DNA of 64,000 nt from Felis catus (lineage: Eukaryota), in assembly GCF_018350175.1 (NCBI RefSeq), contig NC_058369.1:8990001-9054000 (forward strand). Reading direction: 5' to 3'. The position numbers were made by a program, and so were the translations under genes. Within the stretch, counting starts at the first letter, position 1. Every line of letters starts with the position of its first letter. Shown here piece after piece: positions 1-64,000 of this stretch. The notes under the pieces are model-generated. The model ran no database searches. It was not told the origin of the DNA and was given only the letters and a program-made list of their open reading frames with translations.

Positions 1-13250
<13,250 letters not shown>

Positions 13251-14279
13251 TGGTGGACCCGGTAACCTCTCGGCCACAGCTAGTTGCGCCTGTCCCCCCA
13301 CTCCTCCAGGAATTGAACTGTGTCTTTCTCCTCGCATCCAGAGGATGCTCCTGGGAGGAGCACAGTAAGCGCCCTCGTGGAAAGACCAGAGAAGACTTAG
13401 CCTAGGGTGGATTTTAGACCCCAGAGACAAAGGAAGGAAAGCCGGACAAAGGGAGCGGAGCACCTTTGCGTTCCTGAAGAAGCCTCTGCCACATTTTGTG
13501 TTATTTGCTTTCCAGTACCGTTTCATACTTTTTATGCGGATCTGAGAAAAACCCACATGAATATGAAATTCTAAATGATATTAATAAACGCTGAAGCAAA
13601 AGGCCTAAGTTGAATAGGGTGAAAGAGCCCAGGAAATTTAGGCAAGGGCAGGGTCATGATGAAAGGCATCTTCGTAATCCTTTCGCCACCGGAGGACAAA
13701 GTAGGGCACCCCGTTTAAGAGCAGAGCAGGATAGTAGGGAGGAGCTGGAGACCCTGGAGCGCCTGTTTCCCTCTTCCTAGCCAGGCCAATAACAAGGTGG
13801 GCAACCTCCTGCCGCTTTGAGCCTTGGTTTCCCCACTTGTCAAATGGGTATAAGAATAGTTTGCTGGGTTGGAGATCATCAAGTTAAGCATTACCAGGCC
13901 TGCCGTAAACTGTCTTTAAAAACGTGGCTTTTACCCCCCCCCCCCCCACCTCAAGGCCGTCCTTTCACTGTATTCAGCCACACCCTAAACCAATATTTAC
14001 TGAGTTGACTTAATCAACTAGGCCTCTAATCCCAAAGGGCAAGCCAGCACTGCCTCAAGAACTTTTTGGTTTCAGGGCAGGCAGGTCAGTTTTTGCCCCA
14101 ACCTGGAGGAAGGAGACACGTTTCTCGGCCCACTTTCCATTAGCAAAGTCAGCCCCCCTCCGTTCATTCATGAAAAACAGGTGCCGAAGACCTCTCCACT
14201 GGGGCCTCCCAGGTTTCAGAAGGATCTGATGGCGCCGAACGCCACTCAGTCGGGGAAGACTCCCTACAGGAGCAAACCA

Positions 14280-14560
14280 GTTTCCCACCTTTGCTGTACC
14301 GAGACCCGGCTGGAGAGACACGTGCGGAAACCCGCCGCCTACGCATGCGCAATGGCCTTCCCTCGCTTGCCCCTAGGCCCCAGAACTACAAATCCCGTCT
14401 CACCGCGCGCCCGCGTTGCCGCGCTTACGGACTCTGGCTGTGACTCAAAACCCGGGGGTCTGGAAACCTCCCCCCCCCCACCACGGAGGTGGGCATTGAG
14501 CAGAAGGAAGAGTGACATTGAGGGGCTGGGACGGGAAGTTTCGGGAACGGGTGTGGGAGT
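14280..14560 (-). promoter_or_regulatory. Probable upstream alternative TNPO2 promoter
   Basis: Small CpG cluster with NRF1-like CGCATGCGC (~14342), ZNF143/SBS-type ACTACAAATCCC (~14385) and ETS/STAT-like GGGAAGT/TTTCGGGAA (~14533-14548). Confidence 0.55.
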
Positions 14561-14869
14561 TTTCTGTTCAGGGTTGGGGATTGCTCCAGATAAGGGTCAG
14601 GTGGGGAGAGAGTTGGAGATGGGCGAGAAAATTTAATGCTCACCTTCTTTTCATATGTCAAGTTTCAAAAAGAAAATTAATAACAATAATAATAAGTCAA
14701 GTTCCCATTGGTCCCGCGCCAAGCCTTGGGGGAGAGGAGAGTTGGACAGAATAAAGTGACCCACCCTGCTTTTGTGGTCCAAGGTATCGGCCCTTGTGTG
14801 ATCATGGAAGTCTTTCTTCCTCTCCCCATCTAGTGGACTTGAGTACTGAATCCAGACTTTTTCCCTCCT

Positions 14870-14963
14870 TTTTTAAGGGAGGCTCCATGCCCAACGTGGG
14901 GCTTAAACTCACAACCCTAAGATCAAGAGTCACACGCTACTGAATGAGCCAGTCAGGTGCCCT
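14870..14963 (-). mobile_element. Can-SINE (short type)
   Basis: ggctccatgcccaacgtggggcttaaactcac...gagccagtcaggtgccc. Confidence 0.75.
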
Positions 14964-15330
14964 CATTTCACTATTTCTTAAGCCCGACCCTACTGCCTGT
15001 CAGGCAATTTCCTAATGTAATTCTCACAACAGCCCTGTACACAGCAAACTTACTTCAACTAGAAACTTACTTCAGCTAGAAACAGTGCAAAAAAGAAACG
15101 CAAGGAGCTGGTGCTCAACTGTTAATCTGAAATGGGAGACAAACGCCTCTCCGTTTACAACCGTGTCTCTGCTTGAGCATCTCTCCGCGCTGCTCCCACG
15201 TTTAAAGGTCACCATACGTCCCCCAACCCAAGCCAACTGCTTCACCCAGAGAATAATGACAGCTGTTTCAAATAATGTCAGGGTTAATGTTGACTTCATC
15301 AATATTGCCCTTGCTTTAGAACTTGACTCT

Positions 15331-15487
15331 GGGGCGGCTGGGTGGTGCGGTCGGTTAAGCGACAGATTCTTGATCTCAGCTCAGGTCATGATCTCACAGT
15401 TGGTGAGTACTGGGTTCTGGGCTGATGGTGCAAAGCCTGCTTGGGATTCTGTCTCTCCTCTCTGCCCCTCCCCTGCTTGTGCTCGCG

Positions 15488-15538
<51 letters not shown>

Positions 15539-15565
15539 AATAAATAAACTTAAAAAAAGAAAAAA
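15331..15565 (+). mobile_element. Can-SINE with expanded (CT)n
   Basis: Head, (CT)n ~15490-15535 and A tail; TSD aga(a/c)cttgac(t/c)ctg. Confidence 0.85.
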
Positions 15566-17150
15566 GACCTTGACCCTGCCGATGCTTCTGTATTGTACCC
15601 CTATTTTATAGATGAAAAACTTGAACCCCAGAAAGGCTAAGTGACTTACCCAAGATCACACAACCAACAGGCATCAGAATAGTTTGCAGCCACGACCGTG
15701 TGACTCACCAAACCCTGAATTTGATTCTCCTTCCCCTTCAGACTTTCCCCAGGTCACGACTGGTGAATGCAGTGAAGGGGGATGCTGGGACTCCATCAGC
15801 TCCTCCTGCCTCCTGACACTCCAGAAAAGAGGCTGAGCTGCTGCAGGGGCGACCTACTTCTCCCACTTGTGTTTCTTTTTAAAGATCCAGCGGCTGCTGG
15901 TGCCTTTGAGGGAGGAGGTAAGGGTGGCGCCATCGGCCTTCTATGTCCCCTCCCCCAACACTACATCCCCGAGGCTGAAGTTACACCTGGGCCAGCTCAC
16001 CATCCCCAAAACAGGAGGGAGAGACCTTTGAGCCAATGTGGAAGATCAACCGGACAAGCCTTGCAGCAGGAAGTTAGCAGGAAGCGAGAGGGGCAGGTCT
16101 CCTTGTCCGAAGCCCGCTACCGCTCTCCTCTTTGAGGAGCCAGGGGTGCTCTCAGCTGGGTGTCTTTGCACCTACTGTTCCTTTGGCCTTGAACCCTTCC
16201 AAGGATCTTCACTGCTCTCAGAATTTGGGGCAAATGTTAACCTTCTCGGGGCCATCCCTGACCAACTTCAACTTGCCATCTCTCCCACCCTCATCTCTGC
16301 CCCCCTTTCATACACCCCCCACCCCCATAGAACGTATAACCTTCCGATGTGTGATGCGTTCTGTATTCTATTTTGTTTCTTGTTTCCTCATCTAGAATGT
16401 TAGCTCCACTAAAACAAGGAGTCTTGCCGGTCTGGGTCCTCCGTGTCTGGAAGGCCCACCCCATCCCCCACAGGCTGGATCTGTCAGTCTGAGGCCAGGT
16501 GGATACCACCTCAGCCTTCCTCCCTCTGCCTACACAGGTCCCAGGCACCAGGTGGCCATCACGAACTGCCATCATCTTCCAAGTCGTGGCCCTCCTGACG
16601 GAAGGGGGATGGGAGCCTGAATCTGGGATGGGGAGGAGTGCCAGCTGCTCGGCATTCCTGCACGGGAAGGCCTGGGAGGTGGGCCCAAGGCTGGGGGGAC
16701 CCAGATGTCGCTCCAGGTCTGGGAGACTTGAGAAAGGATCATCAGGAGGCACGGGCGTTTTAAAGCGTTTGTGGGTTCACTGGAGAACAGGCAGCCAGGC
16801 AGCTTCCAGGAGGGCACAGAAGTACAAGGAGCACTAAAAGGACACGAGGGGAGTCAGGCTTCCTTTAGGACACTCCATCCCGACATGTCAACAGTCATGT
16901 TCTGCAAGGTGGCATCTGTGCTGCTGATCACATATACATAAGGGTGGGGTCGACCCAGCCTCCCTGGGAGGGCTGCAGGGAGCTGGCAGGACAGAGCAGC
17001 CCCGCCAGAGTCCAGATCCTAGCCCTGCTCACTTCCTCAACCCCCAACTGTCCACCTCTTCCCCTCCCCCGGTCCCGGCCCAGCCTCATCTCCGGGTTCT
17101 GCCCCAGGGCCCTCTTCAGTCTGTTCTCCACACAGAAGCCAAAAGGGGCC

Positions 17151-17370
17151 GGGGCGCCTGGGTGGCTCAGTCGGTTGAGCGGCCGACTTCGGCTCAGGTC
17201 ATGATCTCGCGGTCCGTGAGTTCGAGCCCCGCGTTGGGCTCTCAGAGCCTGGAGCCTGTTTCAGATTCTGTGTCTCCCTCTCTCTGACCCTCCCCCGTTC
17301 ATGCTCTGTCTCTCTGTCTTAAAAACAAATAAACGTTAAAAAAAAAAAAAAAAAAACTTAAAAAAAAAAA
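17151..17370 (+). mobile_element. SINEC_Fc-like Can-SINE
   Basis: ggggcgcctgggtggctcagtcggttgagc..., long A tail, TSD aaaagggg(g)cc. Confidence 0.9.
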
Positions 17371-17399
17371 GGGGGCCTATTAAATATAACCTGTGGCTC

Positions 17400-17840
17400 C
17401 CAGGCTCATACTGCCCCCCCCCAGGCTTCTTCTAAGCATGAAGTCCCAAATCCTGACCCTAGCACACAAGGCTCTGTATATAATCCACACACCCTCCTCA
17501 CTCTTTAGGCTCAGTCATACGGGCCACCTTGAAGCTCCCCACAAAGGCCCCATGTTCTCCCACCTGTTTTCACACTGGCTATTCCCTCCACCTGCTTCCT
17601 CACTTCCCTCAGGACTCAGATCAGATGTCAAGGGAAACAGACACCCTCCCCCTAGCCTCCACCCTGTACTTCTTCCCAGTCACCTCCCAAAATGGCTTCC
17701 CCCTTTTTGTCTGGTGTGTTTCCTTCCAAAAGGGCAGGAAGTATATATGGTCTGTTCCATTCACTGCTGTGGCCCCAGGTCCCAGAAAACCCTGGGGCAC
17801 ACAGTAGGCACTCATTAAGTGTCTGCTGAATGAACAAACT
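17400..17840 (+). mobile_element. L2 3' fragment
   Basis: Ends in ...ggggcacacagtaggcactcattaagtgtctgctgaatgaa, the typical L2 3' terminus. Confidence 0.6.
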
Positions 17841-18430
17841 GACAGCTGTGGCCCAGCCAGAGAGGGCTAGGATATGATCCTGAACATGAGGAGCAACAGT
17901 GGGGGCTCTGTCAGGGGTAGGGGGAAACGGGTCCCGAGGAGAGTCCAGGAGAACAGGAGAGGATGCACTCCTGTCTTCCCCGTGCTCCCCAACAGTCCCC
18001 TCACCAAGCCAGACCCAGGACCAGGTGCAGGACTAGGCCGTGGCGAGGAGGGGAGGCTTAGGGTGGAAAGAACAAAGAAGGCAGACCAAGCACACAGCTC
18101 CGGCACTAAGTCAAGTTCTTTACTTCCCAGAAGTGATGGCTAAGGGGTGGGGTGGGGTGGGGTGGGGTGGGGAGGAAGACAGAAAAAGCCAGAGAGAGCG
18201 AGGAGGTAGGAGGAGAGGGGACAGTAAACCACTGTTCTATGAAGTCTCAGGAGGCAAGTGCTCAAGGTAAAAAAGAGTCCTGGAGAATCGTCCGCGGCTG
18301 CGGGAAGCATCTCGATTTCCTTCTGTGTAGAAGTCCTTGGGGAGGGGAAAGGCTGCCGCCGCTGCCGCTGCATTAAATAGTTATGTACATCGCAGAGAGT
18401 CCCAGGCCGTAGGCAGGCGGGGGAAGGGGG

Positions 18431-21400
18431 TCATTTCACCAGGGGCCGAGTTTTATCATCATCGCCGCACTGATGGGCTTTGTACTTTTTCACCTCTGCC
18501 ATGTACTTGGCCCACGCATCACCTTTACTTGTTAATACCTGTGGGTGGGGGGCACACAGGGGTTGCAAGGGGATACCGAGGAGGCCAGGGACAGGGGGTC
18601 AGGACTGTCCTGAGACAGCTGACACCCACCTTCCCCCAAGTCACCCTCAAGGTCCTGGGTTTGAGGTAAAGAAATGCAGACTCAAGTTATCTGGGGATCC
18701 TGTTGAAAGCCCTCCTCCTCGCACCCGCACCCAGCACACCCACCCAAGGCCCCCAGGTGCTAGACAGAGAGGGAAAGGGCTCAGCAGCCAGGCACCGAGG
18801 CTGGAAGGGAAAGGCACGGTGAGTGGTCCCCCCCCCCCGCTCCCCCTCCGCCGCCCACCCCCCCCCCCNNNNNNNNNNNNNNNNNNNNNNNNNNNNNNNN
18901 NNNNNNNNNNNNNNNNNNNNNNNNNNNNNNNNNNNNNNNNNNNNNNNNNNNNNNNNNNNNNNNNNNNNNNNNNNNNNNNNNNNNNNNNNNNNNNNNNNNN
19001 NNNNNNNNNNNNNNNNNNNNNNNNNNNNNNNNNNNNNNNNNNNNNNNNNNNNNNNNNNNNNNNNTCCCGACGCCGCGCCCAGCTCCGCCAGCCGGCCGAC
19101 CTGCGCAGCAATCAGAGAGGAGCACACGCGACTCTTAGCGCCTGCCCTGGGCCCATGATGCCCTGGCAGTCCTGGGCCCCTGGGCTGCCCTCCCTGAAAG
19201 CGAGAAGAACCCCCACATCAGTGGGGACAGGCTGTCCTCACTCTCCCTCCGGAAGCTTCCCCCGCCCCTAGCAGGGACCACACACTCAGCAACAGCTCCC
19301 TTTACTGAGCACTCACTGTATGCTAAGCTCTGTGCCAAGTACTTTGGATGTGTCATCCTTCACGTTCACAGCTGCCCTAAGGTGAAGGTTACAACCATCC
19401 CCATTTCACAGATAAGGAAACATCTTTAAGGAGAGGGCCCTGCCCTAGGTCCTGCTGGCAGCAAACAACGGAACTGGATTCAGGGTTGGATGGGTCCAGG
19501 TCACAGAGCAACATCCTTAACCGCCAAGCGACAGCGTCTCCCCTGCACCTCAACTGGCCCCTTTAAGAGCGCCCCTCCGTGAGTAAACGAAAAAGGCAGT
19601 GACAACCACTGTCACTGTCACTTAACAAAGGGGTACTCAGCCTCCGCCTCTAGTACTTCCACCAACCCTAGGAACCTAGGTCTGAACACTTCCCCTCCAA
19701 CAGAAGTCTCACTCTAGATCTCATCCTGGTCCTCCACCTGCTCCCACGGACAGCACTTTCTGTGCCCACGTGCGGCAGACAGGTTTCACACACATCATCC
19801 CCTCTCTACCCCTCAACCAGGCATCAAGTGACCTGTGCTGCTGGGACTCGTCCCATACACTTTTCACAAATGAACAAACTGAGGCTTGGAGAGGTTAGAT
19901 CGCCTGCCCCAAACGACACTGTTAGATCCAAAACTTGACCTCCAGTCTGTTACTCTCAAGCCAACACTTTCCTCCACACCACACAGACCTCATCTCTGAG
20001 CAAATGAATACCCAGGCTGTGAGTTAGCTGCTTGCTTTTCATTCTTCTTTTTGTTGTTGTTGTTATTAAAGAAACTTGTCAGTTTTTTTTTTTTTTTTTC
20101 AAACAGGCTCCATGCCCAAGGTCGGGCTTGAACTCTAGACCCTGAGATCAAGAGTCGCGTGGCCTACCAACTGAGCCAGAGAGGAGCCCCCAGGGACTTG
20201 ATCTTAATATCAGAAACAAAGCAAGCTCAGAGATGAGCATCAATATAGTTGCCATTTATTTAGCCTAGAGTTTCTCAACCTCACACTGGTGACATTTTGA
20301 GCTGGGGTCAGGGGGCTATCCTGTGCATTGTAGGATTTGAGCAGCAGCTCTAGCCCCTACTCACAGATGTCAACAGCACCCCTCCCCCAGTTCTGACAAC
20401 CCCAAATTTCTCCAGACTGCCAAATTGTGGGGGTGGAGGGTAGGGTGGGGTGGGGTGTTCATTCCCAATTGAGAATCACTGGTGGTTTAACCCTTCCTAT
20501 AAGACAAACCCGGCACTAACCTCCCGGATGGCCTCACGGAACCCCCACCACGTCAGAAAATGCAATGATACCCGTTTTTGTAAATAGGAAATTTAAGGAT
20601 AGGCCAGCCCAGATACTCCAGGAAAGCAACGATCTTGTCATGTTCAACACGGCATATCCAGCACCCAGCACAATGCTCAGCATAAGGTAAGGTGCTCAAT
20701 AAACGGACACTGGGCGAATGAAACTCAGGGAAATAGAGCAAATTTCCTAAGGTCACACAGTAAGCGTTCTGAAAGTCTCTAATCCACACAGCTCAGATTC
20801 CAGATTTGAATTTGCCCCCCCTTCCCCATAGTGGAAGATGGTCCCATTATCCAAGTTCAGGTACCACTCAAATAGGAATCCCGGGATCCTGATTTCCCCC
20901 TCCACGGAGCGCTGTTTCGAATGCAATTCCCTGGTTCCCGGCCCCCGCGGGCGGGCTCCGGGGGTCCCCACCCCCGCCCCCAAACCTCTCGTCGAGAATC
21001 CAGTTTCCGGATCCTTAGCGGGCGACCCGAACAGCCCCCTCATCTGGGCTGGAGGGTGGACCCCGATCCCGATCCCCTTTCTCGGGCCCCGAATCCCTCT
21101 GCCAAGGCAGGCCCTGGCGCCCGCCCCCACCCCCGCGGCTCCTTACGAAGCTGAGCGTAGGGCCCGGGCCGCCCTTCCTCTTCAGATCCCCAGGGCCCGC
21201 GGCGGCGGCGGCGGCAGGCTGGTCGGGTCGCGGCGGGCCCGGGGGCGGCTCCTCCTGCCGCTGCCGCTGCTCCTCCTCCATCTTCCGCTTGAACAGCTCC
21301 AGGAAGCTGCCGTCGTTGGCGAACAAGTTCACACCGCCCGACACCGGGCTAGAACCCGCGCCCGACGCTTCCTCGTCCCCGCTCTCGGGCGACGTCCCGG

Positions 21401-21497
21401 GCCCAGACTCAGCCCATCGGCTCCCGACGCCGCCGCCGCCCGCGGGGCCCGGCGCCTCCCGGCCCGGAGGCTCCGCCCGTCTCCCTCGGGCAGCCAT
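18431..21497 (-). CDS. TRIR: Telomerase RNA component interacting RNase (C19orf43)
   Basis: Exon 1 CDS 21147-21497 (MAARGRRAEPPGRE...NLFANDGSFLELFKRKMEEEQRQRQEE...TLSF|gtaagg). Last exon CDS 18431-18538 (VLTSKGDAWAKYMAEVKKYKAHQCGDDDKTRPLVK*). The middle exon is not visible and presumably lies in the N gap 18869-19064. Candidate AGTAAA poly(A) signal at 18119-18124. Confidence 0.93.
18869..19064. other. Assembly gap (N)
   Basis: 196 N. Further gaps at 62209-62340, 62597-62789 and 62879-63012. Confidence 1.
20083..20191 (-). mobile_element. Can-SINE (short type)
   Basis: Poly-T followed by the antisense head ending ...gagccagagaggagcccc. Confidence 0.75.
20266..20481. mobile_element. MER20-like hAT DNA transposon remnant
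   Basis: tttctcaacc...gacattttg...tcctgtgcattgtaggat...ttgagaatcactg, with terminal inverted repeats. Confidence 0.7.
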
Positions 21498-22998
21498 TTT
21501 GTCGCCAGGTGCCGCGCAAAGGACTCCGGGAAGGCGGCTCCGGCCAGGCGCTTGGCGCCCGACTTGCCCCGTCCCAGGCAATGCATGCCGGGAAGAGCGG
21601 TCTGGCCCTCAAGCGTCCGCAGTGGGGGCGGAGTATGTGGGGCGGGGCGAATAAGGGGTAAAACCAGAAGCGACGAGCCCGCCCAGCCACGCGGGTTCTT
21701 ATAATCCAGCTAGGTTTGGGCAGGCATTACGCATAGTCTCCCGGGGAATGGAGCCATTGTCTGAGACTGGGGCTGTAGCTGGCTCTCCGGAGTGAAGTTC
21801 CCGCTTGAAACTGGGGGCACATTAGCCTTCCGGGGCTAAGATCCCCTTCTGGCACCAGGGATAATCTCTCTGAGGGAAAGGACCCCAACAGAGACGGTGT
21901 ACCCAACTGACACCTCGGAACGGAGGTCCCTATCTCGGTCTAGAGGACATATCTAGCCTGACCCCCGCCCCCGACTAGAAATGGGGATTTTTTTGGGTTG
22001 TGTATCTGCCTCTGAGATGGAGCTCTCCTTTGGGAATGGGAACACAGCTGGCTCCGTGGAGCTGGGGTCCCCATCTGACAACAAGGGTGTATTTGGGGGG
22101 CTGGAGTACTCAAGTGAAGCCGCGGATATTTCTAGGCTGTAGTCTATCTAAGGTTAAGAGTGTTCACCAAGGGCCTGGGACCCTGCTGTATTCCTGCCCA
22201 GGACAGAGGTTCAAACAGGGAATTCGAAGGAGTCTCCCCTCCCAGCAGGAAACAGTGCAAGAAGGTTTTCGGGAATAGGGTCCTTTCTGCGACAAAGAGT
22301 GCAGTTGCAGGTGTGGTCCCTGCCCTGGACTGCCCAGCACGGCGCACTGGACAAAGATCTGCGGACCCTGCCCACAACTGGAGTTGTCCCTCTAACCTAT
22401 TTGCAGTCCAGGAACCTGTCTTCAGCCAACTAATCGTTTCGTCTGTGATTGGTTTGCGTCAAGAGCCAGGTGGCTCACAGCCAATTGGATAACAGAGGAG
22501 ACGAACCTGAGGAGATATCGGGAACCAATTTGGAGAATAGGGAAAATGATCGACAGGGAGTTGAACCTATGGAGTCAGGCCAGGGCGGACCTCAGCTCTA
22601 ACTTCTTGGAGAGGGCCTGGACTGGGTGTTTGGCTGGTTGCTAAGGAGAGGTTGGCGGCTACCGGGACGAGAAAATGATTGGTGAAAGTGAGAAAAAAAC
22701 TGCAGCCAATGAAAGGAGAGCTAGGAGACCTGCGGTCCAATCAGTGAAGGGGAGTAGTCTGAAAAGTACCAATAGGTCAACTCGGCAGGGGGAGTCTTTG
22801 AAGAATCATAGACAAAAGGGCGACAAAGTGAACCCTAGAAGCGGAAGACAATAGAAATATAGCTTCTATTATCTTCTAAAAGTCAGGCCATGAGGAAATT
22901 AATCCAGGCTCCTCGACTTGATGGGTATGTGCTAGGAAATTTCCCCTGTAGGTGCTTTTCATGGTGCGCTCCGCTTGATCACGTGAGCCCGTTCCAAG
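21498..22998. promoter_or_regulatory. Head-to-head TRIR/GET3 promoter region
   Basis: Divergent ATGs 1.5 kb apart. GC boxes and ETS CCGGAAG near TRIR; multiple CCAAT boxes at 22447-22773; TCACGTGA at 22979-22986; YY1-type motifs over both start codons. Confidence 0.75.
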
Positions 22999-24805
22999 AT
23001 GGCGGCAGGGGTGGCCGGGTGGGGGGTTGAGGCAGAGGAGTTCGAGGATGCGCCTGATGTGGAGCCGCTGGAGCCCACGCTTAGCAACATCATCGAACAG
23101 CGCAGCCTTAAGTGGATCTTCGTCGGGGGCAAGGGTGGCGTTGGCAAGACCACCTGCAGGTAAGGAAACTCCGGCGGGGGGTAGAGAAGACGGGTGGGAT
23201 GTACCACTGGGCGAAGGGGAGGCTCGGGACTGGCTCTTCCACCCCAAGCGGGCAAGGGGGCTGGGCCGTCGTGTTCCTGATTCCCAAACTCCAGAAGTTA
23301 CCTGGGGCAAATTGAAGACACTGCCGAATGCAGGCCTGGAACCCCCTGAGTTGGACCCTCCCCGTTGGGGTTCAAGGGCAGAACTGCATTGAACGCAGCG
23401 CACGGGAGCCAGGAGACTACTTAGGTGTCTCAATCAGCTGGAATGTACCAGAGTGAACTCAAAGTAGGGGGAGGGGCATCGGGGCGGACTATCCTAGTAG
23501 GGTGAACCTTGCCATTCCAAGGCCACGTGGGGGTAGAGGTGGTAGGCGGGAGGGGTCACGTGATTAGACTATCCCCGGCTGCTGGGAGGAGGGGGAGGGT
23601 CCCTGGGGCAAATTACCCTGAAGAAGTGGACTGAACCATCCTGAGTTTAGCGGGTAATGCAAGGGACCCCTTAGCTTAGTGTTTAGGGAGGGGGCACGAG
23701 GTCAATTTAGGCTAGCTGGACCGTGCCACTCCATACCAACAAAGAAGAAGCAGGCATCAGGCCAGACCGACTCAGACAGCTGAACCTCACTACTGTAGCC
23801 CCCCCAGAGGGGTCAGTGGGTGAAGTTTGAGAGGGTCCCTCAACAGGAATTAAGGCTTGATTCTGTAGCTACCCATATTCCTCTCTCAAGGTCCCTGCTG
23901 ATCAGGGTCCCCTGCCCCTGGGGCCTATATAACCCTTTGCAGACCTAGGGAGCAGAGGCTGACACCTCACTCCCTGCCTTTTGACCTTTCCCTCGGCCAG
24001 CTGCAGCTTAGCGGTCCAGCTATCCAAGGGGAGGGAGAGTGTTCTGATCATCTCCACCGACCCAGCCCACAACATCTCCGATGCATTTGACCAGAAGTTC
24101 TCCAAGGTGCCTACCAAGGTCAAAGGCTATGACAACCTCTTCGCCATGGTGAGTGAAGCTGGGCTCAGCTCCCCACTCTGGCAAAGGCCCTTCAGCCCCT
24201 GTCTGTGAACACCCACCATCGGCTACCTTGTCCTGGCCATTCTGCATCATGTCTCCAATTTCATACCCACAGGAGAATGAGTGAGGAATGTTTGCAGAGC
24301 AGAAAGGAGGCCGGAGTGACCAGAGTTTAGTGAACAAGGGGAGGGGAAGAAATGTCAGATAGGTCAATCACAGACACGTGGCATAGGATCTTACCAGCCA
24401 CTGGGAGCAGTTATGTTTGATTCCAAGTTTAAATGGGAAGCTGCTTTAAGCAGGGCAATGTCATGGCCAAATTCATTTTTCTTTTTCTTTTTTTTATAAG
24501 TTTTTTTTTTTTTTTTTTTTAATTTTTAACATCTATTTATTTTTGAGACAGAGACAGAGCATGAACAGGGGAGGGTCAGAGAAAGAGGGAGACACAGAAT
24601 CTGAAACAGGCTCCAGGCTCTGAGCTGTCAGCACAGAGCCCGACGCGGGGCTCGAACCCACGGACCGTGAGATCATGACCTGAGCCAAAGTCAGACGCTT
24701 AACCGACTGAGCCACCCAGGCGCCCCATAAGTTTTTTTTTTGTTTATTCATTTTTGAGAGAGAGAAACAGAGCACGAATGGGGGAGGGGCTGAGAGGCGC
24801 GCGCA

Positions 24806-24852
<47 letters not shown>

Positions 24853-27800
24853 TCCGAAGCAGACTCCAGGCTCTGAGCTGTAAGCACAGAGCCAGACGCC
24901 GGACCTGAACCCACCAACTGTGAGATCATGACCTGAACCGAAGTCGGTTGCTTAACTGACCGAGCCACCCAGGCGCCCCTCCAGATGCATTTTTCGAAAA
25001 GCTTCCTGTGGCTGCCGTGCCGAGAATGGATTGTAAGTTAAGGATGGAAACAAGGAAACTAACAAGGAGAGTGGGCCAGTGATCAGGCTAGAGATGATGG
25101 CAGCCTAGACTCAGGGGCAGAATATTGGGTGAAGCGGTCACATTTGAAATGTGTTTTGGGAGTAAAGCACTGCAAGTCCTTGGTTGTAATAGATGGGGAA
25201 AGAAGTGAATTAAGTACATCTCTTAGTGGCTGCCTGGGCAGCTGGGATGGTGGCGGCCAGGAGAGAAACAGGTTTTGAAGGGACAAGTCAGGAATTCCAT
25301 TTTGGCTACAGTGAATCCAAGGCATCCGGGACATCCAAGTGGAGACGTCAGGGCAGTGGCTTTGTTATCTGTGTTTTGTGAGCTTGGAAGAGGCGGGTGT
25401 GGATTTGGGAGTCATTGTCCCAAGTATGACATTCAAAGCGGTGTGAGTAGAGGAGAATGAGAAGACAAACTGCCCAGAAGCCCGGAAACAAACGGAGGTC
25501 ATGTCAGCATTTAGGGACCAGGGGCAGGGAGAGCGAGGGGGGAACAGTGAGGGAGCCCAGGAAGGAGCCATGGACGAAGTGGGAGGAAAGCCAGGGATTG
25601 TGAGCTCCTGAATCCAGGAGGACAAAGGGACTCGAGGCAGGAAGGAGTTGTGGGCCCCAGCAGGCATATTAAGTTTTAGAGAGACCAGTCTGGGAGTGAG
25701 GGCGAGAGGCTGCCCAGAGTGGCTGAGCTGAGGAGGTGGGGACAACGATCAGCCATGATGGGGGCTGAGAAAGGGGGCCGTTGCCGGAGGGAGACAGGGT
25801 GAGGGGTGTTAAGGAGGCTTTTTTTTTTTTTTTTTTTTTTTTTTTTTGAGAGAGTGCTAGAGCAAGTTTGTTGGCTGATGCAAATGCTCTAACAGGGAGG
25901 GAGCAAGGATGCTGGCCAAGGATGGTCCTCAGGCAGGTGGGCGGCTGTGAGCCCCATTCAGCTCACAGACCCAGGACATAGAGGCAAGGCGTGGGGAGCC
26001 TGGGGAGAGAGGAGGGTGTTGGCAGCCAGTGGCTTCTTTTTCTTTTGTTTTGTTTTTGTTTTTGTTTTTTTCCCCATTTTTTTCATTTTTTGAGAAAGAG
26101 AGTGCGAGCAGGGGAGGAGCAGAGAGAGAGGGAGATACAGAATCCGAAGCAGGCTCCGGGCTCCAAGCTGTCAGCACAGAGCCCAATGTGGGGCTTGAAC
26201 TCACAAACCACGAGATCGTGACCTGAGCCGAAGTCGGAAGCTTAACCGACTGAGCCACCCAGATGCTCCAGTGGCTTCTTTTTCTAATCAGGCACGGCAC
26301 TGGTCTCGGCAGAGAGCCAGGGGTGAATGGGACGGACGAGGTTTGAGGAGAAAGAAACTCCTGAGGGTTTGTCTGGCTTGAGTGCCTTTTGGAGCTCTGT
26401 GCTCAGGAATGGGGAGCAAGGTGGGAGTCATTCGTCAAGTGTGTTTCCGCAATGTTCACCTCCGTGCAGCCATATCAGAGAGCTGGGAATGACCAGAGTG
26501 GGGATGTTGCCAGCGACAGAGGAAAAGGGAATGTTTGCAGAGACACTCTGTGGAGTCGGGCTGGATGAGAATGCTAGCCATGAGGGGCGCCTGGGTGGCT
26601 CAGTCGGTTGGGCGTTCAACTCCGGCTCAGGTCATGATCTCACAGTTCATGGGTTCGAGCCCCGCGTCGGGCTCCGTACTGACAGCTCGGAGCCTGGAGC
26701 CTGCTTCGGATTCTGTGTCTCCCTCTCTCTCTGCCCCTCCCATGTTCGTGCTCTCTCTCTCTCTGTCTCTCGATAATGAAGAAATGTTGAAAACAAAAAG
26801 CAAAAACCTTTTTTTAAATAAATAAAAAAAAGAATGCTAGCTGTGAGGGACACTGACAGTGAACAAGCAGGCAGTGGTGTGGGGACAAGGTGGCCTAAAG
26901 AGGCTTAAGTAACTGAGGTAGGAGGCGAGGGGGCCCAGGTCAGAGAGTCAGGTGCGGGAGCTTAGAGGTGGCCATTTACTAGCAGTCGCTCGGTAATGGT
27001 GTGTCTGTAGCAGGTGATGGGTGGACAAGCTCCCTGCATAGAAATGACCTCTGAGGCCAGCGAGTTGGGGGCTTCACTGTGGGCCCTGTGAAGTCACAAA
27101 GTGGTGACATGGGAGGAGGGTGGAGAGGGGGGCTCTGAATCCAGGGCAGACCGGAGACCCCAGGGACAGTCGTCCCTTCGTGGATCCCACATACATGTTG
27201 AGGCCCTACTGTGTGCCAGACACTTCCAGAAGGTGCTGGGACATAGCAGTAAACAAGACAGAAAACTCCCTCTCTTCGCGGTGCTGAGCCACGTCGGGAA
27301 GGGCTAGGTGTGGAGGAGAAATGAAGGCAGGACAGGGGGAGCTGAGGCCTCATTATTGGCTGGGATGGTCAGGGAGGGCTCGTGTTCGAGGAACGATCTG
27401 GAGGAGTTCGGGGCCCTAGTTGGGGACCAGCCAGCGCAAGGGCCCAGCCGTGGGCTCTGACTTCCCTCTGGGGGGCCAATCACAGTTTGCAGTTTTCCAT
27501 ATGTTGGTGAAATAGTTTGACCATTTGTGTGACCTCACAAGCCCTGCAGTGCCTGGGGCAGGGCCGTGGCACCTCAGGGGTGTCCCCGGCCGTGACCTGA
27601 TGAAGGGATGTATTCGGGGCCTCCGTGGGCTCTCTCTGACCCGGCGCCTGGGTCAAAGGCCTGGCGGCGGCGGCGGCGGCCTGAGTCTTGACCCCTCGGC
27701 CTTCAGGAGATCGACCCCAGCCTTGGCGTGGCTGAACTGCCCGACGAGTTCTTCGAGGAGGACAACATGCTAAGCATGGGCAAGAAGATGATGCAGGAGG

Positions 27801-29529
27801 CCATGAGCGCCTTCCCCGGCATTGACGAGGCCATGAGCTACGCAGAGGTCATGAGGTCAGGCCCTGCCAGCAGGGGCGGGGCAGGGGGAGGGGGGGCTGG
27901 GGTAGAAGAGGGCAAACAGGCCTGACCCTCATCTCCCCGCAGGCTGGTGAAGGGCATGAACTTCTCGGTGGTGGTGTTCGACACGGCTCCCACAGGCCAC
28001 ACGCTTAGGCTGCTCAACTTCCCCACCATCGTGGAGCGGGGCCTGGGCCGCCTCATGCAGATCAAGAACCAGATCAGCCCCTTCATCTCACAGGCAGGCA
28101 GGGCCCCGGGGCGTCCGGGCACCCCCTGTGTCAGAGCGTGCACAGGAGCAGTGACAGAGGCCTTTCCCACCCACGGCCTCTCGGTCCGCATTTCCCAGCG
28201 GAAAGGATGGACCTTCGCAGTGGGGTGGGCGGCCTGTTCCCCTGCCCCATAGGAGTCACGTCTTGCCCCACCCACTGAGTGCTCCAGACAGAGTTTGAAA
28301 ACACGTATTCCAGAGCCCAGCGGCCCAGGCTCAAATGCTCTGCACTCTGATGCGACACGGCTGTGTGACCTCAAGCAAGTCAGTTCGCTTCGCTGGGCCT
28401 CACCTTCCTTGTCCTGGCCACGGTCCCCCAGAAACAGCAGAGCTGGGTTGACGCCCCCCCCCCCCATGGTCTGCTCAAGGCCCCTTAATGCTGAGAGGTG
28501 TCAGAAATTGTCCCCCTGGTGGTTTCTGAGTCCCCAGCTCCGGTGCCGGAATGTGCCCCAGGTAAGCCGTGAGCCTCCCACGTCTTCCCCACAGATGTGC
28601 AACATGCTGGGCCTAGGGGACATGAACGCGGACCAGCTGGCCTCCAAGCTGGAGGAGACGCTGCCCGTCATCCGCTCCGTCAGCGAGCAGTTCAAGGACC
28701 CTGTGAGTCCCGGTCCGGGCTGGCGGTGAGAGGCTTGGGATGGGGACAGGGCCCGAACCTGCCCCTCACTGTCCACTCTCACGCCCCGCAGGAGCAGACA
28801 ACCTTCATCTGCGTGTGCATTGCCGAGTTCCTGTCCCTGTACGAGACGGAGCGACTGATTCAGGAGCTGGCCAAATGCAAGATTGACACCCACAACATCA
28901 TCGTCAACCAGCTCGTCTTCCCTGACCCCGAGAAGCCCTGCAAGATGTGTGAGGCCCGTCATAAGATTCAGGCCAAGTACCTGGACCAGGTGTGCATGCC
29001 CGACTGCCTGCCCAGCCCTCACGCCTTTGACCCTGGAAGTTGGGGCCTGGCCCAGCCCAAGCAAGGCACCACCCATCTTCTACTGCGTCCCCTGACCTTT
29101 TGCTCCATCCCGTCTTCTGACCCTCTGCCCCAGCCTCCTGCTCTGCACCCTAATTCTGGCTCTCAAGGACTGTAGCTGGCCTGACCTGGGGACCTCTGAC
29201 CCCGGGGAGGGGGAGGTCCAGCCCAGTGATCTCTGACCTCACTGGTCTCACTCCCACCTATCACCCTGTGAAGCCCCTGCCCCACATTCTCCCCCAATCC
29301 TGGGCGGTCCCCAGTCCGACCCCTCCCACTGACCCACATTCTGTCCCTGCCCCACGGCCCTCTGACTGCTGCCATCTGCCCTATGCCTTGGCCACAGATG
29401 GAGGATCTGTATGAAGACTTCCACATTGTGAAGCTGCCGCTGCTGCCCCACGAGGTGCGGGGGGCGGACAAGGTCAACACCTTCTCTGCCCTCCTCTTGG
29501 AGCCCTACAAGCCCCCCAGTGCCCAGTAG
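22999..29529 (+). CDS. GET3: ATPase GET3/ASNA1/TRC40 (tail-anchored protein targeting), 348 aa
   Basis: Exons 22999-23159 (P-loop [10 protein letters not shown]), 24001-24148 (STDPAH), 27707-27855, 27943-28093 (DTAPTGH; GC donor), 28595-28702, 28792-28989 (CKMC), 29398-29529. Total 1047 nt. AATAAA at 29728-29733. Confidence 0.98.
24474..24979 (-). mobile_element. Two tandem antisense SINEC_Fc-like elements (second contains (CA)n at ~24809-24848)
   Basis: Two antisense heads ending gagccacccaggcgcccc at ~24727 and ~24979. Confidence 0.9.
26041..26267 (-). mobile_element. SINEC_Fc-like Can-SINE with TSD
   Basis: TSD ccagtggcttctttt at 26026-26040 and 26268-26282. Confidence 0.9.
26584..26830 (+). 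mobile_element. SINEC_Fc-like Can-SINE with TSD
   Basis: Sense head and A tail; TSD agaatgctagc..tgaggg on both sides. Confidence 0.9.
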
Positions 29530-32500
29530 CACTGCCGCCAGCCCCAGTCGCTGCCATTTCACACCCACCCTCCACCCACCCCCGCCCCCGGGGCAGAATT
29601 TGCACAAAGTCCCCCAAAGTATAGGGGGAGTCATTTGGGGGGTGGGAGGCGGGGAGGAGGTGTGTTCCCCCTGGTGGGGCTGGGGGGGCTGTAGCTGCCC
29701 CCCACCTCTCCCTGCCTCTCGCCCCTCAATAAAATGATCTTAAATCACTGTGGATGTTGATGTAGAGGGATTGGGGGTCGACAGCTCCATGTACAGTTGC
29801 ACAGGTTGTACACTGCACAAAAATGGCACCTCTAGAGGAACCCAGTCACAACAGAGATCTGATAGAGATGTATGTTTATGATGGCCATTTTGGAAGGAGG
29901 GTATCTTCGGCAAGGGGGTGTCCTCTTCTGACTCTATGGATAGCGGTGTCCCTGCTGGGGCTCTAAAACCTGTAATAGAAGAGGAGCATCTGCCCACTTC
30001 CTTTGAGGTTCAGAGCGTGGGAATGGGGAGGCCCCTTCGCCAGCCCCAGGCTGGTGGGGAGCGGATTAGGCCGGCACGGGCCCAGCACTGCCTGCTGTTT
30101 GGTTTGGGAATTAGTGGGCGCCCTGGGCAGAGGCTAGGCCTGCCAGACTGAGGATTAACAGTCTCCACCCCCCAACTGCCGCTCCCTCTGCCACCGAGGC
30201 TGCACAGAGCTGCAACAGGGGAGCTAATTAGGGGACGGGATGGCAGAGGACCCAGGCCAGGCGAGCCCCTGAAGTCCTGTGTGTCTCAAGAGCAGCCTCT
30301 CTGAGTTATAGGTAACATGCTTCCTGCAGTTTGAGCCCCTTTTCCCTAAAACGGAGACATAAAGGGTGGCCGTTCAGGGTCACGGCAGAATTCACCAGAC
30401 CCTGGGAGGGTTCTCACAACAGCTTGGAAGGCAGTTAGCGGGGTCCCTTACATCCTTTCATGCTCCCTCTGCCACTGCCTGGACAGCCGATGTCCTCCCC
30501 AGTTGACAGACCCAAGACTGGTTGTGATGCTGACCATTTATTTGCAAGTTCCAAGCCAGAGCTGGTTAGAGGGGACAGAAAGGGGGTGCTTGAGGACATG
30601 CATGAGTCAGGAAGTGGTGTTTAGACTGCACACCCAGACCATGGGTGAGCCAGGGTGTTTGTGTAAGGGAAGCCCAGTCACAAGCCTAGACGTGTCCCCC
30701 CTACACTATTCCACTGGGTGTGTGCCGGCAGGTGTGGACAGGTTCTGGTGGCCTTTGTAAACAAACACGGTGGTGCAGCCTGTGACAGAGACCCCGGGCT
30801 CCAAGTCAAACTGCCTGAGTTCAAATATCAGCCATGCCACGAACGAGCATGTGTCCTCTGAGCCTCAGTTTCCCTATCCGGATGTAGAAATACCAAAAGC
30901 ACCAATTTCATACTCCTGCTTGTAAGGACTCCATGAGACGAAGTAGGTAACGTCTTTGCAACAGCACCAGGCACGTAGCTGCCAGGGAGTGTTTGTTATT
31001 CTTTGCTGTTACAAGTATTAAGCATGTGAGCTAGCCTGGGCAACCTGCCCCGGATCCAGCGGGGGTCCAGCAGTCAGAAGTGTGTGGAGATACGTGTGAG
31101 CTGGGAGTGGGGGGATGAGCACAGGTTGGGGGCTAGCTGTAGTGTGGTGAGGATGCATCCTAGGAAGTGGGGGCCTCTGGTCAGGAACCAACCGTCAACT
31201 TGAAGCCCATACATTCCCCAGGCCCTGAAGCTGGCAACACCACCCCCTCGCCCCCTTTTACGGGCTGTCCGGCAGCTGGATGGCAGAGATTTGGGTCTGA
31301 GGGTGACCAGCCCGGGCCAGTTCCTAATTACCTGGGGCAGGGCAGACATCTGCCAGTCTGGGAACACAGTGTCCCGGCTGGCAAGGCTTCAGGGCGGGGC
31401 TGCAACGGGCCATCCGCACTCCTAGGGCACATGGTGAATTTGAGGGCCTTCAAGGGTGCCCCTCGGGGTAGGAACCCTTGCACGCTGGGCTACGAGTTTG
31501 ATGTTGGGGATAAGGGCTATTTGTGTCAGGCTGGAAGTACCCCCTTCGTAGACGTCTGTGAAGGCGGAACATCTGTCTGTGTCTGTGCAACATTCGGGGA
31601 CAAGGTTTTGCATCCCTAAGCTTGTGTGTTCATGGCAATACTGAGAGTATCTGAGACCTGGGGTGTGTGTATGGGTGGGGATGCTTACACAATACAGCGA
31701 GGGAGCACTGGGGAGAGAGTGTCCTATGCATTGATGTGCAAATGCAGATGAATTTCACGGCGGGGGTGGGGTGGGGGGGAGGGGGTTATGGGCCTGACCC
31801 CAGCGGGATAGAAGGGTCTGTGGGACTGTTGGGGAGGGGTCTCTGTTGTATGGGTGTGTTTAGGACCCTGTTCTGACCCAGGACTATGTCCCACTATGTT
31901 GAGGGCAGGTGTTCCTGTATCTGGCGTGTGAACACGGATCTGTCTTGGCACAGGAGAGACCGGGAATAAATGTGTGCTACCTCCTGTGTGTGTGTGATTG
32001 TGTGTTTGTGAAGGCATTGTGGGGTGTCTGCTTAGCGGTTGTGTGACCTTGCATGTGTCTCTGTTACATGGCAGGGGCGGGGGGGATCAGGAGGGAATGC
32101 AGGGTCCCAGGTCCCCGCCCATGTGCTCCTGAGTGGCTGTTTGGAGTACCATGTGGGTACCCGAGAGCTGACAGCCGGCTGGGTTAGGGCCCATCTGCCT
32201 ATATTTGAGTGTTGGGCACGGGTGGAGCTAAGTGTCTTGCGTGACTTTGTAAGTCTTTGTGATAATGTGTACTGACAGCCCTCTGGCTTACCGTGGTCGT
32301 GGGAGGCTGTGTTAAACTAAACTCGGGTCTGAGTCTATGGTGTGTGTTTCTATATGCATCTTTGTGACGGTGTGTGATTACAAGTGACTGTGGGATGACA
32401 CAGCCTCACTGAGCAGTGTGTGTGTGTCTCTCTCTGGAACTGGGAAGGAGACAGGCCCTGCCCCCTCCCCCAGCTTAGGTCCAAGATCCCTTGGACCTGC

Positions 32501-33631
32501 CAGTGACTGACTGGGAGAGAGACAGGGAGGAGCAAGGGAGGACGGGGCGGATTGCTCCCCCCTGCCCCAGGTCACAAACTGGCTCCGCTTCTCCAAACAA
32601 AGTTCTGAGGCTGCAGCCAAGGGGGGGCGGGCCAGGGAGGGGCTGCCCACGCCCACTCCCCAGCCCCCTCTCCCCAGGGTCTGGCCTCAGCCCCACCTAA
32701 CGCTGAAGGCTTCCGCCCAGTCTGTCCCTGGCCCCATTTGTCCCTGCACCCACCACCAGGTGAGAAGGGCGGAGGCCTGGGGGAGCAGAGGACCCTGAGG
32801 ACAGATGGGTCTCCATTGGCCTCCTCGGGGTGGGGAGTTGAGGGCTCGGAAGGCTGGAGGGGCATGGACAGATGAAAGGTCAAGGTGGGTCCAGAAGAGG
32901 GGTGAAGGGGCAGAGCCAGGGCAATTAAGTGGGGAGTGGATAGGCTGGGGGAGCTGTGCAGGGGAGAGACCAGCCTGAGGCAGAGGGCCCAGGGGGACAG
33001 GACCTGGGGTCCTGCTGGAGGCTGGAGGACCGGGCTTCCAAGGGCTTCAAAAGGGAGTGCGAGTGTGGAAGATGGGCTGAGACCAGGGGCTGTAGAAGCG
33101 TGGAGAGGTGGCAGAGGTGGGACCTGAGGGAGGAGGTCCAGGCTGCCGAAGAGCTGGAGTCCTAAGACTCTAGAAACCGAGGTGCCGGAGGCTCGGAGTG
33201 GGGAAGGCTGTAGACGGAGCTCAGGTAAGGGATACGGGATCGCACAGAGGGTTGCTGAGGCTGCGCGGTGGACCCAAGGGTCTTGGGGGTGGAGGATGGA
33301 GGGAGAGAGGCCCTGAGGAGTAGACGCAAGGCTCTGGGACCAGTGGTCCCGGGAAGAGAGTCTGCGAGAAGGGGCTTGGGGATGACTGAGGGCTAGGGCA
33401 GGTCTGAGCAGGCCTGGGAAGAGCCCAGAAACCTGGACAAGGGACGCAACCCTTGAGGGAGGAAGAGGAGGCTGGGGTGCCTGTAAGAGGGGGCGCCAAA
33501 CTGAGCCAGCCGGCACCTCTCTGCCCCTGCCCGCAGCCCCCCGGCCCCCTCCTGGGGCCCCGTTCCTCCGCCCACAGCCTGGGGTCCGGTCCGGCCCCCC
33601 CCTCCTCCCGCGCGACCGGTCTGGCGCCGGA

Positions 33632-36600
33632 ATGACCGTCACGTACACAGCCCGCGTGGCGAACGCGCGCTTCGGCGGCTTCTCGAAGTTGTTGCTGCTG
33701 TGGCGCGGGAGCATCTACAAACTTCTGTGGCGCGAGCTGCTCTGTTTCCTCGGGCTCTACATGGCGCTGAGTGCCGCCTATCGGTGAGGTGGTCCTGGGG
33801 TGGGGGTGGGGGGGTGCCAGCCAGAGGGGACTAGGGAGGGGCCTTGGGTGGTCCCCGGAGGGAGGCTCGCCTGTGACCCCGTGCCCCCCTCCCTCGCAGC
33901 TTCGTGCTGACTGAAGAGCAGAAGCGCTACTTCGAGAAGCTCGTCATTTACTGTGACCAGTATGCCAGTCTCATCCCGGTCTCTTTCGTGCTGGGTGCGT
34001 TCGCTCCTGAGTTCCCCATTCCCCTAATACTGAGAAACCCATTCCCAGGCCTTTGGGAGACCCCCCCTTCCTATTCCTCTGGGGCCCCCCTCTAACCCTT
34101 CAAACCTCCCCATTTCTGCATCTTTCATGCCAGGTGTGGCCCCAATTCCAGAGACCTTGGATGTCACCTGGTCACAGTAAGCCATTAGAGTTCCGTGTCA
34201 CCCATAGGCTTATCCCTGGTCATCTCAGGGTCTCCCACCTGTGTCTGCATGAGACTACCGGTGGCTCCCTACATGTCCTGGGCCCTAGGGACCCCCCCCC
34301 CACAGTGACCCCATATGACTCCATCCTCTCAACTCCAGCCTGGAGGACATTCCTCTGACAAGTCAGTAACTTAACGTGGCCCCAGCCTCCCGTTTTCAGG
34401 TCCCCATGCTCCCAACCAAGTGGCTCCCTGTGGCCAGAGCGACAACCTATGTGCCCCTGACAGAGGCATGTGTCCCCCCCCCCCTCCATACTGAGATCCC
34501 AATCCCATGTCCCAGGTGACAATCAAGTGGCCGGGAGGACCCAGCCTGCTCCAGACCCTCTAAACTCAGGGCTAGACCCCCGAGTTCCCAACCCAGGTGG
34601 CCCCTCAAGGTCTGGGTGATGAGCCTTCCTGGTGTCTCTGATGCAGACCCCCTATCATCCCTCTTCCCACGACCCGGCTCGAGTATCCCCACTGAGCCCC
34701 CCCATTCCCGGCTGTCCCGCAGGTTTCTATGTGACGCTGGTGGTGCACCGCTGGTGGAACCAGTACCTATGCATGCCGCTGCCCGACGCGCTCATGTGCG
34801 TGGTGGCAGGCACAGTGCACGGCCGCGACGAGCGAGGCCGCCTCTACCGGCGCACGCTCATGCGCTACGCCGGGCTCTCCGCCGTGCTTATCCTGCGCTC
34901 GGTCAGCACCGCGGTCTTCAAGCGCTTCCCCACCATAGACCACGTGGTGGAGGCGGGTGAGGCTCCGGCCCGAAGCGGGGGCGGGGCGGGCCGGGGGCGG
35001 GGCCAGGACGGGAGGCGGGGCGAGTAACCCCGGACTTCACCCCCACCCCCACCCCGCTCCAGGGTTTATGACCCGCGAGGAGCGCAAGAAGTTCGAGAAC
35101 TTGAACTCGTCCTACAACAAGTACTGGGTGCCCTGCGTCTGGTTCTCCAACCTGGCTGCGCAGGCCCGGCGCGAGGGCCGCATCCGCGACAACAGCGCCC
35201 TTAAACTGCTGCTGGAGGTGGGCCCGCCGGGAGGTCACTCATAGAAACTTCCAGGGAAATTGTACCTCCCTGGAATCGTGTCAGATGCCGACCTGCCACG
35301 CACCACCCGTGAGGCAGATTCCCAACACCCTTACCAAGCAGCCCCCAGGTGCACACTTATCTCTAGGGGGCCGAATCCTAGGCACATAGTGCCCCCTACC
35401 CCAGATGTACCCTCACCACTAAATGTCTGTCCCTGGAGGGACGCCTGGGTGGCACAGTGGGTTAATCGTGGACTCGTGATTTCCGCTCAGGTCACGATCT
35501 CACAGTTTGTGAGTCTGAGCCCCACGTGGGGCTCTGTGCTGAGAGCGTGGAGCCTGCTTGGCATTCTCTCTCTCCCCCCGCCCCTCCCCTGCTTGCACTC
35601 TCTGCCTCTCAAAATAAATAAACTTCAAGAAAGAAAAAAAGCCTCACAAAAAAGCTAAAAATTTAAATGTTCCCCCTGGAGAGCTGAAGCCCCCGCCCAC
35701 ATGCCACCTCCATCCCGAGTACCCACACCTGATCCCCAAGTGTGAGCTCACAATTCAGGCCCTCTCACGACTTGTATCTGCACCCAGGAGCTGACTGTGT
35801 TTCGGGGCAAGTGTGGGATGCTCTTTCACTACGACTGGATCAGCGTACCCCTTGTCTATACCCAGGTAACCCCACCGTGCCTCCGTTTAAATCTGGCATC
35901 AGAGGCCCTGACCCACTGGTCTCACGGCGAAACAGGACCAGCTAAGACCCCGTGTCAGTGAGGTCCCACCCTAGTCCTGGTCTCTCCAAGCCCTCCGGAG
36001 ACTGGGAGAACCCTGACCTGGTAACCCGCCCCGCCCCCAGGTGGTGACCATCGCCGTGTACAGCTACTTCCTGGCCTGCCTCATCGGTCGCCAGTTCCTG
36101 GACCCGGCTCAGGGCTACCAGGGTCACAACCTGGACCTGTGCGTCCCCATCTTCACCCTGCTACAGTTCTTCTTCTATGCCGGCTGGCTCAAGGTGGGGT
36201 GGGGTGGGGGGCCCTGAGGGAGGGACTCCCAGGGTGGGACAGGCAGGGTTCTCAGGACTCTGCCTAGCTACCCGCTCCCCCTTCAGGTAGCCGAGCAGCT
36301 CATCAATCCTTTCGGTGAGGACGACGATGACTTTGAGACCAACTTTCTGATCGACCGCAACTTCCAGGTAAGACTCGGTTGCGTCCATCCCGCGTTCCCA
36401 CAGGAACCCTGGCCCCACCTTCGCCAAGATTCAGGGTCCCCGGCCCGGACCCTGAACCGGCCTTCTTTCTTTGGTCACCACAGTCCTAACGCATCCTGGG
36501 GGCGGGGGAGAGGGGTCCACCCGGAGGTACCCGCGCTTTGCCCCCGCATGTCGGCGCCCACAGGTGTCGATGCTGGCCGTGGACGAGATGTACGACGACC

Positions 36601-37619
36601 TGGCCATGCTGGAGAAGGATCTGTACTGGGACGCAGCCGAGGCTCGAGCCCCCTATACTGCAGCCACGGCGTTCCTGCTGCAACAGCCCTCCTTCCAGGG
36701 CTCCACCTTTGATATCACGTGAGCCAGCTGGAAGGGTGGGGGGGCCTCTTGGAGGCGGGGCCTATGGCTCTGCGGGGAGGATCTGATCGAAGGGGCTCTG
36801 GGATGCCAGGACAGGGCTAAAGGCTAAGCTTGGAGATTCGGGGCTAAGACCTAAAGTCTGTGAGGACCAGGATGGGGGCAGGAGGCAGGGAATTGGGTCA
36901 AGGTCTGGGACCCCGCCACTAATTGGGGGCCGAGCTAAGGGCTAAGGTCTATGAGGACTGGACTGGCGGCCAGAGGCTGGGCCAGAGACGCGGCGGTCAC
37001 AACTGAGGCTTTAAGACCTAAATTTGAGCTTAGCCAAAGCCAGAGGCTAAAACCAGGCGCTCTGGTACAGGGCCGAGGTCTTTTGGGGATACGTGCGACG
37101 AAGGGGCGGGTGGAGGCAGGAAGAGCAGCGTGCCCGCGTCTCAGCTTTGTCAGTGCAGGAGAGGAGCGAGGTGGCAACGCTGATCCACTGTTCGACAGGC
37201 TGGCCAAAGAGGACATGCAGTTCCAAAGGCTGGACGGCGTGGACGCGCCGCTGGGCGAGGCACATGGTGACTTTTTGCAGCGCCTCCTGCCGGTAGGTGC
37301 GGGCATGGCCGCAGGAGGCCTGCTGGGCCGGCGCCTGTCCTTGCTGCGCCGCAAGAACAGCTGCGTGTCGGAAACGTCCACGGCCGCCAGCTGCGCGTGC
37401 GCAGGCGCCCCCGACGGCGCGGCCCCGGAATGCGGTTGCGGGGACCCGCTGCTCGACACCGGCTTGCGGGAGCCGGAGTCGGAGTTCCCCCCTGGCCCGG
37501 AACTGCCCATCCCCGGGCCCGCCGAGCCCTTCACCACTGTGCCTATGCCGGCGCCCCGGGGACCGGCTCCACCCTGGCTGCCCAGCCCCATTGGCGAGGA
37601 GGAGGAGAGTCTAGCGTGA
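33632..37619 (+). CDS. BEST2: Bestrophin-2 Ca2+-activated anion channel, 507 aa
   Basis: Exons 33632-33783 ([17 protein letters not shown]), 33900-33994, 34723-34956 (KRFPT), 35063-35217, 35788-35865, 36041-36193, 36287-36367 ([11 protein letters not shown] Ca clasp), 36564-36718, 37199-37619. Total 1524 nt. Probable non-coding exon ending 32759; AATAAA at 38004-38009. Confidence 0.97.
35437..35664 (+). mobile_element. Can-SINE in BEST2 intron
   Basis: gggacgcctgggtggcacagtgggttaa...aaaataaataaac; TSD taaatgt..ccctgga. Confidence 0.85.
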
Positions 37620-37904
37620 GATCCACAGGCACTGGATCCCCAAGGACAGGGACACAAACCCCGACAGGGCACGCAGGCAGCAGTCTGGGTCTGCGTAAGC
37701 CACATGTGGACTCCACCTATCCGACTTTGACGGGTTCCCGCTTCCTGTGCGCCAGTCTTCACCTCTGACCCTAGGTTTTGGAATGCCTCGTGTGGGCCAG
37801 GCACTGGGCCAGCTTATTTGAACAGTTCATCCTCCCCCCCCCCCCCCCAGTTCTGCTTCCCTCCCTCCCCTGCCTGAGAGGCCTCGATCAGCCTGCCCTG
37901 CCTT

Positions 37905-38015
37905 TATTCTTTCCTTAAAATGGAGATGTGAGTGCCTACCTCATTGAGTTATGGGGATGAAATGAAATGATGGCTTCAAAGTGTTGGTGCATAATAGGTG
38001 CTCAATAAAATGTTA
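37905..38015 (+). mobile_element. MIR remnant carrying the BEST2 poly(A) signal
   Basis: taaaatggagatg...cctacctcat...gatgaaatga...taggtgctcaataaa. Confidence 0.6.
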
Positions 38016-38324
38016 GTGGTTTTTGACCAAACATTATTAGCCCGACTTTTCCTGCCAGGTATTAGGCTAAATAAGAGTTGAGAATTCTTCCAGATTCTTT
38101 GATCACCCCCTGCCCTCTGAAATGCTCCCATCAGTGTCCATGCCTTTACTCATTCATTAATGTACCAGGCAGTCCTAAGACCACAGCCTTCTCCTTGCCA
38201 CTCCTGTTTTATGATTCCCCAGGCCACCTCTGCCCCAAGTCCCTGCATTCTCAGATATCCCTTCAGAGCCCAGGTCTTAATTCAATCCTATGCTGATGAC
38301 CCCTGAATTTAGAACTCCAGTCAT

Positions 38325-38520
38325 GGGGCACCTGGGTGGCTCTATCGGTTGAGTGTCCAACTTCGGCTTAGGCCAGGATCTCATGGTTCAAGAGTTTGAG
38401 CCCGGTATTGGGCTCTCTGCCGTCAGTGTGGAACCCACTTCTGATCCTGTGTTCCCCTCTCTCTCTCTCTGCCCCTTCCCCACTCATGCTCTCTCTTTCA
38501 AAAATAAACCTTAAAAAAGA
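38325..38520 (+). mobile_element. Can-SINE
   Basis: ggggcacctgggtggctctatcggttgagtgtccaact..., (CT)n, A tail. Confidence 0.85.
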
Positions 38521-39731
38521 GCTCTCTTCAACTCTTTCTCTTACTCCCCCCACCTGTCAACCCAGCAGCAAATCCTATCAGCTCCGCCTTCCAACTGTAT
38601 CCACAATCCAACCATTTCCCGTTCTTCTAGGACCCCCTCCTTAGCCAGAGCCCCCAGTGTCACCCACCTACCCACCTGGACCACTGGTCTCTCTGCCCTG
38701 GTCTCCCAGCTCTGGCCCTAACCCCCACCCCCCAGGCTGTTTCTTCCACAGCAGCCCGAGAGCCTGTGAACACCTGAGTCACGTAATGTCCCTCCTTCCC
38801 TTAGACTCCTCCATGGCTGCCATCTCCCTTAGAATAAAAGCTAAAGTCCTCCCTGCCCTCACATCTTTTCCCTTTCCCTCATTCACTCCATAGTGGCCTT
38901 CTCACCAAGCAAGGCCTCATCTCAGAGCCTCATGCATGTGCTATTCCCTCTACCTGGGTCATTCCCTCTACCTGGGCCAGATACCTACATGGCCCCTCTC
39001 TCACCTCCTTTAGGTCTCTACTTAAATTATCTCACTTCCTTGGTAAGGCCTCTTCTGTGGGACTTCTACTTAAAACCACCACCTCCCCAATCCACATCCT
39101 CCCTCCCCATCACTTCTGTCTGCTGTGTTTTTCTCTGCGGCACTCCTCACATCAAACTTTCCCTTCATCTATTTCGTTTATTGTCTGTCTCCCTTCATTA
39201 GAAATGACAGCTTCGTAAGGCAGGGACTTTTGTCCGAAGCTTCCTGAAAAACTACCACACCTGCAGTTACACAGACACAAACATGACTCTCGCCTCCCCG
39301 TGTGTACTATCCGTCACGCGTGCTTTAGGAAGAACACAAGCCAGGCCTTTCTAAAAGCAATGATTTGGGTCCCTGGCCCATCTTCTCTCCCTCCCCTCAG
39401 TGCCCAGAGTCCGGCCAGGGCAGATTGAAAATGTTTATTATTTGTCTTCTCAAATATAAAATCACTCTCTCCCCTGGCATCTCATTAACCCCAGGTTGAA
39501 AATCAAGGATAAGAATCACATTGCTAAAAAGAACAGGCCTATCCCTGCCTCCTGCCCTATCCTGCACTCTTGCCCCGGCTGAGGGAACAAAGGGCAGAGG
39601 TCATGACCTCCAGACTCTCAAGCAGCTGACCGAGGCCTTCCCGGTGCTGGGCCTCGGCCTCGTGTGAGGTGAGGGGACCCAGGGGGCGCTGAGCCCTGAC
39701 TGGCTGGGCAGGGGCAGGATCCTGAGGTCCA

Positions 39732-41199
39732 TCAGTGTTTGTCAGTGGATCGCATGTTCAGGGATGCTAGACGTCCCAGCGGGCCACGGCGAGTGTTGGT
39801 GGCCAGCCGCTGCTGTGCCAGAAATGACTGGGCATGGGCAGGTGCCCGCTCCTCCCCAGCTCGCTGCTGCAGAGCCATGCCCTGGAGGGAGGAAGGGGGC
39901 ACGGTTGGGGTCGAGAGAGCCCACGGCACACCCTAGTACTCCGGCCGTGGGGACGAGCACTCACCATATTGTACCAGGCACTGATGAGCAGCTTTTCTTC
40001 CTGCTCCCGCTGGCTTCGACTCTTCTCAAAGTCCATCTGCCAAAGAGGCAAGAGTCAAGGGCCCAGATATGCTGGGGTGGGGGTGGGGGTGGGGGGCGGG
40101 CGGGGTGGGCAGCGACAGCGAGAAGGGATGAGGACACCCACCTCCAGGTGTCGGATGCGGACGTCCCGCTCCCGGAGCTGCGTCCTCAGGGTGTGAAGTT
40201 CTGGGGGTGCCCCTCCGGGTGGCCGCTGTTTGGGTTCCAGGGTCTGTATGACCTAGGGGTCGGGGAAGACACAGCCAGGGTGACCTTGGCCTTTCAGGCC
40301 CCTGGATGTGTTGGGCCGGGTTCAGGGTGACGGCTCACGGCGGTGGTGCAGGAGTCTGTGATACGATGGGGTGTGACCAGGGCGGAAGCGGAGGGCACAG
40401 GGGTGCACGCTGGCGGGAGGCACGACAGCCTCGGCGGGAGGCCCACGGAGCACCCGGTGTCCTCACCGTGCGCGCCTTGTCCACGTAGCGGCGGTACCGC
40501 TCCTCCATGGCCCGCAGGTCCGCGTCCTTCTTCTGCAGGCTGTGCTGCAGCTCCTCGATACGCCGGGCTGCTGGGGGGGGGCGGGGCAAGGTGACCCCTC
40601 AGCTCCCGGCCAAGCTTGGCACCACCCCCCCCACGCAGCCGCTGAGGCCCACTCACTGCTGCTGTCAGCGGGGGGCTCCAGCTCCTCAATATACTCTCGC
40701 TTCCGCTGCAGCTCCAGATCTGCCTCATGCAGCTTCTGCCTGCGGACGGAGGAAGGGGAGCCGCAGGCTGACCTCCGGGCCCCCTTCCCTCCTCCCACCG
40801 GTGGCCACAGCCTACCCAGCCGGCCGACACGCGCCTGCCCGGCTGCAGAGATCTCTCTGTGTGCCCCACGCCCCGAGCACAGAAGCCGCGTGCCCTGGTC
40901 CCACCATCTGCTCAGCCGCTGGAGTCACCACCTTCCCCGCCCCCTAGTCCGGTGGCCCCTGGGCCAGCCCCCCGCCGTGTGTCCACTTCTCTCCGTGCCC
41001 CGGCCCGCCTACTGGCACGGGCACCATCACCCCTTGCCGGCCTCTTCTGCACTCAATCTCAATTCCTTTCTCCACCCAGCAGCCAGGGATCTTTCTAGCA
41101 GGCAAATGTCTTCCGACCAAAAGAAATGCCGGGTAAAAAACTACAGTTCTGCTGCCTGCTGCAAAAGCCAAAGGATCTGATAACGCCCCCTGCCAGTGA

Positions 41200-41235
<36 letters not shown>

Positions 41236-44200
41236 CGTGCACTGGATATGGAACATAGTAGAAAGACCTAATAGAGAAACCTGGGCTACGTCTCAGGTTA
41301 CCAAGGCACGTGCCCTCTGAGCCACCATTTCCACTTTCGTGACAAATTCGCACACAAGCGAAATGAGGCGTGTGCAAGGTTTTACTCTGCTGCACTGTTG
41401 GCAATCGCAGATACCTAGGATGACTTAAACACGTGAGGCCCTTCGCAAAGAAAGGCTACAGGCCAGCCCTTCTGGATTGAAATTTTACAGGTGAATCAAG
41501 CCCTAATGTTTCCATATATCCATCCTCTGTAAGGAAATAACTTTTTCCGTGCTCCCGGCGGGCGCAGGCTACACTCCATCCTTGGTGGAACTGAGATGGG
41601 TCACACAAGTCATTTTCTGGGAGGCCCGATTTCCCCATGGACCCCCAGTTGACAAAGGCAACAAAAACCGATTCATATGGCGACGTTCCCCAGCCGTCTT
41701 CTTAAGGAGGAGAAGCCAAGTGCAGACTAGCAGATAGCCCGTTACCTTTCACGTAACTAAGGAATCAGAATAAAAATGTATATTCATATTCATTTGCATG
41801 TGCTTAAAAAACTTTGTAAGGATTGTTGTAATAAGCTAATATGAATGGGGGTGGGGTGGAAACTGAGTCAATGGGGGGACTAAGAGGTATACCCCTTCTC
41901 TCTATATTGCTCAGTATATAGATCTCTATATATCTATTTTTAATAAAATGTATTTGTTTTGAGAGACAGAGAGAGAGCGAGCAAGCAGGATAGGGGCAGA
42001 GAGAGAGGGAGAGAGAATCCCAAGCAGGCTCTGCACTGTCAGTGCAAAGCCCGATGTAGGGCTCGAACTCATGAACTATGAGGTCGTGGCCTGAGCCGAA
42101 GTCAGATGCTTAACCAATTGAGCCACCCAGGCACCCTATATTTTGGTTTTTAAGGTATGAATGTAATAGCTACTTAAGGTAGTTTTTTTTTTTTTATTTT
42201 TCGAAGTTTATTTATTTATTTTGAGAGACAGAGATGCAGAGAGAAAATCCCAAGCATGCTCTGTGTTGTCAGTGGAGAGCCCAATGTGGGGCTTAATCTC
42301 AACATTGTGAGATCATGACCTGAGCCAAAACCGAGTCGGGTGCTTAACCAACTGGGCCACCCAGGCACCCCAAAATATTTTTTTATTAATTTTTTTTTAA
42401 TGTTTATTTAATTTTGACACAGAGCATGAGCAGGGGAGGAGCAGAGAGAGAGGGAGACACAGAGACACAGAACCTGAAGCAGGCTCCTGTCTCTGAGCTG
42501 TCAGCATAGAGCCAGACATGGGGCTCAAACTCATGAACTGTGAGATGATCACCTGGGTGACTCAGTCGGTTGAGCGCCCAACTTCGCTCAGGTCATGATC
42601 TCACAGTTCGTGAGTTCGAGCCCTACATCGGGCTCTGTGCTGACAGCTCGGAGCCTGGAGCCTGCTTCGGATTCTGTGTCTCCCTCTCTCTCTGCCCCTC
42701 CCCTGTTCATTCTCTGTCTCTCTCTCTCTCAAAATAAACAAACATTAAAATAAAATGAAGTGAAAAAGTAAAAGGCAACTGTCATTTGGTCATGCTACCT
42801 TACTGAAACTCCCTCCATGGCTCCCCATTGTTCCCCCGAAACAGTTCTTACTCCTTCCCTTGGCTCATGAGACCCTACTTGATCTGAACCTTCTATGTTT
42901 TGGCTTATTGCTTCTCCTCATATGACACCCAGTGTCCCCCACACCTGTGCCCCAGACTTTCCTCCCACCCGAGTGCCCTCCCTCTGGGACTCACAGATGC
43001 TCCTCCAGCTTCCTCTTCAGTAGGGTGGACTGGGGGAGAGAACAGGCACTGGGTGAATGGGGGGCCCAGGCGTCCCAACTCCATCTTGGGGTGAGGGTAG
43101 AGGGTGCCACCCTGGGCCCACGGTACTTACGATGGACTGCAGGGGGCATCGAGCAGCAGGGAGGAGAGAGAGGAGGGTTACTGGGGGGCACGAGGGAGGG
43201 CCAGGCAGGGAGGAGGTGGGCACTCACATCCTCCGTCTTGCCCCCCTGCTCTTGCAAGGCCTTCTGTAAGTCCTCCACCTGGGCCCGCAGCTCCAACAGC
43301 TGCTGCTGGTTCAGCCTGCAGGAGTGCGGGGCCGCTCAGTGCCTGCGCCCGCCCTCCGCCCCGCACCCCACGCCCCCTCCACGCGGACCCCCCCCCCCCC
43401 CCCGGGGTCCTCACCGCAGCTGCGTCTCCAGCCCGTGGCGCGCGCGGTTGGCCTCCTCCAGGTGGCGCTGCAGCTCCTCCTGCCGCTCCCGGTAGGCCGC
43501 CTCCTGCTGGCACAGCTGCTTGTTCTCCAGCTGAAGCCGCAGGAGCGTCTCCCTGCCGACCGGGGAGTGAGCAGGGCTGGAGACAGGTCAGCCCGCAGGC
43601 CTGCCGGGGCTCTGGCGGGGAGACTGGGCGGACAGGGCTAGCAGAGGGACAGAGCCCCGGGGAAGAGCCCCGTTAGATCCTAGGGAAGGGTCAGAGTACT
43701 GGGGACCCGGCCTAGGCGTGGGTGGGCAGAGCGCCGGGGAACCAAAATGGGCGGGGCTTTGAGCTGGGCCTGGGGGTGGAGCCAGGCGAGGGCGGGGCTA
43801 CAGGAGCAGGTTAGAACCTTCCTGAAAGCAAGACTGCGGGAAAGCAAGACGCAGAAAGGGGAAGAACTGGGGTGGGGGAGTTCATCGGGGCAGGACAGAG
43901 GGCACTGCACCTAACAGGGTCTACAGTGAGGGCAGGGCTATGCCCTGGGGGCAGAGTCCGACGGTGAGCAGGGCTGAGGGTAGGATTTTTTGTTCGGTGG
44001 GTGGAGCCAGATGGGTTGGACCTAATTTGTGCGGTGAGGATGGTTCCCGGAGAGGCAAGCTGGGGCTAGAGGGCTTGCCTCCAGGCAATAGGGCTAGAGC
44101 TCCCGCCAAATAAGGGCAGAATTAGGAGTGAGTGGGCCTAGGAGCCAGGGGAGGACTTGGGAACCCAACACAGCAGGCCAGGCTAGTAGTAGGTGCCTGC

Positions 44201-47200
44201 ACTGGGGGCGGAGCTGAGGGTGAGCTCTGGGTGCAGCTAGACCTCGGAGCGACCCCAGGATACCTCAGCTCCGCAGGTAGGATCTCTGCTGCCAAGTTTT
44301 CCACAGCTGGTGAGGTGGGATCCAGCGAAGGGTCTGGAGAGTGTGAGAAATGTCTTCAGGTTCCTGCACAGCTCCTGCCCCCATCCCTAGGGTTCACTTT
44401 CCAAGAGTCATCTTTGGGGACTCAAGTTCGACCAAAAGACTGGGTTAACATAAGCCTCACCCCCCAACCTGACAGCGGGCGGTGATGCCTGCCCCGAGTT
44501 TGCCCTGATCCCCAGGGACGGCCCCTGCCATTTCTTTCCGTTCTAGCCTGTCTCCGAGGTGGCCTAGATCTGCCCCCGGCCTGGACAAGGCCTGGGACGC
44601 CTTTTCTGTCTGCCCTAACGGCACCTAAGGCTACCCGTGCCCCAGGCCCTTGGGATGACAGGCCTCCAACTCACCGGCCTGGGTCAGCCCCCGAGGCTGC
44701 AGCTGGGCGCAGCGCAGTTCCTCATTGGCCTCCCGCAGGGAGTCCCGCTCTGCCAGCAGCCGCTGGAGGACGGGGTGCAAGACGCCACTTGAGGCAGGGT
44801 TGGCTTCCTGGGGACTGGGCTATGCTAAGATGGACAGGGTGGGGCTTGGACGCGGGACTTCAGCCTCACCTCCTTCTCCTTTGTCACCAACTCATACTTT
44901 TCCTCCAGGTTTCGACACTCGAATAGCCACTTCTCGGCCTTCATGGCCTCCTCCTGTCGCTGGCCCTGAAGTTCCTGAACCTGAACACCGAGGACGGGTG
45001 AGAAAGCGGGGTTTGGAGGAGGCGCAGGGACTGAATACAAGGTGAAGGCATCGGGCCCCGCGGGACCAGACCCAGCGAACTTGGAGGGGCGGGGCTTACA
45101 AGCCTAGGGAGGAGCTGGCCTGACTGAAGGGCGTTACCTACATATAAACGAGGGGGGGAGGCTAGGGGCTCAGCAGCACGCTGAGGGCCCACCAAAGCGA
45201 AAGGGGCGAGGGGTCCAGCGGCCTAGAGCACCACGCCCTCCGGGCTCTGCCCTGATCCCTGCCGCACCTGTCGTCGCTGTGCCTCGAGCTGGGCACGCAG
45301 TGAGCCGGCCCGGCGTAGCTCGTCCTCCAGCTGCCGCGTGCGCTCGGCGTGGCCCGCGTTACGCTCCTCCAGCTGCCGCACCTGCCGCCTCAGCTCCCGC
45401 AGCTCACCCAGGCGGCGCCGGCAGCTGCTCAGCGTGGCCTCCAGCTGCCCGGCACGCTCAGAGGACTGCCTGGGGGAGGAGGCAAGTCGGGAGAGGAGGC
45501 CTGGGTCTGCGGTCAGGGTTCAGCTTGGCTCTGAGGACCCCCCGGGTAGGGGAAGGTGTCATGTCACCTGGGGATGTAGGGGTTCAAGGTGGTGGATCAT
45601 GAGGGTCAGGAGCCAGCCAGGGCCTGGTGTTTTTTTGGGGGGTGGGAGGGGTCTTTAGGGGGCGCAGAGGGAGCCCTAAGTATCAATTGTTGGCCCAGGG
45701 TCATAATCAGGGTTCCTCAGGGGCGGGAGTGAATAGAATGACTGAGGCGTTACAGGGGGAATGATGGGGCCCAGAGGCTCTGAGGAACCCTCAAGGACAC
45801 TTTGAGGTTACGAGGTGGCTATGGGATCAAATGAAGGCACGGTGAGGTCCTTCAGGGCAGAGCGCTATGCGGTCAAGATGCAGCAGGGATTCTCTAGACA
45901 CTCTAACATTACAGGGGTGCTGGGGGTCACAGGAGAGCCTTTAGAGGTTACAGAAGACACAGGGAAGTCGAGGGAGTGGGTGATGGGGGGACCCACCAAG
46001 TGCTTTGGGATTGCAGGCGTGCTGTGGAGTCACGGGAAGGAAACGTCCTATCATGAGGGGGCACGGATGGGTGAAGAAGGGGGTGGCAAAGTTATCGCAT
46101 TTGGGGTCCTGGAGGGAGCAACGGGATCCTGGGGCGTGATGGCCCCTGGCCAGCACTGGAGCAGGGGCGGGGGGCTGGTAGCTGGGGTCGCGGGGATGCT
46201 ACAATGTCTGGGGAATATAACGTGGGCTCAAAAGGGCACACTATGAGGTCCTGGGGGGCACCATAGAAGCAGGGATCCTGGTGGCACCCAGAGGACATGG
46301 TGGAGTCCAGGATGGTGCGGTGGGGTTCAAGAGCTGGGCCTGGGGGTGGAGCCAGGCAAGGGCGGGGCTACAGGGCAGGTGAGAACCTTCCTAAAAGCAA
46401 GACTTCGGGAAAGCAAGACGCAGAAAGGGCAAGAACTGGGGTGGGGGAGTTCATCCTTTATGAATGTTCTAACCTGCTCCTGCGGCCTTGCCCTTGCCTG
46501 GTTCCCCCCCCCACCCCACCCCCCACCCCCCCAGGCCCAGCTCAAAACTCCGCCCACTGCACCATCACTGTGGAGTCTAGGGGACACTGGGAGGGTTCAC
46601 CGGGCATTTGGGGGGTTCTGAGGTACTATGGCATCAGAGGGACGCTGCGGCAACGACAGTAGGCAGGGGGGGACCCGGGGACCCACCACTCACCGCAGCT
46701 CGTCCATCTCATCCTTCAGGGCCTGCGCCTCCTGGGCCAGACTGGTCAGTGCCTGGTTCCGCTGCTGCAGCTCAGAGACCTCCCGCTCCAGCTCGGCACA
46801 GTGCAGACGCTCATCTTCCCTGCCGTTCTCCAGCCTGGAGGGGTAGGGACGGAGGGGGCGCTCGAGGGGGCTGGGCCCACGCCAATCCCCTGGCCTGGGG
46901 CCCAAACCCCGGCTCGCCGCACCTGAAGTTCTCCTCCTGCAGCTGCTCCAACTGGGACTGCAGCAGCAACAGCTTCTTAGCAGTGAGGCCAGTGGCACCC
47001 TCACCCTCTGGCCGGCCCACCCGTTCCCGAAGCACCGCGTTCTCCTGTGCCAGGCTCTGCTTCTCCTCGGACAGGAGCACCAGCTGCCAGCAGGAGGCGC
47101 AGATGAGCTGGAGTTTGGAAGGGAAGGAGGCAAGCAACCCGCGCTCCCCTCTCCGCCAGCCTCAACCTCACCTGCCGCTCCAGGTCCAGACAGTGCTGCC

Positions 47201-50171
47201 GCAGCTCATCCCCCTCATCGGCCTCCTCACTCAGGAAGTAGTACCTTCGGGACTGGGGGAGGGACGGGGGGAGGGGGGGGAGCGGGGAGGGGCAAGGAAG
47301 TCAGGAGTCCACGGAGGAGACTGGGGGAAGGGAGGCTGGCGTCTCTAGTGGCAGAAAGGAGCCAAGAAACTCTCAAGATCCAAGGGAGGGCTCGGACCCC
47401 AGGGGACTCAAGGAAAGGTGATGCGGGGACACTGGTGACCTGGCGAGGGAACAGGCTAGGACCCTGAGGGATCGAGGCGGTTTACACACGTAAGGACAAG
47501 TTCCTCCTCCTTAGGCAGCCCTGAGAATCAATGATGGATTTGGGCCTTTAACAAGGTCCCCCGCCTCTTACCTGGTTATCAAAATTCCCATATGTTTCTG
47601 GTGACAGGGAGTCGGGGGTGTCTTTGGTCATCAGCTGGAGCAAGGTGGGAGGATAGTGAGATGAGCTGGGCCCTCTGAGTGTGGCCTTTAAAGCTTCTAC
47701 AATCCAGCCTACGGACCTCTCAATCCTCCTGCGCCCAAAGTCAGTTCTCCCCAATAACCCCAATCTAGAGGCTGCCCTCCCGCAGTGTATCCAGCAGGGA
47801 GGCTGGGTCCTTTGAGGGTGCTAAATGGTGACTTCGAGCTGGCAGACACCTGAGACAGGGGCATCTGGCCAACTGAGTTCCAGGAAGAGCCCAGAACTTA
47901 CCAGGGCAGAGCCCATGCCCAGTTGCCTCTGCCCTCATGTCTCCTCCCCTGAAGTTCCTTGCCACATTGGGCACCCCCCCCCCCCTTACCTCCTGGATGG
48001 CTTCCATCACCACATGCTGAACTGATTCCTCCAGCGTCATGATTCTCTGGATGTGCTCTGGGGATCAAGGTGGGGAAGACTGAAACGTGGGGGTAGGGGA
48101 TGAGGAGGATTTTCTCAGGTTTTCCCCTGGGGATCCTCTAACCACCACCCCCCCCCCCCATACCCTGCTTTTTCTCGCAGCTGATGGCACAGCCAAGCAC
48201 CAGCTGAAGCAGCTTGCCAAGTTCTTCTGGGTCAGAGAACTCGCCAATGAGGCTCACGTCTGGAAGGTGCTGCTCCAAAACAGGATGCCCCAGGACCTGA
48301 GGACAGGGGGGGTAGGGGTGCGAATAGGGGGCATGGGGGCTCACCGACACCCATCTCCTCCCAACCCAACCCCAGCTCCTAAATTCTGTTTATGGTTACT
48401 CACATCCTGGGAGTACTCCAATAGGCTCTGTAAGATTGTCTTCAGGTTGCTAACCTAGGGAGGTGCAAGGAGTTGTGTCCAGGGTCCCAGAGCCCCCCAG
48501 AAGGAGCCGAGCAGCCCCCACTCTGAATCTGTCGGCCCCAGCCTTTTTTTCTCTGCCTCACTTCCCAATTCCTGGTCATTTCATCCCTGTTTGGTACCAT
48601 CCTCTGTCCTCCCTCCTAGGGGCGACCTGTCTAGTTGCCTGCCTTTCTTGTTCCCATGTCCCCAGAACCCAATCACGTCTCACCACCTGCCCTGCCACCT
48701 TCTGGCCCTAGCCATTTTCATCTCTCACTTGGATTATTGCACCAACCGGGTCTCCATTTCCACTCTCGCTGCCTACTCTGCATTCCTCTCCAAGCAGCCA
48801 GGGGGAGCTTTGTTAAATCCCAAGGTTGTCTTTCCTCTCTGCTAAAATCCTTCCTTGACTTTGCGTAGCACTTAAAATAGAATCCATCTCCCTGCCCCAG
48901 CCTGCCCCGCTCCTGATGACCTCATCCACCATTGCTGCCCCCTTGTTTTCTATTCTGACCTCCCTGCCTTTCCTCGACACACCAGGCTTCTTCCCAACCT
49001 TGCACTGGCTGTTCCCGGTGCCTGGAACCCTGTTCCTCCAAATTTCACATGGAGATCAGCCCATCGGGGACAACCACCCACCCAGTTGCCCTCTCTCACG
49101 GCCCAGCTTTTATGGTCTTCATAGAACTTATTGCCACTGGAGGTTTATGTTCGTGTGTGCAGGTTTTTGTCTGTGTCATTCCTTGCGGCACACCCAGGCC
49201 TGCTCCATAGGAGCATGAAAGAAGAGAGTTGGCTGGTCACCAGGCATCTGTCTCTCTTCCTGGCCAAGTTGTCTGTGCATCACCCAGGACGTGTGTCTGG
49301 CTGACCCATCACCCAGGACATGTCTAGCTTAGCCTTCCCTGATGATCTCTTCACCAGTCTGTCCCCCAGTCATGAGTCCACCTGTCACCTTCAGCCTCCA
49401 GTTGGGACCCGGGTCCTCTGAGATGCCCTGGAGCCACGTCTCGTTGAACCAGGAAGGATCTCTGGGGGCGAGAAGGTGGGATGAGCTGCTGGGGGACCCT
49501 TTCGGGACCCTCCCCCTCAGCCCCACTCACATCTGGTTCAGCACATAGGCTATGGCGAGGCCACTGCTCAGGTCCTGGGGGCTGGTACAGGGGGACGGGA
49601 CATGGAACGTCTGCAACTGGGGAGGAAGAGGAAAGGGCAATGGGCAGTTAGGGCCTGGGAAAAATCGAACCACTCCTCTTTCGCTGACTTTCCCGGTCAG
49701 CGGGAACCTCACACGGTTGGCGGGGACTGCTCTACGGCTTTCGCAAACCAGCTCCGCGGAGGAGTGGCCACAGCTCACCTGGGACTGGAGGGGGCGTGGC
49801 CTCACTTCACTTCTGGTCAACAAACCCCGCGCCACCGGGCCAGGGCAGAACCACCTGGTCCCCACAGGCCCCACGTGACCAGGCCAGCTCACCTGTGCCC
49901 TCACCCACGTGACCCAGCCGTGAAGGGGCGGGGCCTCACCTGTTCTTTCCACGCAGACCTGCCACGTGACAGGGGCGGGTGCTCAGGCCAGAGTCCAACC
50001 GCCCTGCAGGCCGAAGGCCCTTTCCTCCTCCCAGCCCCAGAACAGAAGGGTAGAACGAACCAAGGCCAGGGCTCCCAGGCGAGAAGAGCGGGCGCATACC
50101 TGGCCCTGGCCCCGCCCCCGACCTACCCAGGTGAGCAGAGACCCGCATAGCTCGGCCTTGTCCACGCTCAT
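39732..50171 (-). CDS. HOOK2: Hook microtubule-tethering protein 2, 719 aa
   Basis: Exons 50127-50171 (MSVDKAELCGSLLTW), 49531-49616, 49389-49461, 48404-48454, 48164-48296, 47990-48057, 47572-47634, 47172-47252, 46923-47083, 46694-46834, 45268-45469, 44870-44980, 44675-44762, 44264-44333, 43415-43552, 43228-43315, 43131-43136 (microexon), 42995-43029, 40657-40739, 40467-40570, 40142-40252, 39965-40036, 39732-39881. Total 2160 nt. AATAAA at 39434-39439. Confidence 0.96.
41201..41235. repeat. (ATG)n microsatellite
   Basis: About 11 perfect ATG units. Confidence 0.95.
41940..42755. mobile_element. Cluster of four Can-SINEs (three antisense, one sense)
   Basis: Antisense copies at ~41940-42137, ~42183-42372 and ~42388-42549 (head-truncated); the last is fused to a sense copy at 42550-42755. 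Confidence 0.88.
43131..43136 (-). CDS. HOOK2: 6-nt HOOK2 microexon (Ser-Ile)
   Basis: ...ccccctgcag|TCCATC|gtaagtac: consensus acceptor and donor, frame-preserving, brings the CDS to 719 aa. Confidence 0.8.
43748..43886. repeat. HOOK2 intronic element, copy A (intron 14)
   Basis: 43761-43886 aligns to 46331-46455 with 5 substitutions and 1 indel. Confidence 0.92.
46331..46556. repeat. HOOK2 intronic element, copies B (direct, 46331-46455) and C (inverted, 46466-46556), intron 10
   Basis: C is the reverse complement of A 43748-43817 with a G/C-run expansion. Confidence 0.9.
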
Positions 50172-50480
50172 GGCTCCCGATCGGATTCGACCTCGGCCGC
50201 GGAGCCCCGCCACCGCAGCCGCCTTCTGATCCGCCACCAGCGAGCACCCGCAGCCCCGACCTCCCGCTCGGCCTAGAGCGCCGCCCCGCCCCGCCCCCTA
50301 GGCGCAGGCCCCGCCCTGGACACGTGGTCTCCACCCCGCGCCCGATCATACCTCCAGTTCCGCCATCTTGGATCCGGGCAGCACTTGGGCGCCCGCCCTG
50401 CCGCTAGGGGTCAGTCTGGGCCAAGCTTGCATATGCCTAGCGCAGACCCGCTACCCCTCCTCCTTGGCTCTTTTTGGCGG
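49680..50480 (-). promoter_or_regulatory. HOOK2: HOOK2 CpG-island promoter / first intron
   Basis: GC boxes; YY1 CCGCCATCTTG at 50360-50370; CACGTG E-boxes at 49872, 49906, 49963 and 50320. Confidence 0.75.
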
Positions 50481-50922
50481 GGGGAGGGTAGCGGAGACCT
50501 CAGGATAATTCCTCAGCTTGTGAGGCGGAGCTATCCCACCCTGTTATCACGGGCTTTTTCACGTCCTCTCTCTTCAGCTGGAAGAAATTCTGGCCCCTAA
50601 CCACCTTATGATCGGAGCCTTTATTTGCGCGGGGAAGGGGCAGGCCGTAACACATTCTATGAACTTCGAGGAGAGCTCCTAAAGGGGTCTTCCCAAGTCA
50701 CCACTTGGGAGTCTCGCCTCAGGGGTAAACGGGACACGAGCGTCATCCTAGGTCGAGGGCAGGATGAATCAGCTGGACTCAGGTCTTGGGTGAGGTACAG
50801 ACACACTTGCCCAGTCTGGATCCACTTCCACAGAGCTTCTCCTGCACCACCCTCCCCAGCCCCGAACCCCTTAGGTCCTCCGGCTTCCGATCGCAGGACC
50901 TGACCTCCCTGGTGCCCCAGGC

Positions 50923-50936
50923 CCACCAGGGGGCGC
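50923..50936 (+). promoter_or_regulatory. CTCF consensus site
   Basis: CCACCAGGGGGCGC, an exact match to the CTCF core consensus. Confidence 0.65.
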
Positions 50937-52694
50937 GCAGACTGCAGGAACGCAGCCTACGGGGAAGCAACGTGCCTTTTCTGAGACCCCGCCTTGGCAG
51001 TGGCGGGGGCTCAAAGGAAAGCGATAACAATAGTATTTAATAAAATCGCAGTCCCCATTTATTGAGTGTCTACAGTGTGCAGCCGCTGCGCTAAGCGATT
51101 TAAATACATAGGCGGCTGAAATCTCCCCATGACTCTAGGTGGCAAGAGCTGTTTCAATTCCTGGTCGCAGGAGAGTTAACAGAGGTTCTAAGTGGCTTTG
51201 GGAGGGTGGGGGGTGGGGGTAGTCCTGGCCCGCAGCCTTTGGCGCCAGAGTACCCCCGGCAGCTCCTCTCCCACGAGGCGGGCAAGGTAATGACCAGTAA
51301 TTAGAGGTTATTAGCTGTACCTGGAGGGAGGGGCGGGCTCCGCTTTGGGGGTGGGTCTAGGTCTGAGGGGAGGGGCGCTGCTCTCTCCAGCCCAGAGTTT
51401 GGCACCCGCGACCCTGTCCTCGAGCGGGTTGATCAGGATGACAGGAGCCGCCACGCCGCGTCACAGCAGCCCAGTCACTGTACCATCAGATACCCAGTTA
51501 CAGCCCACTCAGAAGCGCGGCCGCACGCACGCGAGGGCCTCCCGGGCCCGTCTACACCCCCATATCTCCTTCCCGCGTTGTTTTCGGCCTCCAACCCCTG
51601 GGAGCGGGGTGAGAGGGAGGAGGGAAGGGGACAAGGGCCGGCAGTGCCGGCTTCCGGACTGGGCTGCCTTCCGGCGGGCGTGGGAACAACTGCCGCTGGC
51701 TCCCCCTTCCCGCACCCACCGGAGGAAAGGGTGCTGCCAGTAGGGGGAAATGGGGCCACGCTGCTCCCAGGTAAAAGTGGACGATGGCCGGGAACTACGT
51801 CTATTACAAGGATGGGGTGCTAGGAATATTTGTGGGAGGGCCTGGTTGCCCAACGTTGGGAGACATGCTGTGACCGCCAAATATTTGGTGTGGGGTACCC
51901 AGTATTTGCAAAAGCCGCAGGGATCTTGATGTGTAAGAAAAATGTGGGAAACCAGCATGGACTGGAATTGTTCTAATGTGATTATGGGCTTTCTAGATGT
52001 TCAATGACCCGAGTCCCCAGATTTTAGGAAAGGTCTGGGTGCCTCAATTTGGGAGAGGATCCATTAACTCTCCATTTGGGGCGGAAGGGATTCTTGTGTG
52101 TGTGGGGAAAGGAAGCTCCCATGTTGGCAGGGAAGAGCAGCAATCTCTATTACGGGATGTAAGGAATCCCACTGTTGGGGGGATCCGGGTACCTTCAATT
52201 CAATGAAAGGGGTCACAAGCCCTCGTTTCCGGACAGGAAACGTATTTTGGCTGAAAGATGCGAACCTCCATTTTTGGTGGAGGGAGCCCCCAAATTTGGG
52301 GGATGGTCCAGAGGCCTCCATTAGTAGGGATGGAGAGTGTGGGTGGGGGCCGGCAGCCCCCAGCTGGTTTGGAGACCCCACCCCCTCCTGCCTGTTTCCA
52401 GGAACAGCTGGGCCCAGCCTGGGTTGTACTGCTGGGAAGCCGGTGACTCAGCCCCTCCCTGCGGCCACAGCTGGACCCCGGCCCGTCCCCTCCAGCTTTC
52501 ACATCTGGGCAGAGACCCACAGTCATGAGGGCTAGGACGGGGACCCTGGGTGCACACAATTGGGAGAATGATGCCCTTTCCCCAGGGCTGACCACAGCTG
52601 CTGGGTGGACACCATGCTCCATAGGAGGAGGGACCCTGGCAGGCCTTTCTGCACCAAAGACTGACATTTGGCCGGGAACTCCCATCCTGTCCTC

Positions 52695-52697
<3 letters not shown>

Positions 52698-52752
<55 letters not shown>
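52698..52752. repeat. (GT)n microsatellite
   Basis: About 27 GT units. Confidence 0.95.
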
Positions 52753-52753
<1 letters not shown>

Positions 52754-53579
52754 TGAGTCCATGTGAAGTGTGCTCATATTTATGTAGGTGTGAGATGGTG
52801 GGTCTGTGATTGTGGGTCTGCATCCACTTGTGTCTTGGGGCTCTAGGAATTGATGCAACAGACTATCTAGGATTTGATGGGAGTGGGGAAGCTGATGGGC
52901 ACTGGGGCACAATGCTTCTCTATATGCGACCTTGCTTTGTGTCTATATTCCTGTGTCATTTTTTTTTTGTATGAGAAGTGAATGTGTGACAATCAGTACT
53001 TCAGTGTGGCTTTAGATTGTGTTTCTGTGTGACCATGTCCTTTCTCTCCATCACGTGGCTTTCTGTGACAGCATGACCCTGGCATGTAGATCCTTGATTT
53101 TTCCACACCCCCCTGACAATCTGAGTGTCCCTGTGTGTGGCCTTGTGGGTTTGTCTGACTCTGACTTGTGTGCCCTGTTTGTGATGACCGTGAGACAGCA
53201 TGGCTGTTGTTTCTGTCCCCACCGTGTGTCTCTGTGCCTCTACAATCTCTGTGTGATAAGGCATAGCCATGTTGCAACTGGAGTCCTGATGTCCAAGACT
53301 TTGTATCTGTGGCTTACTTTGTCTTGATGGTGATGGTATGACCTTATCAGAGTATATCTATATATGCCACCTCTGTATGGAGATGGCCTTGTCTGTCTCC
53401 GTAAACAAAGAATGACAGGTGACCCTGTCCGCGTCTGCTGCGGGGTTTGGCTATACTACTGAACGCTTGTGCCATTGTAGGGCAGCTGTATCCTGTGTCC
53501 GTGTGACACTGTGGGTCATCAGAGAGTTTGTGACCTTGTGTGTGTGTGGGGGGGTTGTCAAAGTCACACGGGACACCAC

Positions 53580-54600
53580 CTCCAGCGGAGGCGGAGATGT
53601 GCGCAGTGGGCATCTGACGCCCCACCTCCCACTGCTCTATGCCTGGAAGGGCCCCTCCCGGCACTGCGGGGGCGCGTGCGTCGTGCGTGACGTGAGACAC
53701 GACGGGGATCGCTGCATGCGTGGAGCCCGACGCGGTCGTGCGTGCGAGCGCGGGGCGGGGGATGGGCTAGCTGCGTGCGCGTGTGCGTGGGCGGCCACGG
53801 GGGCTGGCCACGCGGGGCATAGCCCCGCCCCCCCCCGGGGCTTTGGGCGCGGGTGAAACCCGGGAGGGGGCCGCCGTTAACCCCTTCCTGGCGGACCTGA
53901 AACTAGTGGCCCCTCGACAGAGCGCGCGGGGGCTTCCCCGGCGCACCGGGGCCGTCCCTGCCGACCGAGGAACTCCCCCCATTGGAGCTGGGAGGACCAC
54001 CCCCCAGTTACCATGGGAACCGGAGCTTCCCGCGCGGCCTGGCGCTTGCTTCCTCCCCCCGCCCCCCAGCCTCCCCCCCAACCTCCTGCTCTTTCTGCAG
54101 CTCCGTAGTCCTTCGGCAATGCGCTTCCCGCCCCTGGTCTCTGGGGAAGGGGGCTGGGGTCAGCGAGGCTGGAGCATGCGTGACTCAGGCCAGCGCGGGG
54201 TCCCTTGGCCGCAACCGACCTTGCTCCCCCATCCCCGCCCACGTGACTCACCCTTCGCGGCTTTCCCCGAGTGTGAGTCAGGCCTCTGGGGAGGGGGCTC
54301 CGGGCTCTGAGACCCCCTCCAGGCCGTGGGGGCTGAGAACCAAGTTCTAGGGGGCCCTGGGCTGGGCGGCGGGGGATGGGGGCAGATGGTGTCTTCTTAG
54401 CCAGACCTCGCCAAGGTCGCTAGAGGTGCCTCCCCCCGCCCCCCAAGCCTCCGGGAACCCAGCTCCCCCCCCTCCCCGCCCCCCCCTCCAGCCCACAGGA
54501 AGTTTTGGCAGAGCCCATCGTGGCGACGAAACGGTTAAAGCCGTTTTCTTATTCATTTCAAACAGGGGCCCCTTTTGACTCAGAGCTAGCCGGGCGCCCC
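53580..54600. promoter_or_regulatory. Intergenic CpG island / putative JUNB distal enhancer
   Basis: CpG-rich with no coding exon. AP-1 TGA(C/G)TCA at 54181, 54244, 54274 and 54576; RFX-like GTTACCATGGGAAC at 54007-54020. Confidence 0.55.
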
Positions 54601-56345
54601 CTTGAGCCAGGCCTCATGGGCCCTGGGTTTACACTCCACCCTACACGTACCATTTTTAGAGAAGGGAAGGAAGGCGGTTGATGAGCTGGCTGGGGGGGGG
54701 GGGGGGGGGGGGTCTTGAGTAGCATTCAGAACTGGGTTCAAATGCTGCCTCTCTGGTCATTACTGCCTCGGTCTCAGTTTCCCCATCTGAAAATGGGGGA
54801 TAATTATACCTGGCCCATTGTGTTGTTGTGGGAATTAGGTGAATAATAGAGGGGACGCTTTGCATCCTGAGCTGGTCAAAGGAGTAGGAGGAGGCCTGGC
54901 AGGCAGAGGAGGGCCCAGGTTCCTCCTGTCTCTCAGGCCTGGGTGTCAAGGTGCCCAGCAGAAGCCAGTCCTTGCGGGGCGGGCTGTGCCCCACCCAGGC
55001 GCGCTGAGGCCATGGGGTTCATCCTGTCCGTCCACCCCCTGCCCCAGGCGGGCACCCAGGAAGTGAGAGGCGGGGCAGGAATGAGGCGGAACCTGTTGGG
55101 CCCGTTGCCTCCCCACCTCCCACCCTCATTCCGGGGCCCTGACAGGCCACCCCCCACCCCACGCTGCAACCCCACCCCCGCTGCCCTGGACGCCTGGGTC
55201 CTGACCCAAGGGTGGCCAGAGGGAGGGGATGTCGGCGGAGACAGCGTCTGGGGAACATCCTGTGGACTGCTGGCTGGACAGACTGGAGGGTCAGCCCCTC
55301 CCCGGGCAGGGCAGAAATCATCGGCTGGGGGCAGAGTAAACATGGCCCAGGGAGGCCAGACTTGGGGGAGGGGGTGGCACAGGGACTACACACACACACA
55401 GTCACCCCGAAAGAGACCAGTCCAGACACACAAACCCTTGTCACCTTGGCCACAGAGAGACTGCCACGCAGGGACACGCTGACAGGGTCAGACACACATC
55501 TGGGCAAGCCGACCCAGTGACAGCTATCACGCCCAGGGCAGTGACAGTGCGGACTCAGGAGCAAAACCGAAATGCTGCCCAACCCGCGAAGACACTGGCA
55601 GGTCAGAAGCCCACAGGCAGGGCCCGCGTGACGGGTAAATCAAGTGGGCACACAGGCAAGATGGGCACACTGACCACGACACGCACAGAAAGACACTGAC
55701 TTTCCCAGCGAGAAGCACACACCCCAGTAGACAGAGTGCCACGCTCACGTTCACGCCAAGACCGACACGATAGGCCAGCGAGACAGGAGAGAGACCTAGA
55801 AGAACTGGATGTCGGACGCAGGCAGGCAACACGCATCTCGATAGACCCAGAAAGAAGACACAGTCGCTTTCAGCACAGGTACCTCTACTGCCGCACAGGA
55901 GATGTTTAGACAAACACACACACACACACACACACGCCACCGTCGGATCCTGACACAAGAAAAAGAGACACACGCGCACACACGCACACAACCAAAGACT
56001 GCCAGCTCAGAAAGGGACTCGGAGGCAAGAGACACAAACCTCAGCCTATGGAGAGGACACAGATACGCCATCACACAGAGCCCCAGCCACCCACCCGCAC
56101 TGCCCACACCCTCCAAGGCTCCAAAGGACACTAAGACACAGCCTTGCAGATTCCCAGTACCTCAGCAGCAACACACACAAGTCCGACCCACCTACAGACT
56201 AGACAGAGGCAAGCAGACAAACGGACATATTTACAGACATGGTCTGGCCAGACAGTCACGCCCAACACAGAGAGGCACGAACAAGCCACAGCCGGACATT
56301 CGTAAACACACTGGCACAGGGACACCCTGACAGGACCTGTTGGCT

Positions 56346-56348
<3 letters not shown>

Positions 56349-56386
<38 letters not shown>
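56349..56386. repeat. (CA)n microsatellite
   Basis: About 19 CA units. Confidence 0.95.
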
Positions 56387-56387
<1 letters not shown>

Positions 56388-59300
56388 AGATGTGAACAGG
56401 TCGGCCCTGTGAACTCCAAAACATGGGTCGGCCACATGCAACCTGTGTCATGCATGCACACTCACCCACCTCCCCGTCCCCTAAATCGGACAGTCCCTAC
56501 ACACCCCTGCAGGGCTGGGCCAACACACAGACGACGCATGCACTGAGGAGGCAGGCCTCACACGCACTCTCACACGCCCTGACAGGCCAGCGACGTGCAG
56601 ACCCACGGCCAAACAGAAACACACACGCTCCCGGACCGTGCTGAGGTGCTGTGGGGCTCTGTGCTTCCCAGCCGGTTTCTGCGCCGCGCCCCCCCCCCCC
56701 CATCCCGGTGCTTCCTCTCTCCAAACATCGCCCCCCCCCCCACTTCCCTCCCTCCCTGCTGTTTGTCACTTCCCCTAGGAGGCCCAGCTCATCAGGCCCA
56801 GTCCTTGGTGGGGTGTGGGCCTATATTTTCACCACATCCCCTGTAGAGGGGGGCACCCAGGATGTGTGCCGTGTTCAGGCCCCCCCAAGACCTTTCCAGC
56901 AGTCGGGGGGACAGAAGTAGCTTTGTGGGAAACTCCCCTGATGCCCAGCTGAGTCAGCCTGAGGAGCCAGACTCTCCTTCCTGCTTCCAAGAAAACCCAG
57001 AAGCTTCCTCTCCAGGAGAGGGGGTGAGGGACCCCCAAACCACAGAGGTGGGGGAGGGAGGTGGCCGGCAGGCCAGGGGTTCCTGGAGGAGGGCCTCCGT
57101 GATCCTCAGCCTCTTCCTGCCCAGCTGTCTGTCCACACCCAGGGGCAGGGACGCGGGAGGCTGGGTGCTATGACTTGTGGGTTCTCGCCCTGGCCTGCCC
57201 ACTGGCTGACTCACGGGCAGCCCCCGGCCCAGTTTCCTGGTGAGGGCTCCGGCTGGTCAGTGGGGCTGGGGCAAGGGGGTCACCAGGCTATTTATAAGAA
57301 GGAGAAGTCCCTCAAGGCCAAAAGCCCCAGAGAGACCTGTGGGTGGGGGTGGGTGAACTTCCTCCTTATTCCGCTCCCCAGGCCCCAGGCCCCAGGGCGT
57401 TGGAGAAGTCTGGGCACAGACTCCTCCGCCAGATGCTGATCTGAAGCCCAGGGGCTGGGCAGGACCCAGCTGCCAGTTTGGGCACCCAGGCTGGGTGGGG
57501 GAGGGGGCTATCCTTACACCCTCCTCACAGCCGGCCTTGGCGCCAGTGGGGCGGCGTGAGGGGGTGGTGCCCAGGCCACAAGGGTGAGACTGGCAGGGGC
57601 CTGGAACCGGCTGTACCAGCTCGGCTGGGCCCCCGCCCTCCCTTGCTGGCCCAATCCCCACCCCCTGCTCAAACACCCATGCCGAGTACATGGAGGAACC
57701 CGACCCCACTCCATGCTAGCCTGTCCCCACCCCCCCCACCCCTCAGCCCTGTGCCCAACTCCCATTTCTCCCCAGATTAAAGGAGACCCTTCGTGAAATG
57801 GCCTGCAGAGCCGGACATACAGTTGGCACAGCATAAACACCTCTCTGGTTGTGAAAATCCGCGGGATAGTGGCTAATACTGTGGAGCTGGCCGGCTCAGG
57901 TTCTATTCTGACTCCAGCCCTTGTAGCTATGAGGTTATCAGGCAAGTTCCTTACCTCCCTGTCTCAGTTTTCTTGTCTGTTAAATGGGAACACAAACAGC
58001 ATGCGCTTCGCTGGGTTGCTGGAAGCGGGCAATGGGCAATGAGTGCCTGGCCCATGTTAAGTGTCAGCTATTAAAATAATAATTATTATTCCGCAGTCTG
58101 TCTGCCTATCTTAAGTGTCTCTGAGTCTCACTGTTAGTCTGCATGACGCTAACCCTGTCCCCGGTTTGTCTCTCTGGGCATCTCTCCCTGCCCTGACCCC
58201 CCCGCCCCCATACATCCACTTGTCCTCGCTCCAATCTTTGTCCTCCGTCTCGACCCTCTGTGGGCCAGCCTCACCTCTCTCCAGGACTCCCCTGGCATGG
58301 GCAACCTCAGCACTGGCCAGCGCTGATTCACTCTGGCCTCCTGGCCTCTGGGACCTGCAGGCTGGCTTCCCAAGATGCTGCCCTCAGGCCAGACCTGCCC
58401 AGCCCCCCAACGCTGCCTGCTGCGCCCCCGCAGGGCCCGGCCAGATGTCAGCTGCAGTTATTAGCATGGGCGGGAGACACAGGCCTGGCAGCAAGCCCGC
58501 CAGACTCAGCGGCCAGCCGCTGGAATCTCCCTCGAGCCCGGGGTGGGGTTAGGGGAGCAGTTCAAGCAGGAGGAGGAGGGGAGGGGGCACCCTGGGGTCA
58601 CAAGGACCCTCCAAAGATGGGGATACCCCTAGCTTCTCATGGGACCTTCCTTTCTAACTCCACTGCTGTGCTGGACTTCCCCCTGCCCCCACATAGCTCA
58701 GTTTCTTTTTTGCGTTTCATTTTCCTTCTCTCCCTCATAGTTGCTGTGCTCTCTGCCTGCCCTACAAAGGCAGGCTAGCCCCCGTCCCTCAGCCTGTCCC
58801 TACCCTAAAGAAACTTCTATCTTTCCAGAACCTAGAGGCCTCTCTCTCTCAGAGAGGGAGAGAGAGACCGAGTTTCTCACCTGTTGTTCCTATTGGCACA
58901 CATTCTAACTGCTTGGAAGTCCCACCTTAAGTCTACCTAGGAGCCTCACCATCTAAACCTCCCATACAGTACCGGGGAAGGGGCACTGGGTTCCCGCAGA
59001 TTCCCTCCCTTCGGATTTTCTGGTCTCCTCGGACTGGATGGAGATGAAGGAGACACCCTGGGGAGGGAAGGGACACCCCCAACTTCAGGTATTCCGAATG
59101 GTTGACGGACCCCCAGACTAACATAGGAGTAGGGCGCCTAGCCCACTGGAGGGAAGAGGCATTCCGGCCCCTAGGGATGTGGGGGGAGGGGCTTGGGCCT
59201 CTCGGCGGAAAGGAAGGGTACCCCACCCGAGGAAGGAGGCAGTCGTGCCAGCCCGCCCAGGCGCCGGGGGCGCCTCGAGACATTGGCCCGCCCCTCCGCG

Positions 59301-59559
59301 CCCTGTCGGGCCGGGGGCGAAGTCCGACCCAGGCCCGCGGGCAGGCGGGGACCTGCCGGGCTGGGCCGGGCCGGGCCCGGCAGGACGCAGCCCCAGAGCG
59401 GCTGGGTGGGGCCCGGCGAGGCGGCCGTGGGGGCCTCGGGGGCGGCGGCGGGGCTGGTCGGGACTAGCCGTCCGGGGGCCCGGGCGCGCCCTGGGACCTG
59501 GCAGATACCCGGGCTCCCGGGTCCTGGCTCGGGGCCCCGGGCCAGCGCTGGTCCCACCC

Positions 59560-59579
59560 CTTCCTGTGTCCTTATATGG
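59560..59579 (+). promoter_or_regulatory. Upstream serum response element of JUNB (ETS + CArG)
   Basis: CTTCCTG at 59560-59566 next to a perfect CArG CCTTATATGG at 59570-59579, ~1.5 kb upstream of the JUNB TATA. Confidence 0.8.
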
Positions 59580-60959
59580 GGCGTCGGGGAGAGACTCCTG
59601 GGCCGTCCCGCCCCCAGTCCTGCCCGCGGACTCCGGCCTGTTGCCATGGCGACCAGGCCCCGCGCCCCGGTGTGTCCCCCTCCATCGGGCTAATGGAATC
59701 GTCCCCGGACTGCCTGCCTCCGTGATCGTCTGCGGGCACCGCGGGCTGAACCATTGCTGGGAGAGGGGTACAGTGACTGGAGGCCAAGGCGGCTGGGCGA
59801 GTTCTGCGCACCCTGGCCTCGGCCGGGGTCGCACGTCCAGGTTCCTCTTCGGAGGCGCAGAACCCGACCGGACCCTGGGCGGGGCTCACGGTCCTGTAGG
59901 AATCGAGTGACGGAGGCAGGGCCGGGCTCCTTCCCCCGGGGGCTGTTGCCACACTTCCTGCCGCGGCGCTCTTTCCCCAGCCTGTTTCTAAGGAAGGAGT
60001 GGGGTTGGGCGACCGCGCCCCGGCCGTCGGGGTAGGTTCAGGCACTAGGAGCCGACGCAGGGTCGGTCGAGCCCAGGGTCACTGGGGGAGGGCTTTGAGA
60101 CGGGAACAAAGTATACAGGCGCCTAGAAGTCACCCACAAGAAGGGGTGCCAATCCTGGAAGATCCAGTAATCCAAATCCTCAGAATCCTCAAAAACCCCT
60201 CCTCTCGTGTCTCAACGGGAGACCCTGTGTCATTGTCATCTCAGCTCTGAAGGTGTGTCCCTAACCTTTTAGCTCTTCTTCATAAAGGCTTCGCAGATGA
60301 CCCCAATGACCCCCAGCCCCTGATAGTGTCCCCATCTTCTCACCCCCGTATTTTCCCTGACTCAGTGTACCCCGGAAACCTCACCTTCTACATATCTAGA
60401 TGCCCCCACCCATCCCCAATTTCTTCCCCTTATGGAGGCCCTCAGTATCTCCCATGGACTTCAGGACCCCTACTAGTTTCTTACATAATGGAACCTCTAG
60501 CCCCTCCCATTACCCTTTTGATTCCCCACCCCCACCTTTCCTGGGTTCAGTCCTTCCAGTAGAACTTCAAATCCTTCAAACCCTCTGTACTCAAGACCCC
60601 CCCCCCCACACACACAATTCCTGAATCAGGCATTTCCTTACCTTTCCCTCATATACCCTGCTAACCCTCCCATCTCACCTTTGTGGGGTCTCCCAGGTGT
60701 GTTACCAGCCTTCCAACCCCCCTCGGATACTGCGAGTCCCTCGGGCCTTTTTTCATGTGTACCCTGGAGCCCTCCCCCCTTCTCTCCCCCCCCCTCCCCC
60801 GCCCATACACACACTTGCTCTGTATCAGTTTTTGGTATCCAGGGGAATCATCGCCTTCCCTGGAGTCCCTCCCTGTGTGCCTCGGACCAGCACCCCTTTC
60901 TTCACGCACTCCGGGGTCCCTGGAGCCCCTCCCCCCTGCAGCCGCGGCGAGCCACCCAG

Positions 60960-61140
60960 CCCGTGGCCGCTGTTTACAAGGACACGCGCTTCCTGACAGT
61001 GACGCGAGCCGCCTCCTCCCCTTCCCCACGCTGGAGGAGGGGGGCGCGGGGGCCCGGCTCGCGCGACGGCCAATCGGAGCGCACTTCCGTGGCTGACAAT
61101 CGAGGTATAAAGGCGTGTGGCTCAGGCTGAGCTGCCGGGA
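60960..61140 (+). promoter_or_regulatory. JUNB: JUNB proximal promoter
   Basis: TGTTTAC at 60971; STAT-like TTCCTGACA at 60990-60998 plus CRE-like TGACGCGA at 61000-61007 (JRE-IL6 architecture); CCAAT at 61070; ETS CACTTCCG at 61082; TATAAA at 61106-61111. Confidence 0.85.
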
Positions 61141-61422
61141 CCTTGAGCGCCGCCAGGCCAGCGTCGGAGTCAGCAGGGAGCGGGGGAGCAGGGGGAAGCG
61201 ACACCAGGAAAGCGAGCGCGCCAGACAGGGGCAGAGGGGCTCGAGAAGCCGCGCAGAGCTTCCGCGCACAGCCGCCGGCTGGCTTCTCCCGGCCGGTGCC
61301 AGCTCCTGGGAACGCGCATCCAGATACCCAGTCCAGCCACCGTCGCGGACAGAGCGCCGTTCGCTGCAGCGAGGCCCGGGGCGGCCCCGCAGGGACCCCC
61401 CCAGACCGCCTGGGCCGCCCGG

Positions 61423-62466
61423 ATGTGCACTAAAATGGAACAGCCCTTCTACCACGACGACTCATACGCAGCAGCGGGATACGGCCGGGCTCCGGGCGGC
61501 CTTTCTCTACACGACTACAAACTCCTGAAACCCAGCCTGGCGCTCAACCTGGCCGACCCTTACCGAAGTCTCAAAGCGCCCGGGGCGCGGGGCCCAGGAC
61601 CAGAGGGCAGCGGTGGCAGCAGCTACTTTTCCGGCCAAGGTTCGGACACAGGCGCATCGCTCAAGCTTGCCTCATCAGAGCTGGAGCGCCTGATCGTCCC
61701 CAACAGCAACGGTGTGATCACGACGACGCCCACGCCCCCGGGACAGTACTTTTACCCCCGCGGGGGAGGCAGCGGCGGAGGTGCGGGGGGCGCCGGGGGC
61801 GGTGTCACCGAGGAGCAGGAGGGCTTCGCTGACGGCTTTGTCAAAGCCCTGGACGACCTGCACAAGATGAACCACGTGACGCCCCCCAACGTGTCCCTGG
61901 GCGCCAGCTCTGGGCCCCCGGCTGGGCCCGGGGGCGTCTACGCCGGCCCGGAGCCTCCTCCCGTCTACACCAACCTCAGCAGCTATTCCCCAGCCTCTGC
62001 GCCCTCTGGAGGCGCCGGGGCCGCCGTCGGGACTGGGAGCTCGTACCCGACGGCCACCATCAGCTACCTCCCACACGCACCGCCCTTCGCTGGCGGCCAC
62101 CCGGCGCAACTGGGTCTGGGCCGCGGCGCTTCCACCTTCAAGGAGGAACCGCAGACCGTGCCTGAGGCGCGCAGCCGTGACGCCACGCCACCGGTGTCCC
62201 CCATCAATNNNNNNNNNNNNNNNNNNNNNNNNNNNNNNNNNNNNNNNNNNNNNNNNNNNNNNNNNNNNNNNNNNNNNNNNNNNNNNNNNNNNNNNNNNNN
62301 NNNNNNNNNNNNNNNNNNNNNNNNNNNNNNNNNNNNNNNNAACGCGGGGCTGTCGAGCACTGCTGGGCTCCTTCGGGAACAAGTGGCCCAGCTTAAACAG
62401 AAGGTCATGACCCATGTCAGCAACGGCTGCCAGCTGCTGCTCGGGGTCAAGGGACACGCCTTCTGA
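61423..62466 (+). CDS. JUNB: Transcription factor JunB (AP-1), intronless, 347 aa
   Basis: [15 protein letters not shown]...[17 protein letters not shown]...[30 protein letters not shown]. The basic region is masked by the N gap 62209-62340. Confidence 0.98.
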
Positions 62467-63249
62467 GCGCCCCCCCCCCACCCCCCGTACGGACATCCCT
62501 CAGTCTGGACGACTGGGCGCACGCCTCCCACGGGGCGAGGGGGCAGGCGGTGGGCATCGGCCCCCGGGGCACCGCAAACCACACTGGACTCCTGCCNNNN
62601 NNNNNNNNNNNNNNNNNNNNNNNNNNNNNNNNNNNNNNNNNNNNNNNNNNNNNNNNNNNNNNNNNNNNNNNNNNNNNNNNNNNNNNNNNNNNNNNNNNNN
62701 NNNNNNNNNNNNNNNNNNNNNNNNNNNNNNNNNNNNNNNNNNNNNNNNNNNNNNNNNNNNNNNNNNNNNNNNNNNNNNNNNNNNNNNNNCGCGGGGACAC
62801 TGGGGAAGGGACCCCCGCCCCCTGTCCTCCCCCCTCTGCACTGTACTGTGGATAAGAAACACGCACTTGGTCTCTAAANNNNNNNNNNNNNNNNNNNNNN
62901 NNNNNNNNNNNNNNNNNNNNNNNNNNNNNNNNNNNNNNNNNNNNNNNNNNNNNNNNNNNNNNNNNNNNNNNNNNNNNNNNNNNNNNNNNNNNNNNNNNNN
63001 NNNNNNNNNNNNGAGAATACTGGGCTGCCCCCACCCCACTCCTGTTTGTGCCTCCTGTATCTGTGTCCTCGCCAGCTCTACCCGAGCATCTTGTATCCCT
63101 ATTCCGGGCGTCCAACCCTTCTCTTGTCGCCTGATCTCTGGGGTTGGAAGGTCCAGGGCGGGGACGCTGTCCAGCCGCCCATCACCGGGGGGCAGGAGGC
63201 CTGGGGCGAGACGCGCAGTGCGCGGGCGCAGCCCCGCCCAGCTGCGCGC

Positions 63250-63440
63250 GCTGGGGCTTTCCCCGCTGACGCAGCGGAAGCGCTGCCCCTACATGGGCCG
63301 ATTCTGTACAGTGACGCGACGGCGGTCTCCGGGCAGATTCCGGGAATCCCCTCCCCCGCTCTGCCGGGCAGGGCTGCGGCGCCGGGAAGGGGGCCGGGAT
63401 TTTCCCAGGCAGGCGGCTGTTCGGGCCCGGAAAGCCCCAG
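63250..63440. promoter_or_regulatory. JUNB downstream (3') enhancer
   Basis: kB sites at 63253-63262, 63342-63351, 63396-63405 and 63429-63438; STAT TTCCGGGAA at 63338-63346; CRE half-sites at 63267 and 63312; ETS CGGAAG at 63275; degenerate CArG at 63288-63297. Confidence 0.75.
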
Positions 63441-64000
63441 GCCTGGGTCCAGAGCGTCCGCGGTGGGAGGGCCACGCTCCTGGTCCCGGAGCCAACCGAG
63501 AGCCCGCCCCATGGGGTTGGCGTCCGGGCTTCGCCGCGCCCACGCCCGCTCCGTCTGTCCTGACCCGGGCGGGGGGTTGCTGCAGTCTTCGCGTTGTTGC
63601 CGCCGCGGTACCCCCCCCCCTCACCCCCGCCAGGAAGGGCGGCACCCGCCTGCCAATTTCCCCTCCCGGGTGCCAGGCTGGGAGCGGGGCGACTGCCAGG
63701 TCTGGTCCTGCCGGGGCGGCTGCTTGGGCCGCCGGGCGCCGCCGCCGCCCGCGGGACGCCCTCCCCCGCAGTTGGGACGGATGGGAAGGTGGCTGGTGCG
63801 CCGGGAGCAGGAGGGTCTAGCCGGCTTCGGAGCCGGAAGCCCCCAGAGCGGCAGAGAAAAACACAGGCTGAGACACCGCAGGGGTGAGGTAGGCAGAACA
63901 GATAATTCATTAATTCACTTATAAAATACTGAACAACGTAGCCCTGGAGACACCACCTGGATCATGGCAGACAGACAATAAACAAGCAAATATGATTCGG

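Follow-up and report, generated by a model that had tools for sequence, protein, structure and literature searches.

The window, a 64,000-nt stretch of the Felis catus genome (assembly GCF_018350175.1, contig NC_058369.1, forward-strand positions 8,990,001–9,054,000), carries HOOK2 on its minus strand; coordinates below count from the first nucleotide of the window. The gene model encodes 719 aa in 23 exons with AG/GT borders throughout, and HOOK_N and HOOK Pfam matches in all five exons tested confirm the identity of the gene as originally proposed. The exons of interest, all on the minus strand, are exon 10 (46694..46834, 141 nt), exon 11 (45268..45469, 202 nt), exon 12 (44870..44980, 111 nt), exon 13 (44675..44762, 88 nt), exon 14 (44264..44333, 70 nt) and exon 15 (43415..43552, 138 nt). 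Exon 14 encodes LAAEI (aa 448–452), the same pentapeptide as the Spindly motif of HOOK3 (454–458).

Three copies of a single element, A, B and C, lie in introns 14 and 10 around exons 11–14. The original prediction saw in them a potential competing RNA-pairing switch, in which C would pair either locally with B or over a long range with A, the latter looping out exons 11–14. The exon arithmetic behind this proposal is correct: the four exons amount to 202+111+88+70 = 471 nt and are in frame, and a join from exon 10 to exon 15 keeps the frame open, with a predicted product of 562 aa. As evidence for a switch, the phase match at exons 10 and 15 is weak, because 96 of the 231 internal exon blocks of HOOK2 are in frame.

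Copy A (43748..43886, plus strand, 139 nt) is located in intron 14, with 377 nt between it and the donor of exon 14 and 195 nt between it and the acceptor of exon 15. Copy B (46331..46455, plus strand, 125 nt), in intron 10, is a direct repeat of A 43761–43886 with 95.2% identity over 126 columns, and the 5 substitutions and 1 indel first counted between them were recovered. Copy C (46456..46556, minus strand) is an inverted copy of A 43748–43826, corresponding to the first half of B, with 12 substitutions relative to A over 79 columns. It was correctly recognized as a partial inverted copy: positions 46462–46511 match A 43772–43821 in inverted orientation at 84% identity, and 46528–46556 match A 43748–43776 at 93%. 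These two segments are separated by a G tract (46504..46532, minus strand) that is 21 nt longer than in A or B, G-rich in the RNA and predicted to form a G-quadruplex (G4Hunter-type score 3.47). Between B and C, 9/65 columns differ in addition to the 21-nt tract; among the variable columns of the three copies, 8/12 changes are C-specific, an excess with P ~0.06 after correction for the choice of copy.

The junctions of the copies required revision. A spacer of ten nucleotides had been placed between B and C, but 46456–46465 still aligns to A and B (alignments extend to 46457), and C therefore abuts B with no true spacer. The 13-nt extension of C into sequence found only in A was recovered (11/13 identical). 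The claim that C carries A-specific bases holds in part: at the four columns where A and B differ, C agrees with each of them twice. The right flank of C (46557..46575, minus strand) recurs inverted in the left flank of B (46303..46330, plus strand), which also includes an altered form of the first 13 nt of A; the local score of 27 for this match was reached by 0/3000 intronic 30-mers. This flank adds ~16 pairs to the C:B hairpin and is not present beside A. A 12-mer at 46301..46312 (plus strand) with a near-palindromic core is directly repeated at 46571–46582 (10/12 identical) and is a possible switch-back site or target duplication. The start of A and the flank of C have TGGG (4 nt) in common, with no such overlap evident at the other end, and no polyA tail follows A or B.

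The arrangement is real, confined to a single locus and uncommon. The element had been described as unlike the SINE, MIR and L2 repeats nearby, and it is indeed not dispersed. A genome-wide DNA search of the cat's own genome, which passes over very common words, gave three matches; a 26-nt pattern allowing up to 2 mismatches gave two, with none for a control pattern; and a search at word size 7 over 864 kb found no further long match. Assignment to a SINE, MIR, LINE or DNA element was rejected on these low copy numbers. Within the same 864 kb, only one other locus holds a non-dispersed direct pair, and 2 other complex inverted pairs remain after 23/27 matches were dropped as low-complexity. 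No Rfam family reached its gathering score; the best, MIR1858, scored 31.5 bits against a threshold of 137 and was dismissed as a generic hairpin match. Three insertions of a low-copy or highly diverged dispersed repeat could in principle escape a search that skips very common words, yet the match counts, the missing polyA tail and the presence of B's flank within C, which independent insertions would not be expected to produce, make this highly improbable. Barely conceivable is a local misassembly creating B and C. The G tract lies in a GC-rich region, and loss of B alone (0.960) or of C alone (0.966) would be compatible with the share of sampled words recovered from sequencing runs; however, the copies diverge by 5–15%, which duplicated reads would not, and loss of both would limit the share to ~0.934 (27/410 sampled words expected). 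All 14 DNA-type runs listed, which were selected for their high shares, gave 0.96–0.99, including 6 runs at 0.96–0.97 from 4 studies unrelated to those flagged as possible sources. Three RNA runs had word shares of 0.16–0.20, which were not used as evidence.

The three copies are most likely the scar of ordinary slips in DNA copying or repair. We consider it rather probable that two linked copying slips left behind a mostly local pre-mRNA hairpin, which probably has little or no effect on splicing. The first slip would be a duplication of the repair type involving introns 14 and 10; in the second, a fold-back template switch would have placed a reversed copy of B's first half and its flank beside B. 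The fold-back origin suggested at the outset is supported, since C adjoins B and bears B's flank in inverted form. For the same reason, the template of C was likely the forerunner of B in intron 10, copied in place, and not A; the earlier derivation of C from an A-like template is disfavoured by this flank, which occurs in C and is absent next to A. Two orders of events would suit this reading. A may have been copied into intron 10 at the TGGG overlap, with the same error-prone event folding back to generate C; or B may be native and C an older fold-back, with A a later copy, or with A and B homogenized later. C fits an older or an error-prone product, and its excess of changes is equally in keeping with greater age. 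Markov scores favoured neither intron 10 nor intron 14 as the native intron of the element, a 22-nt core had 0 matches among metagenome contigs searched for outgroup DNA, and an exon-11 protein scan for the outgroup locus returned 597 pattern matches with 0 confirmed.

The best reading of the HOOK2 case is a combination of two known mutation classes, a proximal repair-type duplication and a template-switch inverted copy. Proximal repair-mediated duplications, as described by Pace, Sen, Batzer and Feschotte 2009 (PMC2671141), lie less than 5 kb apart and have a mean length of 162, a median of 147 and a maximum of 619 bp; 192 were found in dog. The HOOK2 duplication resembles them as an intrachromosomal copy of 126–139 nt at a distance of 2.6 kb, inside the range of 50–619 bp within 5 kb, with a possible short overlap at one junction and no polyA/T tail or other mark of retrotransposition. 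It differs in lying in unique intron DNA and not within a transposon, and in having a second, inverted copy that includes the acceptor site's own flank. For the inverted copy, the nearest likeness is the four-point template switch of type 3-2-1-4 or 1-4-3-2 (Loytynoja and Goldman 2017, PMC5453318); that study gives 3-2-1-4 switches as 31% of high-confidence human–chimp events. In both, an inverted copy of the upstream neighbour begins at the switch point (C starts at the end of B) and a hairpin with a spacer results. The known fragments presented there are short and perfect, whereas C is ~120 nt long, 15% diverged and expanded in its G tract. Because it differs from B at 9/65 columns plus the 21-nt tract, C works like a 3-2-1-4 switch but is not a clean member; the model also leaves the 2.6-kb jump uncovered. 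A single multi-switch event, of the kind reported for MMBIR-type templated insertions by Osia et al. 2021 (PMC8421209), could explain B, C and their shared flank together; for HOOK2 such an event is a possibility, and an older C fits equally well. The introns of HOOK2 offer an uncommon and tidy case of two known mutation classes combined in unique intron DNA.

Turning to the RNA, the predicted geometry is borne out: on the sense strand, C is complementary to both B and A, and the far pair C:A encloses exons 11–14. With flanks included, the energies of the local C:B and the long-range C:A duplex are nearly equal (−135.1 versus −136.9 kcal/mol); for the outer part of C, the local partner is the stronger (−70.1 versus −63.8 kcal/mol for A). 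B is transcribed 2.6 kb before A, and 4/4 folds of transcript prefixes in which A does not yet exist show 37–39 bases of C paired within B's first half. Folds of the whole region without G-quadruplex terms were hybrid in 4/4 sets, with 28–30 nt of C paired to A and the rest to B; the outer C:A pairs had a pair probability near 1, and the hybrid surpassed the most stable fold free of C:A by 9.4 kcal/mol. When G-quadruplex terms were included, 3/4 sets gave all-local folds and 1/4 gave 63 C:A pairs. Forcing a full C:A or a full C:B duplex (−1234.7 and −1241.0) was worse than the free fold (−1267.0). These predictions suggest that C would pair with B immediately upon transcription of the latter, and that at most the outer ~29 nt of C could later shift to A.

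Of the C-versus-A substitutions, compared at the level of paralogs, 10/12 create mismatches, 2/12 create G-U pairs and none is compensated, and a 21-nt bulge is added. The arms have decayed without compensation, and judging by this decay between paralogs the arrangement is probably neutral. A hairpin z-score of −4.0 was not counted as functional evidence, because any duplication would give such a value. Inverted pairs of at least 60 nt of any class occur in 69/269 nearby 3.2-kb tiles; intronic complementarity by itself is therefore common.

Products of the proposed skip were sought in protein lists, which are blind to circles and rare forms. An exon-9 search listed 105 proteins of at least 400 aa, of which 104 continue into exon 11, the lone exception being a tenrec model. 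An exon 10–15 junction was found in 0/234 of the proteins listed, and a skip in 0/39 felid-named proteins, part of which came from an exon-11 query unable to show one. Neither A nor B is an exon in any listed protein, and intron read-through in the protein models of other species stops short of both. Titles and abstract openings of the papers listed on HOOK2 alternative splicing and isoforms, circRNA and exon skipping made no mention of the repeat or of an exon 11–14 product.

As a whole, the switch originally predicted is not supported, with its pairings predicted to be non-exclusive, its arms decayed uncompensated and the skip absent from the listed proteins. That C was selected to choose between B and A, and thereby controls the skipping of exons 11–14 or a 471-nt circle, is very unlikely. 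Suitable geometry, nearly equal duplex energies and an open skip frame favour it, as does the precedent of competing intronic pairings in ATE1 (R1/R4–R3; PMC7797038). With that case, and with the conserved complementary regions of PMC8052449 and the circRNA competing sequences of PMC7521338, HOOK2 shares a near and a far partner arm and a far pair that encloses exons; it differs in that its pairings are predicted to be non-exclusive and are uncompensated, and in that no product of them appears among the listed proteins. Against selection stand the lack of compensation with its 21-nt bulge, folds predicted as hybrid and not either/or, the in-frame state of many exon blocks regardless, and a skip absent from the felid-named proteins, partly exon-11-derived as they are, even though minor acceptors are visible there. 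The exon 10-to-15 product would also lose the dynactin-binding Spindly motif (LAAEI). Were the switch true, a non-transposon, lineage-restricted pairing element would regulate a dynein adaptor and yield a predicted non-activating HOOK2 isoform without that motif.

Unlikely, too, is a measurable but unselected trickle of exon 11–14 circRNA or skipping from the C:A helix, given the same accidental origin and B capturing C first. Flanking-intron pairing promotes back-splicing and same-intron pairing favours linear splicing (PMC7521338), and inclusion is lower for exons that conserved pairs loop out (PMC8052449); HOOK2 has reverse complements in both flanking introns, C lying in intron 10 and A in intron 14, and a 29-nt C:A helix of −63.8 kcal/mol is predicted in 4/4 sets without G-quadruplex terms. 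The 2.6-kb head start of B, the all-local folds in 3/4 sets with such terms and the absence of the skip from the listed proteins, blind as these are to circles and rare forms, argue the other way. It is quite unlikely that a felid accident built a three-arm switch, in which the outer 29 nt of C would swap from B to A around the G-quadruplex-prone tract and either loop out exons 11–14 or shift the exon 15 acceptor, leaving a HOOK2 with dynein-LIC and cargo ends and without the Spindly motif. Under the preferred reading of two copying slips and a mostly local hairpin, A, B and C become a modest experiment of nature on the question whether far pairing is abolished by a decoy arm close by.

One or other of two intron 14 acceptors, 24 and 87 nt before exon 15, is used in 27/39 felid-named proteins and in 0/164 non-felid proteins having the exon 14 motif, the felid figures being counts of gene models that are repeated through isoform combinations and drawn from deliberately sampled felid clusters. 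A shift in acceptor choice caused by the intron 14 copy, or by the nearby end of a C:A helix, would explain them, and the farther acceptor lies 108 nt past the end of A, which itself contains pyrimidine-AG sites scoring 10.6 and 9.7, within the range of real acceptors. We nevertheless find this explanation very doubtful: the counts are inflated as stated, felid-only AG dinucleotides would suffice without A, and A and B are exons in no listed protein. Besides the felid acceptors, the splice-site strengths count against the preferred reading of little or no effect: by a self-trained matrix, the exon 14 donor has the lowest score of HOOK2's 22, and the exon 15 acceptor is among the weaker ones.

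HOOK2 lies on the minus strand of the window as 23 exons, all with AG/GT ends, encoding 719 aa; all five exons tested match Pfam HOOK_N or HOOK, and felid-named HOOK2 proteins are identical to the translations of window exons 9 and 11. Its introns carry three copies of one unique stretch. A (43748–43886, intron 14) and B (46331–46455, intron 10) are direct copies of each other with 95.2% identity across 126 columns, in agreement with the near-identity first claimed, and C (46456–46556) is an inverted copy of A 43748–43826 whose G tract is longer by 21 nt. The alignment to A/B continues through the 10 nt formerly taken as a spacer between B and C, which puts C directly against B. Exons 11–14, bracketed by C and A, sum to 471 nt, and the exon 10–15 join is open with a 562-aa product, as predicted; 96 of the 231 internal exon blocks of HOOK2 are in frame.

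The element is indeed not a dispersed repeat: a DNA search of the cat genome returned three matches, all of them A, B or C, a pattern search returned two, and no further long match was found in 864 kb around the window (word size 7). Non-dispersed direct pairs (length at least 40 nt, separation above 100 nt and no more than 5 kb) gave three alignments at two loci in 864 kb, the A/B locus included. Among 27 inverted matches in 639 kb with dispersed repeats masked, 23 were discarded as low-complexity, and C:A and C:B are two of the four retained. Because such direct and inverted pairs are few nearby, the unique-sequence arrangement is uncommon. Complementarity within introns is in itself not unusual: of 269 tiles, each 3.2 kb long, 69 hold an inverted pair of at least 60 nt, and SINE-pair duplexes in intron 18, at −226 and −231 kcal/mol, greatly exceed both C:A and C:B in stability. 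At 41937–42754, that intron holds a cluster in both orientations, including one head-to-head pair 23 nt apart, of repeats we take to be SINEs. The sole other non-dispersed local direct repeat in the 864 kb (G000:C2, about 9392964–9393446) spans 92 nt at 98% identity with a period of about 390 nt. Assuming even word sampling, joint loss of B and C, as distinct from loss of either alone, would drop 256 of 3871 31-mers and limit a sequencing run's share to at most about 0.934; all 14 DNA-type runs listed, which were selected for high shares and so are blind to polymorphism, reach 0.96–0.99, and six runs of four studies containing no possible source reach 0.96–0.97. The reading we favor, with reasonable confidence, is that the arrangement is real, uncommon, of known kinds and probably neutral.

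The right flank of C recurs inverted in the left flank of B, and neither is present at A. The match scores 27, a value that none of 3000 intronic 30-mers attains, against 10 for the flank of A. This intron-10 flank, having no counterpart at A, argues against the A-like template proposed for C; as C copies the junction between element and flank, it would most simply have been copied in place from B's forerunner. Across 66 columns common to the three copies, 12 vary, with C odd in eight, B in two and A in two, one of the latter depending on alignment; this borderline excess (P 0.019; 0.056 after allowing for choice of copy) may indicate that C is older or the product of error-prone copying. The A–B pair could have arisen by proximal repair-mediated duplication, fitting that class as outlined in PMC2671141, and C by a 3-2-1-4 template switch, fitting the type outlined in PMC5453318, which would accommodate the fold-back origin originally suggested. 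Alternatively, one MMBIR-type multi-switch event, as sketched in PMC8421209, could have yielded the A–B copy and C together via the 4-nt overlap TGGG where A begins, accounting for the entire arrangement at once. Composition does not separate intron 10 from intron 14 as the native intron, and no outgroup intron for dating or direction was found among metagenome contigs with the 22-nt core or in an exon-11 protein scan.

The original prediction had C choosing between a local hairpin with B and long-range pairing with A. Core duplexes do favor A (−134.9 vs −104.2 kcal/mol), a preference that becomes a tie once flanks are included (C:A −136.9, C:B −135.1 kcal/mol). The predicted fold of the 3141 nt that separate exon 10 from exon 15 is a hybrid, also in the ensemble and in three further parameter sets, in which 28 bases of C pair with A and 52 with B and its flank; it betters the best fold lacking C:A pairs by 9.4 kcal/mol and that lacking C:B pairs by 15.3, small margins against a total of −1267. 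With G-quadruplex terms, three of four parameter sets give an all-local fold and one gives C:A, and in all four transcript-prefix folds prior to A the inner half of C is already paired with B. Given these hybrid, G-quadruplex and prefix folds, a 29-nt long-range C:A helix is possible, and an either/or switch is not predicted, the outcome being model-dependent. According to PMC10691357, such modelling has limits and structures tend to remain inside one intron. Functional RNA pairs are recognised by compensation and conservation, and variation is frequently too small for these to be seen, as stated in PMC8052449; among the 12 C-versus-A substitutions, ten break pairs, two give G-U and none is compensated. 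That A, B and C form a selected switch is, in our estimate, highly improbable.

Pairing that yields a low-level by-product, skipped or circular, is unlikely. The 10–15 junction occurs in none of 234 proteins compared, 38 of 39 felid-named ones being readable there and 120 of the 234 coming from an exon-11 query unable to reveal a skip; of the two large protein clusters, one is represented by 15 of its 62 members and the other by 15 of its 32. Exon 9 continues to exon 11 in 104 of 105 proteins of at least 400 aa (exon-9 search, 120 of 432 matches listed), the exception among these being a tenrec model. Exon 14 encodes LAAEI, which in HOOK3 is the Spindly motif that binds the dynactin pointed end, as described in bioRxiv 10.64898/2026.04.25.720804, PMC7655957 and PMC12157435; it may play the same part in HOOK2. 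The skipped protein would probably be a poor activator, which counts against much skipping and would also make an exon 11–14 skip, if it exists, more interesting. For human samples, a "data not shown" remark in PMC4370497 reports an absence of HOOK2 alternative splicing; for mouse, PMC11554263 describes a Hook2 isoform pair with a 2-aa difference, and supplementary circRNA catalogues could still list HOOK2 circles.

An acceptor shift is likewise highly improbable. Two minor upstream acceptors of exon 15 lie within 43553–43641, at the 3′ end of intron 14: one 24 nt upstream, adding 8 aa in 19 felid-named proteins, and one 87 nt upstream, shifting the frame later in eight proteins of Panthera and Neofelis, these felid models being redundant. 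Among 164 non-felid proteins carrying the exon 14 motif, neither appears. They are the sole felid-restricted splicing oddity near the element, a link to A being at most possible. Within A and B, pyrimidine-tract-AG sites (RNA sense) at 43769, 43833 and 46339 score 9.7–10.6 on a matrix trained on HOOK2's own acceptors, which range from 6.0 to 17.3, and no use of them is seen in any protein compared. Exon 17 is a 6-nt microexon (43131–43136) with AG/GT ends, possibly the source of the 2-aa mouse difference described in PMC11554263. The exon 14 donor (44258–44266) scores lowest among 22 HOOK2 donors, a weakness that probably predates felids, as read-through in this context is also seen in a dolphin model.
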